Below are positions 1 to 64,000 of a stretch of DNA of 64,000 bases, one piece after another. The first letter of the stretch is position 1. The number at the start of each line of letters is the position of its first letter. Location of the stretch: the IMG/VR virus record IMGVR_UViG_3300028966_000062; one strand, given 5' to 3'. This DNA comes from a virus. The position numbers and the translations under genes were made by a program. The notes under the pieces were generated by a model. The model was not told the origin of the DNA. It made no database searches and saw only the letters and a list, made by a program, of their open reading frames with translations.

Positions 1-88
1 ATCGCAAAGCAGGCTGAATAAATTACATAGCAACGTAATAAATAATTGCGAAAATTACATAAAAGATATGTTTTAAGGAGAGTTTGAT

Positions 89-346
89 ATGACCGCAAGA
101 GAATATTGCAAGAGCCATCCTGTAACCGCTTATGATAGCAGCTATAGCCGTTGTGGTGGTTTTCAGATTCATGGCGATATCGAATACGGCATTAACGATT
201 ACCTTTATGGTATGTCTGGTGCGCTGTGTGAAGATGAGAAATATCATAGTTATCATCATCTGAAAATCATCTATGCACCGTCTGGCAGAGCATACGTCAA
301 GTGTTTCGGTAAACGAATCTATCTTGATGAGTGCATGAGAGTGTAA
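89..346 (+). CDS. hypothetical protein (85 aa)
   Basis: ORF with AAGGAG-like SD upstream; no recognisable domain. Confidence 0.5.
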   Translation: MTAREYCKSHPVTAYDSSYSRCGGFQIHGDIEYGINDYLYGMSGALCEDEKYHSYHHLKIIYAPSGRAYVKCFGKRIYLDECMRV

Positions 347-359
347 AGGAGAACACAAG

Positions 360-500
360 ATGAAAAAAGGTCAATGGTTTATGAACGATGAAACAGGTGT
401 TATCACTAACATTCATCGTGAAGCTGTCGAGTGGTATCGGCAGGGTGCAAACATTTCCATCTGGATCAACGGCGTTGTCGTTTGCCGTTGGGGTCACTGA
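360..500 (+). CDS. small hypothetical protein (46 aa, below ORF-track cutoff)
   Basis: ATG at 360 preceded by AAGGAGAAC; fills gap between neighbouring genes. Confidence 0.35.
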   Translation: MKKGQWFMNDETGVITNIHREAVEWYRQGANISIWINGVVVCRWGH

Positions 501-520
501 TAAGAAAAGGAGAATAAAAA

Positions 521-847
521 ATGCGTGCTACTGTTGAAGTGTATGAGAACAATGCAGGCGGTATCTGTGTTGCAGTCTTTGGTCAGAATGGTTTAACGAA
601 TCTGTTTGTCGTTACTCCTGATGGTAATGAAACAAGAATGACGAGGGCATTCTATCAGGAAGCATTATACGGGTTCCCTGGCAATGATGAATACAACGCA
701 GAAGATTTTTCTGGTCTGTCCATGGATGATGCTTATACAGACATCTGCAATAGCAACTTGATTGCAGAGTTTTATGATAATCGTGTTGTAAACCTGTATC
801 CGGCAGACATGGGTATTGCCGGAATGGAGCTATTTGGTATGGCTTGA
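521..847 (+). CDS. hypothetical protein (108 aa)
   Basis: ORF with AAAGGAG SD; no recognisable domain. Confidence 0.55.
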   Translation: MRATVEVYENNAGGICVAVFGQNGLTNLFVVTPDGNETRMTRAFYQEALYGFPGNDEYNAEDFSGLSMDDAYTDICNSNLIAEFYDNRVVNLYPADMGIAGMELFGMA

Positions 848-929
848 CCGTACATTCACAAAATTGTCATGAATAAGAAACGTATCAACGCGCTAAAATA
901 CGACGTTAATAAAATCTACATTTTAGTGC

Positions 930-958
930 TTGACAAAATCAGTAGTATCCTGTATTCT
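930..958 (+). promoter_or_regulatory. sigma70-like promoter (TTGACA-17nt-TATTCT) embedding reverse copy of the 21-nt motif
   Basis: TTGACA at 930-935, 17-nt spacer ending GTATCCTG, TATTCT at 953-958; drives gene at 1047. Confidence 0.55.
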
Positions 959-965
959 ATAGCTA
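945..965 (-). repeat. 21-nt conserved motif copy R1 (GTATCCTGTATTCTATAGCTA on + strand)
   Basis: reverse complement TAGCTATAGAATACAGGATAC matches consensus; forms inverted repeat with copy at 1005-1025. Confidence 0.7.
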
Positions 966-1004
966 GAAAGGGCAGTCCGTCATAGGACTTTTATTTTTAC
1001 CATA

Positions 1005-1025
1005 TAGCTATACAATACAGGATAC
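1005..1025 (+). repeat. 21-nt conserved motif copy F1 (TAGCTATACAATACAGGATAC)
   Basis: consensus TAGCTATAnAAyACAGGATAC ~12 nt upstream of SD of gene 1047. Confidence 0.7.
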
Positions 1026-1046
1026 AAAGAAGGAGAGTCAACTGCT

Positions 1047-1595
1047 ATGGCTATGTACAAAACTAAGAAAGATGCAGCTTATGCATGGATTCAGGAGTTT
1101 AATGCGATTCCTCAGAGCGTTATTGAAAAGCTCGCCAAGGTCGATTTGGAAGAGAATGGTGAAGGCATTACCGAAATCACGCCGCCGTCTTGCTGTGATC
1201 ATGTCTATATCTTTAGCGGTGACCACTATGGCAAAAATGGTGAGATTCGGAGCTACAACAAAGATGACAACACTTACAAAATTTGTCTCGACGGCACTGG
1301 CGAGGAAGTTGATGTCAGAGAAGATGATTTTGAAGTCGAGCGTGACGACTTCTTTCCGATGTGGGGAACGATGTGGCAGTTTGGCAATTCGTGTGATAAC
1401 TGGTGGCTTGAAAATCATCTTCAGGAAATGGCAGATTGCGGATTCCGTATCTATAAGCAAGAGGATTTTGAGTACGTTTTCGGCATTGATGGTTGTGGCT
1501 ACGACTTTTACGAATCTCATTGGATTCCGCTTTATGAAAAGCGTGGATTCCATTGGGATGATGAGACTGTAAAGGAGCTGGAAGAAAATGCGTAA
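1047..1595 (+). CDS. hypothetical acidic protein (182 aa)
   Basis: ORF with GAAGGAGAG SD; no recognisable domain. Confidence 0.6.
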   Translation: MAMYKTKKDAAYAWIQEFNAIPQSVIEKLAKVDLEENGEGITEITPPSCCDHVYIFSGDHYGKNGEIRSYNKDDNTYKICLDGTGEEVDVREDDFEVERDDFFPMWGTMWQFGNSCDNWWLENHLQEMADCGFRIYKQEDFEYVFGIDGCGYDFYESHWIPLYEKRGFHWDDETVKELEENA

Positions 1596-1827
1596 GACGT
1601 TGCTTGAACGACTTTTGGATGCCGGATATCCGAAAGCAGAAATTTATCATCATATGTCCGACCTTTATGTTTTTGTAACACCGTTGACTACAAAAATTAT
1701 TTCTGAATGGTGTGATGAAAATGGGTATACGATGAACTTTCATTGTGCAAAATTCGTGGATCAGATTACGGGGAACATGATGTACGACTGTGTTTTTCAG
1801 TATTATGAGGTGGAAGAAAATGACTGA
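1588..1827 (+). CDS. hypothetical protein (79 aa)
   Basis: overlapping start/stop with upstream gene; SD GGAAGAAAATG. Confidence 0.5.
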   Translation: MRKTLLERLLDAGYPKAEIYHHMSDLYVFVTPLTTKIISEWCDENGYTMNFHCAKFVDQITGNMMYDCVFQYYEVEEND

Positions 1828-1981
1828 TATTCAGGAAAAGATGTGGGACGTGCTGGTTGAGATGTCCGGTGAGGATGTTGCAAGAGCGTTTGCAAATTTC
1901 TTTGGTAATCAGCTTTTGAACGAGGATTTCCATCAGTTTTTGGTTGATGAAGGTTATATGGAAAGCGAGGATGAAGAATGA
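1820..1981 (+). CDS. hypothetical protein (53 aa)
   Basis: ATG 1820 after GGAGGTGGAAG; track ORF 1790 N-terminus likely spurious. Confidence 0.45.
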   Translation: MTDIQEKMWDVLVEMSGEDVARAFANFFGNQLLNEDFHQFLVDEGYMESEDEE

Positions 1982-2217
1982 TCATTGATTCTATTCTTGA
2001 CCGTAAGGACGGCAGACACTACAGTGCTCATGATTTCTATCTTGAGGTCAGGAAATATGAGCGTTTGGGTGTTGGGACAAACGGCGAGGATATTTCTATT
2101 GCAATGGATTACGGTGATAACAAAGATGTGCAGCGTGTTCTGTGTCAGTATATCCAGCGCAATGGATACCCGGCAGATATTGAGGACTACATAAGAAGTC
2201 AAGTCTGGGTGGTATAA
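1978..2217 (+). CDS. hypothetical protein (79 aa)
   Basis: ATGA start/stop overlap with upstream gene. Confidence 0.5.
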   Translation: MIIDSILDRKDGRHYSAHDFYLEVRKYERLGVGTNGEDISIAMDYGDNKDVQRVLCQYIQRNGYPADIEDYIRSQVWVV

Positions 2218-2317
2218 GCAGCAGATGCTAGGTGATTAGCGGTACTAGGGCAGACATAACCGCTACCAATGCGAAAGCATGAACGAATACACACATGAAA
2301 ATAAAGGAGATGGTGCT

Positions 2318-2521
2318 ATGAAAGTGGGGACATTGCTTAATCTGTTTGATGATTGGAACAAATATATCATCATCAACGACAATAGTTTGAATCGTCTGTA
2401 TAATGCACGAACCAAAATCTTTGAATTTATGGACGAAAAAGAAAAGCATAAAGATTTACTCGGCAAAGAAATCGTATCGTTTGGACTTTACGACGATGAT
2501 TTCTGCGTAAGAGTGAAATAA
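2318..2521 (+). CDS. hypothetical protein (67 aa)
   Basis: ATG 2318 after AAAGGAGATGG. Confidence 0.45.
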   Translation: MKVGTLLNLFDDWNKYIIINDNSLNRLYNARTKIFEFMDEKEKHKDLLGKEIVSFGLYDDDFCVRVK

Positions 2522-2534
2522 AGGAGATAGCATT

Positions 2535-2726
2535 ATGGATAAAGAATATAACATTCCTGAATTATACGACAAGTACGGTCTCAAATATGAGATGAATTAT
2601 GATGAGATTTGCTCTTTACTTCTCAAGAGAATTAAGGAAGACCCTAATTTTAACAACTATGTAAGGGCCGACTTGATTGATAAGCTGGGCTGGATTCACG
2701 ACACGTTAATTGATGAAACGTGGTAA
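2535..2726 (+). CDS. hypothetical protein (63 aa)
   Basis: AAAGGAGATAG SD. Confidence 0.45.
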   Translation: MDKEYNIPELYDKYGLKYEMNYDEICSLLLKRIKEDPNFNNYVRADLIDKLGWIHDTLIDETW

Positions 2727-2744
2727 ATAAAAGGAGTGTTAGGT

Positions 2745-3035
2745 ATGAAGAAGTTTAATTCGACCTCAAATAAAGGATTCAATATGACTTTTGCAAATGG
2801 TATTACTGCAAGCGTCCAGTGGGGAGCTGGGAATTACTGCGATAACTATTTTAGTAAAGACTTCTCTTTCTCAAAAGAAGCAAGTTCTAATACAGCAGAA
2901 GTGGCCGCATGGAATGAAAACGACGAATGGGTTACAAATAAGTTCTGCGACACCTGTGATGATGTTGCTGGGTATCTCTCCCCAGATGAAGTGTTGCAGT
3001 TTTTGAATAGCTGTGCAAATTACAAAACGGCTTAA
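2745..3035 (+). CDS. hypothetical protein (96 aa)
   Basis: ATG 2745 after AAAGGAG. Confidence 0.5.
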   Translation: MKKFNSTSNKGFNMTFANGITASVQWGAGNYCDNYFSKDFSFSKEASSNTAEVAAWNENDEWVTNKFCDTCDDVAGYLSPDEVLQFLNSCANYKTA

Positions 3036-3070
3036 AATCATGCTTTTACAATGACTAGGGAGATTACAGA

Positions 3071-3274
3071 ATGAAACCATTAAGAGATAATCCTATCGAA
3101 GAAGGAATAGATGCTTTCTTTGAAGAAAAACAAAGACTCGAAGAAGAAAAGCAAAAACTCGAAGAAGAAATCAGAGATTACGAACAGGATTATTTGGACC
3201 GATATTATGATTGGTTAGAGGAGGAAGAACAAGAGTGTCGTTTAGAACTTCTTAATGACCTTTACAATGACTAA
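3071..3274 (+). CDS. hypothetical acidic coiled-coil protein (67 aa)
   Basis: E/K-rich repeats EEKQ; SD GGGAG. Confidence 0.45.
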   Translation: MKPLRDNPIEEGIDAFFEEKQRLEEEKQKLEEEIRDYEQDYLDRYYDWLEEEEQECRLELLNDLYND

Positions 3275-3286
3275 GGAGGTTACATT

Positions 3287-3718
3287 ATGACCTTTGAACA
3301 GTACAAGAAGAATCGTCCATTCTTTTCTGATCCGTACTATGTGAATATTGTAGAAAGAGTAGAAGAACAGTTCTTCTCTATTCCGGCAGAAAAAATTCAC
3401 GATACAGAGAACGAACTTCCTCATAAACTTAATTTTGGAACTCTCGGTGAATCAAAATATCTTTCTGTTCCTTGTATTGTATTTATGAGTGATGGCACAG
3501 AGTATGGAACGTATGTTGATATCGCTGGTTATTATTGTTATCAAGATAATCAGTGGTATTTTGATCGCATTGATGTTAGTAGAACGCTGTCTCTGCATGA
3601 AGTGTATAGAAGAAAACCGACAGTTTTGAAGTGGGTTCCGTTGAAGATTGTCTGTGACGAAGACGAAAGAGATGATAGATGTTTTCAATACAATGGAGAA
3701 CATTATAAAATCATATAA
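3287..3718 (+). CDS. hypothetical protein (143 aa)
   Basis: SD TAAGGAGG. Confidence 0.55.
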   Translation: MTFEQYKKNRPFFSDPYYVNIVERVEEQFFSIPAEKIHDTENELPHKLNFGTLGESKYLSVPCIVFMSDGTEYGTYVDIAGYYCYQDNQWYFDRIDVSRTLSLHEVYRRKPTVLKWVPLKIVCDEDERDDRCFQYNGEHYKII

Positions 3719-3738
3719 ACAAAAGGAGCTGGTACAAT

Positions 3739-3972
3739 ATGACCGAAAAAGATAAACGGATTCTAAAATATGCAATCGATAATCTTGTTCTTAGAGAAAT
3801 CGAAGTATGCAAAGGAATTTGTAAAAGCAACCCTGAAAACAAAGCGAACCGTGAACGAGATCGTGAGTTGATTATTTATGGTATTCACAGCGTTTTATAT
3901 GAGGTTGAACGTCTTGAAGAACAGGAAAAGGAGATGCTGGAGAAAGTCAAACATGAAGTGGTTCAGTTTTGA
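3739..3972 (+). CDS. hypothetical protein (77 aa)
   Basis: SD AAAGGAG. Confidence 0.5.
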   Translation: MTEKDKRILKYAIDNLVLREIEVCKGICKSNPENKANRERDRELIIYGIHSVLYEVERLEEQEKEMLEKVKHEVVQF

Positions 3973-3986
3973 TTGAGGTGATAAAA

Positions 3987-4292
3987 ATGGACGAAAGCAA
4001 AGTTGTGAAGCAGATTGCCGAATGGATGGTCAAAGAAGGTACAAAAAATACTACAGAAGGCAATTGGATTTTTCATATTGACGAAATCACAAAAGAATTT
4101 AACGTAAGCAAAATGTTTGTTGCGGCCTATTGTGGAGAGATTTTTGATTCACTTTATGAACACGAATCGGTTGCTGACGTGGAATGTACTCTACAAGAAG
4201 GCTCTGATTTTTATGTGAAAACTTTTGACGTTGATTTTTATACAAAATTTTGTCCCAATGTAGAGGATAAAGATTGGAGTGAGATTGTATGA
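3987..4292 (+). CDS. hypothetical protein, paralog of 7989..8483 (shared FDVDFYTxFCPN motif)
   Basis: ATG 3987 after GAGGTGATAAAA; sequence similarity to gene at 7989. Confidence 0.55.
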   Translation: MDESKVVKQIAEWMVKEGTKNTTEGNWIFHIDEITKEFNVSKMFVAAYCGEIFDSLYEHESVADVECTLQEGSDFYVKTFDVDFYTKFCPNVEDKDWSEIV

Positions 4293-4474
4293 CAAACATT
4301 GAAAAGAACATTATCCTCGCAGCTCTTTCTTCCTATCGGCGTAAGCTGATGGATCAGAGTGTTTCATTCCTTAGAGCTGGCAATCACGAGGACGCAAAGC
4401 AGTCAACGATGGAAGCAGCCAACGTAAATGCGCTGGTGATTAAGTTTACAAGAGAAAAGGAGTTTGCAATATGA
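4289..4474 (+). CDS. hypothetical protein (61 aa)
   Basis: overlapping stop/start ATGA. Confidence 0.4.
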   Translation: MTNIEKNIILAALSSYRRKLMDQSVSFLRAGNHEDAKQSTMEAANVNALVIKFTREKEFAI

Positions 4475-4758
4475 GAAACCTGTCTAAACAGAACCGCAAG
4501 AAAATTTTTGATTTGATCAAACGTGATTGCACATTTGTTGGCTCTTACGATTTGGAACATTCTGAAGAAAGTGTTTTGACTTATCTCCCGAAGCCAGGCA
4601 CACAGATTCACAAAGATGTTGAAGAGGTTCGTGTCATAAAGAACCGCAAGACTGGAAACTGGGTTGAATCCGTTGTTGATGTGCGTTGGTATTACGGTAT
4701 GACTTGCGCTGATGCAGAGATGATTGAACGCAAATATCAGTGCAAGTCTAATAAATGA
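4471..4758 (+). CDS. hypothetical protein (95 aa)
   Basis: SD AAAGGAG. Confidence 0.5.
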   Translation: MRNLSKQNRKKIFDLIKRDCTFVGSYDLEHSEESVLTYLPKPGTQIHKDVEEVRVIKNRKTGNWVESVVDVRWYYGMTCADAEMIERKYQCKSNK

Positions 4759-4770
4759 GATAGGTGGAAT

Positions 4771-4941
4771 ATGAAATACAAAAGAATGAAGATTGTTTAT
4801 ATTGATGGCTGGTATCATGTTGAACAAACATGGATGAGCGGCAAGGTTATTATTACTCCGTATAGATGGAAGGATAAAAGAATAGCTCAATCCTACGTTG
4901 TTGCTTTTTATGAAGCTGGGGAGGTGGCAGAAATTGACTGA
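4771..4941 (+). CDS. small hypothetical protein (56 aa)
   Basis: ATG 4771 after TAGGTGG; below track cutoff. Confidence 0.35.
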   Translation: MKYKRMKIVYIDGWYHVEQTWMSGKVIITPYRWKDKRIAQSYVVAFYEAGEVAEID

Positions 4942-5170
4942 TCCATGCCATTATTGCGTGGCACCGGAGCGTTATCCTGGTTGCCACGACCATTGCAAAA
5001 AGCTGAAAGCCCATCGTGAAAGTGATGAGTATAAGAAGCTGTGTGAATATAAGAATACATACCTAAAAAGCCATTCGACAGCAAGCTCTTCTCAGATTAA
5101 CAAAGCGATGCGGTATTTCAAATGTAAAGGTTATAGCCTTTATGGATTCAAGAATGTTGGGAGTGTGTAA
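4898..5170 (+). CDS. hypothetical Cys/His-rich protein (true start may be TTG 4934 after GGGGAGGTGG)
   Basis: CHYC...CHDHC motif; overlaps preceding small ORF in another frame. Confidence 0.45.
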   Translation: MLLFMKLGRWQKLTDPCHYCVAPERYPGCHDHCKKLKAHRESDEYKKLCEYKNTYLKSHSTASSSQINKAMRYFKCKGYSLYGFKNVGSV

Positions 5171-5171
5171 A

Positions 5172-5351
5172 ATGAACGGCTATTACGTTACTATTGAAAC
5201 AAGAGTTACTTACACAACGTTTGTAGAAGCAGACAACAAAGATGATGCTTATGAAATTGCGAAAGATAGATTTGTTGCCGGTGAGATTGAACCAGATAAT
5301 CCGAATCCGACGGACATTGATAGTGTTACGGTAAAAGACGCAGAGGAGTGA
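5172..5351 (+). CDS. hypothetical protein (59 aa)
   Basis: ATG 5172; acidic. Confidence 0.4.
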   Translation: MNGYYVTIETRVTYTTFVEADNKDDAYEIAKDRFVAGEIEPDNPNPTDIDSVTVKDAEE

Positions 5352-5355
5352 TAAA

Positions 5356-5868
5356 ATGAGAGAATTTGAAGGTTTTATTTTTCCTAACGGAAGAATTGTA
5401 GCGATTCCTGAAGAGGAATATATGGCAGCTATCGAAGCGGGAAAAGAAATTCTTGTGTTTTGTGGTGGATGGGCTGGTGGATACGCTAGAGCGTTTGGTG
5501 CAGATAAGGAACAGGATATTTATGAGCCTGATAAAACTTGTTACATGGTCTATTCGTATGATGTTATGGATAAGACCTTTACGCCAGAAGATATGAAGCG
5601 GTTCGCTAAAGTGATTGTCACAGATGGTATCCGTGTGTATATGAAAACAGGTGAGTCGGCCAGTGATTATTATTCTGGAACCTTCTGTGACTGTGGTACG
5701 AAAGACCGGCTCGAAGAACATTACCCTGACACTTGTAGTAATGATATTGAACAATACGATTTCAGTGATTGTCAGACAGTTGATTTTGATATGACGGTTC
5801 GTATGCTGGGTGCCGATGATAAAGATTACGAAGGTATGGTAAAGATGCTCAAGGAGATTTTGAGGTGA
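5356..5868 (+). CDS. hypothetical protein (170 aa)
   Basis: SD GAGGAGTGATAAA. Confidence 0.55.
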   Translation: MREFEGFIFPNGRIVAIPEEEYMAAIEAGKEILVFCGGWAGGYARAFGADKEQDIYEPDKTCYMVYSYDVMDKTFTPEDMKRFAKVIVTDGIRVYMKTGESASDYYSGTFCDCGTKDRLEEHYPDTCSNDIEQYDFSDCQTVDFDMTVRMLGADDKDYEGMVKMLKEILR

Positions 5869-5872
5869 TAAA

Positions 5873-6094
5873 ATGTGGGATCTAGTTGAAAATGAATATT
5901 CTAAAAAATATGGAATTGGGTGTGCAACCTTTTTTCGTGACAAACAATTAAAAACAGCAATGGTTATGTATAAATATAATGGCCGTAGCGTTATGTTTTG
6001 CTATTCCGAGTACGATAATAAGATTCTATCTGACGGTGATAAAGACGAAATTGAGATGACAATCAAAAAGAAACTCAACTTTTGGAAGGATTAA
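5873..6094 (+). CDS. hypothetical protein, MWDL paralog 1 of 3
   Basis: N-terminus MWDLVENEYSKKYGIG similar to genes at 6097 and 6330. Confidence 0.5.
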   Translation: MWDLVENEYSKKYGIGCATFFRDKQLKTAMVMYKYNGRSVMFCYSEYDNKILSDGDKDEIEMTIKKKLNFWKD

Positions 6095-6096
6095 CT

Positions 6097-6327
6097 ATGT
6101 GGGATTTAATTAAAGATGAATACTCTGAAGAATATAAAATCGGAAGAGCAAAGTTCAAGAACAAACAAACAGGTCATTACTTCACAATCATGTATATGAT
6201 ACTTAGTTTTTGTATTTCTTTTTATTTTCCAGAGTATTCTTCCTTTTTTGTTCTTCCTACCGCAAGAGATAAAGAAGAAATGAAAGAAATTATTATTTTA
6301 AGACATTCTAAAACTTTGGAGGATTAA
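6097..6327 (+). CDS. hypothetical protein, MWDL paralog 2 of 3
   Basis: MWDLIKDEYSEEYKIG; start region GGATTAACTATGTGGGAT duplicated at 6318-6338. Confidence 0.5.
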   Translation: MWDLIKDEYSEEYKIGRAKFKNKQTGHYFTIMYMILSFCISFYFPEYSSFFVLPTARDKEEMKEIIILRHSKTLED

Positions 6328-6329
6328 CT

Positions 6330-6578
6330 ATGTGGGATCTGAGAGAAGTCCACGCTTGTTTTGATGGTGAAAGTTGGGTTTGGAACGGATCTTTCCATCA
6401 CAAGGATGTATTTGTAGATGAGAACGAAAACCCGAGAGAAATCTTCTGGCAAGAATGTCAGATGTTCTTCCTTCAAGATTATCTTAATAAGTGCGAAATC
6501 GTTGATGATGGTGATATTCTAGAACTTCAATTGAAGGATTCTGGCGAGCCGGTTCTTGCTATGATGATTGCAGAGTAA
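6330..6578 (+). CDS. hypothetical protein, MWDL paralog 3 of 3
   Basis: MWDLREV N-terminus; duplicated SD/start block. Confidence 0.5.
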   Translation: MWDLREVHACFDGESWVWNGSFHHKDVFVDENENPREIFWQECQMFFLQDYLNKCEIVDDGDILELQLKDSGEPVLAMMIAE

Positions 6579-6591
6579 AGGAGAATGAATT

Positions 6592-6864
6592 ATGACACGT
6601 TTTTATTTGGATGCGGGTACTCTTGGCCGTTGGATGCACCAGAATAAAGCACAATACACTGGTGCTTATGTTGAAGGTGTTCTGGTTGATAGTTTTGTCG
6701 TTGAAACAAAGCGTGGAGTCGCAGCCATCTATGAACACTATCTGAATGAGTGGACAAGCAACTATTATGTTGAGTTCACTGATTACAAGAACGGTTTTAA
6801 GAATGGCGAGGTCGATAAGATTTGGTCTGATTGGTACGCTTTTGAAGAAAAGGCTAGTGCATAA
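6592..6864 (+). CDS. hypothetical protein (90 aa)
   Basis: SD AAAGGAG. Confidence 0.5.
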   Translation: MTRFYLDAGTLGRWMHQNKAQYTGAYVEGVLVDSFVVETKRGVAAIYEHYLNEWTSNYYVEFTDYKNGFKNGEVDKIWSDWYAFEEKASA

Positions 6865-6877
6865 GAGGTGATGGAAT

Positions 6878-7072
6878 ATGGAACTGCTTACTTTACTTTC
6901 AATTATTCCGGATGACATTAGCTTTACGCTTTGTGATTGTAATTCAGGCGAAGAAATTGAATGTTACAATAATAATTCTCTTCTTGAAATTTCAGAAGCA
7001 AGACGCTACACGGTTGACTTCATCACACCAGAGTTCAATATGCTGATGATTTTTGTGAAAGAAAAAGATTGA
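6878..7072 (+). CDS. hypothetical protein (64 aa)
   Basis: SD AGAGGTGATGG. Confidence 0.45.
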   Translation: MELLTLLSIIPDDISFTLCDCNSGEEIECYNNNSLLEISEARRYTVDFITPEFNMLMIFVKEKD

Positions 7073-7091
7073 TAAAAGGGAGATTTTAGAT

Positions 7092-7958
7092 ATGGGAAAA
7101 CTGTATTGCTACGATAACGAAACCATAAAATGGAATCACGATGGTAAGGAATATTGTGTACATATTCAGCAAGACAATTCAAATGATATTGGCCCACGAG
7201 ATTACGACCATGATTCTGTGATGGCGTGCTTTGGAAGGTATAAATATCTCGGTGACAAAATCGAATATGACAGTCCGAAAGATTTCTGGATCAGTAATGC
7301 TTATGGTCATTGTAGTGATGAAGAAATCTTTGAAGCACTCAAAGAACGGAAACTTATAAACATTTATGTTGACTATTATCAGGACATGGAAAAAGACGAA
7401 TACTTTTATGCTCTTTGCGACATGGATAATGGAGATTGTTTTGTTGACGGTCTTGCAGAAGACGAGGTAGTGTCCGAAGCAAAATATTGGTTGGAACCGG
7501 AAGATTGTATGATTTTGCTGGATAGCAAAATGGTATGGGTTCCGCTTTATGTTTATGACCATAGCGGTATTTCAATGAGCTGCGACGAAAGAACATATCC
7601 TTTTAACGATCGTTTTGACTCTAGTATGGTCGGTTGGATTGTGACTACGATGTGCAAGAATCATACTCCTGCTGATGAAATGAAGGCAACACGAGTGATG
7701 CAGCAGGAAGTAAAAGAATATAACGATTGGCTTCATGGTGAAGTTTATTGTTATACGCTATACGAACAAAACGGCGACGACGGTGACGAATTTGATGATT
7801 GGATTGAAATTGATTCCTGTGGCGGATTTATCGGTGACAATACCATTGAAAATGGAATGACTTACAATGTCGGAAACGGTATCGAAGAAGCTATTAAGAA
7901 TGAAAACTATACGACAGGAACGGCAAAGAAAACTGTGGTCGTAAAATGGGAATTCTAA
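7092..7958 (+). CDS. hypothetical acidic protein (288 aa)
   Basis: SD AAGGGAG; no domain recognised. Confidence 0.6.
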   Translation: MGKLYCYDNETIKWNHDGKEYCVHIQQDNSNDIGPRDYDHDSVMACFGRYKYLGDKIEYDSPKDFWISNAYGHCSDEEIFEALKERKLINIYVDYYQDMEKDEYFYALCDMDNGDCFVDGLAEDEVVSEAKYWLEPEDCMILLDSKMVWVPLYVYDHSGISMSCDERTYPFNDRFDSSMVGWIVTTMCKNHTPADEMKATRVMQQEVKEYNDWLHGEVYCYTLYEQNGDDGDEFDDWIEIDSCGGFIGDNTIENGMTYNVGNGIEEAIKNENYTTGTAKKTVVVKWEF

Positions 7959-7988
7959 ATAAAAGTTGAATTTTAGGAGGGAAATATC

Positions 7989-8483
7989 ATGGATGACAAT
8001 ATGATGGAACGTCAGATTGCTGACTATATGGTGAAGTATGGCACAGAGAATACGAACTACGGTACATGGGTATTTGAAGTTGACGAGTTAGCAAAGAAAT
8101 TCAATGTAACAGAAGAGTGGATTAAGAAACACGATGATGGAATCATGTCTGAGTTATATCTTAGAGAAGAGGTTGCGGATGTTGAGCGTGAACTAAGTGG
8201 CGACGACATGACCATCACACTTTTTGATGTTGATTTCTACACTGATTTTTGTCCCAATTACGTTGAGGATGAACAGGAAAAGGATTGCGGCGTAGATAAA
8301 TATTGGTTCGCAGAAACTCGCTGGTGTACAGATGGTATTATTGGTATTGCAAAAGACAATGGAATTGAAATGACTCAGCAGCAAGCAGAACAGTGGTGGA
8401 AAAAGAATGAGAACTGGTTCAAAAATGTTCTTGTTGAATATGGTAACGAAGTTCTTGCCGATGCGAATTTTAGTGGGGTATAA
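7989..8483 (+). CDS. hypothetical protein, paralog of 3987..4292
   Basis: shared motifs KYGTENTNYGTW / FDVDFYTDFCPN. Confidence 0.55.
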   Translation: MDDNMMERQIADYMVKYGTENTNYGTWVFEVDELAKKFNVTEEWIKKHDDGIMSELYLREEVADVERELSGDDMTITLFDVDFYTDFCPNYVEDEQEKDCGVDKYWFAETRWCTDGIIGIAKDNGIEMTQQQAEQWWKKNENWFKNVLVEYGNEVLADANFSGV

Positions 8484-8486
8484 AAT

Positions 8487-8822
8487 ATGAATTATGATAA
8501 AGGACCTTGCTGGTTGTGCATTGAGAAATCTTGTAAGAATTGTCCATGTGCTGTTGCGGAAGCATATGAAAATACCTATTTAGATGCACAGTGGATACAG
8601 AAGCTAAGTTGGAATAAAGATGATTGCGATAAATTTGTTGAGCGTCTTTGGAAAGAGAACACAGATATCGCATGGACCGAAAATGAACGTGGAGAACTAG
8701 TTCTTAATCAGAATTGGAGAGGTTTCCCAGTTGGCAACTTCACACAAGATGATTGGTTCCGTTGGGTGGATGAGTTCCATAGTAAAGGCGTTGGCTGGGT
8801 TTACGAGAACGTGAGCGTGTAA
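8487..8822 (+). CDS. hypothetical protein with N-terminal Cys cluster (CWLCIEKSCKNCPC)
   Basis: ORF; metal-binding-like Cys motif. Confidence 0.5.
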   Translation: MNYDKGPCWLCIEKSCKNCPCAVAEAYENTYLDAQWIQKLSWNKDDCDKFVERLWKENTDIAWTENERGELVLNQNWRGFPVGNFTQDDWFRWVDEFHSKGVGWVYENVSV

Positions 8823-8837
8823 AAGGAGAGTTTTATT

Positions 8838-9035
8838 ATGAGAATTACTATAAAATATGACATTAAACAAATGACGGAGACGCTTTGCGATGTAGCAGGT
8901 GTTGAGTATAACCTTGATTTAGAAAATTTGTTGCATTCGCTAGATATTATGGCACAAAATCCTTACAATGCTGATTTTCGTCGTAATGGTCTTGCTATCA
9001 TTGCTAAAGTGTGCGAGGAGCTGAGAGAAAAATAA
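8838..9035 (+). CDS. hypothetical protein (65 aa)
   Basis: SD AAAGGAGAG. Confidence 0.45.
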   Translation: MRITIKYDIKQMTETLCDVAGVEYNLDLENLLHSLDIMAQNPYNADFRRNGLAIIAKVCEELREK

Positions 9036-9229
9036 TGTATTACCATCTTGAATACTCTGTCAGACACTTTATGTACGGCGATACATATAGAGGGCATGAA
9101 GTCTATCCTACAAAAGAGCTGCGTGACGCAGAACTTAACTGGATGAAAATGTGTTACAGCAAGCCGACAGAGCTTGTCTATGCAACGTATGAAACCGAAA
9201 CGCTTGGTGAGGATAAGATAATAATATAA
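9035..9229 (+). CDS. hypothetical protein (64 aa)
   Basis: ATG 9035 overlapping upstream stop. Confidence 0.4.
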   Translation: MYYHLEYSVRHFMYGDTYRGHEVYPTKELRDAELNWMKMCYSKPTELVYATYETETLGEDKIII

Positions 9230-9253
9230 TGAGGAATTAAGGGAGTGAGAGTT

Positions 9254-9448
9254 ATGATTATCCAAAATTGCGGATGGGATCATTCAGTGGACGAAGTTAA
9301 GGAAGCTCTTGATACACTTTCATATTGGTTAAGAGAAGGTGTGACAGTTGGTATTTTTAATGAAGAAACCAACAAATGTGAGTTACTAAAACCTTTTGAT
9401 TCAGAAAAAGCTTTTATTTTGGGGGCATTAACTTATGACGGCACGTGA
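9254..9448 (+). CDS. hypothetical protein (64 aa)
   Basis: ATG 9254 after AAGGGAGTGAGAG. Confidence 0.4.
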   Translation: MIIQNCGWDHSVDEVKEALDTLSYWLREGVTVGIFNEETNKCELLKPFDSEKAFILGALTYDGT

Positions 9449-9752
9449 GATTGCAAGAGATTTTCTTTCTAAAATGAATCCTTCTGGATGGAATGGACGT
9501 GGATACAAACCGGATACATTTAATGATAAAGATCAGATTAAATATCATGTAGATGGTCACCCTGAAATTGATGTGGATGTTTATTATGAATATGATGCTG
9601 GCGATAATAGCTGGTGGCATTTTTGTGATGCACGTTACAATGCTTCTGGCGATAAAATTCTTGGTGTGTGTAATCCTAATGTTTGGTCTATTGATGCGAT
9701 TGAAGAATCTGCTAAATATTTATTTAGCAAAATGAATATTGAAATTAAATAA
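9435..9752 (+). CDS. hypothetical protein (105 aa)
   Basis: ORF. Confidence 0.5.
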   Translation: MTAREIARDFLSKMNPSGWNGRGYKPDTFNDKDQIKYHVDGHPEIDVDVYYEYDAGDNSWWHFCDARYNASGDKILGVCNPNVWSIDAIEESAKYLFSKMNIEIK

Positions 9753-9769
9753 AATCGAGGTTTTAGAAA

Positions 9770-9973
9770 ATGGAACGAACTATGAATGATAAACTCATGG
9801 AAGCAGCACAGGTTCTTATTGAAAATGGAATGAGTGCGGATGATGCGTATGTTGCTTTGCAGGCGCAGTGTTATATCCTTTTGGATATTGAGATCGACGA
9901 TTATCTCACAGATGAAGATTATGAAGAACTCGAAGATTTTGAAAAGAAACTGAGTGAGACAGAGGAGAAATGA
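9770..9973 (+). CDS. hypothetical acidic protein (67 aa)
   Basis: ORF. Confidence 0.4.
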   Translation: MERTMNDKLMEAAQVLIENGMSADDAYVALQAQCYILLDIEIDDYLTDEDYEELEDFEKKLSETEEK

Positions 9974-10182
9974 TTATGAATATCAACGAAATTCGTTACT
10001 TTGAACGTAAGATGACCGACAGTGCATTTGATGATGCTGTGAAGTACGATCCAGCGATTGCAGTTCGTGCAAAGCGAGCATGGGTTATAAAAATACAAGG
10101 GCTGATTTCGTTCCGGGAGTACATTTCTTGCTTGCAAGATATTACCGGCAACGCACGAATCTTTTGGAAGTATCAGTTTTAA
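9970..10182 (+). CDS. hypothetical protein (70 aa)
   Basis: SD GAGGAGAAATGATTATG. Confidence 0.4.
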   Translation: MIMNINEIRYFERKMTDSAFDDAVKYDPAIAVRAKRAWVIKIQGLISFREYISCLQDITGNARIFWKYQF

Positions 10183-10196
10183 GAGGAGGAAACAAA

Positions 10197-10457
10197 ATGT
10201 TTTTGCTTATCAATATTTATATTGCAAAAGGTGAGAATTCATTTCTCCCAGAAGTTGTTTATAAAAAGGGTTTTAATACGATTCTTGAGGCGGAAAATGA
10301 AATGAACAAACAAGTGGACGATATTCTTGTAAATCATTATTGTAAATATTATAAAGATGAAAACGGTGAACAGAATTTTAGTGTTTTGCGATTAAAAGGT
10401 GATATTCGTATTGATGCTTGTGACGTATACGACTGGTGGAAAATCGTAGAGATTTGA
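10197..10457 (+). CDS. hypothetical protein (86 aa)
   Basis: ATG 10197 after GAGGAGGAAAC; track ORF 10080 N-terminal extension likely spurious. Confidence 0.45.
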   Translation: MFLLINIYIAKGENSFLPEVVYKKGFNTILEAENEMNKQVDDILVNHYCKYYKDENGEQNFSVLRLKGDIRIDACDVYDWWKIVEI

Positions 10458-10486
10458 TAAAACAGTTCTTCTAAGGAGATAGTAAT

Positions 10487-10738
10487 ATGAATGAAAAGAG
10501 TTTTGAAATTGACACGCCTATTGGAAAACTGGTTGCTGAAGCTGGTGGAGATTATAAAGATTATCCAGGAATTTACATTTATCTTCAGAGGGAAGATGGC
10601 GTTCAAATTGATTTGTCTTGTACGGAAATTGATAAAGAAACTGGCGAAGGCAGAGTCTTTGTCTGGGAAAATACGTCTATAGATGAATACACCAAGATGA
10701 TGCGATGGACTAAAGAACAACTTATGATTAAAGAGTGA
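10487..10738 (+). CDS. hypothetical protein (83 aa)
   Basis: SD TAAGGAGATAG. Confidence 0.5.
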   Translation: MNEKSFEIDTPIGKLVAEAGGDYKDYPGIYIYLQREDGVQIDLSCTEIDKETGEGRVFVWENTSIDEYTKMMRWTKEQLMIKE

Positions 10739-10757
10739 GTGTAGGGAGTAAACAAAA

Positions 10758-12065
10758 ATGACTACTAATAATCCTATGACCGTAATAACCTCTAAGCCCT
10801 TTGGTGTACTGAATGTGGATGTGTACCAGAATGACAAGCATCAGTATTACATGACTCGTGAACAAATTGGTGCAGCGCTAGAGTACAATAATCCTAATAA
10901 GGCAATTCAAAACATCCATGTTAAGAATACGGATCGTCTTGACCCTCTTTCAACATTCCTCAAACTGAGGAAAGTTGAGGGCGGAATCACGAAGGAACGT
11001 GAATATATTGTTTACAGTTTGCGTGGTGTTATGGAAATCTGCCGTCTGTCACGTCAGCCGAAAGCAGATGCGTTCATGGATTTCTGCTGGGACATCATGG
11101 AATCCTTGATGCGTGGTGACACCGTTCTGGCTACGCCTCAGATGGATGCTGCACTGAGTAAGGAGTTCATTGATGTAAGACTTCACGCTCTGTTTGATAG
11201 CATGAAGAACCTTCAGAGTGAACTTGATTCCACTCGCAAGGAGCTCAGTGACCAAATTGAGGAAGCTCGTGCTACTAGCAACGAAGCACTGAATGTAATC
11301 AGCAGCGTGTCTCAGAGTGTCCATCAGATTAAGGATAAGCAGATGGATAATTCGATTCGTGCTAAGAGCTATACTCCTCGCAATGTGTTTCGGGATGAAA
11401 TGAGTGACTGGCGTAAAGATTTGTATAGCAAGATTGGTGTGATTGCAAATACTAAAGGTTACACAAATAAAGAAACGCTTCACAAGATCTATGAATATCT
11501 GAATCGTAATTATGGTTTTGTTTTGGAAGATGCTCGTGCAAAGTATATTAAGAGAACGAATCGTAGTGGAAAAATTTCAACAATCGACATTATCGAAGAG
11601 GATTCCACTTGGAAATCTATCATGGAGGCTGTTGTTGCAGATATGTACGTAGCATCTATCGAGCGTCTGCATCAGAATCAGAATGAACTTCGTCCGACTC
11701 CAAAGGCTGTCGAAGCAGTTTCTGAAACAAATATGAACGTTACTCCTGTGATTGATGTGGTAGCTAAAGAAGTCGTTAACAAAAAACTTAAGAACAAGAA
11801 ACAGAGTGAGACGGCGAAGATCCTTTTTCCAATCATGATGCCTCTGGCGGAAAAACTTGGTGACAAGCCACAATATAAGCACACTTACACTCTGATTTAT
11901 GAGCGTATTGGCTATAAGAAAATGAATAATTTGTTTGTGGCTTACGAAAAGGCACACGGTAAGGCACCGCATCCGAAGACTAAGGTGTTTATCGAAAATG
12001 AAAAGAATCTCGCGCTATTTAAGAAGACTGTGAAGCAGCTGATGAAAGGACAGGAGAATAAGTAA
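10758..12065 (+). CDS. Bro-N domain-like protein (antirepressor-like), 435 aa
   Basis: N-terminal ~120 aa pattern FGVLNVDV...REQIGAALEY...AI...YIVYSLRGVMEIC resembles Bro-N/KilA-N DNA-binding modules (inference from motif memory). Confidence 0.45.
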   Translation: MTTNNPMTVITSKPFGVLNVDVYQNDKHQYYMTREQIGAALEYNNPNKAIQNIHVKNTDRLDPLSTFLKLRKVEGGITKEREYIVYSLRGVMEICRLSRQPKADAFMDFCWDIMESLMRGDTVLATPQMDAALSKEFIDVRLHALFDSMKNLQSELDSTRKELSDQIEEARATSNEALNVISSVSQSVHQIKDKQMDNSIRAKSYTPRNVFRDEMSDWRKDLYSKIGVIANTKGYTNKETLHKIYEYLNRNYGFVLEDARAKYIKRTNRSGKISTIDIIEEDSTWKSIMEAVVADMYVASIERLHQNQNELRPTPKAVEAVSETNMNVTPVIDVVAKEVVNKKLKNKKQSETAKILFPIMMPLAEKLGDKPQYKHTYTLIYERIGYKKMNNLFVAYEKAHGKAPHPKTKVFIENEKNLALFKKTVKQLMKGQENK

Positions 12066-12689
12066 ATGTATGTAATCTCGAATGGTCATAACTATATTAT
12101 GAAACGGAAGGGAGGTCGAATCTGCGCCACCTGTGATATCAATCTGGCATTGCAGTTTAAATCAAAGGGGCTGGCAATCTGTGAAATCAATAAGCTTCCC
12201 GCTGGGTATAAGAACGGACGCTATGCACCAAAATCTATGGATGAAGCTACCATCGCAGGCAAGAGTCCGAATATAACGGCTCCGGCTGTAAAGCCAAATA
12301 CATACGCATTTCACATGGAAGATTCTGAATGGCTGATAGAGTTGAAGAAAAATCTTGAGGTCACAGACAAAACAATGACCAGCCTCGATGATTTATATGC
12401 CAAAGTCTACAGTGATTTAACTGCGGCTAGCGATGAGATTGCCGATATTGAACACGCAATTGAGTTCAAAACAGTGAATGCAGCGCAAGGTTATCAGCTT
12501 ATGGCGGAACTTAAAAGAGCTCGCCGGAAGCGCAGAGAAGCTAAGGATGCAAAGCTTCTGCTTGAGATTGTGATGGACCATCGAAATAATGATGATTGGG
12601 GCCATGGTCGGCTTGGGGCTGCTATTGAACAGCTTGACTCGCGTCAGTTTACTCCGAAGGTTCGTAACGATCTGTTTGAAAAGAATTGA
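12066..12689 (+). CDS. hypothetical protein (207 aa)
   Basis: ORF abutting upstream stop. Confidence 0.5.
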   Translation: MYVISNGHNYIMKRKGGRICATCDINLALQFKSKGLAICEINKLPAGYKNGRYAPKSMDEATIAGKSPNITAPAVKPNTYAFHMEDSEWLIELKKNLEVTDKTMTSLDDLYAKVYSDLTAASDEIADIEHAIEFKTVNAAQGYQLMAELKRARRKRREAKDAKLLLEIVMDHRNNDDWGHGRLGAAIEQLDSRQFTPKVRNDLFEKN

Positions 12690-12700
12690 GGTATATAAAA

Positions 12701-12838
12701 ATGACGATTCATATTTTACACGAATGTATCGACTCTAGCGATTTTTACGCAGAAGGTAATATTATTACCATTAACAAAGATAAAGAGAAGTTGTCTGAAA
12801 AGATGTTCTTGCTTTATAAGGACTGCCGGGATTCGTAA
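12701..12838 (+). CDS. small hypothetical protein (45 aa)
   Basis: ATG 12701; weak SD. Confidence 0.25.
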   Translation: MTIHILHECIDSSDFYAEGNIITINKDKEKLSEKMFLLYKDCRDS

Positions 12839-12958
12839 GGAAATAGTGTGAAACAGGACGAAACGTGGTGTGATTCATGTAAGGTGTCCGTTGTTAGTGG
12901 GAATTCTGGAAATTACTATCGACATCATTGGAAAATTGACAAGTTTGAGGTGTAAATT

Positions 12959-13183
12959 ATGATGGTATATGGAAACATAACGTGTAATCGCTGTGGCATT
13001 ACATGGTATGGTCCTAAATGTGGAAAGCTCTATTGTGATGAATGTCGTAAGATAATAAGAAATGAGGCATCCATTCGATGCAAGAATAAAAAGAAACATA
13101 AACCAACATTTGTTGAGATTGCAAGAATGGCAGATGCTAAAGGATTATCTTACGGTAAGTATTGCTTGAAGTATGGAATTTGA
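12959..13183 (+). CDS. zinc-ribbon protein (CxxC...CxxC)
   Basis: CNRCG...CGKLYCDEC motif. Confidence 0.45.
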   Translation: MMVYGNITCNRCGITWYGPKCGKLYCDECRKIIRNEASIRCKNKKKHKPTFVEIARMADAKGLSYGKYCLKYGI

Positions 13184-13193
13184 GGTGAATGTG

Positions 13194-14012
13194 ATGAGTG
13201 CAGTTGTTGAAAGAAAAGAAGAACAGATATCTAAATTGATTTATTTTAATCCGAAACCTTCTGTTCCGGCTAAAAAACGTGGTGTTACAAAAAGTAAGCA
13301 GAAGCGTAAGCGTAATATTTCTCCAATTAGAAGCTTGGATGATGTTCAAATGATTTCGGAATACTTCTGGGATAAAAAGCAATATCGCAATTGGTGTCTA
13401 TTTAACGTAGGTATCGCAACCGGGTTACGTGCTAGTGATTTACTCAAATTGAAAGTTTCCGATATGTCTTATTGCCTTTATAATGGAAAAATTGAAGTGG
13501 TTGAAGACGCTGGAGTGTGTATCGTTGAAGAAAAAACGTCCAAGTATCGAGAAATCATCCTTACTCCAGAAGCGAGGGATATTGTTGAAACATATATTAA
13601 GATTGCGAAACTTGGATATGACGATTGGATGTTTCCGTCTCGGCAGGGGAGCTGGAAAAAGTCGTTGAGGACAAATGGTGGAGATGGAAAAACTGGTATT
13701 CCTCATCTTGCAGAACCCAAAAAGGCCGGTGATCCTATTGATGTTGATTCTTTTGCTCGTATTCTTCGTAACGCTGGCAAAGATTTGGGTCTTAATTATA
13801 AGATTGCATCTCATTCTTGCCGTAAGACATTTGGTTATCGTGAGATGTGTCTTAATAAGGATGATAACCAGGCATTGTCTTGGATTCAGGGTCAGTTGAA
13901 TCATAGTAGTCAGGATATTACATTACGGTACGTTGGTTTTGATGAGGATAAGGCAAAAGAATATTATAAGAAGACTTTTTATGGTGTGAATACACACAGC
14001 TTGGAAGACTGA
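13194..14012 (+). CDS. tyrosine site-specific recombinase (phage integrase family)
   Basis: TGLRASDLL (box I Arg), HSCRKTFGY (HxxR), LNHSSQDITLRYV (His...Tyr) motifs; ATG 13194 after GAGGTG. Confidence 0.75.
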   Translation: MSAVVERKEEQISKLIYFNPKPSVPAKKRGVTKSKQKRKRNISPIRSLDDVQMISEYFWDKKQYRNWCLFNVGIATGLRASDLLKLKVSDMSYCLYNGKIEVVEDAGVCIVEEKTSKYREIILTPEARDIVETYIKIAKLGYDDWMFPSRQGSWKKSLRTNGGDGKTGIPHLAEPKKAGDPIDVDSFARILRNAGKDLGLNYKIASHSCRKTFGYREMCLNKDDNQALSWIQGQLNHSSQDITLRYVGFDEDKAKEYYKKTFYGVNTHSLED

Positions 14013-14020
14013 GGTGTGTT

Positions 14021-14704
14021 ATGGCTGATACTTATATTAAAATCTGGGATACTTACGAGAGCTACTTTGAACCCCTTAGTGCTGCCGAGGTGGGGCGTCT
14101 GGTACTGGCGATGATGAAATATAAATCGTCTGGAACGGAGCCTGAACTCAACGGAAATGAGCGGTATGTGTGGCCTGCCGTGAAGAGAGATTTGGATAAA
14201 GATGCCGAATACATCGAAGGTAAGAGGATTTCTGGTAAAGCTGGTGGCTCATCAAGCAAGCGTAAGCAAAGCGAAGCAAGCGCAAGCAAAACCAAGCTAG
14301 AAAAAGAAGAAGAGAAAGAAAAAGATAAGATATCGTCTTCGTCTTGTGATGAGACGACAACGACGAAATCTGTCGAGGATGTTTTTCGAGAGAATATTGG
14401 GAAGCTCAGTGCTACAGGAAAGAAGGCTTTGGCAGAATATGTTGAACGCATGGGTGATAAACTCGTACTTGCTGTAATTGGAAAGTGTTCTGATCTGGGC
14501 GGTAATACATGGGCTTATGTGCGAAAAGCACTGGACGAAGCTGAATCTCTTGGCTGCAAGACAGCTGATGATTACCGCCGGGTGTGTCCGATTGGTTGTG
14601 GTCGCAATACAAGAGTGGATAGACAAGCCCCTAGTGGAAACGATTGGTTAAAAAACGCAACGAAACGTCGTCCGTTGGTTAAAAGAGAATTGGAAACAGC
14701 ATAA
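14021..14704 (+). CDS. hypothetical protein with K/E/S-rich low-complexity linker; weak resemblance to phage replisome-organizer N-terminal domains
   Basis: YIKIWDTYESYFEPLSAAEVGRLVLAMM N-terminus; low-complexity middle. Confidence 0.5.
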   Translation: MADTYIKIWDTYESYFEPLSAAEVGRLVLAMMKYKSSGTEPELNGNERYVWPAVKRDLDKDAEYIEGKRISGKAGGSSSKRKQSEASASKTKLEKEEEKEKDKISSSSCDETTTTKSVEDVFRENIGKLSATGKKALAEYVERMGDKLVLAVIGKCSDLGGNTWAYVRKALDEAESLGCKTADDYRRVCPIGCGRNTRVDRQAPSGNDWLKNATKRRPLVKRELETA

Positions 14705-14719
14705 ATGGAGGTTTAAAAT

Positions 14720-15121
14720 ATGGGACTGTTACTTGGTTTGGGTCTGCTTGGAGCAGCGTTTGGTATTGATGCGGCAAAGCAAGCACCATTTAACAGGGCG
14801 TATCGTCGTCTTGAAAATGATTGGGGCATTTGCACATCGGAAGAGAGTAAACGGTGCGATGCTCTAAAGTATGCGGTACAGAATGGTTTGTGTTTCGAGG
14901 ATGAGAAAAAACCTGTGATTGAGTGGCAGAAGCTGAGAGATCTTCAGTGGAAGTATCAGTTGGCTGGTATTTCTTGGCCGAGAGAATCTGCGATTCGGGA
15001 TGTGTGCCGTCTGGCGGCTCGTGACCGTGGATTTGAATACAAGGGATATCTTCGTAATACATTGACATTTGGCTACATTACTGATCCGAAAAACATTTGC
15101 AAGCTTGGTATTGTAGATTGA
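14720..15121 (+). CDS. hypothetical protein with N-terminal hydrophobic segment (133 aa)
   Basis: MGLLLGLGLLGAAFG signal/TM-like N-terminus. Confidence 0.5.
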   Translation: MGLLLGLGLLGAAFGIDAAKQAPFNRAYRRLENDWGICTSEESKRCDALKYAVQNGLCFEDEKKPVIEWQKLRDLQWKYQLAGISWPRESAIRDVCRLAARDRGFEYKGYLRNTLTFGYITDPKNICKLGIVD

Positions 15122-15135
15122 GAGGAGATTTGAAA

Positions 15136-15441
15136 ATGAATAACACTCGTAGAAAAGCTATAAAACAGACCATTGACCGCTTTGATTCCATCCGTAAGAA
15201 GCTGGAAGAACTTGTATCTGAGGTCGAAAGTGTAAAATCCGATGTTGAGGATATCCAATGGGAAGAAGAAGAGTATCGTGATAACATGCCGGAGAATTTG
15301 CAGGGGAGTGAGCGGTACGATAAAGCAGATAATGCTTGCACGAATCTGTCTGATACTGTGGATGCTCTGGATGATATGATTGGTGCTCTGGATTTTGACT
15401 TTGGTGATGTGACTACCTCTCTGGAGGAAGCGATGGAATGA
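15136..15441 (+). CDS. hypothetical coiled-coil protein (101 aa)
   Basis: ATG 15136 after GAGGAG. Confidence 0.45.
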   Translation: MNNTRRKAIKQTIDRFDSIRKKLEELVSEVESVKSDVEDIQWEEEEYRDNMPENLQGSERYDKADNACTNLSDTVDALDDMIGALDFDFGDVTTSLEEAME

Positions 15442-15626
15442 TTGGTGTTTCAAATCCGCTAAGGAGAAGCGCTTGGGCCGTATTTTTGTACAGAGGCAAG
15501 CAAGTTGCTTCGTATATTTTACGAGAAAGCAATCTTGGTGACAAGGAACGTATGGTAGAGCTGTTGGCACGAAGGTACATGACAGAGCCTGAGAATATTG
15601 TTGTAGATATTGAATTTAGAGATTGA
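15438..15626 (+). CDS. hypothetical protein (62 aa)
   Basis: ATGA overlap. Confidence 0.35.
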   Translation: MIGVSNPLRRSAWAVFLYRGKQVASYILRESNLGDKERMVELLARRYMTEPENIVVDIEFRD

Positions 15627-15727
15627 GGTAATATGGAATGACCGCGTTTGTAATGTTTATTTTGAATGTGGCACTGATAACAACAGTGGATAACAATCCG
15701 TTTGCGTTTTGATTGAGAGGTGTGGAT

Positions 15728-15916
15728 ATGAGTATGTTGCAAGAAGAGTATAATTTGACGGATGAAGAACTTAAACAGTTGCTTTATGATATTCGACGTC
15801 CGAGTATGGAAGCTGCTATACGTCGTGAAAAGACGTACAAAACATATTTATCGAATGTAGATATTGAATATGATGGTGAATCAGAAGTGGTTGATTTTAA
15901 AGACTTGGATATTTGA
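15728..15916 (+). CDS. hypothetical protein (62 aa)
   Basis: ATG 15728 after GAGAGGTG. Confidence 0.4.
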   Translation: MSMLQEEYNLTDEELKQLLYDIRRPSMEAAIRREKTYKTYLSNVDIEYDGESEVVDFKDLDI

Positions 15917-15930
15917 CTGGAGGTGCAAAT

Positions 15931-16188
15931 ATGAATATTCTGAGTTTTAATGGAAATGAAAATCCAAAAGATACGGATGGTGATGCCGTTGTCAAGTTAA
16001 GTTATCAGGAACTGTTTAAGTTAAATAATATTTTGTATCACGCTCAAAAAGGCGGTGAGATAAAGGACGTAGTGGACTTTAATATTCGAAGGAATTTTTA
16101 CATGGCGCTTAATTTGGTTCAATATGGTAGTCTGGATTCTGTTTCGCTAGAAATTATGTTAAAACTTTATGAAAACAATAAAACCTAA
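15931..16188 (+). CDS. hypothetical protein (85 aa)
   Basis: ATG 15931 after GGAGGTG. Confidence 0.4.
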   Translation: MNILSFNGNENPKDTDGDAVVKLSYQELFKLNNILYHAQKGGEIKDVVDFNIRRNFYMALNLVQYGSLDSVSLEIMLKLYENNKT

Positions 16189-16212
16189 ATTCTGTGGATG
16201 GAGGAGATGGAC

Positions 16213-16458
16213 ATGAGCAGTAAGAAAGAAAAAGAACTGCGAGCTGGTGTTATGAGAATTGTCAGCTGGTTAGATAATAATTGGCGCTGGATTCATACCA
16301 ATGATTTTGAAAATGAAGAAAAGGCGATGGACGCAGTAGAAGTGTACCATACGGTCTTAAATACTATCGAGATGCTTGGTGGTGATTGGCAGCGTGACGA
16401 GAATGGTAGGCATAATGTGTTTATCGTTGGAGTTGGCGGGAAAGCGGAATCGGAATAA
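16213..16458 (+). CDS. hypothetical protein (81 aa)
   Basis: ATG 16213 after GGAGGAG. Confidence 0.4.
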   Translation: MSSKKEKELRAGVMRIVSWLDNNWRWIHTNDFENEEKAMDAVEVYHTVLNTIEMLGGDWQRDENGRHNVFIVGVGGKAESE

Positions 16459-16492
16459 AAATCCGGGTTCTTATGAAATTACTGAAAAAAGC

Positions 16493-16521
16493 TTGACGAT
16501 AACTGGTTATGCTGTTATGCT
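16493..16521 (+). promoter_or_regulatory. sigma70-like promoter TTGACG-17-TATGCT with GTTATGC direct/inverted repeats (operator-like)
   Basis: GGTTATGCTGTTATGCTTTGCATAACC dyad overlaps -10. Confidence 0.4.
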
Positions 16522-16564
16522 TTGCATAACCACAGAATGCGCAAACATGGAATGAGGTGGACTT

Positions 16565-16864
16565 ATGAATTTACAAGGACTTGAAAATAAAAAATGGGAC
16601 TTTAATAAACAAGAGGAACTAGCTATCTCTTGGCTATTAAAACATGGCTTTGAGGTGAAATTGAAAAAACAGTATACATCAAAGGATATTTATACGGTAA
16701 CAAAAGATGGTATTTTAGATGAATTTATCTTTCCGAATAACCAGAAGAACATGAACGTTCGGGCTTTTATGGAAAGATATGAGAAAAATTTTGAAACAAA
16801 GAAAGAACTCATAAAATTAAGAGCAGAGGCATCGGATAATGGTTTGATTAAAGAACGTAGTTGA
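16565..16864 (+). CDS. hypothetical protein (99 aa)
   Basis: SD GAGGTGG. Confidence 0.5.
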   Translation: MNLQGLENKKWDFNKQEELAISWLLKHGFEVKLKKQYTSKDIYTVTKDGILDEFIFPNNQKNMNVRAFMERYEKNFETKKELIKLRAEASDNGLIKERS

Positions 16865-16895
16865 TGTGATAAAAGTTAAGTTCTAGGAGGATTCT

Positions 16896-17111
16896 ATGAA
16901 ATTCTATGTAATTAAAACCACAAAAAATGGTATTGAGTACAAAAAATATAAATGTATAGATGGATGGACAAAAGATAAAACGGCAAGTTGGCAATTTTCA
17001 AAACAAGGAGCGGAAAGGATCGCTAAAAGATTAAATGATTCTGTAAAAGGACACGAGCATGAAATTCATTATAATGTGTTAGCTGCTAAAAATGATTTGG
17101 ATAACTTTTGA
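16896..17111 (+). CDS. hypothetical protein (71 aa)
   Basis: SD TAGGAGG. Confidence 0.45.
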   Translation: MKFYVIKTTKNGIEYKKYKCIDGWTKDKTASWQFSKQGAERIAKRLNDSVKGHEHEIHYNVLAAKNDLDNF

Positions 17112-17158
17112 GTGAAAAGGTATGTCTAATAAATGCTGAGATTTAGGGAGACATAGTT

Positions 17159-17389
17159 ATGAGTGAATATAAATTAAAGCCGTGTCCTTTTTGTGGTGGA
17201 GAAGTTACCGTTGCAGAGGGCAGTTATCGCCAAACACGATGGACGTATGTTACGAGAGGAAACAAAGAAAATAGGTGCAACTGCCATGTTTTCATGGAAA
17301 GCAAAACTTACTACTTTGATTCCTCTGAAAAAGACAAGGAAAGAATCAAAGCCGACCTTATCGAAGCGTGGAATAAGCGAGTCGAATAA
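17159..17389 (+). CDS. zinc-ribbon protein (76 aa)
   Basis: CPFCGG...CNCH motif; SD TAGGGAG. Confidence 0.45.
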   Translation: MSEYKLKPCPFCGGEVTVAEGSYRQTRWTYVTRGNKENRCNCHVFMESKTYYFDSSEKDKERIKADLIEAWNKRVE

Positions 17390-17417
17390 AAACTAAGATT
17401 TAATGGAGGAAAATATT

Positions 17418-17621
17418 ATGAGCGAAACAAATCATGAAAAGAACAAACATGAAGTGACTCGACTTGACGCAATTAGAAAGATAGACATTATGGGGCTTGA
17501 AAAGTTTCTTGAGAACATTCAGAAGTATCCAGACCGTTATCCCAAGAATAAATTTGAATGGATTGTATGGTTACAGGAACCAGTTGAAGATAGAGTACAT
17601 TTTGATAATAAGGTGTTTTAA
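17418..17621 (+). CDS. hypothetical protein (67 aa)
   Basis: ATG 17418 after AATGGAGG. Confidence 0.4.
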   Translation: MSETNHEKNKHEVTRLDAIRKIDIMGLEKFLENIQKYPDRYPKNKFEWIVWLQEPVEDRVHFDNKVF

Positions 17622-17622
17622 A

Positions 17623-17958
17623 ATGATTTATACCGTAACAATGATTGACTCGTTTAAGAACGAGCAGAATGCGAAATTTAGTTCGCCAGTGTCAAATACC
17701 AAAGGCATCTACTGGATGCCGGACGACAGTTGGATTGCTGGATTCTTTACAGATTTAGCAGAGGCTATTCGAGTTGTTAAGGAAAACGTGACTGACATCT
17801 TTGAACATTGTTACAACTACGCAGTCGTTGAAGGATACGAGGAAGGTCTGTATCCAAGACCAGAATTGACGAGGTGGTTTAAATATGATGCTGAGAGTGA
17901 CACAGCATTCGAGATTGAACCGCCGCTGCATAATAAGGTGGCCGGATATGCTTTTTGA
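17623..17958 (+). CDS. hypothetical protein (111 aa)
   Basis: ATG 17623 overlapping upstream stop; track ORF 17497 N-terminus spurious. Confidence 0.45.
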   Translation: MIYTVTMIDSFKNEQNAKFSSPVSNTKGIYWMPDDSWIAGFFTDLAEAIRVVKENVTDIFEHCYNYAVVEGYEEGLYPRPELTRWFKYDAESDTAFEIEPPLHNKVAGYAF

Positions 17959-17975
17959 AGAAGGAGAATAAGACT

Positions 17976-18131
17976 ATGAGTAGTGTACTTATTGATCGGA
18001 ACGCAGCTAAGAAGGTAGAATCCATCTTCGAGCATCCTGATAAGGTCTATTCGGTGTATTTGAAGGCCGGCGGAGATGTCGTTTGGCTGCAAGGTGAAAT
18101 TGAACTGTATGAATTTTTGCGCAGCTTATAA
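17976..18131 (+). CDS. small hypothetical protein (51 aa)
   Basis: ATG after GAAGGAGAA; below track cutoff. Confidence 0.4.
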   Translation: MSSVLIDRNAAKKVESIFEHPDKVYSVYLKAGGDVVWLQGEIELYEFLRSL

Positions 18132-18152
18132 AACCAATATTTTCGAAAGGAA

Positions 18153-18779
18153 GTGATTCTTATTAGCTCTAATTTGTTAATAAATCGTGAGCAAAATATT
18201 ACTATTATATGTATAATATGCCTGCTGACAGGGAGTCTGGTATCGAAGATCAGCCCAGGGATTCAGAATCGGAGTAATTCGTACCTTTATAATAGTAGTC
18301 CTCCGGCAGTAAGTATTGTACGGCAAGAAGAAAAGGAGCCAGAAGTCATTGTAGAAACCGTTATCGAGACGCGGGTAGTGAACTTCAGCCAGGGTAAACA
18401 CGAACTCACTGATGATGAGCGTGCTCTTGCCGAGCAGATTGTCGCCTGTGAAGCAGGTGCTGATAGCTTAGAAGGTCAGATGGCTGTCGCTCAATGTCTT
18501 TATGATTCTGCCGTACTTGATGGCCTGACCATCCAGCAGGTCTTCAGAAAGTATGGATACAGTACCTTATATAATAGGAAGGTGACGGCAGAGAACGAAT
18601 TGGCTGTGTCTATGGTGTTTGATTACGGCGCTAAAATTTCAGACAAACCAATTCAATGGTTTGTGACCCCGGCGGCAGCTTCCGGCAGTTGGCACGAGCG
18701 CGGAGCAACGTTCGCTGGACAATTTGGCGCACATAGGTTCTATTACAACGCGGAACTGGTTGTGGATGATGCCGAGTGA
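18153..18779 (+). CDS. cell wall hydrolase, SleB/Hydrolase_2-like, with N-terminal hydrophobic segment
   Basis: ERALAEQIVACEAGADSLEGQMAVAQCLYDS matches SleB-family core; N-terminal IICIICLLTGSLVS TM/SAR-like; start codon uncertain (GTG 18153). Confidence 0.55.
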   Translation: MILISSNLLINREQNITIICIICLLTGSLVSKISPGIQNRSNSYLYNSSPPAVSIVRQEEKEPEVIVETVIETRVVNFSQGKHELTDDERALAEQIVACEAGADSLEGQMAVAQCLYDSAVLDGLTIQQVFRKYGYSTLYNRKVTAENELAVSMVFDYGAKISDKPIQWFVTPAAASGSWHERGATFAGQFGAHRFYYNAELVVDDAE

Positions 18780-18833
18780 ATGGCATCATCTAAAATTTTA
18801 AACTTTTACAACAACAAAAAGATGTATAATATA

Positions 18834-18861
18834 TTGACTAAAACAAAAAGATGTGTATAAT
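18834..18861 (+). promoter_or_regulatory. strong sigma70-like promoter TTGACT-16-TATAAT, second of two tandem copies of AAAAAGATGTGTATAATATAT
   Basis: direct 21-nt repeats at 18816-18836 and 18846-18866 each carrying TATAAT. Confidence 0.5.
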
Positions 18862-18903
18862 ATATCTTGAAAGTTGTCTAAATGAGTGGAGGGCGGTGTT
18901 TTA

Positions 18904-19230
18904 ATGCGTGAGAGAAAGGTTCTGAAGGTCATACGAGTTGATGACTTTTTAAAGTACATAAGAAAAAAGAGAGTGTGGGTTTGTTTTGTTTGCAATGGTG
19001 TAGATGTTCACATGGTCTGTAACAAAATGAACGATGTTGGAACAGAGACACATGGGATCGTTAAAGGCATTGGCTTCTTCGGAAACGAAAGTCATATTGA
19101 GCTGCGGCAAGAATGCCACGAAGCAAGGAGGATTGAGCTTAGACCGGGCGATAAAGAGAAAGCGTATGAGATGATATTCGATAACACAAGCGTGTTCGTA
19201 TCAGAGAATCCCGAGTTGTACGGGCACTAA
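18904..19230 (+). CDS. hypothetical Cys-rich protein (108 aa)
   Basis: ATG 18904 after GGAGGG; CFVCNG...HMVCNK. Confidence 0.5.
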   Translation: MRERKVLKVIRVDDFLKYIRKKRVWVCFVCNGVDVHMVCNKMNDVGTETHGIVKGIGFFGNESHIELRQECHEARRIELRPGDKEKAYEMIFDNTSVFVSENPELYGH

Positions 19231-19249
19231 AAATATTTTCAAAAACCTC

Positions 19250-19278
19250 TTGACTTCTGAAATGGTATCCTGTATAAT
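19250..19278 (+). promoter_or_regulatory. sigma70-like promoter TTGACT-17-TATAAT embedding reverse copy R2 of 21-nt motif
   Basis: TTGACT 19250-55, spacer ends GGTATCCTG, TATAAT 19273-78. Confidence 0.6.
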
Positions 19279-19285
19279 ATAGCTA
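19265..19285 (-). repeat. 21-nt conserved motif copy R2 (GTATCCTGTATAATATAGCTA on + strand)
   Basis: matches consensus in reverse orientation. Confidence 0.7.
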
Positions 19286-19321
19286 TGGAACGGAGCTACA
19301 CTATTATAGAGGAGAAAAACT

Positions 19322-19741
19322 ATGGACAACAATATTGACCCAAAGGTCGGAGAGGTTTGGTTGGTCGATTTGTCCAATGCAACAGGTCATCAGCAGCGCG
19401 GTATTCGACCGTTCGTTGTGACAAGCAACAACAAGCGCAACTTCTTCAGTCCCACAATCAAAGGGAATCCGTTGTCTTCCAGAATATACAAGCGTTCTCC
19501 GGTTCATGTTCTACTCTCGAAAGAAGACTGCGATTTCCTAGAGGTTGATAGTATTGTTCTTTGTGAAGAGACTGATACACTTAACAAAGGACAGTTCATC
19601 AAAAAGCTTGGTGTCTTGTCTGAGCGTCATATGAATATGATCGCAATGGCAAGATGCAAGGATGAACCGTTTTTACTCGCAGCATTCCTGAGCGGCGTAC
19701 AACATACCATGGAATTTCAAAATTTTGCCGCATTTGCTTGA
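19322..19741 (+). CDS. MazF/PemK-family endoribonuclease toxin-like protein
   Basis: GEVWLVDLSNATGHQQRGIRPFVVTSN aligns with MazF GDLIWVDFDPTKGSEQAGHRPAVVLSP; later VLCEETDTLNKGQFIKKLG; no obvious antitoxin partner. Confidence 0.65.
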   Translation: MDNNIDPKVGEVWLVDLSNATGHQQRGIRPFVVTSNNKRNFFSPTIKGNPLSSRIYKRSPVHVLLSKEDCDFLEVDSIVLCEETDTLNKGQFIKKLGVLSERHMNMIAMARCKDEPFLLAAFLSGVQHTMEFQNFAAFA

Positions 19742-19794
19742 TTTTTTATAATGGTTAATGGTACACTACATATAATAAGAAGGAGTGTGCCACT

Positions 19795-20721
19795 ATGCTT
19801 ACTGAAGAAAAGATCAAAGCTTTTGCTGAAAAGTATTCTGATAGAAGCGGTGAGTTTGTTGTATCGACGCTTAACCATGTTCTGGGTTACGAGGCTGAGC
19901 GTGGGTATGAGTTGTTTGACTTCACAAAAGATGATTTCGTAAAGATGTTTGCCAAATATAATTGGGTGAACTCGAGTCGTTCGTTTAAAAATGTGAAGTC
20001 AATAATCACAGGCTACATCAAAAGCGAAAACAAAACAAGCATGTATGATCTGGCTGACTTTTCAGAGAGCGATGTAAGCGCAGACAATATGTATGCGGAT
20101 AAATACTTTGCATCAGTTGATGAGTTTGTTGACTTCTTAAATAAGTATGAAGAGCCATATCAGATTCGTATGAACGTGATTGCTGCACTGTACTGGATTG
20201 GCCTTACTTCTGAAGAAGTTTCTAACCTGACGATTAACGATGTCGATTTTGAATCTTGTACTGTTCTTGATAAGACAGGTGTTGATGCAAAGTTGATGGA
20301 TATTATTAAGCAGTGTTATGAAATGAAACAGTATGACGCTCCCAATAAGGGAGGGTATAGGGCATTCTATGTCATGAATGGTGATTACATCATTCGTAAA
20401 ACCGAGGATAGTATCGGTGCAGACAGTGACCCAAAGATGTCTGTGCATACAATTCATACCTATTTTATGCGGTTGAATAACATCCTCGAAAAAAGATATC
20501 ACTCAAAGGCTTTAGATCGAAGGCATCTAACCAGAAACGGCGAATACGTGAAGGTCTACGACTACTGTAAGAATAATCCAGAATTTAATCTTGCAGAACT
20601 TAGTTTCGGAAATGGTAAAGACCCTCTTGCAGACATTATCGGAAGAAAGTGTAGCAAGGTTGCCTACATTAGCTTCAGACAAGGATACAAAGGTTGGGTC
20701 GAATATTTCCATAAAAATTAA
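19795..20721 (+). CDS. hypothetical protein (308 aa), weak integrase core-binding-like N-terminus
   Basis: SD AAGGAG; no catalytic motifs recognised. Confidence 0.55.
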   Translation: MLTEEKIKAFAEKYSDRSGEFVVSTLNHVLGYEAERGYELFDFTKDDFVKMFAKYNWVNSSRSFKNVKSIITGYIKSENKTSMYDLADFSESDVSADNMYADKYFASVDEFVDFLNKYEEPYQIRMNVIAALYWIGLTSEEVSNLTINDVDFESCTVLDKTGVDAKLMDIIKQCYEMKQYDAPNKGGYRAFYVMNGDYIIRKTEDSIGADSDPKMSVHTIHTYFMRLNNILEKRYHSKALDRRHLTRNGEYVKVYDYCKNNPEFNLAELSFGNGKDPLADIIGRKCSKVAYISFRQGYKGWVEYFHKN

Positions 20722-20726
20722 AAACA

Positions 20727-20750
20727 GGGGGCTTCGGCTCCTTGATTTTA
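20727..20750 (+). terminator. rho-independent terminator-like hairpin (UUCG tetraloop) followed by T-rich tract
   Basis: GGGGC-TTCG-GCTCC then TTGATTTTA. Confidence 0.45.
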
Positions 20751-20756
20751 ATACGT

Positions 20757-20777
20757 TAGATATATAATACAGGATAC
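20757..20777 (+). repeat. 21-nt conserved motif copy F2 (TAGATATATAATACAGGATAC)
   Basis: upstream of gene 20808. Confidence 0.65.
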
Positions 20778-20807
20778 TTAAAAATAGTATTTGAATGGAG
20801 AATAACA

Positions 20808-22874
20808 ATGTCTGATTTCAAGAAATTTCGTGCACTACTGCAGGATCACTTCAATGAGATGGTGAAGGATGGCGCACCTCTGTTTATCACCAATGCAGAT
20901 GAGGATAAGCTATATGACCTCTATCTGGACAGCTTCCCGGCTGGCACGAACTCCATCTTCCGTAAGCGGCGTAAGTATGATTGCTCCTACTGCCGTCGTT
21001 TCGTAAAGAACATTGGTAAGCTGGTTTCCTTTATGGATGGTCAGATGGTTACCGTCTGGGATTTCGATACCAAGTCCGACGTTTATCAGCCGGTTGTGGA
21101 TGCGCTGGCTACTTATGTGAAAACCTGTGCTGTTGTGAATCCGTATTATGTTAGCCGCAATATGATCTCCGATGGCAAGTTCGGCACGGAGGTAAACTAT
21201 GAGTACGATGCTGATCATAAGGCGGTTCACACCTGGGATCATTTCGCTGTCGAGATTCCTCAGCGGTTCATTGTCAATTCCTGCGATGTGACTACCAAGA
21301 TGGCCGAGTGGCGTGATTCTGCTAATGTGTTCAAGCGTTCTCTGGAGGAGCTGACCATGGATGCCGTGGACACCGTACTTGAGCTGATTGCGCAGAACAG
21401 CCTGTATCGCGGCAAGGAGTTTGAATCTCTGGTTCGTGGCTTCAAAATCGATAAGCGAGTGTATGATCGTCTGCCTGATGAAAAGAAGTCCGCTTATGTT
21501 TGGATGGCTCCCGGCGGTGCGTCGATGAACCGGCTTCGTATTCGTAACACCGCTATCGGCACCCTTCTTATCAATTTGAGCGAAGGCATGGATGTGGATT
21601 CCGCCGTTACCGCCTTTGAGAAGGTTGTCGCTCCTGCCAATTACAAGCGTCCCAAAGCTATTTTCACTAAGAAGATGCTGGAAGATGCACAGAAAACCGT
21701 TACTGAGTTGGGTTACATGAACAGTCTGGGTCGCCGATTTGCCACTCTGGATGATATTACTGCCAACAATATTCTGTTCTGCAACCGCGATGCCGCTCCT
21801 CGTGTAATGGGGGCAATGAACCCGTTCGAGGCAATGGCAAAATCTATGGGCACCGATCCTAAGAAGTTCGGTCGCGCGGAGGAAATCGGCATCGACAAGT
21901 TCATCAGAGACGTGCTGCCGACTGCAACGGGCCTAGAGCTGTTTATGGAGAATCGTTTCGAGAAGAATATGATGTCTCTGATTGCTCTGCAGGATAAGGC
22001 TGCGCCGTCTATGTTCAAGTGGCCTAATGGTTTCAGTTGGGCATATACCGGCAACATGACTGACAGCCAGATTCGGGAGAACGTCAAGAATGCTGGCGGC
22101 AAAGTCGATGGCGTGCTGCGTTTCTCTATTCAGTGGAACGATAAGCCGGGCGAGTGGGATGAAAATGATGAGGATGCTCATTGCATTGAACCCGATAAGA
22201 ATCACATCTATTTCGGCAGCAAGTGGCACCCTCGTACTGATGGCCGCCTGGACGTAGATATTATGCGTCCCATTCGCTATAAGGCCGCGGTCGAGAATAT
22301 CACCTGGCCTGACATCAAAAAGATGAAGGAAGGCGAGTACAGCTTCTATGTAAACTGCTTCGCTAGTCGCGGCGGCAAAACCGGTTTCCGTGCTGAAATC
22401 GAATTCGATGGCAACATCTACTCGTTTAACTACGATAAGCCGCTGCATGGTGGTCAGAATGTAGCTGTGGCAAAGGTCACTCTGAAGGATGGCAAATTCT
22501 CTATCAAGGAACTGCTTCCCAGTTCTACCAGCACCCGTGAAATTTGGGGTGTGAGTTCCAACCAGTTCGTACCTGTGTCTGTGGCGATGTACTCTCCGAA
22601 CTACTGGGACGAACAGACCGGCAATGGCAATCGTCACTACTTCTTCATGCTCAAGGATTGCGTCAACCCCGAAAAGCCGAACGGATTTTACAACGAATTC
22701 CTGAAGGCGGAATTGCTACAGCATAAGCGAGTATTTGAGGCGCTGGGTTCTCAGATGGCAGTTCAGTCGGTAAATGATCAGCTGTCCGGCGTTGGATTCT
22801 CTGAAACGAAGCAGGATTCCTTTATTGTTAAGGTGCAGGGAGCTACTGAGCGAATTTTGAAAGTGGTTATCTGA
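20808..22874 (+). CDS. large hypothetical protein (688 aa), GC-rich codon usage unlike neighbours
   Basis: long ORF, SD AATGGAGAA; ~50 percent GC with CTG/GGC/CGT codon preference; no domain recognised. Confidence 0.7.
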   Translation: MSDFKKFRALLQDHFNEMVKDGAPLFITNADEDKLYDLYLDSFPAGTNSIFRKRRKYDCSYCRRFVKNIGKLVSFMDGQMVTVWDFDTKSDVYQPVVDALATYVKTCAVVNPYYVSRNMISDGKFGTEVNYEYDADHKAVHTWDHFAVEIPQRFIVNSCDVTTKMAEWRDSANVFKRSLEELTMDAVDTVLELIAQNSLYRGKEFESLVRGFKIDKRVYDRLPDEKKSAYVWMAPGGASMNRLRIRNTAIGTLLINLSEGMDVDSAVTAFEKVVAPANYKRPKAIFTKKMLEDAQKTVTELGYMNSLGRRFATLDDITANNILFCNRDAAPRVMGAMNPFEAMAKSMGTDPKKFGRAEEIGIDKFIRDVLPTATGLELFMENRFEKNMMSLIALQDKAAPSMFKWPNGFSWAYTGNMTDSQIRENVKNAGGKVDGVLRFSIQWNDKPGEWDENDEDAHCIEPDKNHIYFGSKWHPRTDGRLDVDIMRPIRYKAAVENITWPDIKKMKEGEYSFYVNCFASRGGKTGFRAEIEFDGNIYSFNYDKPLHGGQNVAVAKVTLKDGKFSIKELLPSSTSTREIWGVSSNQFVPVSVAMYSPNYWDEQTGNGNRHYFFMLKDCVNPEKPNGFYNEFLKAELLQHKRVFEALGSQMAVQSVNDQLSGVGFSETKQDSFIVKVQGATERILKVVI

Positions 22875-22888
22875 AAGGAGAAATAATT

Positions 22889-23272
22889 ATGGAAAAGAAT
22901 CTGTTTGAAATTGCAACCCGTAATCGCTATCGCTTCAACTATAAGGGTGTTATGACTGTTGAAGATCTGTGGGCTCTGAGCGTCGAGGCACTGGATGCGA
23001 TTTTTAAGACTCTGAACCGTCAAAAGAAAACCGCAGATGAAGATTCTTTGCTGGCTGTTAAGAGCGCCGAAAATACAGAACTGGAAAATAAGATTGAGCT
23101 AGTCAAATACATCGTTTCTGTCAGGCTGGCCGAGTACGAGGCACGTGTGGACGCCGCAGAGAAGAAGGCGCAACGTGATAAGATTATGAAGATCGTTGCA
23201 AAGAAGAAGGACAAGGAACTTGAAGATATGGACGTTGACCAGCTAATGAAGAAGCTGGAAGAGTTGAATTAA
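22889..23272 (+). CDS. hypothetical K/E-rich coiled-coil protein (127 aa)
   Basis: SD AAAGGAGAAA. Confidence 0.55.
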   Translation: MEKNLFEIATRNRYRFNYKGVMTVEDLWALSVEALDAIFKTLNRQKKTADEDSLLAVKSAENTELENKIELVKYIVSVRLAEYEARVDAAEKKAQRDKIMKIVAKKKDKELEDMDVDQLMKKLEELN

Positions 23273-23289
23273 ATAGACATTTTATCGTG

Positions 23290-23316
23290 ATTTTCGTTAA
23301 AATAATTAACGAAAAT
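23290..23316. promoter_or_regulatory. 27-bp perfect palindrome ATTTTCGTTAA-AATAA-TTAACGAAAAT (operator or hairpin)
   Basis: exact 11-bp inverted arms upstream of RNA ligase gene. Confidence 0.4.
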
Positions 23317-23339
23317 ACGTTAGAATTTTGAGGTGATTT

Positions 23340-24008
23340 TTGATGAAAACCTACGAAAAAATCGAAACGGTGTTTAATCGTGATATCGAAGGCACTAAAA
23401 AGCTGATTATCGGTGATTTTCGTAATGAAACCATTGAGTTCCTACAAAATAATGAGTGGGAATTTACTGAGAAAGTGGATGGCACGAATGTGCGTGTTTG
23501 CTGGGACGGTCATAAAGTCAGCTTTGCCGGACGAACTGAACGTGCAGAACTTCCAAAGAATCTGCTGAATGCACTAAATGAAATTTTCGGTACTTCTGAA
23601 GCAGAGGAATTGTTTGAACAGACTTACGGTGATAAAGAAGTAATCCTCTTTGGAGAGGGTTATGGTGGCAAAATTCAAGGATGTGGTCATGGATACCGAC
23701 CTGATGAGTGGTTCATCTTGTTCGATGTCCTGATTGGTGATAACTACCAGAGTAGAGAGTGGGTTGAAAAGACTGCTCAGATGTTTGGTATCCAAGTAGT
23801 TCCTATTTTGTTTACAGGGACGATTCGAGACGGTATCAAGTTTGTGTGTCAACATCCGAAGTCTACGGTTTCGATTGATGACATTTATATGGAAGGTCTG
23901 GTTGGTCGTCCAAAGGTTGAGTTGAAAGACCGCAGAGGTAATCGAGTAATTGTCAAAATCAAGTGGAATGACTTCAAGGATATCGCTGATACGCTTGGTA
24001 ATGAGTAA
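23340..24008 (+). CDS. RNA ligase-like nucleotidyltransferase (Rnl2-type NTase domain only)
   Basis: motif I EKVDGTN (KxDGxN), EGYGGK, IVKIKWNDF (KxK) in 222 aa. Confidence 0.55.
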   Translation: MMKTYEKIETVFNRDIEGTKKLIIGDFRNETIEFLQNNEWEFTEKVDGTNVRVCWDGHKVSFAGRTERAELPKNLLNALNEIFGTSEAEELFEQTYGDKEVILFGEGYGGKIQGCGHGYRPDEWFILFDVLIGDNYQSREWVEKTAQMFGIQVVPILFTGTIRDGIKFVCQHPKSTVSIDDIYMEGLVGRPKVELKDRRGNRVIVKIKWNDFKDIADTLGNE

Positions 24009-24076
24009 TTAAGACATTTTCTTCCTCCGAAAATGCCCTGAGCGGGGCTGACAGCCGGGAAAGACCGGCAATATAT

Positions 24077-24161
24077 GCCAAGGTGCTGCAAATGGGAGAC
24101 AGGGCGAGCCCAAACCTCGCTGTGGAAACACATGCGGTTTCGAATACCGTCCTTGGCACCA
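24077..24161 (+). tRNA. tRNA-Leu (anticodon CAA), class II long variable arm
   Basis: acceptor GCCAAGG/CCTTGGC, anticodon arm GCGAG-CCCAAAC-CTCGC, variable hairpin TGTG-GAAA-CACA, T-arm GCGGT-TTCGAAT-ACCGT, discriminator A + CCA; position 33 is C (unusual). Confidence 0.55.
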
Positions 24162-24200
24162 GAGTCCGAATATTCATTTATTAGATGTTGGAGGCATTTT

Positions 24201-25097
24201 ATGAAAAAGATTGATAAACTTACAAAAGAAGAAATTGAGCAAGCTTTTGAGGAAAGCAAAAGTTAGGCTGCGGTTGCGGAGAAGCTTGGATATTCAAAAA
24301 ATGGTGGAAGTACGAATCACGTACTTCAAGATTGTGCAAAAGCGCACAATATAAATACTTCTCATTTCACTGGGCAGGGCTAGAATAAAGGGAACGTGGA
24401 TTTGTCTCGTTTTAAAAATGGAAGACGAATAAAGGATTTAAAATCCGCACTTCTTTCTATCAAACCATATAAGTGTGAATGTTGTGGAAACTCTGAATAG
24501 ATGGGCAAACAGATTCCATTGCAAGTACATCATATTGACGGAAACCACATAAATAATGAGTTAGACAATCTTCAGTTGCTTTGCCCGAATTGTCATGCAC
24601 AAACTGATAATTGGTGCAAAAATAATATCGGGAAATACAAGACTGTGAGCGATAAAGATTTTCTTGATGCGTTAAAAACAACATCAACTATAAATGCCGC
24701 TCTTGAAAAAGTTGGAATTTATTATTCTGCGAGAGTGTGGTATGACAAAGCAAGGCAACTAATGATTGAAAACAACGTAACTCAAATTCCACGTGAAAAG
24801 GTTATCCGTGAGAAAAAAGAAAGAAAAAGAAGAAAAATCAAATATTGTTCAATATGCGGAAAAGAAATGAGTCCGCGTGCAAAAGGATGTCTCTGTAAAA
24901 ATTGTTTAAAAGGAAATCCTTACAGTAAACGCATTGATTTTCCTGATAAAGAACAATTGATGGTAGACACAGCTTCAATGTCCTTTCAAGATGTTGGAAG
25001 AAAATATGGAGTATCAGGAAATGCCATACGTAAATGGTGCAAGTATTATGATTTACCATACAGAAAATTAGATATGAACAGTAAAGAGGAAAATTAA
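24201..25097 (+). CDS. HNH homing endonuclease with N- and C-terminal HTH-like regions; single reading frame containing three in-frame TAG codons (24264, 24381, 24498)
   Basis: KCECCGNSE-TAG-MGKQIPLQVHHIDGNHINNELDNLQLLCPNCHAQT HNH signature; no frameshift between segments; TAGs sit where conserved Trp is expected. Confidence 0.7.
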
Positions 25098-25141
25098 CGT
25101 TGATAAAAAAGAAGCTGTAAAAAAATACAGCTTCTATATAT

Positions 25142-25229
25142 GCCGCAGTGATGGAGTGACATACATTTCCCGCTTAAACCGGGACGCCTGAAATATGGAT
25201 CGTGGGTTTGAATCCCACCTTCGGCACCA
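25142..25229 (+). tRNA. tRNA-Leu (anticodon TAA)
   Basis: acceptor GCCGCAG/CTTCGGC, anticodon arm TCCCG-CTTAAAC-CGGGA, long variable arm, T-arm GTGGG-TTTGAAT-CCCAC, ACCA end. Confidence 0.6.
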
Positions 25230-25232
25230 TAT

Positions 25233-25306
25233 CGAGAACGTGGTGTAATGGTAACACGCCTGCTTTGGGAGCAGGAGTTGCAGTTCAAATCTGACGTTTT
25301 CGACCA
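25233..25306 (+). tRNA. probable tRNA-Pro (anticodon TGG), noncanonical T-stem
   Basis: acceptor CGAGAAC/GTTTTCG + A + CCA; anticodon arm CCTGC-TTTGGGA-GCAGG; T-loop TTCAAAT but only 3 bp T-stem. Confidence 0.35.
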
Positions 25307-25411
25307 GTTGGTTTCCCAACATGCTTTTCATAAAATACCTTTCCTATTATTCTTGGCTCTCCAAAAATGGAGCAATAGGACACAGCAAGCCAAGTATATA
25401 ATGCGTCGTAG

Positions 25412-25485
25412 CCAAGCGGTTAAGGCAGGGTCCTTTGAAGTCCCGATTGCGAAAGTTCGATTCTTTCCGGCGCAATTTATATGCC
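25412..25485 (+). tRNA. tRNA-Gln (anticodon TTG)
   Basis: acceptor TGCGTCG/CGGCGCA, D-arm GCC-AAGCGGTTAA-GGC, anticodon loop CTTTGAA, T-arm GAAAG-TTCGATT-CTTTC. Confidence 0.55.
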
Positions 25486-25492
25486 ACAGTGG

Positions 25493-25567
25493 TGGAATTG
25501 ACCTACACATCTATTTTAGGGGTAGACGCCGAAAGGCTTGCGAGTTTGAGTCTCGCCTGTGGCACCA
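25493..25567 (+). tRNA. tRNA-Leu (anticodon TAG)
   Basis: acceptor GCCACAG/CTGTGGC + A + CCA; anticodon arm TCTAT-TTTAGGG-GTAGA; long variable arm; T-arm GCGAG-TTTGAGT-CTCGC. Confidence 0.6.
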
Positions 25568-25666
25568 CGGTCATAGAATGGTTGCGTACCGTTTGTTGAT
25601 CTCCTTTACTATTATTCCCAGCTCGCCAGTGATGGTGCAGTAGTGTTTTGTAAGCTGGGTTTTCAT

Positions 25667-25741
25667 GCGGCGGTCGTACAACGGCTAGTACATCAGCCTT
25701 CCAAGCTGAGGATGAGGTTTCGACTACCTTTCGCTGCTCCA
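25667..25741 (+). tRNA. tRNA-Gly (anticodon TCC)
   Basis: acceptor GCGGCGG/TCGCTGC, D-arm GTAC-AACGGCTA-GTAC, anticodon arm TCAGC-CTTCCAA-GCTGA, T-arm GAGGT-TTCGACT-ACCTT, T + CCA. Confidence 0.6.
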
Positions 25742-25930
25742 ATCTCGTATGGGTAGGATCTTTGGCGGTCAGATCTGGCCGCGCCTGTGCGAGATACCAC
25801 CCCGAAAGGGGCGAGATATAGGAAATGTGCATCGCTGTTATTCCTTCCTCGTCTATATGATATAGATGCAATAGTGTTTTATAAGGAAGGTGCCCAGTTG
25901 AATAGTTGCAGCTATTTAACTGGTTTTTAT

Positions 25931-26011
25931 GGGACATTATCTCAATTGGTTAGAGAACTCAGCTCATAACTGAGCATATGTATCACGGTTCAAGTCCGAC
26001 ATGTCCCACCA
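25931..26011 (+). tRNA. tRNA-Met (anticodon CAT; initiator/elongator/Ile2 not resolved)
   Basis: acceptor GGGACAT/ATGTCCC + A + CCA; D-arm TCTC-AATTGGTTA-GAGA; anticodon arm CTCAG-CTCATAA-CTGAG; T-loop TTCAAGT with weak T-stem. Confidence 0.55.
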
Positions 26012-26114
26012 GCCCGAAAGGGCGTACATAAAACCCGCTAGAACTTTTGTTTTATAAGCGTTGAAATAATATGACGTTGATACGTCTATTGTTTTTCGCT
26101 TATTCTCTGAGATT

Positions 26115-26135
26115 TAGCTATATAACACAGGATAC
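26115..26135 (+). repeat. 21-nt conserved motif copy F3 (TAGCTATATAACACAGGATAC)
   Basis: immediately upstream of SD AAAAGGAGGTGG of the C5-MTase gene. Confidence 0.7.
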
Positions 26136-26152
26136 GAAAAGGAGGTGGTTTG

Positions 26153-27725
26153 GTGAAACATTATGGAAGTATTTGCGAGATTGATGGTTCTAAGATTGAA
26201 CCTGTCTCGTGTATCACTGGTGGTTCACCTTGTTAGCCAAGATCTTTCTATTGCCGGTAAGCGGGCAGGTTTGGCTGGAGAACGGTCTGGTCTATTTATG
26301 GAAATGATTCGTGTGATAAAAGAAATGAGGGATACCACCAATGGAGAATATCCAAAATTTGCAATCTGGGAAAATGTTAGAGGAGCACTCTCCTCAAACA
26401 ACGGAGAAGACTTCCGATGTGTCTTGGAAGAATTTGCACACATCGTCGAAGCAGACGCTACAATTCCTAAACCTTCGGAAAAAGGTGGAAAATGGTCTAA
26501 ATCCGGCGCAATTTCCGGTAATGGATGGTCTTTGGCATGGAGACTCTTCGATGCTCAATACTGGGGAGTGCCCCAACGTCGTCAAAGAATCGCGCTTGTC
26601 ATGGATTTTGGAGGACAACGTGCCGCAAAGATATTATTTGAGCGCACGGGCGTGCCAGGGAATTCTGACGAGAGCATCCCGACGTGGCAAGGTGCTGCCA
26701 GAATTGCTGAAAAATGCATTGTTGGAAATGATCGAGTGGTGGGAGAAAAAAGCTTTTGTATCGTCGGAAACATGATTGACAGAGAAACCAACATGAATGG
26801 GACTGGTGTAAAAGAAGATACTGCTTTCACTATAAACACTATTGACCGTAATGCTGTTGCCTACACTTTAAAGATTCGTTCAGGATGCGAAGGTGGTGGC
26901 AAAGGCGCACTGGTACAAATCGAGAAGAGCGCAACGCTTTCTACATTGCAAGATCAAACGTTAATTTGCTTGGCAGACAACACCTCTTTACATAATTCAA
27001 AACAAAAGATTTCGCCGGTGGTGTTTGAGAGTCACAGTCAGGATGCTCGATACACTCAACAGGGCGACACAAGTCCGGCTTGTACGGCTCAATGGGGGAC
27101 TGGTGGCAATAATATGCCGCTTGTTGCTGAAAAGAAAACCTTTGCAATGCAACGCATTGGTGAATACAAGGAAAGTGAACAGGCCAGCACAATGAAATCT
27201 CGTGATTATAAAGATGCAACTGATCTTGTAGTTGAAGAGAAAGAGGTGAAATGTGCTGGATTTCCACTTGGATTTAGAGCAGAAAATACGAAATGCTACG
27301 ATGAAGTGGCTACTACGCTTTGCAATGGTACGCGGCCTGGATTTACTACTGGATGTGTTCTCAATTGGATTGTTCGCCGCTTGACTCCTGTCGAGTGTGA
27401 ACGGTTACAGGGTTTTCCTGATGGATGGACCGATATTGGCGAGTGGGTTGACGAGAATGGTAAAAAGCACAAGCCAGCTGATTCTCCTCGGTACAAGGCA
27501 CTCGGTAATTCAATCGCTTTGCCTCAATGGTATTGGATTTTCCAGAAAATGAAGCCGTATATCGGTGAAAATCCTACGCTTGGCAGTCTTTTCGATGGGA
27601 TTGGTGGCTTTCCGCTTGTCTTTGAAAGTACGTATGGTGATGGTACTGCTATCTGGGGATCTGAAATCGAACCGTTCTGCGTTGCAGTAACTAAGAAGCA
27701 TTTTCCAGAAAAGCAAGGAGGATAA
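26153..27725 (+). pseudogene. DNA cytosine-C5 methyltransferase, motif order permuted (IV-VI-VIII-TRD-IX-X-I-II), disrupted at catalytic PCQ by 4-nt TAGC (26234-26237)
   Basis: frame 1 GTG 26153: KHYGSICEIDGSKIEPVSCITGGSPC then TAG; frame 2 continues QDLSIAGKRAG...ENVRG...QRRQR...RLQGFPDGW...LFDGIGGF; track ORF 26163 N-terminus is spurious. Confidence 0.7.
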
Positions 27726-27726
27726 T

Positions 27727-28268
27727 TTGCCAGAAAATAAAGGATATTTAACAGCTGACCGATCTGCGGTAGGCGATGAGCGATACACACCGGTTTACGC
27801 GGTTATTCCATTGCTTGAATTTGCCCCCCGTCGAGTAAAACAGTGATTTGGTGTCCGTTTGATAAAGAGTGGTCTGCCTTTGTGCAGGTGTTCAGAAATG
27901 CTGGATATAAAGTAGAATATAGCCACATTGATAACGGACAAGATTTCTTTACATACGAACCGGAATATTGGGATATTATGATTTCAAACCCTCCTTTTAG
28001 TAGGAAGGATGAAGTATTGCGTAGAGCCTATGAGCTTAAAAAGCCGTTTGCTCTACTACTTCCTGCAAATAGTATTCAGGGTAAGACACGATTTGACATC
28101 TTCAAAAATGATGTACAGATGCTGTGTTTTGATTCTCGAATAGGATTCATGGACCCTAAACACGCAGACAGCCCTGTCGAGGGAGTGTCTTTTGGAAGTG
28201 CATACTTCTGTAGAAATTTTCTTCCCAGTAAGTTAGAGTTACGAAAACTTGATAAGAAAATCTCATAA
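27727..28268 (+). pseudogene. Dam-like DNA N6-adenine methyltransferase (NPPF motif) split by -1 frameshift in C6 run 27824-27829
   Basis: TTG 27727 after AAGGAGGA: LPENKGYLTADRSAVGDERYTPVYAVIPLLEFAP then frame change to SSKTVIWCPFDKEW...DIMISNPPFS. Confidence 0.5.
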
Positions 28269-28293
28269 AAGGCTAATTCAAACAAGAGGTGAC

Positions 28294-28488
28294 ATGATGA
28301 ACAGCAAAATTCCTATCAATGTAACTATCGATCACGGCTCCTTGAGCCTTCCGGCAAGTCCTATCTTCCAGAAGGATAAGAACACGTATCTCTGTCCGTT
28401 TTGTGTGACGAAGCTGGAAAAGTTCGAGTGTGAGTGTTCTGATTGTCATCACAAGATGGATTGGAGTAAATTTGCCAAAAAGGAGTGA
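28294..28488 (+). CDS. zinc-ribbon protein (64 aa)
   Basis: CPFC...CECSDCHH; ATG 28294 after AAGAGGTGAC. Confidence 0.45.
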   Translation: MMNSKIPINVTIDHGSLSLPASPIFQKDKNTYLCPFCVTKLEKFECECSDCHHKMDWSKFAKKE

Positions 28489-28493
28489 TTCCT

Positions 28494-28712
28494 ATGGAAC
28501 TAGACGAATGGAAAAATGCCAGTAAGAAACGAATCGAAAAGATGACTTTTGATGAAGCAAAAAAAATTCTTGAGAATCAAATCCGACTTGGCAAGGAGGG
28601 CGGAAAGTGGTGTCCTCGTGAACACACTACTCACGCCTACGAGATGATTCTTAAACGAGCCGTCGCCTATGAAAAATTGCGAAGCATGTATGAAAATCTG
28701 TTAGAGGAGTGA
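28494..28712 (+). CDS. hypothetical protein (72 aa)
   Basis: ATG 28494 after AAAGGAGTG. Confidence 0.45.
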   Translation: MELDEWKNASKKRIEKMTFDEAKKILENQIRLGKEGGKWCPREHTTHAYEMILKRAVAYEKLRSMYENLLEE

Positions 28713-28717
28713 TGCCT

Positions 28718-28996
28718 ATGAATATAGATTTCTTCCAACGGCGCAAGACACAGCTTGAAGATACGCTTCTTTTGAAAAATCAGGCCGTCGATATGCTTGA
28801 TTATCTAAAGACGCACTGTATCAGCAATGACCAATATTGTGCCATTCGAGACTACATTGAAGAAGCTGCCAAGATTCTGGAGAGTGACCTCGAATATGCA
28901 AACAACAAGCTACAGTCCGTATTCAGACCTAAGTATGGCCGGAATAACAGACTGACTCGTGCTCAATCTAAGATGTTCCGTGATAGAGAATATTAA
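28718..28996 (+). CDS. hypothetical protein (92 aa)
   Basis: ATG 28718 after AGAGGAGTG. Confidence 0.45.
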   Translation: MNIDFFQRRKTQLEDTLLLKNQAVDMLDYLKTHCISNDQYCAIRDYIEEAAKILESDLEYANNKLQSVFRPKYGRNNRLTRAQSKMFRDREY

Positions 28997-29013
28997 AAAT
29001 GGGGTGATGCCGT

Positions 29014-29226
29014 ATGAACACATGTAAGAAAATATGTAACTGGTGTGGTCGTGAAATCAAGCCGATAGGTAGCGAGCAGGGAATCAGTTTTGAGCATCAA
29101 TACTCTTATGGTAGCCAACTTGATGGTTCGCTTTTGAGTTTTGATTTGTGCCCTGAATGTTCAGAACGGCTCCCAATAGTGCTCGGCGCAATGTTTGTAC
29201 ATAATCCTTTAAAGGACGATTTCTAA
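29014..29226 (+). CDS. zinc-ribbon protein (70 aa)
   Basis: CNWCGREI...CPECSERL. Confidence 0.45.
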   Translation: MNTCKKICNWCGREIKPIGSEQGISFEHQYSYGSQLDGSLLSFDLCPECSERLPIVLGAMFVHNPLKDDF

Positions 29227-29371
29227 CGGCGAGTGCCGTATGAAATATAAGCCATCAATAAACCAGACGGAGGATAACACATAAAATGAATAGTGCATGA
29301 ATTGATTCAAGACAATAAAAAGAAACATAAGTGATTATCAATGAAACAAAATTATATAAAGGAGACTTGAT

Positions 29372-30472
29372 ATGGCAGATAGAATTTTTAATCTTCCTCA
29401 GACCCGTGGTTCTTTTGAGATGGCTGGTAAGGTCACCGGCACCCAGCGTAGCAACTTCTATAACGAGAAGGAGACTAAGAATGGTGCTATGCGCCGTGTC
29501 CTGAGCTTTGGCGTTCAGACTTCCAATGAAAACACTTTTTATGTTGATCTTGCTGGTATGCCTCGTGATAAGGTTTACTTCTTCCGCCGTGCCGATAAGG
29601 ACAAGGGCATCGAGAAGGATAAGAAGGAAGTTGCTTGGAAGGATCGTCTGACTTATGTTGCACCGGAAGGCTATGATATGATTGGCGTTAAGGTCGGTGT
29701 TACCAAGAAGACGAATGAGTCTGGTAAGGTCGTCAATGATAACAAGACTCTGACTGACTTCGATGCAGCCAAGGAGATCTCTGATAACCTGCATGATGGT
29801 GACAATGTGTATGTCCGTGGTAACATCGAGTACAGCACTTACAACGGCAAGCACCAAATTCGCTTCGTTCCTACTCAGGTGTCTCTGAGCTCTAAGGAAA
29901 TCGACTTCGATGCAGAGGGTTTCGAGGAGCTGGCTCTGTTTACTCAGACCATTGTTTACACTGGTTGCCGCAAGAGTGATGAGGATGATGAAGTAGTTGT
30001 TGATGCAAAAATTGTGAACTACAACACCATTGAGGACGCAGAGCTTTTCATTGACTATAAGGCAAACACTCAGAATAAGGTTCTGGCTGATTCTATTCGT
30101 AAGCGTCTGAAGTCTTATACTAGCTTTGAGTGTTTTGGCCCCATTGTCAATCAGCAGAAGGTTGAGGAAGTTGAGACCGAGAATATCTGGGGTGGTCCTA
30201 ATAAGATGAAGCGCCAGAGCACTCCGGCAGTTCGTAAGCTGTATATTGAGGGCGTTAATCCTGATTCCTTTGATCCGAACCCTGGCGACAAGGATGCGGA
30301 ACCTACTTACACAGAGGACAATATCTCCGAGGCACGGGCAAAGATTGCTGCCAATACTCAGGCTAAGAAGGACTTCGACGGCAAGGCTGCTGAGAACGAC
30401 ACTTCTTGGTGGGGTGGTTCCAACAAGTCTACTGCAACTCCTGCAAATGAGGAAGAGGACGACTGGGGTTAA
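29372..30472 (+). CDS. putative ssDNA-binding-like protein with acidic C-terminal tail (EEEDDWG), GC-rich codon usage
   Basis: position next to Sak4-like gene, acidic tail; function is inference only. Confidence 0.55.
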   Translation: MADRIFNLPQTRGSFEMAGKVTGTQRSNFYNEKETKNGAMRRVLSFGVQTSNENTFYVDLAGMPRDKVYFFRRADKDKGIEKDKKEVAWKDRLTYVAPEGYDMIGVKVGVTKKTNESGKVVNDNKTLTDFDAAKEISDNLHDGDNVYVRGNIEYSTYNGKHQIRFVPTQVSLSSKEIDFDAEGFEELALFTQTIVYTGCRKSDEDDEVVVDAKIVNYNTIEDAELFIDYKANTQNKVLADSIRKRLKSYTSFECFGPIVNQQKVEEVETENIWGGPNKMKRQSTPAVRKLYIEGVNPDSFDPNPGDKDAEPTYTEDNISEARAKIAANTQAKKDFDGKAAENDTSWWGGSNKSTATPANEEEDDWG

Positions 30473-30485
30473 TTTATTTTAGCAT

Positions 30486-30506
30486 TAGCTATGCAATACA
30501 GGATAC
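30486..30506 (+). repeat. 21-nt conserved motif copy F4 (TAGCTATGCAATACAGGATAC)
   Basis: upstream of SD TAAGGAG of gene 30522. Confidence 0.7.
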
Positions 30507-30521
30507 ATAAGGAGTTTAGTT

Positions 30522-30815
30522 ATGCAGAATACTCTTGAGTATACCGCTTATAATGGTATGAAATTTTACATTGTCTACATCGAAGCGCTTGAAAAGGAAC
30601 CTGAAGAAGACTCTCCGATGATGTCTATTGTGTTTACTACGCATCCTGAGATTATTGCAGAAGCTAAAGCCGACGCGGAATGCAATGGTGGTGCTGTTCC
30701 GGTAGGGTGTAAAGACCTTCTGGTTGATAGTGTGGATAACATCACCCGTCAGTTGGATTATGTTGCTCATGCAGTTGAAACGGGTGATCCGTGGTATGAG
30801 TGTTTGAAAGTTTAA
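30522..30815 (+). CDS. hypothetical protein (97 aa)
   Basis: ORF after motif F4. Confidence 0.5.
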   Translation: MQNTLEYTAYNGMKFYIVYIEALEKEPEEDSPMMSIVFTTHPEIIAEAKADAECNGGAVPVGCKDLLVDSVDNITRQLDYVAHAVETGDPWYECLKV

Positions 30816-30843
30816 TAAAAGATTTAGAGAGGAATTTACATAT

Positions 30844-31992
30844 ATGGCTATGATTCGTAAGGCATCTGCTGTTCGTAAGAAGCTTCATATGCTGATTTAT
30901 GGTGAACAGGGAACTGGTAAGTCTCGTACTGCTATGCAGCTGTGCTATTTGAAGAATGCAGACGGTAAGCCGTTCCGTGTTCTGTATTTGGATACCGAAA
31001 ATGGTTCTATTGATAATTACACCGAGGAGCTGGAAGCCAATGGTGTGAATCCTGATAATCTGTTGATTGTTTACACCCAGTCTCTGGCAGAAGTTCAGGA
31101 TTATATCAAGATGGTTACCAACGATGAGGATATCGAGGATGAGAATGGAGATGTTTATCTGGATGCAGACAGTAAGCCGTTCCGTGCAGACGCTCTGGTT
31201 GTTGACTCCGCTTCCATCCTCAAGATGACTGCTACCCAGGGCCTCACCGCCTTCTCGCAGAAGCGTGCCAAGGTTAAGGCCGCATCTCAGGGTCTGACTG
31301 GTGATGAAAAGGCAGTTAAGATTGAGGGTGCTGGCATGGAGCTCAAGGATTTCAATACCCTGAACTTCAAGGGTCAGTCTCTGATTTTGGATCTGAATGC
31401 ATCTGGTGTAAACTACATCGTTGTTTGCCGAGAGAAGGACGAGAAGCATACTAAGGTTGTGAATGGTTCTATCGTAAGTGAGCCTACTGGTCGTAAGATT
31501 CCTGATGGGTTTGCTGGTCAGGAGTACAACGTTGATACTGAGTTCCGCCTGTATTTTCAGGATGGTCAGCAGCTCGCTTTCTTCGATAAGGATCGTACCG
31601 GTATGCATAAGGGCGGTGAGGTCGTTGAGGATCTGACCCTGCTTGAGTATCAGGATATTATCTCTAGTAGCGCAAAGAATCGGGAGAACGTCATCAAGAA
31701 CGGCTTAAACGATGCTGTTAAGACTGAGGTTAAGCTGAGTATGCGTGACCTTGGTATCGAAAACGATGAGCCGGATGATGTTCCGGCAGATAAGAGTTCT
31801 GATAGTAAAGAGCCTTCTATGGATGACATCAAGGCAAAGCTGAACGACCTGATTGCTTCCGCTTCTCCTGTGAAGAAGAGCGCAGCACAGAAGGCTGTTA
31901 AGGCGGCTGGCCTGTCTACCGCGTTCCGTTCTATGACTGATATTGAGGAACTGAAGAAGGTCGCCGCAATCATGGAGAAGGAACTGGCTTAA
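30844..31992 (+). CDS. Sak4-like RecA-fold ATPase (ssDNA annealing/recombination helper)
   Basis: Walker A YGEQGTGKS near N-terminus, Walker B-like LVVDSAS; long low-complexity C-terminus. Confidence 0.55.
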   Translation: MAMIRKASAVRKKLHMLIYGEQGTGKSRTAMQLCYLKNADGKPFRVLYLDTENGSIDNYTEELEANGVNPDNLLIVYTQSLAEVQDYIKMVTNDEDIEDENGDVYLDADSKPFRADALVVDSASILKMTATQGLTAFSQKRAKVKAASQGLTGDEKAVKIEGAGMELKDFNTLNFKGQSLILDLNASGVNYIVVCREKDEKHTKVVNGSIVSEPTGRKIPDGFAGQEYNVDTEFRLYFQDGQQLAFFDKDRTGMHKGGEVVEDLTLLEYQDIISSSAKNRENVIKNGLNDAVKTEVKLSMRDLGIENDEPDDVPADKSSDSKEPSMDDIKAKLNDLIASASPVKKSAAQKAVKAAGLSTAFRSMTDIEELKKVAAIMEKELA

Positions 31993-32684
31993 TGGAACTA
32001 ACCCGTAAATGCAAGATTTGCGGGAAGAACATTTTCATCGAGCGAGACCGTAGCACATTTTTCTACGACAAGACTGGTTTTTATCATAAGGATTGTTTTG
32101 TAGAAAAAAAGAAAAATCAAAAACGCCCTTGGACAGATGACCTGCTAAGGGCATTTTTTGACAAAGTGAATGACACTACGGATAAAAAGGTCGATGATCT
32201 TCTTTCCAAAAAGAGAGAACAAGACCACAATCGTGAGCTTGCACATATCAAACAGGAAGAGAAAAAGATTCTTTTCGACCATATTCGAGATATATACGCC
32301 CCGGCGGTTGTTCCTGGTAGCTTCTACTCGAAACTTGCGCAGTTAATTTCCGGTAATTATTACAAATACAGAGGTTCTATTCCTCCGCTAGAACTTTACG
32401 ATATGTGGGTTCTAGCGAAACCCCGACTAGATAAGATAGTTGCCGAGAAAGAAGCAAAGGGTTGTGATATGAGTCAGCGATGGAATTACGACTTGGCTGT
32501 TTTATTGGCTCAATATCCTAGTTATCTCGATCGAAAAGAAAGACTAGCTTCGATTCGCAGTGAAAGCGAAGAAAAAATGAAGGAAAATCTGACTGAAACG
32601 GTACTGAAACGTATGAAAACAGCACCGAAACAGAGTAAAAACGAGAATGAAATTGATATAAGTGCAATTCTCGATGAGATATAA
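31992..32684 (+). CDS. hypothetical protein with N-terminal zinc ribbon (230 aa)
   Basis: CKICGKN...HKDCF. Confidence 0.5.
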   Translation: MELTRKCKICGKNIFIERDRSTFFYDKTGFYHKDCFVEKKKNQKRPWTDDLLRAFFDKVNDTTDKKVDDLLSKKREQDHNRELAHIKQEEKKILFDHIRDIYAPAVVPGSFYSKLAQLISGNYYKYRGSIPPLELYDMWVLAKPRLDKIVAEKEAKGCDMSQRWNYDLAVLLAQYPSYLDRKERLASIRSESEEKMKENLTETVLKRMKTAPKQSKNENEIDISAILDEI

Positions 32685-32701
32685 AAGAGGGAGGTGGATG
32701 A

Positions 32702-34225
32702 GTGGAACTCATTTCAAATATCCCGAATGAAATTCTATTTGTTGGCGCAATTTACAAGCATCCTGACTATTTGGTCGAGTATGGGCATTATGTCAAGAGC
32801 AAGTACGATTTTGCCGATGAAGCAACAAAATTTTTCTACGATGCAGCGTTAATTATTTATGAAACTCGGACTCAAGAATTTAATAAAACGTCTGTTTTAA
32901 CGTTTATGGCTGAAGACGAGTCCAGACTATCCCAATACAAGCGGCTGAAGGGCTGGTCAACCATCGAATACTACATGAGCCTTGCGAATGACGATGATAT
33001 CAAGGGATATTTCAATATCCTAAAGAAATATTCGTTGCTTCGTGAGTATCAGAGAAACGGATTTAACATCGAAGGAATCTTGAAGCATCGGCAATTTGAA
33101 ATGTTTGGCGCTCAGGACATTTACAAATTGATTCGTGGCAAGGCCGACAAGATCAATACTGTCATCATCACAAACGACGATGCTGAGATTTTGAATAACG
33201 GTCTGTTGCCGATGGTCAATGAACGTCTGAGCGTTCCTGATATGGGCTTGCCGTTCCAGTACCCAATCATGAATGATTTGTTCCGAGGATTGAAGCTGGG
33301 TACTGTGATGTTCAATGGTATGCCATCTAACGCTGGCAAGACTAGATACATGATGGCGATTGTTGCTTACGTCACATTGGTTCAAAAGCAGAAAGCTCTT
33401 CTGCTGCTGAATGAGATGGATCTTGAATCCGTCCGGTATTGCTTGCTAGTCACTGCCATCAATAATCCTGAGTTTCAAGAGTTGCATGGTCATCGCTTTC
33501 ACAAGGATGAACGAGAAATCACCCTTGGAATGTACCGAGATGCAAATGGAAACTTCATCTTCCGAAAGCAAAACGAAGACGGGGAATACATAGAAAGCAT
33601 TGATGAATTCACAGCTCGCGTCTATGAGGAAAGCGAAGAGTATCGCAATGTGCTTGATGTTTGCCAGTGGATTGAGAGCGAATCACAAGGCTTGATTATC
33701 GCAAAAGATGTTTCTGCTGATTATAGTGACAAGTCCCTACGATTTGAAATCCAGAAGGCAGCTCTCACTCAGGGAGTTAAGTATGTGTTCTACGATACTC
33801 TAAAGAACGACATCGCTTCGATTGGTGAATGGGCAGCGTTCAAGGTCACGGCCACAGAGCTTGAAGAGATTGCGAAAAACCTGAAGATCTTTATCTATGG
33901 CAGTATTCAGTTGGCTGAAAATGCTCATGAGTATCTTCCTGATGAGCTGAATTCAAACAACATTGCTGAGTCAAAAATGATTAAGCATGTTGCTTGGACG
34001 ATGGTTCTATTCAAGGAAATTCCGAAAGATAAATTCGCAAAGTATCAATACATCTTTCATGACCCTGAATGGGGCGGCGACTGTGCTCATCGGTTAAATC
34101 CAGACAAACGGTACTATGTTGGAAACATTGACAAGAACCGTTTTGGCGAGAAGAAGAAAATCATGTTTGAAGTGAATTTGAACCAGAATGTCTGGAAAGA
34201 GGTCGGTGTCTGCACCAGAAAGTAA
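32702..34225 (+). CDS. DnaB-like replicative helicase
   Basis: N-terminal DnaB-like helical domain; C-terminal Walker A FNGMPSNAGKTRYMM. Confidence 0.55.
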   Translation: MELISNIPNEILFVGAIYKHPDYLVEYGHYVKSKYDFADEATKFFYDAALIIYETRTQEFNKTSVLTFMAEDESRLSQYKRLKGWSTIEYYMSLANDDDIKGYFNILKKYSLLREYQRNGFNIEGILKHRQFEMFGAQDIYKLIRGKADKINTVIITNDDAEILNNGLLPMVNERLSVPDMGLPFQYPIMNDLFRGLKLGTVMFNGMPSNAGKTRYMMAIVAYVTLVQKQKALLLLNEMDLESVRYCLLVTAINNPEFQELHGHRFHKDEREITLGMYRDANGNFIFRKQNEDGEYIESIDEFTARVYEESEEYRNVLDVCQWIESESQGLIIAKDVSADYSDKSLRFEIQKAALTQGVKYVFYDTLKNDIASIGEWAAFKVTATELEEIAKNLKIFIYGSIQLAENAHEYLPDELNSNNIAESKMIKHVAWTMVLFKEIPKDKFAKYQYIFHDPEWGGDCAHRLNPDKRYYVGNIDKNRFGEKKKIMFEVNLNQNVWKEVGVCTRK

Positions 34226-34234
34226 GGAACTACA

Positions 34235-35257
34235 ATGGTAAATATCGCAGATCTGAAAAATTATATTCTTGAAGAACAGCAGATTGAACCAATTTTGGAG
34301 GAGCTTGGTTGTCATCATATTAGTCATAAAGCTGGATATTATCAGTGTGCGAATCCAGATGGTGACAATAGGACGGCACTCTGTATCTACGAGAATGAAA
34401 ATCTTACTGCGGTAGATTACACACGAGACATTGTCAATGGAAAGACCAGTTATGATTTGATTTCTGTCGTCCAGTTCTTTCTGGAACTGTCTTTCCCAAA
34501 AGCTATTAAGCAAATCTGCGAATGGGTTGGACTTGACTACTATCACAACTTCGAGGAAGACCTTCCTAAAAGTATGTTGATTCTAAAAGAACTCATCACC
34601 ATGCAAAATGAAGGTGAAGAACACGAGGATGACCGTCCGATAGTCCCCATCTCCGAAGCCATCCTCGGTTATTACAAACCTTATGTTAACCAGATTTTTG
34701 CTGACGATGGGATATCTTACGAGACACAACGGGAGTTTGAGATTGGTTTTGATGAACTAACAAATAGAATCACGATTCCAATCAGAGATGAAATTGGTAC
34801 TTTGGTTGGTGTAAAGGGAAGATATTTTGGTAAGCCGCCTGAAGGTGAATTAAAGTATCTATATCTTGAGCCGTGTGCCAGAAACCGTATTCTGTATGGC
34901 CTGTATAAGACAGAGCCGTACATTAAGAATGAAGGTCTGGTATATGTTGGTGAAGCTGAAAAGTCTGTCATGCAGATGTGGAACATGGATGTCTACAACT
35001 GTGTGGCGACTGGCGGTAAGAAGGTTTCACAGAATCAAATTGAAATTTTAACACGTCTTTGCGTTGATATTTGTTTTGTATTTGATAAAGACGTTCAGCT
35101 TAGTGAGCTTATGGTTCTCGCTAATCGATTTGTCGATGGCGTAAGTGTGTATGCTGTAGTAGATGATAAAGGGATTCTGGATGAAAAGGAAGCCCCGACT
35201 GATAATCCTGAAAAATTTAAGGCATTGATTGAAAACTGTGTTAGGAGAATTAAATGA
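34235..35257 (+). CDS. DnaG-like primase (zinc-binding + Toprim)
   Basis: CHHISHKAGYYQCANPDGDN...ALCIY zinc-finger; Toprim core YVGEAEKSVM...ATGG. Confidence 0.55.
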   Translation: MVNIADLKNYILEEQQIEPILEELGCHHISHKAGYYQCANPDGDNRTALCIYENENLTAVDYTRDIVNGKTSYDLISVVQFFLELSFPKAIKQICEWVGLDYYHNFEEDLPKSMLILKELITMQNEGEEHEDDRPIVPISEAILGYYKPYVNQIFADDGISYETQREFEIGFDELTNRITIPIRDEIGTLVGVKGRYFGKPPEGELKYLYLEPCARNRILYGLYKTEPYIKNEGLVYVGEAEKSVMQMWNMDVYNCVATGGKKVSQNQIEILTRLCVDICFVFDKDVQLSELMVLANRFVDGVSVYAVVDDKGILDEKEAPTDNPEKFKALIENCVRRIK

Positions 35258-36978
35258 ATGTAAAACTCTGGAAGGGGAGTAGGAACGACCTATCAGACCC
35301 GATTGGAACGATTATGGAGAACAGAGGGGTCAAGGATTATAAGACCTACATGAATCTGGATGATTCTTGCTTGAATTCTCCGTGGGAATTGGACAATATC
35401 GAGTATGCTGTCATGATGTTGAATAAACACCTTTGGAAAAAATCTATCATCTCTATCCTTGTAGACTGTGATGTGGACGGTTTTACAAGTGCTTCGATGA
35501 TGTTTCAGTATTTGAAAGCGATTGGTTATTTTGGAAAAATCAATGTTCTGCATCATAGTGGCAAGGAACATGGACTCTCTAAAGAAATTGAGGTTCCACC
35601 TGAAACTACCTTGCTGATTATCCCTGATGCTGGTAGTAACGATGTTGAGCAGTGCAAGGAACTTCGTGATAAGGGCATCGATATTCTGATTCTTGACCAT
35701 CACATCTGCGACAGAGAGAATCCTTACGCAGTAATCGTTAATAACCAGAATGGTACATATCCTAACAAGGAACTGTCTGGTGCTGGCGTGGTATATAAGT
35801 TCCTTCAAGCCGTTGATGAAGATAATTGGACTGATGTTGCAGACAGGTATCTTGATTTAGTGGCAGTCGGAAATATCGGTGACGTTATGGATATGCACTC
35901 GCATGAGACAAAGCGCCTTTGCACAAAAGGTCTTGCACGAATTGTAAATCCGATGATTTGTGCTCTGGTTGAGGCGAATAGTTTCAACATCAAGGGTGAC
36001 CCGACTATCAATGATATTCAGTTCTACATCGTTCCGATGATGAACGCACTGATTCGTGTTGGCTCATCCGAGCAAAAGAAGCGGATGTTCCGTGCGATGG
36101 TCGGTGAGGAACAGACGTTCCAGTACACTCCGACTCGTGGCAAGAATGCCGGTGTCACGATTGACGAGACTCTGGCACAGCATGTGGCTCGTGAGTGTTC
36201 GTCTTGTAAATATCAGCAAAACAAAACTAAGGATAAGGCTGTTGCAGAGTTGCAGGAACTGATTGAAAAGCATGGTGCAGACCAGAATAAGATTCTCTTC
36301 TGCAACTCCACTGGCATTCTTGATAACACTCTGACTGGTGTTGTGGCAATCAAGCTGGCCGAAATGTATGCAAAACCGTGCGTATTGCTTCGTACTTTTG
36401 CTGATGAACCGGACTATTACGGTGGTTCAATGAGAAATCCTGACGGCTCTCCGATTGAAAGTTTAAAGGAGTTCCTGATGAGTACCGGAGATTTTGAGTC
36501 AGTTCTTGGTCATGATAATGCTGCTGGTGTGAAAATCAAGAAAGAAAACGTGCCAAAGGCGATTGCGGATTGTAATGAGCTGCTTAAAGATGTCACGATG
36601 AGCAAAGCAATCGTGGTTGACTTTGATTTTGACTATAGTAGGCTGACTGTTGCATTGCCGAAGACCATGTATGAAATGCATAAAATCTGGGCACAGGGAA
36701 TCTCAGAGCCATATTTCTACATTAAAAATATTCCGCTGATTCATAGTGGATGTGCTCCGATGGGCAAGAACGGCAATATGTGGAAGTATTCTGATGAAGA
36801 AAAAGGCATTGATTTTGTGTGCTTTGCAGATAATGGCCGGATGATTGGCTGGATCAATAATGACTTCTATGGTGATCAGGAAGAAAAATACATCAATGCT
36901 GTATGCCGGTTGTCTTTAAATCAGTACGGAAACAAAGTTACTCCGCAGGCGCAGATTGTTGATTTTGAGGTGATTTGA
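35254..36978 (+). CDS. DHH-family phosphoesterase (RecJ-like ssDNA exonuclease)
   Basis: DCDVDGFTSASMM, ILDHH motifs. Confidence 0.6.
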   Translation: MNVKLWKGSRNDLSDPIGTIMENRGVKDYKTYMNLDDSCLNSPWELDNIEYAVMMLNKHLWKKSIISILVDCDVDGFTSASMMFQYLKAIGYFGKINVLHHSGKEHGLSKEIEVPPETTLLIIPDAGSNDVEQCKELRDKGIDILILDHHICDRENPYAVIVNNQNGTYPNKELSGAGVVYKFLQAVDEDNWTDVADRYLDLVAVGNIGDVMDMHSHETKRLCTKGLARIVNPMICALVEANSFNIKGDPTINDIQFYIVPMMNALIRVGSSEQKKRMFRAMVGEEQTFQYTPTRGKNAGVTIDETLAQHVARECSSCKYQQNKTKDKAVAELQELIEKHGADQNKILFCNSTGILDNTLTGVVAIKLAEMYAKPCVLLRTFADEPDYYGGSMRNPDGSPIESLKEFLMSTGDFESVLGHDNAAGVKIKKENVPKAIADCNELLKDVTMSKAIVVDFDFDYSRLTVALPKTMYEMHKIWAQGISEPYFYIKNIPLIHSGCAPMGKNGNMWKYSDEEKGIDFVCFADNGRMIGWINNDFYGDQEEKYINAVCRLSLNQYGNKVTPQAQIVDFEVI

Positions 36979-36979
36979 T

Positions 36980-37321
36980 ATGGGAAATTGGAAACGTGCT
37001 ATCGCCATCGACTTTGATGGCACTCTCTGTGAGAATAATTATCCTGATATCGGTGAACCAAACTGGAATGTCATTTATCAAGCAATTCAGGAACAGAAGC
37101 ACGGTGCTGGTCTGATTCTCTGGACTTGTCGGGAAGGAAAGCTTTTGTATGATGCAATGGAGGCTTGCTTTGATTGGGGTATTCAGTTTGATGCCATCAA
37201 TGAGAGTCTTCCTGAGTGGAAAGAGCATTTTGGCACTGCTCCTAGAAAGGTTGGGGCTGATGAATATTGGGACGATAAGGCTGTAAAAATAAAGAATGGA
37301 GAGTTGGTTGACAATGAATAA
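36980..37321 (+). CDS. small HAD-like hydrolase (DxDGT motif)
   Basis: AIDFDGTLCEN motif I; possible K and DD motifs near C-terminus. Confidence 0.4.
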   Translation: MGNWKRAIAIDFDGTLCENNYPDIGEPNWNVIYQAIQEQKHGAGLILWTCREGKLLYDAMEACFDWGIQFDAINESLPEWKEHFGTAPRKVGADEYWDDKAVKIKNGELVDNE

Positions 37322-37619
37322 AGTTGGTAATTACGATTTGCCATTAAATTTGCTTGACAAAGCACATCAATCACTTGCACATACTATTGCAGATTTAGAA
37401 CCACTTCGGGAAGGTACAGCATTTAATCAGATTTTAAATGATGGTGCTCATATTATTGAACCGGATGAATTGACTCATATTCTTGATAAATTTGCAGAGC
37501 AGCATCCAGATTGGGAGATTTGTATCGAAACTGACCACGGATCGGTTAGTGAGAAATTTAAGATGGATCATGTTTTCTATGAAGGTATGGGAGATATGAT
37601 TGTTCTTGATTTTGAATGA
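37314..37619 (+). CDS. hypothetical protein (101 aa)
   Basis: ATG 37314 after GGAGAG. Confidence 0.45.
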   Translation: MNKVGNYDLPLNLLDKAHQSLAHTIADLEPLREGTAFNQILNDGAHIIEPDELTHILDKFAEQHPDWEICIETDHGSVSEKFKMDHVFYEGMGDMIVLDFE

Positions 37620-37622
37620 AAA

Positions 37623-37871
37623 ATGGAAAAACGACGATATAGATATTACAAAATTGATTACCGTACATATAATTATACGCTCAAGAAATATCACAACTTA
37701 CACAGAGAAATCTACGCTGAAAATGCAAGAGATGCAGTTAAAATGCTAAAAAGCAAAGAGTGTAATCGTAAGTTTGAGATTGTTAAAGTCTACTTTGTTG
37801 ATATTTTCGGTGATAGAAACGATAGGTTTTATCCACGAACTTATGTGATTGATAAAGAAGATTTTGAGTGA
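37623..37871 (+). CDS. hypothetical protein (82 aa)
   Basis: ORF. Confidence 0.45.
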   Translation: MEKRRYRYYKIDYRTYNYTLKKYHNLHREIYAENARDAVKMLKSKECNRKFEIVKVYFVDIFGDRNDRFYPRTYVIDKEDFE

Positions 37872-37880
37872 GGTGAGTAT

Positions 37881-38642
37881 ATGGTTTATATTACAGGCGA
37901 TATTCACGGCGACTTTAATCGTCTCTTAAAGCTAAATAAGTTTTGCATTAGACACAATCTTGGAAAGAATGATTGGATTATCTGCCTTGGCGATGTTGGT
38001 TTGAATTACTACGGCAAGGATGATTCTCGTGAATGGAGCATTAAGACCATTGCTGCGGACATCCCTGCGAATTTATTCTGCATTCATGGAAATCACGAAC
38101 GCCGCCCGTCTCGTAAGGATGGCTATAAGACAAAGGAAATCAGTGGAGATATTTGCGGAAAAGTGTGGCATGACCCACATTATCCCAATCAGTATTTTGC
38201 TATTGATGGCGAAGTTTACCAGATTCTTGCTGATAGGGAAATTCTGAACTGTCTTGTTTGCGGCGGAGCTTATTCCGTAGATAAATATTATCGGTTGGAA
38301 CGTGGATGGAACTGGTGGCCGAATGAACAGCCGAGTGAAAAGACTAAGAAAAAGATCTGGAATATTACACATGACCCTCAAATCGATGATATTGATGTTA
38401 TGCTCACGCATACCTGTCCATTCCGGTTCATTCCAACTGAATTGTTTATCGGTGGTATTGATCAAAGCACAGTAGACCAGTCAACTGAAATATTCTTTGA
38501 TGATATATACGAATGTTATCCTAACGATTGTAAACCGTTCTGGTATTTTGGTCACTTCCATGGAAATAAATACACTGATGACTATGTGATGCTTTTTGAT
38601 GACATTATTAAGTTTGGAGACAAGGTGAAGAGTGATGGTTAA
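37881..38642 (+). CDS. calcineurin-like metallophosphoesterase
   Basis: ITGDIHGDF, LGDVGLNY, IHGNHE motifs. Confidence 0.65.
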   Translation: MVYITGDIHGDFNRLLKLNKFCIRHNLGKNDWIICLGDVGLNYYGKDDSREWSIKTIAADIPANLFCIHGNHERRPSRKDGYKTKEISGDICGKVWHDPHYPNQYFAIDGEVYQILADREILNCLVCGGAYSVDKYYRLERGWNWWPNEQPSEKTKKKIWNITHDPQIDDIDVMLTHTCPFRFIPTELFIGGIDQSTVDQSTEIFFDDIYECYPNDCKPFWYFGHFHGNKYTDDYVMLFDDIIKFGDKVKSDG

Positions 38643-38964
38643 AGATAGAAATAAAGGTCTGCGAGTCCTTGATTATATCGACGAGAATGAAATTTTAGCG
38701 CAGTTGTCAGAAGAGGCTTCTGAAGTTGCAAAGGCGGCATTAAAGCTTCGCCGGGCTCGTGATAGAAAAGAACCCTACACCAGTAAGTATTCGTGAAGCG
38801 TGGGCTGATTTGAATGAAGAATATGGCGATGTACTCAATTGCCTATATGCGTTGTTTGATGACGACGATGACCGTATTTATGATTTTTTTTGAACACGCA
38901 AATATTACTGCCGATGAAAAGCGCAAGCGTTGGATTAAGCGCCTGAAGGAACGTAATCAGTTTT
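38635..38964 (+). pseudogene. MazG-like NTP pyrophosphohydrolase interrupted by two compensating frameshifts (~38770 and T8 run 38882-38889)
   Basis: EEASEVAKAALKL (frame A), REAWADLNEEYGDVLNCLYALFDDDD (frame A+1), EHANITADEKRKRWIKRLKERNQF (frame A). Confidence 0.4.
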
Positions 38965-38983
38965 AATGGTGGAAGGAGAATAG

Positions 38984-41900
38984 ATGTCAGATAATTTTGT
39001 AAATCTTCATGTACATACAGCGCAGGGTTCGTTACTTGACTCTATTCTTACCGTCAAGGAACTTGTAAACTTTGCCAAAGAAAATGGCCAGAAAGCAATC
39101 GCGGTTACAGACCACGGAAAAATGCACTCTTTTGTTGACCAAGTTAAGGCTTGCAAGGAAGCAGGTATTAAGCCTATCATCGGCTGTGAAGTCTATGAAG
39201 TAGATAATCAGGCAGAGAAAGCCGATACAAAAGACTATAAACAACCTCGTTACCATCTTGTTTTACTAGCAAAGAACGAGACCGGTTTAAAAAATCTATT
39301 TAAGATTGTTTCAAATGCTTGCGTTGATGGTATGTATAAAAAGCCTCGAACTTCTTTGAACATTATTGAACAGAACGAGTGGGGTAAAGGTATCATCTGT
39401 CTTACAGCCTGTCAAGTTGGTCGAATGAGTAGATTACTTGTTGATGGCAACGAGACTGAAGCATGGCAGTTATGGAACAAACTGGAATGGATCTTTGATG
39501 ACGTGTTTATGGAAGTACAGTCACATGATACGCCAGATCAAGCTGAGGCCAATGCAAAAATTGCGGCGTTTATTAGGAAATACGACTTGCCGTATACCAT
39601 TACGACCGATGCTCACATGCTTTCTAAAGAAGATATTGATGCACACTCTGTCTTTGTTGAGATTGGAGAAGGCCGAGAAGTTGGAGAAAGTTATGTTGAC
39701 TGTTATCTTCAGACCGAAGACGATGTGCTAAGAACACTTTCAAAGCAGTTTGATGAAGACTTCATCCGAAAAGGTTGCTCAATGTCTGTGAAAATTGCAG
39801 ATATGGTTGACGATATTGATATTGGTCTTGGCCAGCCAAACCAGATGCCAGAAGTGAAAATTGAAGGTAAATTTGATTCGCATCTGGATTACCTGCGTTA
39901 CCTCGTTTATTCTACTTTTGATGAAAAATTCGGATGGATGAGTAAAGAAGAACAGCAAACCAGGCGGGACAGAATTGAGATGGAGCTTGACGTTTTGGAA
40001 TATGTTGACTACATCGACTATTTCATCATGCTGTATATGCTTTGTAAGGTGGCCGATGAACGAGGTATCCCTCGTGGCTATTCTCGTGGTTCTGGTGCAA
40101 ACTGTCTATGTCTATTTATGCTAAACGTTACGCAGATTGATTCTGTTCGTTGGGATCTTGACTTCTCTCGTTTTGCCAATAAGGGGCGTAAGAGCCTGGC
40201 AGATTTCGACTTTGACATTAGCCGTCGTCGTCGTAAAGAGCTTGTTTCTATTGCAGAAGAACTTTTTGGAAAAGAAAGCGTTGCTCCTATTGCAACTTTT
40301 AATTCTTTGTCTACTAAGGTTGCCATTAAGGATATTGGTAAGGTGCTGAATGAAGATCCAGAAAGTCCATATTATATGCAGATTCCGTATGAGCTACGCA
40401 ACGAGGTTGCCAAGCTGATTCCGACTGTAAAAACGCTGGATGACCTTGGTGAAGAGGTTGAGAAGGAAGTTCTGCTAAAAGATATCCTCGGTAAAAGCGA
40501 GCAGCTTTCTAATGTGTATGATAAGTTCCCTCTGTGGTTTAAGTACGTTATGCGGCTTGAAGGTTTACCGAAAAGTATGGGTCGCCATGCTGCAGGAACT
40601 TTGATTACACCTAAGCCTGTCATTGAATATTGTCCTCTCTGTATGGATAGAGAAGGTAATCAGATGTGTCAGCTTGAAATGCACAATGCTATGGATGACC
40701 TGTCTCTAGTTAAGATGGATTTTCTTGGTCTTGAAAATTTGGACACGATTGATGACACATTAAAGATGGCCGGTCTAACTTGGAAGGATGTTGACATCAA
40801 CCATCTCGACCTAAACGATAAGGCAGTCTACGACGCAGTTTATAAGTCTGGACACACAATTGGTATTTTTCAGATGGAGTCTGCTGAAGCTCGAAAGATG
40901 TGTGTTGAAGCAAAATGTGACAACGCCGAGGATATCATTGTTGTGAATGCAGCAAACCGCCCTGGTACTAAGGACAGCTTCCCGACGTATTGTTCCAATA
41001 AGCTTTATCCAGAGACTATCAAACTACTTCATCCTGATATCAAACAGCTTTTTGCCAAGACTCAGTACATTCTTCTTTATCAGGAACAGGCTCTGGCAGT
41101 ATTTCGTTATGCAGGATTCCCTGAAACTGAGGTTGACAATGCTCGTCGTGCCATTGGTAAGAAAAAGAAAGATGTTATGGCATCCTTGGAGGTCCAGTTT
41201 AGAGATGGTCTTCACAAGAAAGGATGGAACGATTATCAGATTTCTGAGATGTGGGCATTGATCTTGAAACAGGCTTCTTATTCCTTCAACCGGGGCCACG
41301 CAGTTGCTTATGGGCTTCTTTCTTACCTGACAGCATACCTGAAAACTCATTATACTGAGTATTTCATGGCTGCGTGTATGATTACAAAGGAAGATGATTC
41401 TGGCAAAATGGGTGTGTTTATCAACGAATGCGACCGTCTACATATTCGTGTCCTTCCTCCAAGTGTCAACAAGTCTGATATGGAGTTTAAGGCTGATGCG
41501 GAAAAGCACACAATCCTGTTTGGTTTGAAAGCCATTAAGGGAATGGGTGAGAGTATCGCTTCAGGAGTGATTGCAGACCGTCCATATTCTGGACTGGCAG
41601 ACTTTGTTCAGAGAGCAAACGGTGGTAAGATTGGAACCTCAAATGTTGTCAAGTTGATTAAGGCTGGCGCTATCCCGACAAAAGACAAGAGAAAAATCTT
41701 AATCACTTTTGCAAATATGGTTTTTGAGAATGAGTATAAAGAGAAAGGATTCCATGAGATGGCGTCTCTCCCTAAGATTTCCATTCTTAAAGACGAATAC
41801 GGCATTGATACGGACTCTGTTAAAGACAAACCAACCAGACTTGCCTTATATAATAAGGTAAGAAGGGAGCGCTGGGAAGCGGGCACATGGAATCGAAAGA

Positions 41901-42328
41901 AAGAAAAAGACAAAAAGCGGAATGCATTTATGCAGGCGTTTGCTGAAAAGTATATGCAAGACGAGCACATGTGGGAATTTGAAACTCTTTCAATGTTTTT
42001 GACTAGCAATCCCATTAAGGATGCTTGCACCTATATTGATGCTGGTCTTGATACTGTAGAGGATGGCGGTAAGGCAACTGCTATTTGTGTCATCGTAGAT
42101 ATCCAAAAAAAGAAAGATAAACGTGGCAACCAGTTTGCGTACTTACATGTTTACACGACAGGTGGTATTGTCGAAATGATTTGTTGGGCATCTCAGTATG
42201 CACGATATTCAAGTCTGATTTCAAAGGGTAACGATCTTGCAATCCTTTGCAAGAGAAAAGAAAATTCGTACATTGTTGAGAAGATGAAGCCTTATAAGCA
42301 GTGGCTGCATGATAGAGAGATAGCGTAA
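38984..42328 (+). CDS. dnaE: DNA polymerase III alpha subunit (DnaE-type) with N-terminal PHP domain
   Basis: NLHVHTAQGSLLDS PHP start; 1114 aa; conserved pol III alpha core. Confidence 0.8.
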   Translation: MSDNFVNLHVHTAQGSLLDSILTVKELVNFAKENGQKAIAVTDHGKMHSFVDQVKACKEAGIKPIIGCEVYEVDNQAEKADTKDYKQPRYHLVLLAKNETGLKNLFKIVSNACVDGMYKKPRTSLNIIEQNEWGKGIICLTACQVGRMSRLLVDGNETEAWQLWNKLEWIFDDVFMEVQSHDTPDQAEANAKIAAFIRKYDLPYTITTDAHMLSKEDIDAHSVFVEIGEGREVGESYVDCYLQTEDDVLRTLSKQFDEDFIRKGCSMSVKIADMVDDIDIGLGQPNQMPEVKIEGKFDSHLDYLRYLVYSTFDEKFGWMSKEEQQTRRDRIEMELDVLEYVDYIDYFIMLYMLCKVADERGIPRGYSRGSGANCLCLFMLNVTQIDSVRWDLDFSRFANKGRKSLADFDFDISRRRRKELVSIAEELFGKESVAPIATFNSLSTKVAIKDIGKVLNEDPESPYYMQIPYELRNEVAKLIPTVKTLDDLGEEVEKEVLLKDILGKSEQLSNVYDKFPLWFKYVMRLEGLPKSMGRHAAGTLITPKPVIEYCPLCMDREGNQMCQLEMHNAMDDLSLVKMDFLGLENLDTIDDTLKMAGLTWKDVDINHLDLNDKAVYDAVYKSGHTIGIFQMESAEARKMCVEAKCDNAEDIIVVNAANRPGTKDSFPTYCSNKLYPETIKLLHPDIKQLFAKTQYILLYQEQALAVFRYAGFPETEVDNARRAIGKKKKDVMASLEVQFRDGLHKKGWNDYQISEMWALILKQASYSFNRGHAVAYGLLSYLTAYLKTHYTEYFMAACMITKEDDSGKMGVFINECDRLHIRVLPPSVNKSDMEFKADAEKHTILFGLKAIKGMGESIASGVIADRPYSGLADFVQRANGGKIGTSNVVKLIKAGAIPTKDKRKILITFANMVFENEYKEKGFHEMASLPKISILKDEYGIDTDSVKDKPTRLALYNKVRRERWEAGTWNRKKEKDKKRNAFMQAFAEKYMQDEHMWEFETLSMFLTSNPIKDACTYIDAGLDTVEDGGKATAICVIVDIQKKKDKRGNQFAYLHVYTTGGIVEMICWASQYARYSSLISKGNDLAILCKRKENSYIVEKMKPYKQWLHDREIA

Positions 42329-42340
42329 GAGGGTTATAAA

Positions 42341-45300
42341 GTGGCAGATAAAAAATTCAATGAAAATATGATCCGTTGCTACATCAGGATAAAACGAGTC
42401 TTTTATCCGAAAGATGGGAGGGAGGTGGAGCCCGGCGGCTTCGCCACTTTCTCTGCCGAGGTGGTAAAAGTCAAGCAGGGAAATCCTGTTATGAGTCGAT
42501 ACAGTGACCTCCGGTTAAAGGGCAACGTTCCTAGCCTCGATATGAATAAAACTTATTCGTTCTGTGGTGAGTATGTTCATCATGAAAAGTTTGGTGACCA
42601 GTATAAAATCATTTATATGAATGAGTTTCAAGAGATTACTGACCCGGAAGAACAGAAAAGCTTTCTCCATTATATCCTGACCGACCATCAGTTTGAGATA
42701 CTTTATGAAGCATTCGAAAATCCGTATGAGATTATCAAGAATGGTGATATCAAGTCGCTTTGCACTGTTAGTGGTATTACGGAAGGCAGAGCTCAAAAGA
42801 TCATTGATACTTATGAAAACAACATTGATAACAGTGAGGCGTACACAAAGCTAATTGAGTACGGTCTGACCCCTAGTGCTATTGAAAAGCTTGTCCGTCA
42901 ATATCATGGTGCAGACACTCTGGTGAGAAAGATTGAAGAGAATCCTTACGTCCTGATTGACGATGTGTATGGCATCGGCTGGAAGAAGGCTGACGCTCTA
43001 GCTCTGAATATGGGGTTGAAACACAATTCGCAATTTAGAATTGAAGCTTACGTCATGCACTTTCTTGCTGGCCGTGCCGAAGAAGGCAACTCTATCATCT
43101 CGGCAAACCAGACAATCAATAGCTGTATTAAGGAACTTGATTTGAATGAGGGTGACCAAGAAGTCATCAAAAGGGCACTTTTCCATTTGCATGATGCTCG
43201 TGAAACGCTTTGGTGGAGCGATGACCGTCAGGAATTTGCTTTAACTAGAGTGTGGAATCTGGAAGATAGTATTGCGAAGGAAATCAAGCGTCTGGCGGAT
43301 GTTCCTGTTGAGCCGATTGGTCGAAATATGGATGCAGCAATCAATGAGGCCGAGGATGAACTTGGTATCGAGTACACTGAAGAGCAGAGAGATGCTATTA
43401 AAAAGGTATGCTCTAGCAACGTCTGTATCTTAACAGGTTACGGCGGATGCCTTGATGCAGAGATGGAGTTCTTTAATGGTATCCAATGGAAAAAAATAAA
43501 AGATTATGTTAAGGGCGACAAAGTTCTTCAATATAATGAAAATGGGACTACAACGCTTGTTGAGCCTGAGAAATATGTAAAATTTAAATGTGAATATCTA
43601 TATCACATGAAAAACAAGTCGGGCAGTATCAATCAACTATTGAGTGCAGAGCATAATGTTGTTTACTTGACCAGCAAAAACAATTTAGCTAAAATCCCAA
43701 TGTGGGAGTTGTATCAAAGAAATGTTAAACGAAAGTCTGGGTTTAACGGACATTTTATAACAACGTTCAATTATGATGGTCCAGGAATCGATTTGAGCGA
43801 TGCTGATATTAGACTAATGTGTGCTGTTATTTGCGATGGGTCGTTTTTGAAGGATCATAAATCAGCTTGGTGTAGAGTAAACGTAAAAAAAGAGCGAAAG
43901 AAACTTCGCATGAGAAGACTTCTTTTGGAAAGTGGTAGATACTTTGATGAGCATCAGTGGAATCCAAAAGACTTGGAATATTCGAACTTTGTCTTTTATG
44001 CTCCAAGAAAAGAAAAAAGATTTACTTCGTATTGGTATAGCTGTAATCATCATCAGCTAGAGGTGATTTGCGATGAGATTCTAAATTGGGACGGTCACGT
44101 AAAAGAGGGGAGACGGAAAGATTTTAGTACACTGATTAAAGAAACGGCAGATTTTGTTCAGTTCGCATTTTCTTCTTGTGGTTATCGTTCTGTTGTACAT
44201 GAATCAAATATTGAACGGCACGGTAGAATGGTCACAGAGTATAATGTTCATATTGTGCAACACTCGAATGGAAAAGTTTCTCTTATGACAAAAGGCAGTA
44301 AAAGCGATATTGATATTGTTCGTTCAAGCGATGGATATAAGTATTGTTTTACGGTTCCGTCTCATATGTTTCTGATAAGATATAATGGAAGAATTTGTGT
44401 CACAGGCAACACCGGTAAAAGTACCGTTGTCGCTGGTGTTCTAAAGGTTCTTCGTGGTAAGTCTTTTGCTCAGACTGCACTTTCTGGTCGTGCCGCTGCT
44501 CGTATGCAGGAGATTACTGGTCAGGACGGTAAGACTATTCACCGTCTTCTTGGATATGACATCGAGAACGGTGGGTTTGTTCACGATAAGGACAATCCTC
44601 TGGATGAGGACATTATCATTCTGGATGAGACCTCTATGGTTGGTGCTCAATTGTTTTACGATTTGATTCAGGCAATCGAAACTGGCAAGCGATTCATCAT
44701 GATTGGTGATGACGGCCAGCTTGAGAGTATCGGTATGTGTAACATCTTCAAGGATATGCTTGCATCTAAGGTTGTTCCTGTGGCTCGTTTGACTAAGATC
44801 CATCGTCAGGCAGCCAAGTCTGCAATTATCACGGAGAGCATTAAGGTTCGTAACGCTACGCAGTTGGTTCCTTATGGCTGGGCTGGCAGTGAGATTCGTG
44901 GTGAACTTCGTGATTTGGAGCTTGATATCTATAAAGACGCAAGTGAGTCATTCAATCACATCATCAATCAGTACCGTACCTTATATAATAAGGTAGGGAA
45001 TGATAGTTCGAAGATTCAGATTGTACTTCCACAGAAGCTGCGTGGCAGTATCTGCACCTACGAAGTCAATAATGCTATTCAGGAAATTGTGAATCCGAGT
45101 CGTGGTCAAGCAGAAGCAAAAGTCACAATCTATGGTGATGGCAAGGATAGGGTGTATACTCTGCGTGAGGGCGATCAGGTCATCATCAACAAGAACAACT
45201 ATGAGCTTCACACATACAATCTCAAGACAAAGAAAAAAGAAGAGAAGTGTCCGGTGTTCAACGGAAACCGTGGCATTATCCGAAAGATTGAGAGTAGTTT

Positions 45301-45634
45301 TATCCTAGTTGATTTTGACCAGTGGGGAACAATCTTCATTCCACATTACTTTGGCGGAAACAATATCTGGGCAACACTTGAGCTTGCTTATGCTTTGAGT
45401 TGTCATAAACTGCAGGGCAGTGAAGCTCCGTATGTGATTGTTGGTATGGACAACTCTGCGTACTTGATGCTGACGAGAGAATGGCTCTATACGGCCATCA
45501 CTCGTGCAAAGAAGTATTGTATGATTTGCGCCGAAACTCACGCTCTTGATCGGGCTGTAAAGACTTCGAGAGTTCCATATAAGCGGACGTTCTTGAAGGA
45601 ATTTTTACGGAAAGAATTTTCAGAAAAGCATTGA
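42341..45634 (+). CDS. RecD-like SF1 helicase carrying an intein inside the Walker A P-loop
   Basis: ILTGYGG-[intein]-TGKSTVVAG, IILDETSMV, FIMIGDDGQLESIG, CHKLQGSEAPYVIV, YTAITRAKK. Confidence 0.8.
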   Translation: MADKKFNENMIRCYIRIKRVFYPKDGREVEPGGFATFSAEVVKVKQGNPVMSRYSDLRLKGNVPSLDMNKTYSFCGEYVHHEKFGDQYKIIYMNEFQEITDPEEQKSFLHYILTDHQFEILYEAFENPYEIIKNGDIKSLCTVSGITEGRAQKIIDTYENNIDNSEAYTKLIEYGLTPSAIEKLVRQYHGADTLVRKIEENPYVLIDDVYGIGWKKADALALNMGLKHNSQFRIEAYVMHFLAGRAEEGNSIISANQTINSCIKELDLNEGDQEVIKRALFHLHDARETLWWSDDRQEFALTRVWNLEDSIAKEIKRLADVPVEPIGRNMDAAINEAEDELGIEYTEEQRDAIKKVCSSNVCILTGYGGCLDAEMEFFNGIQWKKIKDYVKGDKVLQYNENGTTTLVEPEKYVKFKCEYLYHMKNKSGSINQLLSAEHNVVYLTSKNNLAKIPMWELYQRNVKRKSGFNGHFITTFNYDGPGIDLSDADIRLMCAVICDGSFLKDHKSAWCRVNVKKERKKLRMRRLLLESGRYFDEHQWNPKDLEYSNFVFYAPRKEKRFTSYWYSCNHHQLEVICDEILNWDGHVKEGRRKDFSTLIKETADFVQFAFSSCGYRSVVHESNIERHGRMVTEYNVHIVQHSNGKVSLMTKGSKSDIDIVRSSDGYKYCFTVPSHMFLIRYNGRICVTGNTGKSTVVAGVLKVLRGKSFAQTALSGRAAARMQEITGQDGKTIHRLLGYDIENGGFVHDKDNPLDEDIIILDETSMVGAQLFYDLIQAIETGKRFIMIGDDGQLESIGMCNIFKDMLASKVVPVARLTKIHRQAAKSAIITESIKVRNATQLVPYGWAGSEIRGELRDLELDIYKDASESFNHIINQYRTLYNKVGNDSSKIQIVLPQKLRGSICTYEVNNAIQEIVNPSRGQAEAKVTIYGDGKDRVYTLREGDQVIINKNNYELHTYNLKTKKKEEKCPVFNGNRGIIRKIESSFILVDFDQWGTIFIPHYFGGNNIWATLELAYALSCHKLQGSEAPYVIVGMDNSAYLMLTREWLYTAITRAKKYCMICAETHALDRAVKTSRVPYKRTFLKEFLRKEFSEKH
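43448..44410 (+). mobile_element. intein (321 aa) with LAGLIDADG homing-endonuclease domain
   Basis: starts Cys (CLDAEMEFF), block B SAEHNVVYLT, LAGLIDADG-like DIRLMCAVICDGSF, ends ...RICVTGN followed by +1 Thr; removal restores GYGGTGKST. Confidence 0.7.
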
Positions 45635-45659
45635 CAATTATATTTGTATCCTATATAAT
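45631..45659 (+). promoter_or_regulatory. sigma70-like promoter TTGACA-17-TATAAT embedding reverse motif copy R3
   Basis: TTGACA 45631-36, TATAAT 45654-59. Confidence 0.6.
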
Positions 45660-45666
45660 ATAGTTA
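45646..45666 (-). repeat. 21-nt motif copy R3 (variant GTATCCTATATAATATAGTTA on + strand)
   Basis: reverse orientation, CAGG to TAGG variant. Confidence 0.55.
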
Positions 45667-45704
45667 TAAAAAGTCTCCATCCCGGAGGCTTAAAATTCTC
45701 TCTT

Positions 45705-45725
45705 TAGATACATAACACAGGATAC
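45705..45725 (+). repeat. 21-nt motif copy F5 (TAGATACATAACACAGGATAC)
   Basis: followed within 10 nt by terminator hairpin. Confidence 0.65.
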
Positions 45726-45734
45726 GAGAAAGAG

Positions 45735-45768
45735 AAGGCTTGCTCGTAACGACAAGCCTTTCTTTATT
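45735..45768 (+). terminator. rho-independent terminator (AAGGCTTG / CAAGCCTT stem, TCTTTATT tail)
   Basis: 8-bp perfect stem, 10-nt loop, U-rich tail. Confidence 0.6.
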
Positions 45769-45773
45769 AGCCA

Positions 45774-45794
45774 TAACTATATAACACAGGATAC
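45774..45794 (+). repeat. 21-nt motif copy F6 (TAACTATATAACACAGGATAC)
   Basis: immediately upstream of SD GCAAGGAGG of ligase gene. Confidence 0.7.
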
Positions 45795-45807
45795 GCAAGG
45801 AGGCTTT

Positions 45808-47139
45808 ATGACAGATAAAGAGCTCATAGGTAAGCTTGATGCGATGGTTAAGGCATTGCAGAAAGCAAAGAAGAAAACGGATAAGACCAACATTTTGCTG
45901 GATGCACGTAAGGATTTTGGAGAAGAAGCTGATGAGCTGATGGCATTCTTCCGATTTCTGCTTGACCCGTCAATTGTTACTGGCCTGTCTGATGCAAAGA
46001 TCAACAAGAAGGTAACTGTAAGGCCGGACATCGACGTTCAGTATCTCAGCTGCGGATACCTTTATATTATGGGTGCTGGCCACAATACAGGCTCTGATGC
46101 ATCCATCGCAACAATCCAGAATTATTTACATAAAAATCCTGAATATGAAGAGTTTCTGAAGCGACTGTTCACTAAGAACCTGCCGATCGGGGTCGAGGCA
46201 GCTACCATCAATAAGGTATATGGCGAGGAAATTATTCCTGTCTGGGAGGTTCAGCAGGGATACCCGATTGGTAAGGTTAAGCTGAAGGATGGTATTTGGT
46301 TCAGTTTAAGCCAGAAGATGAATGGAAATAGGGGCACCATGTATAAAGGCGAGCTCATCTCTCGGCAGGCTCAGAAGTTTAAAGGACTCGACCATATAAA
46401 GAATGACCTGCTCGCTCTATACGATGAAGACGCCTCAAGGCGAGATATGTGGGTGTTTGATGGTGAGCTGATCTACAAGAACCCAGAAAGAATGTCGGAC
46501 GGAGAGGCTTTTCGTTATGGCACTGGCCTACTTAATTCTGACAACAAGGATAAGACTGGAATCAAATTTGTGATTTTTGATGTGATTCCTGTTGTAGAGT
46601 TCGACCGTGGAAAGTGTACTATCCCATATAAAATTCGCCGTATTGGGTTAAATTGTCTTCGCGCAGAGATTACTCGCAAGCACCTTGAGAATATTGAGAT
46701 TGTTCCCATGGTCTATGAAGGAAAAGACCAAAACGTGATTCCAAAGTGGCTTGATTATGCGGTCGAGCACGATTGGGAAGGTCTTATGTTGAACACGGAC
46801 GTCCCTTATCGCCGGGCTCGTCACAACGGATGTCTCAAAATCAAGCGATTCTACACTGTTGATCTACGAATCACAGCGATTGAGGAAGGTCAGAACCGTC
46901 TGACTGGTACGATGGGCGCTCTTGTTGTTGACTACAAGGGCAACGAGCTTCGTGTCGGCTCTGGTTTTGATGATGCTACGAGAGCTGCTGTGTGGGCGAA
47001 TCCTGATAATTACATCGGTAAGATTGTGGAATGTAAGTACAAAGAGGTCACGATGGACAAAAAGACCGGCCTTGAGTCTCTGCAATTCCCGACGTTTGTA
47101 AGATTTAGAGATGATAAGAACGAGGTGTCTTATGGCTGA
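45808..47139 (+). CDS. ATP-dependent DNA ligase (variant motif I KMNGNR)
   Basis: KMNGNRG (motif I, Asn for Asp), VFDGELIYK (III), DWEGLMLN (IV), LKIKRFY (V). Confidence 0.7.
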   Translation: MTDKELIGKLDAMVKALQKAKKKTDKTNILLDARKDFGEEADELMAFFRFLLDPSIVTGLSDAKINKKVTVRPDIDVQYLSCGYLYIMGAGHNTGSDASIATIQNYLHKNPEYEEFLKRLFTKNLPIGVEAATINKVYGEEIIPVWEVQQGYPIGKVKLKDGIWFSLSQKMNGNRGTMYKGELISRQAQKFKGLDHIKNDLLALYDEDASRRDMWVFDGELIYKNPERMSDGEAFRYGTGLLNSDNKDKTGIKFVIFDVIPVVEFDRGKCTIPYKIRRIGLNCLRAEITRKHLENIEIVPMVYEGKDQNVIPKWLDYAVEHDWEGLMLNTDVPYRRARHNGCLKIKRFYTVDLRITAIEEGQNRLTGTMGALVVDYKGNELRVGSGFDDATRAAVWANPDNYIGKIVECKYKEVTMDKKTGLESLQFPTFVRFRDDKNEVSYG

Positions 47140-47428
47140 TGTTAGGTTGATTGACGCAAATGCTTTGCTTGACCGAAATAATTGGACAATCAAGCAATAC
47201 AGTGAAAAAGAAGCCGATGCTTGGCGAGACGGTATCGCTCTCATGGAGAAAAATATTGAAAACGCTCCGACAATTGACGCGGAATCTATGCGGCCTAGAG
47301 GATATTGGATTCGGCGTAAAGATAGATACGATGGGGCATGGGGTTGCTCAATCTGTGGGAATACTGTAGGACCAGTCATAGCCCTATGTTCAAAATACTG
47401 TCTAAATTGCGGAGCAAAAATGAGGTAA
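47132..47428 (+). CDS. hypothetical protein with C-terminal zinc ribbon
   Basis: CSICGN...CLNCGAKM; ATG 47132. Confidence 0.45.
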   Translation: MADVRLIDANALLDRNNWTIKQYSEKEADAWRDGIALMEKNIENAPTIDAESMRPRGYWIRRKDRYDGAWGCSICGNTVGPVIALCSKYCLNCGAKMR

Positions 47429-47514
47429 ATATGCCTAAAAACAAGCTAAAAGATTCCTTTTATTGGATGGGTGGAAACGATAAGAATGAAGTAAGCTACG
47501 GCTAAGGAGCAGAT

Positions 47515-47898
47515 GTGAGAACTTATTATGCAGTGACCCAAGGTGAATATTCAGATTATCGGATTATTACTATCACTGAAGATAAAGAAAAAGCAGAAAG
47601 AATCGCTGCGGCCTACGATGGTTATGTTGAAGAGTACGATGATTGTATTATAAATCCGATTGGCGTTTGGAAGGTTTATCACTACGAAAAAAATGGGGGT
47701 TGGATCGTATGCCATTCTGACAGAGACGTCGAAGATATTAAAGATGGGGAGTGGAAACCGGATTATTTTGAGGACATTCTTTTCAATAAGGGTATGACAT
47801 GGACTATTTATGTTACCGCTGAAAACAAAGAGCTTGCTCAAAAGATTGCTTATGATAAGTACGCCCAGTGGAAAGCTGAACGGGAGGGATTGGCATGA
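47515..47898 (+). CDS. hypothetical protein (127 aa)
   Basis: GTG start after TAAGGAG. Confidence 0.45.
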   Translation: MRTYYAVTQGEYSDYRIITITEDKEKAERIAAAYDGYVEEYDDCIINPIGVWKVYHYEKNGGWIVCHSDRDVEDIKDGEWKPDYFEDILFNKGMTWTIYVTAENKELAQKIAYDKYAQWKAEREGLA

Positions 47899-48167
47899 AT
47901 CTTTCTAAGAAGTCCATTAAGCACATTCTTCGGATTCTTGATAATAAATGTATCGAAGTTCCTACAAAGACATCTGCTTATAGCAGCGGTGGACGTAGAA
48001 TTTTGACTCGTGATTTTGAGCCAAAAGAGCCACACGGAATGGATGACTGGCAACGAATCGTCTATGTACCATCCGAAGGATATTTCTACGGAATTTATAA
48101 CGGAAAATCGGAAGAAGATTGGGAGATTCCAGATATCTGGTCTCCTGCACAGCTTGCTGATTTGTGA
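47895..48167 (+). CDS. hypothetical protein (90 aa)
   Basis: ATGA overlap. Confidence 0.45.
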   Translation: MNLSKKSIKHILRILDNKCIEVPTKTSAYSSGGRRILTRDFEPKEPHGMDDWQRIVYVPSEGYFYGIYNGKSEEDWEIPDIWSPAQLADL

Positions 48168-48175
48168 GGTGTAAA

Positions 48176-48388
48176 ATGCTACTTTTAACGCAAGGCGGAG
48201 AAATTATAAATCTTGACCGTATGGCAATCATTGATACCGCAAGCCTTAATGTTTATGCAAGGCAGGGCATGGGTGAGCGTGGAATTATCCTTGGTAGTTA
48301 TAACTCTGAGAGTAGATGCTACGATGTTGTCGCACGTATTTTTGATTGCTATCGGAAAAATGAGAAAGCATACATTATGCCAAAATGA
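48176..48388 (+). CDS. hypothetical protein (70 aa)
   Basis: ATG 48176 after TGAGGTG. Confidence 0.4.
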   Translation: MLLLTQGGEIINLDRMAIIDTASLNVYARQGMGERGIILGSYNSESRCYDVVARIFDCYRKNEKAYIMPK

Positions 48389-48440
48389 ATGATTAAAAAA
48401 AACTAACCACCCCAAAGAAAGCAGAATAGGAAGATGCTAT

Positions 48441-48749
48441 ATGAAAAATATGTCAAAGAAAACTCGCAAAAAGGTTATGCGAATTATCAAAGCAAATTGC
48501 CATTCGAATGATGGGTGTTGGTGGGAACCATATAAAAGTAGTCGAATGTTCGCAATCTGGAAACATATTATAACGGAAGATCGTTTTGGCTTTGGCGAAT
48601 TTGCAGCAGTATATGAGGATTTGGATGATAAATTTTCTCTATACTTTTATGTTAACATCGTGTCTCCTGCACAGTTAACAAATCCACGTCTTCCAATCAA
48701 TGTCAATAAACAGATTGTGAAGAAATTGGAAGAAGGTGGTTTCATCTGA
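48441..48749 (+). CDS. hypothetical protein (102 aa)
   Basis: ORF. Confidence 0.45.
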   Translation: MKNMSKKTRKKVMRIIKANCHSNDGCWWEPYKSSRMFAIWKHIITEDRFGFGEFAAVYEDLDDKFSLYFYVNIVSPAQLTNPRLPINVNKQIVKKLEEGGFI

Positions 48750-48977
48750 CAGATTTCCAAAAACTAGCCGTCCCAAAGAAAGAACGACTTGAAGTTCAAC
48801 TTACGGATGGCACAGATGAACACAATATATTGTACATAATTACATCTCTAGCCACTATTAAAGGCGCTGAGATTTTTAAAAATTTTCGTTTGTATTCTGT
48901 AGGCTCCGCCGGGGAGCTCAACTTATTAGAGAAGCAAGACGGCGATCCCTACTTTGATAAGCTGAAAGGAACAGAAT

Positions 48978-49325
48978 ATGAGTAATTCGATGAATCGAGA
49001 AGACCGGCGCAGAGAACAGCGTAAGGCACGAATCCTTGCCCGGCGAATCAAGAAGGCCGGTGGCCCCGACTTTCTGGCTGGAATGCCAGTTGAAGAGTGG
49101 GAGCCAAAGATTGGTGATGAGGTCACCATTAAGGTAAAGAGGATTCAAGGTAAGAAAGATTTCTTCAAGATGAGTCCGCAGTATCAGGACTTTATCAATA
49201 GACTTGAAGACGGAAAGCCTTACAAAATCACCAGTACCGGCATGAAGGGTCAGGTTTACGGCATTGACGCACATCCTTATTTCCAGATTTGGAAGGGCGA
49301 TATGGAACCCTATAAGGAGTCCTAA
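48978..49325 (+). CDS. hypothetical protein with basic N-terminus (115 aa)
   Basis: SD AAAGGAACAG. Confidence 0.5.
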   Translation: MSNSMNREDRRREQRKARILARRIKKAGGPDFLAGMPVEEWEPKIGDEVTIKVKRIQGKKDFFKMSPQYQDFINRLEDGKPYKITSTGMKGQVYGIDAHPYFQIWKGDMEPYKES

Positions 49326-49573
49326 TGAGGATGTACTTCAGGACGGATTATAAAGAGTGGGGCCCGGCAGAAGCCACTTTGCAGAAAGGACACTGGTATA
49401 AGGTTCTTTGTGATGCTGGCGACTTCTACATAATTGACAACAGACCAGAAAGTAACAAGTGTGGTCTGCGACTAGGAGAAATATCGTTTGTTGATAAAGA
49501 AGACCTTGAAGATGATGTCTATGTCGTAACCGGCAAGAGTGAAGAATTTGAGGAAGGAGGTGGGGCGATATGA
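49325..49573 (+). CDS. hypothetical protein (82 aa)
   Basis: overlapping stop/start. Confidence 0.45.
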   Translation: MRMYFRTDYKEWGPAEATLQKGHWYKVLCDAGDFYIIDNRPESNKCGLRLGEISFVDKEDLEDDVYVVTGKSEEFEEGGGAI

Positions 49574-49767
49574 TTGGTATTGACCATCGTGAACAGGGTC
49601 GTAAGGAACGAGCCCTTGCGGAGTATTACAGAACCTTGGCTCGATATCCTACCGAGTGTGGAGAACCGATTACATATCAGTTGTCCGATGAGCAACTTGA
49701 ACAGGTTCTCTGTGGAGAGGTTACTGTTGATGAATTGATTAAAAGAGGTGAGCTAAGTGGCAGTTGA
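49570..49767 (+). CDS. hypothetical protein (65 aa)
   Basis: ATGA overlap. Confidence 0.4.
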   Translation: MIGIDHREQGRKERALAEYYRTLARYPTECGEPITYQLSDEQLEQVLCGEVTVDELIKRGELSGS

Positions 49768-50041
49768 CCAATACGGGAATTCATTTGGTGTTGGAGATTA
49801 TGTGTTGATTACAGAGGTTCCATCTGGCCTCCCTTATTTTGCAATGATTTCGGTTGTAAAGGTCGAAAAAATCGAAAAGGATAATCATCAAAAAGATATA
49901 GTTTATTTCGAACGATGGTATCCAATTGAACAACGTGGCGAACTTATTTACCGGGAAGCAGATGATTGTGTTGTGACAACTGAACATAACTATCTTGTTT
50001 CACTAAAACGTAGAGATGAATGGGATAAAGAGGTGATGTAA
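49757..50041 (+). CDS. hypothetical protein (94 aa)
   Basis: GTG start after AGAGGTGAG. Confidence 0.4.
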   Translation: MAVDQYGNSFGVGDYVLITEVPSGLPYFAMISVVKVEKIEKDNHQKDIVYFERWYPIEQRGELIYREADDCVVTTEHNYLVSLKRRDEWDKEVM

Positions 50042-50206
50042 GTGAAAGATACGATTAAGATGTGGATCGCTTTCATTAAGATTTTTAAGGATTATCTTAT
50101 TGCAGTCGGAATCATGATTGCGTTGTGGCTGCTGTCTTGCCTTATCAAGTATGGGATCTCAGTATCCAACTTCCCAGATTGGTTTAAGTTTGCACTTCTA
50201 AAGTAA
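50042..50206 (+). CDS. small membrane protein (~54 aa)
   Basis: GTG 50042 after GAGGTGA; hydrophobic IAVGIMIALWLLSCLI. Confidence 0.3.
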   Translation: MKDTIKMWIAFIKIFKDYLIAVGIMIALWLLSCLIKYGISVSNFPDWFKFALLK

Positions 50207-50217
50207 TGGAGGATTAA

Positions 50218-50442
50218 ATGGTAACCGATATTCTTAACAGAGAAATTCATGTTGGCGACACAGTTCTTAGAGCTAGAACTCGGAAAGGTCGCGGAGTTCT
50301 TTGGAGCATTCATAAAGTTGTCGCCATTATGAATGTAATGATTAAAGTTCAAGATGGTCAGTACACTTTAAATGTTGCACCTAAAAATTGCATCGTAATT
50401 GGTGAGAATGACATTCCTGAAAACTGGCAGGATGAATATTAA
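50218..50442 (+). CDS. hypothetical protein (74 aa)
   Basis: SD TGGAGGA. Confidence 0.45.
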   Translation: MVTDILNREIHVGDTVLRARTRKGRGVLWSIHKVVAIMNVMIKVQDGQYTLNVAPKNCIVIGENDIPENWQDEY

Positions 50443-50452
50443 GGAGAATTAA

Positions 50453-51244
50453 ATGGTAGTTAAACTGATTACACATACTCCTGATCCTGAAAAGGTGGTA
50501 GCCGCAGCCGCAAAACTGTGTTACTCCAATTCGAGTATTCAGGATTTGATGGATGGATTGACCGATGAGAAGGTTGATGAGTTTCTAAATCGACTTTCTA
50601 ACCTTGGTCACGCTAGTCCTACGGAGCATGTGACTTTTACTTTTGGAATCGAAGGTGTGAGCCGGTCTTTACTTGCCCAGATTACCCGGCATCGCATTGC
50701 ATCATTCAGTGTACAGAGTCAGCGCTATGTGCGAATGAATAATGCGGAAATCATCATTCCTGATGTTATTGACGATGATAGCGAAGCAAGAGAGGCATTT
50801 AAACAGGCAATTCAGACCGCTGAATATTCTTATAAGCACCTGTGTCAGATTCTTGAGGACAAAATTACTGAAGAACTGATGGTTGCTGATTCTCGTTTGA
50901 CTGAGAAAAAGGCACGCGTAAAAGCATCCAAGATTGCAAATGAGAACGCACGTTCTGTTCTGCCAAATGCTTGTTCCACGAAGATGATTGTTACAATGAA
51001 CGCTCGTTCGTTGAACAATTTCTTTAATCTGCGTTGCTGTGAACGTGCGCAGCCTGAAATAAAGGAGCTTGCAACCGAGATGCTAAAGCTGGTTTATCCG
51101 ATTGCTCCTCATCTGTTCAAGTGTGCTGGTCCCAACTGCTGTGGCAATGGTTGTACCGAAGGAATGATGTCTTGTGGTAAGTTCCACGAGATTCGTGATA
51201 AATACGACAAACTGAAACAGGAGGCATTAAATGGAAACACTTGA
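50453..51244 (+). CDS. thyX: FAD-dependent thymidylate synthase ThyX
   Basis: ThyX signature ITRHRIASFSVQSQRYV (RHRxxSxxxxSxR). Confidence 0.85.
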   Translation: MVVKLITHTPDPEKVVAAAAKLCYSNSSIQDLMDGLTDEKVDEFLNRLSNLGHASPTEHVTFTFGIEGVSRSLLAQITRHRIASFSVQSQRYVRMNNAEIIIPDVIDDDSEAREAFKQAIQTAEYSYKHLCQILEDKITEELMVADSRLTEKKARVKASKIANENARSVLPNACSTKMIVTMNARSLNNFFNLRCCERAQPEIKELATEMLKLVYPIAPHLFKCAGPNCCGNGCTEGMMSCGKFHEIRDKYDKLKQEALNGNT

Positions 51245-51671
51245 CGAAATTAAGAAGAACGTAGACCATCCAGTCCATTACGGCGGTGCAGACAATCCCT
51301 ACGAAGCCATTAAAGTGCTGCGAGAGTGGCAGTTGGACAAAGATGCTTATCTTTGGAATGTTGGTAAGTATCTGAGCCGGGCAGGACACAAAGATGGCAA
51401 TTCTCAGCTTCAAGATTTAACGAAGGCACGTTGGTATTTAGACTATAAAATCCGGCTTTTAGAGGAACAGCAGAAGGTTGCTGAAAGTGTCGTAGATACG
51501 CTAAAGAAGATTCCTAACGAGGTGACTGATGAGCTGACTACGATGTCGGATTACATTTCTAGTCATGCAAAGCCTGACTATACGGATGATTTGGTTTTCC
51601 GTCCAGAAATCCATGCTCCAAACATCGAAACTGCCGTGGTTCCTGATTGCGCCGATGAGGTCAAGTTTTAA
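51231..51671 (+). CDS. hypothetical protein (146 aa)
   Basis: overlapping start with thyX stop. Confidence 0.5.
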   Translation: METLDEIKKNVDHPVHYGGADNPYEAIKVLREWQLDKDAYLWNVGKYLSRAGHKDGNSQLQDLTKARWYLDYKIRLLEEQQKVAESVVDTLKKIPNEVTDELTTMSDYISSHAKPDYTDDLVFRPEIHAPNIETAVVPDCADEVKF

Positions 51672-51782
51672 TGAGAAAAAACGACGATTAGAATTATCTT
51701 TTAGCGTCAGCGATGTTCTTTATAGCTGGTGCAATAGTAGAGATAATGGTTAGAATTTTTCATTGGTAAAGGATTTACATAT

Positions 51783-51872
51783 ATGAGATACAACTGGGAA
51801 GAACCATTTGCGGCATTTGCCCTGTTTGTTACAATGTTGATTTTTGGCTTTGCCAAATTTGTTTTAAGATAA
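51783..51872 (+). CDS. tiny hydrophobic peptide (29 aa) upstream of flotillin gene
   Basis: MRYNWEEPFAAFALFVTMLIFGFAKFVLR; weak SD. Confidence 0.2.
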   Translation: MRYNWEEPFAAFALFVTMLIFGFAKFVLR

Positions 51873-51888
51873 TCAAGGAGAAAAATAC

Positions 51889-53412
51889 ATGAATATGATG
51901 TTTATTGCAATTCCTGTCGTTGTTGTCTTTCTGATCGCCTTTGCATTTACTTGCTATAAGAAGGCTCCTCCTACTCAGGCAATCGTCGTAACAGGTTTTG
52001 GACTGTCTAAGCCGAAAGTTATCTGTGGTCGTGGCGTGTTCGTCCTTCCGGTTATTCAGCGAGCTGACCGTCTGAATATGCGATTGCTCAAGATTGATGT
52101 CAAGACTCCTGAAACCGGTGTAAAGACTAAAGAGGGTGTTTCTCTGTGGCTGGACTCTGTTGTTACTGTTCAGGTTTACTCTGAGAACTCTACTGTAACT
52201 GATGATGAGATTAAGAGTGCCGGTTGTGAGGATGCAAAGACTTATATTAGTGCTCGTCAGCAGGCTGCTATTTCCAACTTCCTTGGCATGAGTGAAGATG
52301 GCATTAACGAAAAGATCAACGATGTCCTTCAGGGCAATCTGCGAGAGATTGTTTCTGAGATGACTGTCAATGATATCCTGACCAATCGTAAACAGATGGC
52401 AATTTCCGTTGTTGAGAATGCTCGTCCTGATTTAGCAAAGATGGGTCTGGAAGTTGTTACTTTCAATGTTCAGGATATTAAGGATGCTATTGATGCTCAG
52501 GGTCATAATCATGGTGTCATTGAGGCAATTGGTGTTCAGCAGGAAGAGCTGGTGAAGAAACAGGCAGAGATTGCTAAGGCCGAAGCCGCTCGTGATATTG
52601 CTCGTGCTAAGGCGGATACTGCTCGTGAATCAAATGAAAAGGAAATTGAATCCAAGACCGCTATTGCACAGCGCAACAATGAGTATCTTCTGACTCAGGC
52701 CGCTCTGAAGGCGGAGGCTGATAAGGCAAATGCTGATGCAGAAGCTGCTGGTGAGATTCAAATGAATCTGCGTGATAAGGAAATTAAGGAAGCTGAAGCT
52801 GACGCAGCTATTGCAAAGCAGAAGAAGATGGTTGAGTTGGCCGCTCAGGAAGCAGAAGTTCGTCAGCAAAAGCTGGATGCGGAGATTCGCAAGCAGGCAG
52901 ACGCCGACCTGTATAAGCGTCAGAAGGAAGCTGAAGCAAAGAAGTACGAAGCAGAGCGTTCTGCAGAATCCGCAAAGTTCGCTAAGGAACAGGAGGCAGA
53001 AGGCATCCGTATGGTTGGCATGGCGGAAGCTGAGGCCATCAAGCAGAAGGGTCTTGCTGAAGCAGAAGCTATGCTGAAGAAGGCTGAAGCTTACAAGCAG
53101 TACAATGGTGCGGCTATGGGTGAAATGATCATTAAGATTCTTCCTAGCATTGCAGCTGAGGTTGCAAAGCCGCTGGCGTCCATTGACAAGGTTTCCATCA
53201 TTGGCAGTAACGCAAATGGTGTTTCTGAGATTTCCGGCAATGTCCCAGCAGTCATGGCTCAGACTTTTGAGGCCGTTCGTGAAGCAACTGGCATTGATAT
53301 GAAGGAAATTGTCCGTGCCAACAGTTACGATGCAAAGGTCACTAAGAATGTGAACCTTGTAAGCGATTCGACGATTGTTTCTGAAAAGAACGATGCGCAG
53401 GATGCTGAGTAA
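51889..53412 (+). CDS. SPFH/band-7 flotillin-like protein
   Basis: N-terminal TM IAIPVVVVFLIAFAF, SPFH core, long Ala/Glu coiled-coil (AEAEA repeats) typical of FloT/flotillin. Confidence 0.75.
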   Translation: MNMMFIAIPVVVVFLIAFAFTCYKKAPPTQAIVVTGFGLSKPKVICGRGVFVLPVIQRADRLNMRLLKIDVKTPETGVKTKEGVSLWLDSVVTVQVYSENSTVTDDEIKSAGCEDAKTYISARQQAAISNFLGMSEDGINEKINDVLQGNLREIVSEMTVNDILTNRKQMAISVVENARPDLAKMGLEVVTFNVQDIKDAIDAQGHNHGVIEAIGVQQEELVKKQAEIAKAEAARDIARAKADTARESNEKEIESKTAIAQRNNEYLLTQAALKAEADKANADAEAAGEIQMNLRDKEIKEAEADAAIAKQKKMVELAAQEAEVRQQKLDAEIRKQADADLYKRQKEAEAKKYEAERSAESAKFAKEQEAEGIRMVGMAEAEAIKQKGLAEAEAMLKKAEAYKQYNGAAMGEMIIKILPSIAAEVAKPLASIDKVSIIGSNANGVSEISGNVPAVMAQTFEAVREATGIDMKEIVRANSYDAKVTKNVNLVSDSTIVSEKNDAQDAE

Positions 53413-53423
53413 GAGGTGATTAC

Positions 53424-55625
53424 ATGGAATATGTGATTAAACGCGATGGAACGAAAGTCCCTTTTGATAAAAGTAAGATTGTGAATGCAGTCGAGAAGGC
53501 GATGACCTGTACACCGGGTGGTATCGACGTTCGTGTGTCGAATGCGATTGCTGACTATATCGCAGACATGCCGGGCATTCTTTCTGTTGAGCAGATTCAG
53601 GATATCGTAGTGGACAGTCTAGCAAATAGCCCGTTTATTGACGTTGCAAATGCATATAGTCAGTGGCGGCAGTATCGTCAGGAAATTCGAGATAAAGAGA
53701 AAACCAACGCAAGTATTCTTGAAATTCTTGATGCCCAGAACGACGCAATCAATCAGGAAAACAGTAATAAGAACGCAACCATCAATAGCACGCAACGTGA
53801 TTACATGGCCGGAGAGGTATCTAAGGAACTAACTGACAGACTTCTACTTCCAAAGGATATCCGAGATGCACACAAAAGTGGTTTAATTCATGTGCATGAT
53901 AAAGATTATTTTGTGATGCACTGCCATAATTGCGATCTGGTCAATCTTGAAGATATGCTCCAGAACGGCACCGTCATCTCCGGCACCTATATTGAAAAAC
54001 CTCACAGCTTTTCCACCGCCTGCAACATTGCCACCCAGATCATTGCACAGGTAGCTTCGATGCAATTTGGAGGTCAGAGTATTACACTTTCACATCTGGC
54101 TCCATTCGTAGATGTTTCCCGCAAGAAGATCACAAGTGAAGTACACCAAGAATTTTACGAGATGGTTCAGAATAATGAAATCGATAAGATGCCGGAGTCT
54201 GAAACTATCAATCGAATTGTAGAAGAGCGTTTACATAAAGAAATTGCTCGTGGCGTGCAGACCATCCAGTATCAGGTCGTCACTTTGATGACGACAAACG
54301 GTCAGGCCCCTTTTATCACTGTGTTTATGTACCTCGATGAAGTTCCAGAAGGTCAGACTCGTGATGATTTGGCTCTAATTGTTGAAGAAGTGTTAAAACA
54401 GCGCATTCAGGGTGTAAAGAATGAAGTTGGTGTATGGGTCACTCCGGCCTTCCCAAAGCTCATTTATGCTCTTGATGAGGATAACATTCATTCTGATTCT
54501 AAGTATTATTACCTGACTGAGCTGGCAGCTAAGTGTACTGCCAAGCGAATGGTTCCTGATTATATTTCCGCAAAGGTTATGAAGGAGCTTAAAGGCGGTG
54601 TGTGGCCTAGCATGGGCTGTAGATCCTTCCTTACTCCTGACCGCACCACTGAGAACGTAGCTAATGCCAAGAATTGGGTTAAGGGGCATAAGTATTATGG
54701 CCGCTTCAATCAGGGCGTCGTGACCATCAATCTGGTGGACGTGGCTTGCAGTTCAGAAGGGGACAAGGATAAATTCTGGAAAATCTTCGATGAACGACTC
54801 GAATTGTGTCATCGAGCTCTACAGATTCGTCACAAGCGTCTACTCGGCACTCCTTCTGATATGGCCCCTATCCTGTGGCAGTACGGTGCATTAGCTCGTC
54901 TAAAGAAGGGCGAGAAGATCGACAAGTTGCTCTTCGGCGGCTACTCCACCATCAGCCTGGGTTATGCCGGTCTGTATGAGTGTGTGAAGTATATGACCGG
55001 CAAGAGCCACACCGATCCTGATGCTAAACCTTTTGCTCTCGAAATTATGCGGCACATGAATGATAAGTGTAACGAGTGGAAGGCCGCTGAAAACATCGAT
55101 TACTCTCTGTATGGTACTCCTTTGGAGTCCACTACATATGAATTTGCACGTTGCTTGCAGAAGCGGTTTGGTATGATTCCAGATATTACTGACCATGACT
55201 ACGTAACAAATTCTTATCATGTCGTTGTCCGTGAACATATCGATGCTTTCACTAAGCTAAAGTTTGAGAGCGAGTTCCAGAAGCTTTCTCCAGGAGGGGC
55301 GATTAGCTATATCGAGGTGCCAAATCTGCAGCAGAACATTCCTGCGGTGCTTAGTGTTATGCAGTTCATTTACGACAACATCATGTATGCGGAGCTGAAC
55401 ACCAAGTCCGACTACTGCCAGTGCTGCGGCTACGACGGCGAAATTAAAATTGTAGAAGATGAGAAAAACCACAAGCTTGTATGGGAGTGCCCGAATTGTG
55501 GTAATCGTGACCAGAACAAAATGAATGTCGTAAGACGTACTTGTGGTTACCTGGGAACCAATTTTTGGAATCAGGGGCGCACTCAGGAAATTCGAGATCG
55601 AGTGGTTCATTTGAGCGACAATTAA
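53424..55625 (+). CDS. nrdD: anaerobic ribonucleoside-triphosphate reductase NrdD (class III)
   Basis: N-terminal ATP-cone VIKRDGTKVPFD, C-terminal Zn ribbon CQCCG...CPNCG and glycyl-radical motif RRTCGYLG. Confidence 0.9.
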   Translation: MEYVIKRDGTKVPFDKSKIVNAVEKAMTCTPGGIDVRVSNAIADYIADMPGILSVEQIQDIVVDSLANSPFIDVANAYSQWRQYRQEIRDKEKTNASILEILDAQNDAINQENSNKNATINSTQRDYMAGEVSKELTDRLLLPKDIRDAHKSGLIHVHDKDYFVMHCHNCDLVNLEDMLQNGTVISGTYIEKPHSFSTACNIATQIIAQVASMQFGGQSITLSHLAPFVDVSRKKITSEVHQEFYEMVQNNEIDKMPESETINRIVEERLHKEIARGVQTIQYQVVTLMTTNGQAPFITVFMYLDEVPEGQTRDDLALIVEEVLKQRIQGVKNEVGVWVTPAFPKLIYALDEDNIHSDSKYYYLTELAAKCTAKRMVPDYISAKVMKELKGGVWPSMGCRSFLTPDRTTENVANAKNWVKGHKYYGRFNQGVVTINLVDVACSSEGDKDKFWKIFDERLELCHRALQIRHKRLLGTPSDMAPILWQYGALARLKKGEKIDKLLFGGYSTISLGYAGLYECVKYMTGKSHTDPDAKPFALEIMRHMNDKCNEWKAAENIDYSLYGTPLESTTYEFARCLQKRFGMIPDITDHDYVTNSYHVVVREHIDAFTKLKFESEFQKLSPGGAISYIEVPNLQQNIPAVLSVMQFIYDNIMYAELNTKSDYCQCCGYDGEIKIVEDEKNHKLVWECPNCGNRDQNKMNVVRRTCGYLGTNFWNQGRTQEIRDRVVHLSDN

Positions 55626-55697
55626 ATAATGTATAAGCGGTGGGTTGGTGGGGTTACATAAAATGAAAATTTTAGCGTAAATGTGTTAATAAAATAT

Positions 55698-55709
55698 AAC
55701 GTGTTATCG
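55698..55709 (+). repeat. 12-mer AACGTGTTATCG, copy 1 of 2 (other at 58006-58017)
   Basis: exact 12-nt repeat in two intergenic regions upstream of membrane-protein genes. Confidence 0.4.
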
Positions 55710-55729
55710 TTAGAAATAGAGGTGATAAA

Positions 55730-55948
55730 TTGAACGCATGGAAAAATTTCTTTAAGGCACTTGGTTTTTTTCTGGGAATCGTTCTGATTCTGGCAGCTAC
55801 ATATTTTACCTCGTGGATTATCACGATTGGTATTATTTGGCTGATTTTTAAGCTGCTGAATATCACTTTTACCGTTAAAGTGGCGACAGGCATCTGGCTG
55901 GCTCTAGTTTTTCTGGAACGATTCATTAAGGGTAGCCGAGGTAAGTAA
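55730..55948 (+). CDS. small membrane protein (72 aa), TTG start
   Basis: two TM-like segments; GAGGTGATAAA SD. Confidence 0.45.
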   Translation: MNAWKNFFKALGFFLGIVLILAATYFTSWIITIGIIWLIFKLLNITFTVKVATGIWLALVFLERFIKGSRGK

Positions 55949-55983
55949 ATAAACAAGCAGGGTGGGTGTGGTGGCATGAAAAC

Positions 55984-56115
55984 ATGGATGTGGAACGTAT
56001 ACGTCAGTTGATTCTCGAAATTATTCGAGTCATACAACAAGCGAACAATATTAGTCAAAATGAAATGGAAGATATTATTTCTGATGTTGAGTTTGATTTT
56101 TATAACGGTCGATAA
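55984..56115 (+). CDS. small hypothetical protein (43 aa)
   Basis: ATG 55984; below track cutoff. Confidence 0.25.
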   Translation: MDVERIRQLILEIIRVIQQANNISQNEMEDIISDVEFDFYNGR

Positions 56116-56128
56116 AGAAAGGAGTCTT

Positions 56129-56305
56129 ATGGATTATTGGTCTGTTGAAGTAATGTACTACGATGATGGGAATCAGGCATTCAATACATATATGGTAAAG
56201 GCGCAGGATCAGAATGATGCTATAAACAAGGCGCATTATCGCTTTGAAAAGGCTCATCCTAACATGAGCTGTATGATTCAGAGCATTGAAAAGGCAGGTG
56301 GCTGA
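56129..56305 (+). CDS. small hypothetical protein (58 aa)
   Basis: ATG 56129 after AAAGGAG; track ORF 56060 N-terminus spurious. Confidence 0.4.
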   Translation: MDYWSVEVMYYDDGNQAFNTYMVKAQDQNDAINKAHYRFEKAHPNMSCMIQSIEKAGG

Positions 56306-56306
56306 G

Positions 56307-56648
56307 ATGGACTTCAAATGTAAGTGTGGCAGTGAATCCTTCTTTATCCAGAGTAAAGGTAGCCAGATTGGTCTGTATTGCTCTGCTTGTGGTAAGTGGC
56401 AGAAATGGCTCACCAAGAATGAAGTGAAACAGTTTGAGTACGAGACGAATATGTTGGATTCGAAAGAAAACAATCCTGATGATGATTTTTATAAAAAATT
56501 CGCCTTAACTCCATGGGGCTGCCTACACTGTGCTTTTAGAGATTTTGGACTAGATCTTCCTGAAATTCCTGGTAAGATGGCTGATGCCATTATGGAAGAT
56601 TTCTTCGAGACTATGGAAAGGGCTGATATTATTGAGAAGAAGGAGTAA
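56307..56648 (+). CDS. zinc-ribbon protein (113 aa)
   Basis: CKCGSES...CSACGKW. Confidence 0.45.
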   Translation: MDFKCKCGSESFFIQSKGSQIGLYCSACGKWQKWLTKNEVKQFEYETNMLDSKENNPDDDFYKKFALTPWGCLHCAFRDFGLDLPEIPGKMADAIMEDFFETMERADIIEKKE

Positions 56649-56650
56649 AG

Positions 56651-56803
56651 ATGATTAAGTTCTTGAAACGTCTACTCCGTTGGTTCCTTCCAGAATGCAG
56701 TAGATGTGGTGGAATAATGCTTTATGATGATAACCACAGCTTGCACGATAAATGGCACTTTGTCTGTGATACCTGCGGTCGTGAAAAGTGGGGTAATTTA
56801 TGA
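56651..56803 (+). CDS. small zinc-ribbon protein (50 aa)
   Basis: CSRCGG...CDTCGRE; SD AAGGAG. Confidence 0.4.
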   Translation: MIKFLKRLLRWFLPECSRCGGIMLYDDNHSLHDKWHFVCDTCGREKWGNL

Positions 56804-57051
56804 GTGTTGAGTCAAAATGTTACTTTAATATTGAGCATCTATTTAACCCATCATACAAGGAAATGCTCATTATCGAAACCGACAATTGGGCGTCTTGCGA
56901 GATTGTAAATGAAAACACTTATTATGAAGTGGAGAGTACAATAAGATATAATCGATGCAATAATAATCCATATGAAATAAAATATATTGAAGGAAAAAAG
57001 ATAAATGGAATTCCGTTGAAAAATCTTTGGATGGAAGTTCATTCACGATAA
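56800..57051 (+). CDS. hypothetical protein (83 aa)
   Basis: ATGA overlap. Confidence 0.45.
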   Translation: MSVESKCYFNIEHLFNPSYKEMLIIETDNWASCEIVNENTYYEVESTIRYNRCNNNPYEIKYIEGKKINGIPLKNLWMEVHSR

Positions 57052-57076
57052 AAGTGCCGTTCTAGGAGGCGACTGT

Positions 57077-57331
57077 ATGGAAAAGAAATATGTGAAAATC
57101 TTTAAATGCCGTGGATGTGGTTGCGATGTCATTAAACATGATGTAGATCTATCTGTTACTGAACAATGGAGTCTTTCTGGAATATTTGAAGACAAATATA
57201 AAGTGGCAGAAGTATCTGGTGGATCTAGGCTTTCTGGACAAAATAAATTCTTGCTCCACAGATGTGATCCAGAAAAGCTTTGTGTTTGTGATTTTATTGG
57301 ATGGAAAGAAATCGAGGCTGAACATGATTAA
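57077..57331 (+). CDS. hypothetical Cys-rich protein (84 aa)
   Basis: CRGCGCD; SD TAGGAGG. Confidence 0.45.
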   Translation: MEKKYVKIFKCRGCGCDVIKHDVDLSVTEQWSLSGIFEDKYKVAEVSGGSRLSGQNKFLLHRCDPEKLCVCDFIGWKEIEAEHD

Positions 57332-57491
57332 CAATCCTTTTGCAGAGGAAGGCATTATCGCTTGCCAGTATTGTGGCAGCGGCGAGTATCTTTGTAATGA
57401 AGATGGGAATCGAAATAGTTATTGCGGTCAGTGTGGCACTCGAATTGACTGGCCGGAACTAAGTTGGATGACTGGAATGTCCCGACGATAA
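57324..57491 (+). CDS. small zinc-ribbon protein (55 aa)
   Basis: CQYCGSG...CGQCGTR. Confidence 0.4.
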   Translation: MINNPFAEEGIIACQYCGSGEYLCNEDGNRNSYCGQCGTRIDWPELSWMTGMSRR

Positions 57492-57661
57492 ATCTTCCGA
57501 AGCCTTATAGCACTGTCATAGCAAAATACGGAGAACGAGAAACTAGAGTGTGGTATTCAAAGCAAGGAAATTGGACGCCGGACGGTGTGCTTGATTATTT
57601 AAAAGTGCCTGATGCATGGCGGTATTTAAAGGAGAATGAACGTGAAGAAAGTGACCATTAA
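57464..57661 (+). CDS. hypothetical protein (65 aa)
   Basis: ORF. Confidence 0.4.
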   Translation: MDDWNVPTINLPKPYSTVIAKYGERETRVWYSKQGNWTPDGVLDYLKVPDAWRYLKENEREESDH

Positions 57662-57965
57662 ACTTTTAGTTGATGAGATCGATAAAGAAAATATTAAGTC
57701 CATTGAAGATGATGTTCGTATGGAACTTTCCAATTGTTATCATAGCATCGAGATTTCATCCTATAAGGAAGTTGATTATGATCCACGGTGGATTCGAGTA
57801 AAAGATAGAGAACCAGTGGTAAATAATAAACTTTGTTCTGATAATGTCTACATCAGATACGGTAATGATGGACCATCAGAAATTGGTTTTATGGGCTGGA
57901 ACACTCAATGGTACGATTTAAATTGCGATGTTATCGACAAGCCTGATTATTGGCGATGCATGTGA
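57642..57965 (+). CDS. hypothetical protein (~107 aa)
   Basis: GTG 57642 7 nt after AAGGAG. Confidence 0.4.
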   Translation: MKKVTIKLLVDEIDKENIKSIEDDVRMELSNCYHSIEISSYKEVDYDPRWIRVKDREPVVNNKLCSDNVYIRYGNDGPSEIGFMGWNTQWYDLNCDVIDKPDYWRCM

Positions 57966-58005
57966 CAGGGGATGAAAACAATCCTGATTTTAGTTAAATT
58001 TAATC

Positions 58006-58017
58006 AACGTGTTATCG
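58006..58017 (+). repeat. 12-mer AACGTGTTATCG, copy 2 of 2
   Basis: see copy at 55698. Confidence 0.4.
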
Positions 58018-58072
58018 CAATAAGTTTTTGGCGATTTTTAATAGAATCCCGCTTTTATTAGAAAGGAAAAGT

Positions 58073-58381
58073 ATGTTTAAGACTTTCAAAAATACTGCCG
58101 TATGTGTACTTCTAGCAGCGATTATACTGACTGGATGCAGTACAAGTGTGAAAGACTCAGTAGGGAATGTAGCTGTAGAGAATGGTTGGTTCTATCGTAT
58201 CGGTGACACTCCTATGGTGTACGACAAGGATACACACATCATGTATTATTTGTTCGGAAAAGGTGCAGGCTACACAGGCTACGGCTATATGTCTCCTTAT
58301 TATAATAAGCACGGTCAGATGTGCTACTACGTTGATGGTCAGATTATTCCTATCGAGGAGGTGCTAATCGATGCTGATTGA
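58073..58381 (+). CDS. putative lipoprotein (lipobox LTGC)
   Basis: MFKTFKNTAVCVLLAAIILTGCSTS signal peptide II-like; ATG 58073 after GAAAGGAAAAG. Confidence 0.5.
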   Translation: MFKTFKNTAVCVLLAAIILTGCSTSVKDSVGNVAVENGWFYRIGDTPMVYDKDTHIMYYLFGKGAGYTGYGYMSPYYNKHGQMCYYVDGQIIPIEEVLIDAD

Positions 58382-58577
58382 GATTGTTTGGCTACTTGTT
58401 AAATCGTATATCATTTTGATTCTTACAGCCGCAGTTATCCGCTCTGAAGAAATTCTATACGATTTCTTACGTAATACTGTAATGTACGACATCAAACTTA
58501 AATATGTAAAGTGGACTGTCGTTGCACTGAATATTCTTATTATCGTATGTGCGAGTCTATGGACGAGGTTTATTTAA
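58371..58577 (+). CDS. small membrane protein (68 aa)
   Basis: two hydrophobic segments; ATGA-type overlap. Confidence 0.45.
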   Translation: MLIEIVWLLVKSYIILILTAAVIRSEEILYDFLRNTVMYDIKLKYVKWTVVALNILIIVCASLWTRFI

Positions 58578-58594
58578 GATGAATTACATGAAAA

Positions 58595-59608
58595 TTGAAA
58601 GGATGTGATTTTATAGACTCAAAAGATGTGTTAAAAACCGAATCTGAGCCAGTAGGTTATATTTATATTACAGAAAATTTAGTTGATGGAAGAAAATACA
58701 TAGGCCAACATCATTCAAAAGAATTCGATCCATATTATAAAGGATCTGGAAAAATATTAAAACAGGCATTTGATAAATATGGATTTAGTAACTTTAAAAC
58801 GACGATTTTGGAATGGTGCTACTCGGATGAGGAACTAAACGAAAAAGAACGTTATTGGATAAAAGAAAACAATGCAGTAGAAGATAGATTATTTTACAAT
58901 ATTTTGCCGGGTGGTCTTGGTGTTCAGATGTTTGGGCCAGACAATCATATGTATGGAAAGCACCATACAGAAGAAGCAAAAGAAAAAATGTCAGATGCTT
59001 TGAAGGGGAAAATGGCAGGAGAGAATAATCCAATGTATGGAGTCCATCTTACATACACTCAAGAACAAAAAGATAAAATGAGCGAACGAAACAAACGAAT
59101 GGGGAGATGGGTAGGAGAAGATAATCCTTGGTATGGAAAACCATCACCATTTAAAGGGAAAAAACGTAGTGAAGAGTGGTGTAAGAAATCTTCTGAAGCT
59201 CACAAAGGAATTCACCCTAATATTTCAGAAGAAACAAGAGCTCGTTTAAGTAAAATGCGAAGCGAATGGATGTCTGGAGAGAAAAACCATTGGTATGGGA
59301 AAAGAGGGGCAGAACTTCCATGGTATGGGAGAAAAAAGACACCGGAAGAGATAGAAAAGCTAAGACAAGCAAGTTTAGGAAAGAGAAAAGGAAAAGATAA
59401 CCCCGCATCTAAGCCTATCTATTCAATGGACGGAAGGTATTTGTTTTGGACAATACAAGAGGTGGCTGACTTTTTAGGAAAGACATACGGGCAAGCAAGA
59501 CATGCAATCGACCATGAAAAACAAGTTGACTGTAACGGAGAACAAATAATTTTCACAAGAGACAAATCTAAAGTAAAGGAGAAGAATTTTCAGGATGAAC
59601 TACGCTAA
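58595..59608 (+). CDS. GIY-YIG homing endonuclease with four NUMOD3-like repeats
   Basis: GYIYITENLVDGRKYIGQH (GIY...YIG); repeated N(H/N)xYGK...KxKMS modules; start codon uncertain. Confidence 0.8.
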   Translation: MKGCDFIDSKDVLKTESEPVGYIYITENLVDGRKYIGQHHSKEFDPYYKGSGKILKQAFDKYGFSNFKTTILEWCYSDEELNEKERYWIKENNAVEDRLFYNILPGGLGVQMFGPDNHMYGKHHTEEAKEKMSDALKGKMAGENNPMYGVHLTYTQEQKDKMSERNKRMGRWVGEDNPWYGKPSPFKGKKRSEEWCKKSSEAHKGIHPNISEETRARLSKMRSEWMSGEKNHWYGKRGAELPWYGRKKTPEEIEKLRQASLGKRKGKDNPASKPIYSMDGRYLFWTIQEVADFLGKTYGQARHAIDHEKQVDCNGEQIIFTRDKSKVKEKNFQDELR

Positions 59609-60122
59609 AATCGTTCCATGTGATATAGCAAATGGGCCGTCGGTGCGCGTCACACTTTTCGTGCAGGGTTGTGATCATCATTGTCCCGGCTGTCAGAATC
59701 CTACTACATGGGACCCGAATGGTGGTCAGCCATTCACAGATGAAACGCTTGATAAAATTGTAGATTTACTTCGACCTGATTACATTCAGGGGCTTACGCT
59801 CACTGGTGGAGATCCACTCTTGCCGGAGAATAGAGAAATTGTTGAGAAAATCGTCCATCGTGTGTGGACTGAATTTCTAAGCAAAAAAGACGTCTGGCTC
59901 TGGACTGGATATAAGTGGGAAGAATTGTGGAATCAGGATGGGCTCGTGGCTGACATTCTTGCTGACATCAACGTCCTTGTAGATGGTCCTTTTATTGAAG
60001 CAGAAAAAGATATTTCGCTTCCATACATGGGAAGCAAGAACCAACGAGTAATTGATATTAAATGGAGTCTTGGGTATAAAGAGCCAACCCTTTGGTGGAC
60101 TCCAGAAGAGAAAGGAAAATAA
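59595..60122 (+). CDS. nrdG: anaerobic ribonucleotide reductase activating protein NrdG (radical SAM)
   Basis: CDHHCPGCQN (CxxxCxxC) near N-terminus; adjacent to nrdD. Confidence 0.8.
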   Translation: MNYAKIVPCDIANGPSVRVTLFVQGCDHHCPGCQNPTTWDPNGGQPFTDETLDKIVDLLRPDYIQGLTLTGGDPLLPENREIVEKIVHRVWTEFLSKKDVWLWTGYKWEELWNQDGLVADILADINVLVDGPFIEAEKDISLPYMGSKNQRVIDIKWSLGYKEPTLWWTPEEKGK

Positions 60123-60123
60123 T

Positions 60124-60657
60124 ATGAATTTAGGAAATACAACTACTCACCTTGGCTATGGCATGAGTCGGATGCCGTATCGCCCCAACATTAAGATCAA
60201 TAAACTGCATGATGATGCTCATCTGCCAACTTACGGTTCTGCAAACGCTGCTTGTGCAGACCTGTATGCTTATATTGGTTTTGATGACGCAACGATTGTA
60301 AACAAGAATGGCGACCGTTGTGTTGTGATTCAGCCGGACGAAACCGTTAAGGTATCCACTGGGCTGCGGATGGCTCCGCCGGAAGGATGGTACGTCGCTA
60401 TTTATGCTCGCAGCGGTTTGGCAACCAAGCAGGGTTTGGCTCCTGCGAATAAAACAGGGATTTGTGATCAGGATTACCGTGGGGAATACATCGTAGCACT
60501 ACATAATCATTCTAATGGCCCTCAAATGATTACTCACGGTGACCGCATTGCTCAGATGGCGGTTGTTCCGTTCTGGCAGGCTGATTTTGAAGAAGTTTCC
60601 GAATTGGACGAAACTGAGCGTGGCGGCGGTGGCTTTGGATCTACTGGGGTGAAGTAA
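60124..60657 (+). CDS. dut: dUTP diphosphatase
   Basis: AACADLYA, YARSGLATK, GICDQDYRGEY, GGFGSTG motifs; ATG 60124 after GAAAGGAAAATAAT. Confidence 0.85.
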   Translation: MNLGNTTTHLGYGMSRMPYRPNIKINKLHDDAHLPTYGSANAACADLYAYIGFDDATIVNKNGDRCVVIQPDETVKVSTGLRMAPPEGWYVAIYARSGLATKQGLAPANKTGICDQDYRGEYIVALHNHSNGPQMITHGDRIAQMAVVPFWQADFEEVSELDETERGGGGFGSTGVK

Positions 60658-60669
60658 TGGAGAGTGTAT

Positions 60670-60894
60670 ATGAAATATTACATTATTGAAACTCATTACG
60701 AGAAAGAAGCTCCATTTGGAATTGCATGGCAAGTAAAGCTGTTTGACAAGCACACGCTTCTGGAAGAGTACGACCACATCTTCTATAACGAGATTGCTGG
60801 CTACTGCAAGTGTCTTGAGGATATGGGGTTTGTTGAAAATGTTGAAGTGAAAGTTGATATTAAAAGCGAATTGAAGAAATTGCAGGAGTTCTAG
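60670..60894 (+). CDS. hypothetical protein; only gene in window ending at TAG, with 33-codon open in-frame extension to TAA at 60991
   Basis: ATG 60670 after GGAGAG; stop TAG 60892-94. Confidence 0.45.
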   Translation: MKYYIIETHYEKEAPFGIAWQVKLFDKHTLLEEYDHIFYNEIAGYCKCLEDMGFVENVEVKVDIKSELKKLQEF

Positions 60895-61018
60895 AAGAGT
60901 ATCGGTGAAATTATCGCATCGGCTGCAACGCTGGAGAATCCTGCAAAAAGTGTAGAAACACCTTCGATTAGAACAAAATATTCATTCTGGTAAAAGGTAA
61001 ATTTTTTAGGAGAATTCG

Positions 61019-61255
61019 ATGTGGATAAAAACTGAAGACGAACCAATCCCTACTTATGGACAGAACAACAAAACATTTCGGCTACTACTTCAATTTCATG
61101 AATATTATGGGTATGAACCATACGGGAATGATAATACTTGTGTCATGGCAATTTGGGATAGTACAAATGAATGCTTCTTTGAAAAAGAAACTAGATTGCG
61201 AATCCGAAATGAAGATATTTATATGTGGTGGAAAAATGAGCAAGCATTGGTATGA
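61019..61255 (+). CDS. hypothetical protein (78 aa)
   Basis: SD TAGGAG. Confidence 0.45.
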   Translation: MWIKTEDEPIPTYGQNNKTFRLLLQFHEYYGYEPYGNDNTCVMAIWDSTNECFFEKETRLRIRNEDIYMWWKNEQALV

Positions 61256-61559
61256 CGAGTGGGAAATCACTGGTATCACATTCGATACATCTGATAATCC
61301 AAATAAGAAATTTTTCAAGCCGGTTTATGTTATGCCGGATGGAGACATCGTGGCTTGCGATGGAACTCACGATTTTAATTATGATCCTAACAAAGAAATT
61401 CAAATTGTCCCAAAAGAATCTATTCCATTTTATGGTAAGCCGACAGAACCTGCCGTTTATCGTGATGATTATGGCAACTGTGTGGATGTTGACGGTAGTC
61501 CTCTCGGTATGAAATGGGACGACTTTATGGAGAAACGGTTACGAATGGTAAATAAATAA
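61237..61559 (+). CDS. hypothetical protein (107 aa)
   Basis: ATG 61237 after GGTGGAAAA; track ORF 61056 N-terminus spurious. Confidence 0.4.
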
Positions 61560-61623
61560 CGTATCATCGCTATAAAAATTAGCGAAAAATACGGTAAAAC
61601 TAGACTTTTATGAGGTAGATTGA

Positions 61624-62085
61624 ATGGACAATAGATTTTCAATCGAAAAGAATCACTGGGAAATACAAAATCCAGAATGGGAAAGCTATTCTCATTTCAT
61701 CTGCACTAAAGACCATTATTGGACTGGTGTACACGGTATCAGCAACTATTTTCTTCAATATAAGAATTTTGGCAGAAGTAAACCAGTCGAACGATTTTCT
61801 GTAGAATGGCCGAACTTCGTAGAGCACATGTGGTTTATCCATTGGCGTGGCCCATGGGATTATATTTTTGCTTCATATAAATTATCCGAAATCAAACGAT
61901 TTTTAGAACTTGATATTGATGCTATTAAAAAGAACCATTGGCCGGATGGCCGCTGCACTTGCTACAGTATTTATGACTACGTGACGAAAAAATGGTACTA
62001 TTTTAAAATCGAAAATTTGGGAACATTTTATGGATGCACGTGGCCGTTGGGTGATGATACGGGGGAGGTGATTAGTTGTGACTAA
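61624..62085 (+). CDS. hypothetical protein (153 aa)
   Basis: SD GAGGTAGATTG. Confidence 0.5.
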   Translation: MDNRFSIEKNHWEIQNPEWESYSHFICTKDHYWTGVHGISNYFLQYKNFGRSKPVERFSVEWPNFVEHMWFIHWRGPWDYIFASYKLSEIKRFLELDIDAIKKNHWPDGRCTCYSIYDYVTKKWYYFKIENLGTFYGCTWPLGDDTGEVISCD

Positions 62086-62569
62086 ACAAATAGGCTATTA
62101 TAGATCCGACTGGTACATTATGGGCATCGACGGAAAATATAACAACGCCTGTATCTCACATACAGAATCGCAGCTTCGATATACAGTTCCAAGGTCGCCA
62201 GAATGGACTATCAATGGATTGAGTTTTACTTACCTTAGAGAACATGGATTTGAAGATTATCCTGAACTCTATGGTATTGTATTCTATGATATGGAATGGT
62301 GGCGAAGAAAACGCTATCCGGGTGACTTTTATGTAGAGATACCAATTTGTGATTTGTGTGCAGATGCATTTCATTTAAAATGGTGTTGCAAGGAATTTCG
62401 TGTACATCAATGGTCTAACTTGCGTAAAGAAACAAAATGGGTGAAAGGCAGAAGCAGTTACACTATTTGTGAACTTGCACATAAGTTGCCACACGAAGAA
62501 TTTATAGAATATCTTAAAGACAACGGCATCTATATTGTAAACGAAGGTGGTGTTGAACTTGGATGGTAA
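62078..62569 (+). CDS. hypothetical protein (163 aa)
   Basis: GTG start overlap. Confidence 0.45.
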   Translation: MTKQIGYYRSDWYIMGIDGKYNNACISHTESQLRYTVPRSPEWTINGLSFTYLREHGFEDYPELYGIVFYDMEWWRRKRYPGDFYVEIPICDLCADAFHLKWCCKEFRVHQWSNLRKETKWVKGRSSYTICELAHKLPHEEFIEYLKDNGIYIVNEGGVELGW

Positions 62570-62762
62570 AGAATTAGGGTTTTATAAAGACCAAACAGAA
62601 TATTATAAAAGATCAATCGAAGATCTACTGCACCATTATACTGATAGCTGTGGCATGTGTACGGTTAATTTAGATTGCAGTGAATGCGTTGTTGATGGTT
62701 TTATCAATCAGCTACGAAATATTCTGTATAGTAGTAGTGAGTATAAAGGAGAAAACATATGA
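62547..62762 (+). CDS. hypothetical Cys-rich protein (71 aa)
   Basis: CGMC...CSEC. Confidence 0.35.
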   Translation: MVLNLDGKELGFYKDQTEYYKRSIEDLLHHYTDSCGMCTVNLDCSECVVDGFINQLRNILYSSSEYKGENI

Positions 62763-63169
62763 AGCTGCTTTTACAGTCTAATGGAGGATTTTCTGGATTC
62801 TATAGTAGATTTATTTTGATTGATACAGACCTACACAAAATGGTAAAAACGGATAGCCTCATGAAAGATGGTCTAACTGGAATAAAATATATTTGGGACT
62901 ATATCGATAATGAGAAGATTCCAGATATTGATGATTTTGGTAAATCTCTTTGTCAGGATTTCAATTATGATATTTCATTACTTGAATGTTTTTTACCGAC
63001 CGCCAAAGTTGTCACTAATGAGTCCATCATAATGAACGACATCAATTATGATGTTTATCTATCATCTGAAAACGTTCCGTACAGAAAGTTCAGATTGAAT
63101 TCTTCATCATATCTTGAAAATGACGCTCTCAGCGCAAAGCTTAGGAAACTATTTCAGACATTCTTATAA
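62759..63169 (+). CDS. hypothetical protein (136 aa)
   Basis: ATGA overlap. Confidence 0.45.
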   Translation: MKLLLQSNGGFSGFYSRFILIDTDLHKMVKTDSLMKDGLTGIKYIWDYIDNEKIPDIDDFGKSLCQDFNYDISLLECFLPTAKVVTNESIIMNDINYDVYLSSENVPYRKFRLNSSSYLENDALSAKLRKLFQTFL

Positions 63170-63181
63170 AGGAGACTCACA

Positions 63182-64000
63182 ATGATTATTGACTGCAAAT
63201 CTATCGCACAGGATATCAAAAATAAAATCAAGAATGTCATCGCAGAAGATGACTATGCTCCTATTTTACATATTTATCAAGTAGGGGACAACCCTGCATC
63301 CAATGCTTATATTCGCGGCAAGCTGCGTGACTGTGAAGAGGTTGGAATCGGAGTGGAGCTTGTCAAACTGCCAGAAAATATTACCGAAGATGAATTGAAC
63401 AACAAGATCTTAGAAGATTATAATTGGGAATATGTGGACGGTATCATTGTTCAGCTTCCGTTGCCAAAACATATCGACCCTAAAAATATTTGTATTCCAG
63501 ATGAACTTGACGTTGATGGCTTTAATTCTACATCTAAATTTCAGCCCTGCACTCCGCTGGGCGTTATGAAGATTTTTGACTCCATCGGTTACGATCTGGA
63601 TGGCAAGAATGTACTCGTATGCGGTCAATCTGATATTGTTGGTCGTCCGCTGGTTGATATGCTGATTAAACGGCACTGTAATGTGATCTCTGTGAATAGC
63701 ACGGGTTCCCGCATGAAGGCCACTACTCTTGGATTTGAAATGGTCGATGTGGTCATCTCTGCTGTGGGCAAGCGCAACTTTATCACACCGTTTGGTCTTG
63801 ATCGGGTTGAAGTCTGCATCGATGTTGGCATCAACTATGACGAGAACGGAAAGCAACACGGCGACTGTGCCGATGATATTTATGAGATGGAAGATATCAA
63901 AGTAACCCCTCGTATCGGCGGAGTTGGCCTTATGACACGTGCTATGCTACTTTACAATGTATGTGTGGCAAGGTATGGAGAAGAGAAGATGGAGAGGTGA
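63182..64000 (+). CDS. folD: bifunctional methylenetetrahydrofolate dehydrogenase/cyclohydrolase FolD
   Basis: YQVGDNPASNAYIRGK, VQLPLPKHID, CTPLGVMKI, GGVGLMT motifs. Confidence 0.8.
   Translation: MIIDCKSIAQDIKNKIKNVIAEDDYAPILHIYQVGDNPASNAYIRGKLRDCEEVGIGVELVKLPENITEDELNNKILEDYNWEYVDGIIVQLPLPKHIDPKNICIPDELDVDGFNSTSKFQPCTPLGVMKIFDSIGYDLDGKNVLVCGQSDIVGRPLVDMLIKRHCNVISVNSTGSRMKATTLGFEMVDVVISAVGKRNFITPFGLDRVEVCIDVGINYDENGKQHGDCADDIYEMEDIKVTPRIGGVGLMTRAMLLYNVCVARYGEEKMER

Follow-up and report, generated by a model that had tools for sequence, protein, structure and literature searches.

The gene at positions 51889–53412 encodes a complete FloT-type flotillin of 507 residues, consisting of a predicted N-terminal anchor, an SPFH domain, a coiled coil rich in Ala and Glu, and a Flot domain. 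It is carried by a temperate prophage of about 135 kb in Faecalibacterium prausnitzii, and it is almost certainly a real and functional gene. The best explanation, to which we give a probability of roughly 0.55, is that it is a flotillin from a host lineage that has been retained by the phage, where it would act as a working membrane scaffold in the phage cycle. The features of the locus are listed here in the numbering of the window, by which we mean the whole 64,000-nucleotide stretch that was analysed.

51231–51671, plus strand: DUF3310 gene, left border of the insertion slot (Pfam PF11753, 2.3e-11)
51671–51769, plus strand: remnant of a second small hydrophobic ORF, cut by a TAG at 51689–51691 (from comparison with relatives)
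51768–51773, plus strand: AAAGGA, a Shine-Dalgarno-like motif 9 nt 5' of the 29-residue ORF (read from the sequence)
51783–51872, plus strand: hydrophobic ORF of 29 residues, MRYNWEEPFAAFALFVTMLIFGFAKFVLR (ORF; related loci; a gene call in contig L096)
51875–51880, plus strand: AAGGAG, Shine-Dalgarno of the flotillin gene (read from the sequence)
51889–53412, plus strand: FloT-type flotillin gene, 507 residues (ORF; Pfam; NCBIfam; PDB-sequence match; dN/dS)
51895–51954, plus strand: predicted N-terminal hydrophobic anchor, residues 3–22, MMFIAIPVVVVFLIAFAFTC, followed by YKKAPP (hydropathy)
51961–52587, plus strand: SPFH / Band_7 domain, residues 25–233 (Pfam PF01145)
52534–53088, plus strand: Ala/Glu/Lys-rich helical (coiled-coil) region, residues 216–400 approximately (composition windows; predicted helices)
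53008–53244, plus strand: Flot C-terminal domain, residues 374–452 (Pfam PF15975)
53424–55625, plus strand: NrdD, anaerobic ribonucleotide reductase, right border of the slot (Pfam NRDD, 5e-192; ATP-cone; Gly_radical)

The flotillin gene and its product

Both of the open reading frames described in the initial annotation are present, at the exact coordinates claimed and on the plus strand. The larger one had been read as a flotillin with an N-terminal transmembrane helix, an SPFH domain and an EA-rich coiled coil, and this reading is borne out. The protein matches Band_7 (PF01145) over residues 25–233 with an E-value of 2.7e-19 and a score of 70.3 bits (cut-off 23.6), and Flot (PF15975) over residues 374–452 with an E-value of 6.9e-8 and 33.1 bits (cut-off 27). 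A phmmer search of PDB sequences found human flotillin-1 (9l3g_A, E=5.3e-49), with residues 27–489 of the query aligned to residues 6–434 of the chain. Band_7, Flot and flotillin-1 all match, which places the protein with the flotillins and not with another coiled-coil family that has no SPFH core. The NCBIfam FloT model NF058507 covers residues 6–477 on model positions 5–474 of 477, with a score of 255 bits; the FloT equivalog cut-off is 700 bits, and the protein is therefore a member of the flotillin family but not a FloT equivalog. In an exhaustive search, the protein matched 3635 cluster representatives at E≤0.001, many of them over the full length at 35–45% identity.

The only segment with a 19-residue hydropathy above 1.6 is residues 1–26, with a peak of 2.78 at residues 4–22 (MFIAIPVVVVFLIAFAFTC). 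Ala and Glu together account for 18–23 of every 50 residues across residues 201–400, with motifs of the AEAEA type, and this region is collinear with the coiled coil of flotillin-1. AlphaFold2, run on an alignment of 20 sequences, gave a model with a mean pLDDT of 49, in which helices are placed, at this low confidence, at residues 4–24, 208–298 and 308–429. Since the model is poor, the fold of the phage flotillin and any cage that it forms are taken from homology in sequence alone.

Bacillus subtilis FloT (YuaG) resembles the phage protein in its layout (N-terminal anchor, SPFH domain, heptad repeats rich in Ala and Glu, Flot domain), and 470 of the 477 positions of the FloT model are aligned; the phage protein differs in its low score against that model and in having no yuaF-type NfeD gene upstream. 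The phage protein is also collinear with human flotillin-1 and flotillin-2 (PDB 9l3g, 9bq2) from the SPFH domain through to the C-terminal domain. These are the only solved template, a membrane-attached dome of 44 subunits (PMC13000311; bioRxiv 10.1101/2024.05.09.593390). The human proteins assemble as a 1:1 hetero-oligomer and use acylation together with a hydrophobic hairpin, whereas the phage protein has a single hydrophobic helix, at its N-terminus, and carries an extra segment at residues 106–128. Another SPFH-superfamily membrane cage is that of HflK/HflC with FtsH, which is the classic link between SPFH proteins and the lysis-lysogeny decision of phages. The window protein differs from HflK/C in that it contains a Flot domain and finds its best matches among flotillins.

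The gene is richer in GC than the window (46.5% against 41.0%), and to this extent the initial annotation, which described its codons as GC-rich like those of certain other genes in the window, was right. A codon signature common to these genes is, however, not supported. GC3 of the flotillin gene is an ordinary 0.433 (neighbouring genes range from 0.39 to 0.51), while that of the 688-residue gene is 0.585. The excess of GC sits at the first codon position (GC1 0.604), because of the codons for Ala, Glu, Asp, Gly and Val.

The insertion slot and the small upstream ORF

The flotillin gene lies among genes for replication and nucleotide metabolism, with ThyX and DUF3310 on one side and NrdD, NrdG and dUTPase on the other. 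It begins 16 nt after the small ORF, and only 11 nt separate its stop codon from the start of nrdD. Its Shine-Dalgarno sequence AAGGAG, 8 nt 5' of the ATG and 2 nt 3' of the stop of the small ORF, is kept in 15 of 15 related loci. A more distant relative, MT835556.1, has the same gene order, from ligase through ThyX-DUF3310-NrdD-NrdG-dUTPase to FolD, with no flotillin and with a gap of 17 nt between DUF3310 and NrdD. The block therefore exists without a flotillin, and the gene is an accessory cassette that has been placed between DUF3310 and nrdD. The neighbours of the flotillin differ from one phage lineage to another, so that genetic context gives no consistent functional partner.

These observations bear on the proposal in the initial annotation that a flotillin in a phage replication region could organise a membrane microdomain for replication or assembly. 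Such a patch would tether the machinery of phage replication or dNTP synthesis, or virion assembly, to the membrane. The gene is indeed phage-borne and surrounded by such genes, and in the phage csAssE-Sib the flotillin lies amid helicase and exonuclease genes, but the link to replication is weak: the adjacency arose by insertion into a pre-existing block, the neighbours in other phage lineages are unrelated and mostly unknown, and in the window lineage the protein shows no departure from chromosomal flotillins that would point to a new client-binding module. We consider a platform of this kind improbable.

Promoter and terminator motifs between 49.5 and 56.5 kb were fewer than, or no more numerous than, those in shuffled controls. 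Matches at chance level make the scan uninformative as to whether the flotillin is an independent transcription unit. PADLOC assigned no defence family to the flotillin, the 29-residue ORF or DUF3310.

The 29-residue ORF had been likened to partners of the NfeD type. It resembles NfeD and LemA in being a small membrane-spanning product encoded directly 5' of an SPFH gene, and differs from both in consisting of a single helix with neither domain. It has no match to NfeD, LemA (PF04011) or any other Pfam, NCBIfam or PHROG family, and at 29 residues it is too short to contain the NfeD soluble domain. Nor was an NfeD gene found beside the window flotillin, beside the phage flotillins scanned with Pfam, or beside the Gemmiger flotillins examined (for G. 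formicilis, the flanking ORFs were inspected). The small ORF is not a partner of the NfeD type.

Taken alone, the small ORF is within chance expectation, there being 86 ORFs of at least 25 residues in 7.5 kb. Other observations speak for it: the AAAGGA motif stands 9 nt before its start, the ORF is intact in 13 of 15 related loci, with a frameshift in one and a replacement in another, and it appears as a 31-residue gene in a public pipeline's annotation of a contig of 431 kb (L096). The relatives have GAGG at the same spacing before it. Nine alleles occur among the relatives, and each has 1–2.5 synonymous against 0–4 nonsynonymous differences, too few for a verdict from dN/dS. The second small hydrophobic ORF, a remnant in the window, is intact in two relatives (L010 and L014) as MRKNDDWNYLLASAMFFIAGAIVEIMVRIFHW, where TGG replaces the TAG of the window.

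In a sister phage (L006), the slot of the 29-residue ORF is filled by a cassette consisting of LemA and a membrane protein of 268 residues, and the start of this lemA gene is identical to window positions 51774–51797 (24 of 24 nt). The N-termini of the phage LemA proteins have a pattern of NWxxP plus a transmembrane segment, which is also found in the 29-residue ORF (MRYNW..P plus a transmembrane helix). On this evidence the small ORF is probably related to the N-terminal anchor of LemA; it is not a LemA protein, and would be at most a remnant or an alternative cassette. We describe it as a predicted small membrane peptide in a swap-in slot, and not as an NfeD partner. The pair of LemA and the 268-residue protein adjoins a flotillin in two lineages. 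The 268-residue protein was modelled through a relative that is 94% identical (P0271), with a pLDDT of 85, and a Foldseek search of the PDB with this model gave no match (best E=0.011, TM ≤0.17).

Selection, distribution and origin

The flotillin is present, in the same position and with 94–100% identity, in all 13 of the distinct relatives that were fetched. Among them dN/dS is 0.03–0.06, with dS reaching 0.8, and the two phage copies that diverge most have 2 nonsynonymous against 66 synonymous differences in their SPFH domains. The gene is under strong purifying selection. A functionless passenger from a bacterial chromosome might be proposed for an accessory insertion that is missing from a syntenic relative. 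This is contradicted by such a dN/dS at nearly saturated synonymous divergence; moreover, the codon composition of the gene has adapted completely to the phage, and it has been retained in 13 of 13 distinct relatives as well as in several independent phage lineages. A passenger is accordingly highly improbable.

At 77% identity or more, the flotillin forms a clade that contains the window lineage, chromosomal genes of Gemmiger and Subdoligranulum, and at least two other lineages of large or jumbo gut phages. The large gut phages include a jumbo phage of about 350 kb, present in at least 1000 contigs. The flotillins of the jumbo gut phages L016, L020, L022 and L077 are 77–80% identical to the window protein and have a phage-specific C-terminal extension of 40–60 residues. 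More distant full flotillins occur in two further gut phages: those of csAssE-Sib (WOZ57345.1) and MT835492.1 are only 27–34% identical to the window protein and were thus independently acquired. ORFs of T4-like and Vi01-like phages (phrog_200) have matches to the SPFH domain only. Other phage SPFH or flotillin proteins are N-terminally anchored and often encoded in early or replication regions (PMC1524935, PMC13239085). The initial annotation called a flotillin in a phage replication region unusual, and suggested that its distribution be examined. Given full Band_7 plus Flot flotillins in at least five lineages of large gut phages, the description was overstated; some are already annotated, that of csAssE-Sib in GenBank as "flotillin family protein" and the exact window protein in IMG as "flotillin". 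Functional work on phage flotillins or phage SPFH proteins, and any link between LemA and flotillin, were sought in the literature, which gave only mentions at the level of annotation.

The closest bacterial proteins are those of Gemmiger formicilis ATCC 27749, Gemmiger sp. (WP_417348274.1) and Subdoligranulum variabile, with 78–80% identity over about 470 residues. They have the same architecture and the same length, and neither the bacterial nor the phage copy has an adjacent NfeD gene. The bacterial genes lie in ordinary chromosomal surroundings, amid metabolic and transport genes, and have a GC3 of 0.74–0.88; the phage copy, by contrast, belongs to a prophage of a different genus and has a diverged anchor and tail. 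GC3 in the window phage lineage is 0.42–0.47, which is that of the phage genome, and purifying selection has thus lasted long enough for the codon composition of the flotillin to match the phage. In a neighbour-joining tree, the Gemmiger clade joins the jumbo-phage clade (88% bootstrap) and the window lineage is a separate clade with 100% support. Sequence comparison thus defines a tight flotillin clade common to the chromosomes of Gemmiger and Subdoligranulum and to several large gut phages.

Identity to the Gemmiger flotillin is very unevenly distributed. It is 90–94% in the SPFH domain, except for a variable insert at residues 106–128, and falls to 46% in the anchor and 11% in the C-terminal tail. 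A phage subunit of this kind might co-assemble or compete with SPFH complexes of the host, and so disable or re-target their microdomains. Targets might include membrane-acting effectors of abortive infection or, by analogy with HflK/C and lambda CII, the FtsH-dependent turnover of phage regulators. The similarity of the SPFH domains makes mixed assembly plausible, the diverged ends and the C-terminal extension of the jumbo-phage copies are suggestive, and control of FtsH by SPFH proteins is established for HflK/C and for the flotillins of B. subtilis (PMC3892786). Against this, purifying selection is strong on every domain and none has been truncated or lost, the host genus has no close flotillin with which to co-assemble, as judged by a motif scan, and there is no match to a defence or anti-defence family. 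We regard such interference as unlikely.

The motif scan used two motifs that are invariant in the 20-sequence alignment of the clade. Among 185,579 species-representative genomes it matched Gemmiger and Subdoligranulum, and found no close homologue in Faecalibacterium. The identity of the host follows from the DNA downstream of the flotillin, where FolD comes first, then a Tn916-type Xis and a tyrosine integrase, after which GC steps up from 0.39 to 0.62. Beyond the step, in contigs of 161–616 kb, the gene products exactly match F. prausnitzii proteins, and the element is therefore integrated in this species. Gemmiger, a first guess at the host based on the similarity of the flotillins, is ruled out by this junction.

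It is worth adding that an accessory gene of a prophage could alternatively be expressed in the lysogen, which would go against expression in the lytic phase. Expressed in this way, the flotillin might give Faecalibacterium a scaffold that it otherwise lacks, or exclude other phages by way of the envelope, to the benefit of the host and hence of the prophage. Several observations fit such lysogenic conversion: the element is a temperate prophage that has integrated, its flotillin is a cassette that MT835556.1 does not have, the upstream slot is a hot spot both for small ORFs of membrane proteins and for the LemA cassette, and Faecalibacterium, unlike Gemmiger and Subdoligranulum, gave no close homologue in the motif scan. 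The position of the gene is less favourable. It is co-directional within a block of lytic-cycle genes and ends just before nrdD, it has no promoter or terminator signal above chance, and it lies about 10 kb from the Xis/Int end, which is not the classic position of a moron; PADLOC found no match to a defence family. We consider lysogenic conversion possible, and well short of likely.

A proposed membrane scaffold in the phage cycle

The physiological role of bacterial flotillins is debated. The reading that we prefer is that the phage flotillin serves as a scaffold during the phage cycle. It precedes nrdD by 11 nt in the same orientation and no terminator separates the two, so that co-expression with the early and middle genes of nucleotide metabolism is most likely. 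Its production would then follow induction or infection, the lytic timing being deduced from gene spacing only. Like other SPFH proteins, it may oligomerise on the cytoplasmic face of the membrane, where a ring- or cage-shaped scaffold, as suggested by its homology, would fence off a patch of membrane. In this way it could supply or boost the flotillin activity of the infected cell, maintain the fluidity and integrity of the membrane, and keep membrane-protein clients such as FtsH working while a large phage completes its long cycle. In B. subtilis, surplus flotillin stabilises FtsH and alters division (PMC3892786). The floA and floT genes of that species belong to the sigma-W regulon of membrane stress, whose triggers include phage infection (PMC8581546).

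The finding introduces no new kind of molecule or mechanism, and phage flotillins have already been annotated. Its interest is that bacterial flotillins are still without a clear function, and that this one is strongly constrained. Its carrier lives in F. prausnitzii, which is among the most abundant and health-associated of gut bacteria, and several further large phages that are abundant in the gut have close copies, as do the sister genera Gemmiger and Subdoligranulum. The finding shows that a membrane-scaffold gene has passed repeatedly between Ruminococcaceae of the gut and their phages. It also provides a natural system of gain or loss, in the form of a lysogen and a cured strain or of relatives with and without the flotillin, which could be used to probe how a flotillin serves a cell or a virus.

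More speculatively, Faecalibacterium may have no flotillin of this clade other than the one supplied by the prophage, and the flotillin, with or without the pair of LemA and the 268-residue protein, might constitute a membrane-remodelling module of large gut phages. We hold this to be doubtful. If it is true, such phages would control membrane compartments that guard the infected cell from premature collapse of its membrane or, alternatively, would alter the envelope in lysogens of a key human commensal.

Identity and codon composition of the 507-aa protein

The two adjacent reading frames, both from ORF prediction, lie where the initial annotation had placed them:

51783..51872, + strand: small ORF, 29 aa
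51889..53412, + strand: flotillin ORF, 507 aa

In Pfam the longer protein matches Band_7 (2.7e-19, aa 25-233) and Flot (6.9e-8, aa 374-452), both exceeding the gathering score. The NCBIfam FloT model aligns end to end, over 470 of its 477 positions, at 255 bits; FloT equivalog status, with a cut-off of 700 bits, is not reached. The top match among PDB sequences is human flotillin-1 (9l3g_A, E=5.3e-49), collinear with the phage protein over query residues 27-489 except that the phage protein has an extra segment at about aa 106-128. The sole strongly hydrophobic stretch is the N-terminus (19-residue hydropathy 2.78 at aa 4-22), and aa 201-400 are Ala/Glu/Lys-rich with AEAEA-type motifs. An exhaustive HMMER search returned 3635 cluster representatives at E<=0.001, many matching over the full length at 35-45% identity, as expected of an ordinary member of a large family. 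Every sequence-level defining feature tested was found, and on these grounds the protein is assigned to the flotillin family. Since the SPFH core is detected, rather than a coiled-coil family lacking one, the original flotillin call stands. The exact protein is public as DAR53562.1, "MAG TPA: hypothetical protein [Caudoviricetes sp.]", and is named "flotillin" in IMG.

The gene had also been described as sharing GC-rich codons with other genes of the window. It is indeed above the window in GC (46.5% vs 41.0%), but its GC3 is ordinary (0.433; neighbours 0.39-0.51). The excess sits in first codon positions (GC1 0.604), reflecting Ala, Glu, Asp, Gly and Val codons; the GC richness thus follows from amino-acid composition, rather than being a shared foreign signature. 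Separately, a 688-aa gene at 20808-22874 (phrog_1735, function unknown, E=1e-248) has a GC3 of 0.585, clearly higher than all other window genes measured (0.38-0.51).

The carrier prophage and its host

Every large ORF of the window is on the + strand. The window encodes a DnaE-like polymerase, helicases, primase, RecJ, ligase and a methyltransferase, as well as ThyX, DUF3310, NrdD, NrdG, dUTPase and FolD, recombinases and seven tRNAs. There are also two homing-type endonuclease genes, one a homing-endonuclease-like gene of 337 aa (58595-59608) overlapping the nrdG start by 14 nt, and one HNH gene of 198 aa (24501-25097) within the tRNA cluster (24077-26011).

Fifteen related viral contigs, 11-141 kb long, are present in IMG/VR. 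An exact look-up of the window ORF 62759..63169, near the right end, retrieved contigs of 161-616 kb. Downstream of FolD on these contigs come a Tn916-type Xis, a tyrosine integrase of 388 aa and, after them, bacterial genes (carboxyltransferase, oxaloacetate decarboxylase, YicC, RemA, Gmk, PriA). GC jumps from ~0.39 to ~0.62 where these begin, and proteins encoded there match Faecalibacterium prausnitzii entries exactly (AXA80926.1, CBK98233.1, CBK98231.1). The Xis and integrase, the GC step and the flanking genes together mark the window as part of a large temperate prophage of F. prausnitzii. Its size, ~135 kb, is estimated from the lengths of IMG/VR contigs (124-141 kb) and from where its genes fall on a bacterial contig of 163.6 kb, only the right junction having been located. 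This junction lies beyond the window's right end, at ~11.2-12.9 kb in each of the loci L094-L098, with a direct repeat of ~30 nt (ATATAGACTTA..GAGATTTGCATAGA) between the integrase gene and the host carboxyltransferase gene; no tRNA is found at the integrase-side host junction in these loci.

Upstream of the window is a divergently oriented arm. It encodes a 927-aa protein with an RdRP-type domain, PF05183 (loci L099 and L100 1-1290, opposite strand, just upstream of the window), a candidate YonO-like two-barrel RNA polymerase encoded by the phage. This protein, the DnaE-like polymerase and a temperate lifestyle at ~135 kb make a combination reminiscent of SPbeta-like phages.

The insertion site and its small hydrophobic ORFs

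The more distant relative MT835556.1 has the gene order of the window (ligase...ThyX-DUF3310-NrdD-NrdG-dUTPase...FolD), with NrdD only 17 nt after the DUF3310 gene and no flotillin between. Gene order therefore indicates that flotillin sits among nucleotide-metabolism genes because it was inserted there, rather than through any conserved functional link, the flotillin gene being, by this comparison, an inserted accessory cassette. In other phage lineages its neighbours differ and are mostly of unknown function. These observations count against the role first proposed, a platform for replication or assembly, which we keep as a rival explanation.

Two neighbouring genes deserve separate mention. 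NrdD has 733 aa in the window (53424-55625), vs 1024 aa in the sister phage L006 (9536-12610) and 1000 aa in MT835556.1 (locus L090, 5606-8608); the longer copies carry an extra intein-like insertion of ~290 aa within the catalytic domain, which the window copy is without. FolD (window 63182-64000, L090 12458-13270) is 92% identical in protein sequence to that of MT835556.1, whereas other proteins are much more diverged (ThyX 35%, NrdG 57%, dUTPase 52%, ligase 63%), suggesting recent exchange or unusual constraint at folD.

The small ORF stops 16 nt before the flotillin start, and the flotillin gene stops 11 nt before NrdD. Matches to consensus promoters and terminators around flotillin show no excess over shuffled controls. 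The simplest reading is that flotillin would be co-transcribed with lytic-cycle genes; a rival reading has it expressed in the lysogen, where it would serve in conversion or exclusion.

The small ORF had been likened to an NfeD-type partner. At 29 aa it is too short for an NfeD domain and has no family match in Pfam, NCBIfam, PHROG or PADLOC, which excludes that role; nor was an NfeD gene found adjoining any flotillin examined. Evidence for a real gene comes from a Shine-Dalgarno motif 9 nt upstream, from its being intact in 13 of 15 related loci (frameshifted in L009, replaced in L006), and from its counterpart in L096, called as a 31-aa gene. Substitutions per allele (1-2.5 synonymous vs 0-4 nonsynonymous) are too few to show purifying selection.

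In L006 the flotillin is 97% identical and has the same neighbours; its slot is filled by a LemA gene (PF04011, 9.7e-34) together with a gene for a 268-aa protein with two TM helices. Window positions 51774-51797, comprising the spacer and first five codons of the small ORF, match the start of the L006 LemA gene at 24/24 nt; beyond 51797 similarity ends, resuming at the flotillin ribosome-binding site. The N-termini of phage LemA proteins have an NWxxP motif and, after it, a TM helix, a pattern also present in the small ORF. In our reading the slot is prone to recombination and accepts several alternative membrane-peptide cassettes, of which the small ORF is one; it is probably, at slightly better than even odds, related to a LemA N-terminal anchor.

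A second small hydrophobic ORF (51671-51769) directly follows DUF3310. The window copy is broken by a TAG at 51689-51691; in the related phage loci L010 and L014 it is intact (32 aa, MRKNDDWNYLLASAMFFIAGAIVEIMVRIFHW), while L006 and L007 have a different 28-aa hydrophobic ORF (MRNENDTYLIF...) at the same place. The spacer between DUF3310 and flotillin is a hot spot for such tiny membrane-peptide ORFs.

The pairing of LemA with a protein of ~250-268 aa recurs in large gut phages (L006 6707-7988, L017 6158-7489, L087 4436-5747), directly upstream of flotillin in two unrelated lineages. It precedes flotillin in the unrelated L017/L018 element, where the two proteins are 52% and 40% identical to those of L006, and occurs in jumbo phages without adjacent flotillin. 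The partner has N- and C-terminal TM helices and a predicted β-rich middle domain (AF2 pLDDT 85), with no Pfam match and no fold match in the PDB. In L017 (GCA_027682645.1) the order is LemA, 254 aa, 120 aa, flotillin. The L017-type flotillin cluster (that of P0021) includes WP_118655660.1, on a 173-kb contig of the cultured Clostridium sp. TM06-18, a possible experimental isolate for the LemA-flotillin module. In one jumbo-phage lineage the gene immediately preceding flotillin (L022 5422-5892) codes for 156 aa that include a double zinc ribbon (DZR_2, 3.9e-7), which calls to mind YdjG, the membrane protein that partners the SPFH protein YdjI in the B. subtilis pspA operon (PMC8581546).

Distribution, selection and possible function

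Flotillin is present in all 13 distinct relatives, at 94-100% identity and between DUF3310 and NrdD. Pairwise dN/dS is 0.03-0.06 with dS up to 0.8, and in the SPFH domain of the most divergent pair there are 2 nonsynonymous vs 66 synonymous differences. A functionless passenger is contradicted by these selection data. The temperate phage carries a complete, strongly constrained flotillin.

Outside the lineage, the next tier of hits in a collection of 5.8 billion proteins consists of hundreds of sequences, 73-79% identical, in two contexts. Some are on bacterial chromosomes (Gemmiger formicilis ATCC 27749, a Subdoligranulum variabile MAG, Gemmiger sp.), beside transporters, glycosidases and thiamine genes; others come from phage DNA, either in IMG/VR (contigs of 68-389 kb) or in metagenomes (phage-like contigs), with one cluster represented by at least 1000 contigs, the longest of them 382 kb. 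The following bacterial tier, rumen Clostridia, reaches only 50-57%. In the G. formicilis protein, identity to the phage protein is 90-94% in the SPFH domain, 69-81% in the coiled coil, 71% in the C-terminal domain, 46% in the anchor and 11% in the tail. The jumbo-phage flotillins (L016, L020, L064-L075) carry a C-terminal extension of 40-60 aa (e.g. ...EDGWMFHEKDPITGEDKTSFRPDFTDEEKATMDAH...; alignment A1 columns ~590-657), missing in the window protein and the Gemmiger copies, which may serve as an interaction tail specific to phages.

A bootstrapped NJ tree gives the window-lineage flotillins a clade of their own with 100% support, groups the jumbo-phage and Gemmiger/Subdoligranulum clades (88%), and adds a third lineage (L017 with L026/L027) to them at 90%. 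The phage copies are thus not monophyletic, which implies at least two transfers between bacteria and phages, in one direction or the other. GC3 is 0.74-0.88 in bacterial copies and 0.42-0.64 in phage copies, each near its own genome's composition; at the nucleotide level, capture is therefore old, with the protein still ~80% identical. Independent full Band_7+Flot flotillins, at 27-34% identity, occur in two more gut phages, MT835492.1 and csAssE-Sib, the latter annotated "flotillin family protein" in GenBank.

SPFH proteins assemble on the membrane into rings or domes and so enclose a patch of it, the flotillin assembly being a 44-mer (PMC13000311; bioRxiv 10.1101/2024.05.09.593390). [quoted passage not shown] On the best-supported reading, the infected or induced cell receives a flotillin scaffold of the phage's own, which would maintain or reshape membrane organisation through a long replication cycle. 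As a rival, the protein could be a subunit that hijacks or poisons host SPFH/FtsH complexes or membrane-acting defences. An indirect scan of species-representative genomes, using two motifs invariant in a 20-sequence clade alignment, found close homologues in Gemmiger and Subdoligranulum and none in Faecalibacterium, a hint that the host genus lacks a flotillin of this clade.

SPFH domains have been noted in phages since 2006 (PMC1524935), at least one phage genome already annotates a flotillin, and the reason for their presence has been called unclear (PMC13239085); no functional study of a phage flotillin was found in the literature searched. The value of the present case lies in the strength of the selection signal, the identification of the host as F. 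prausnitzii, the repeated occurrence of flotillins across abundant large gut phages, and the natural comparisons with and without flotillin, which make its function testable.
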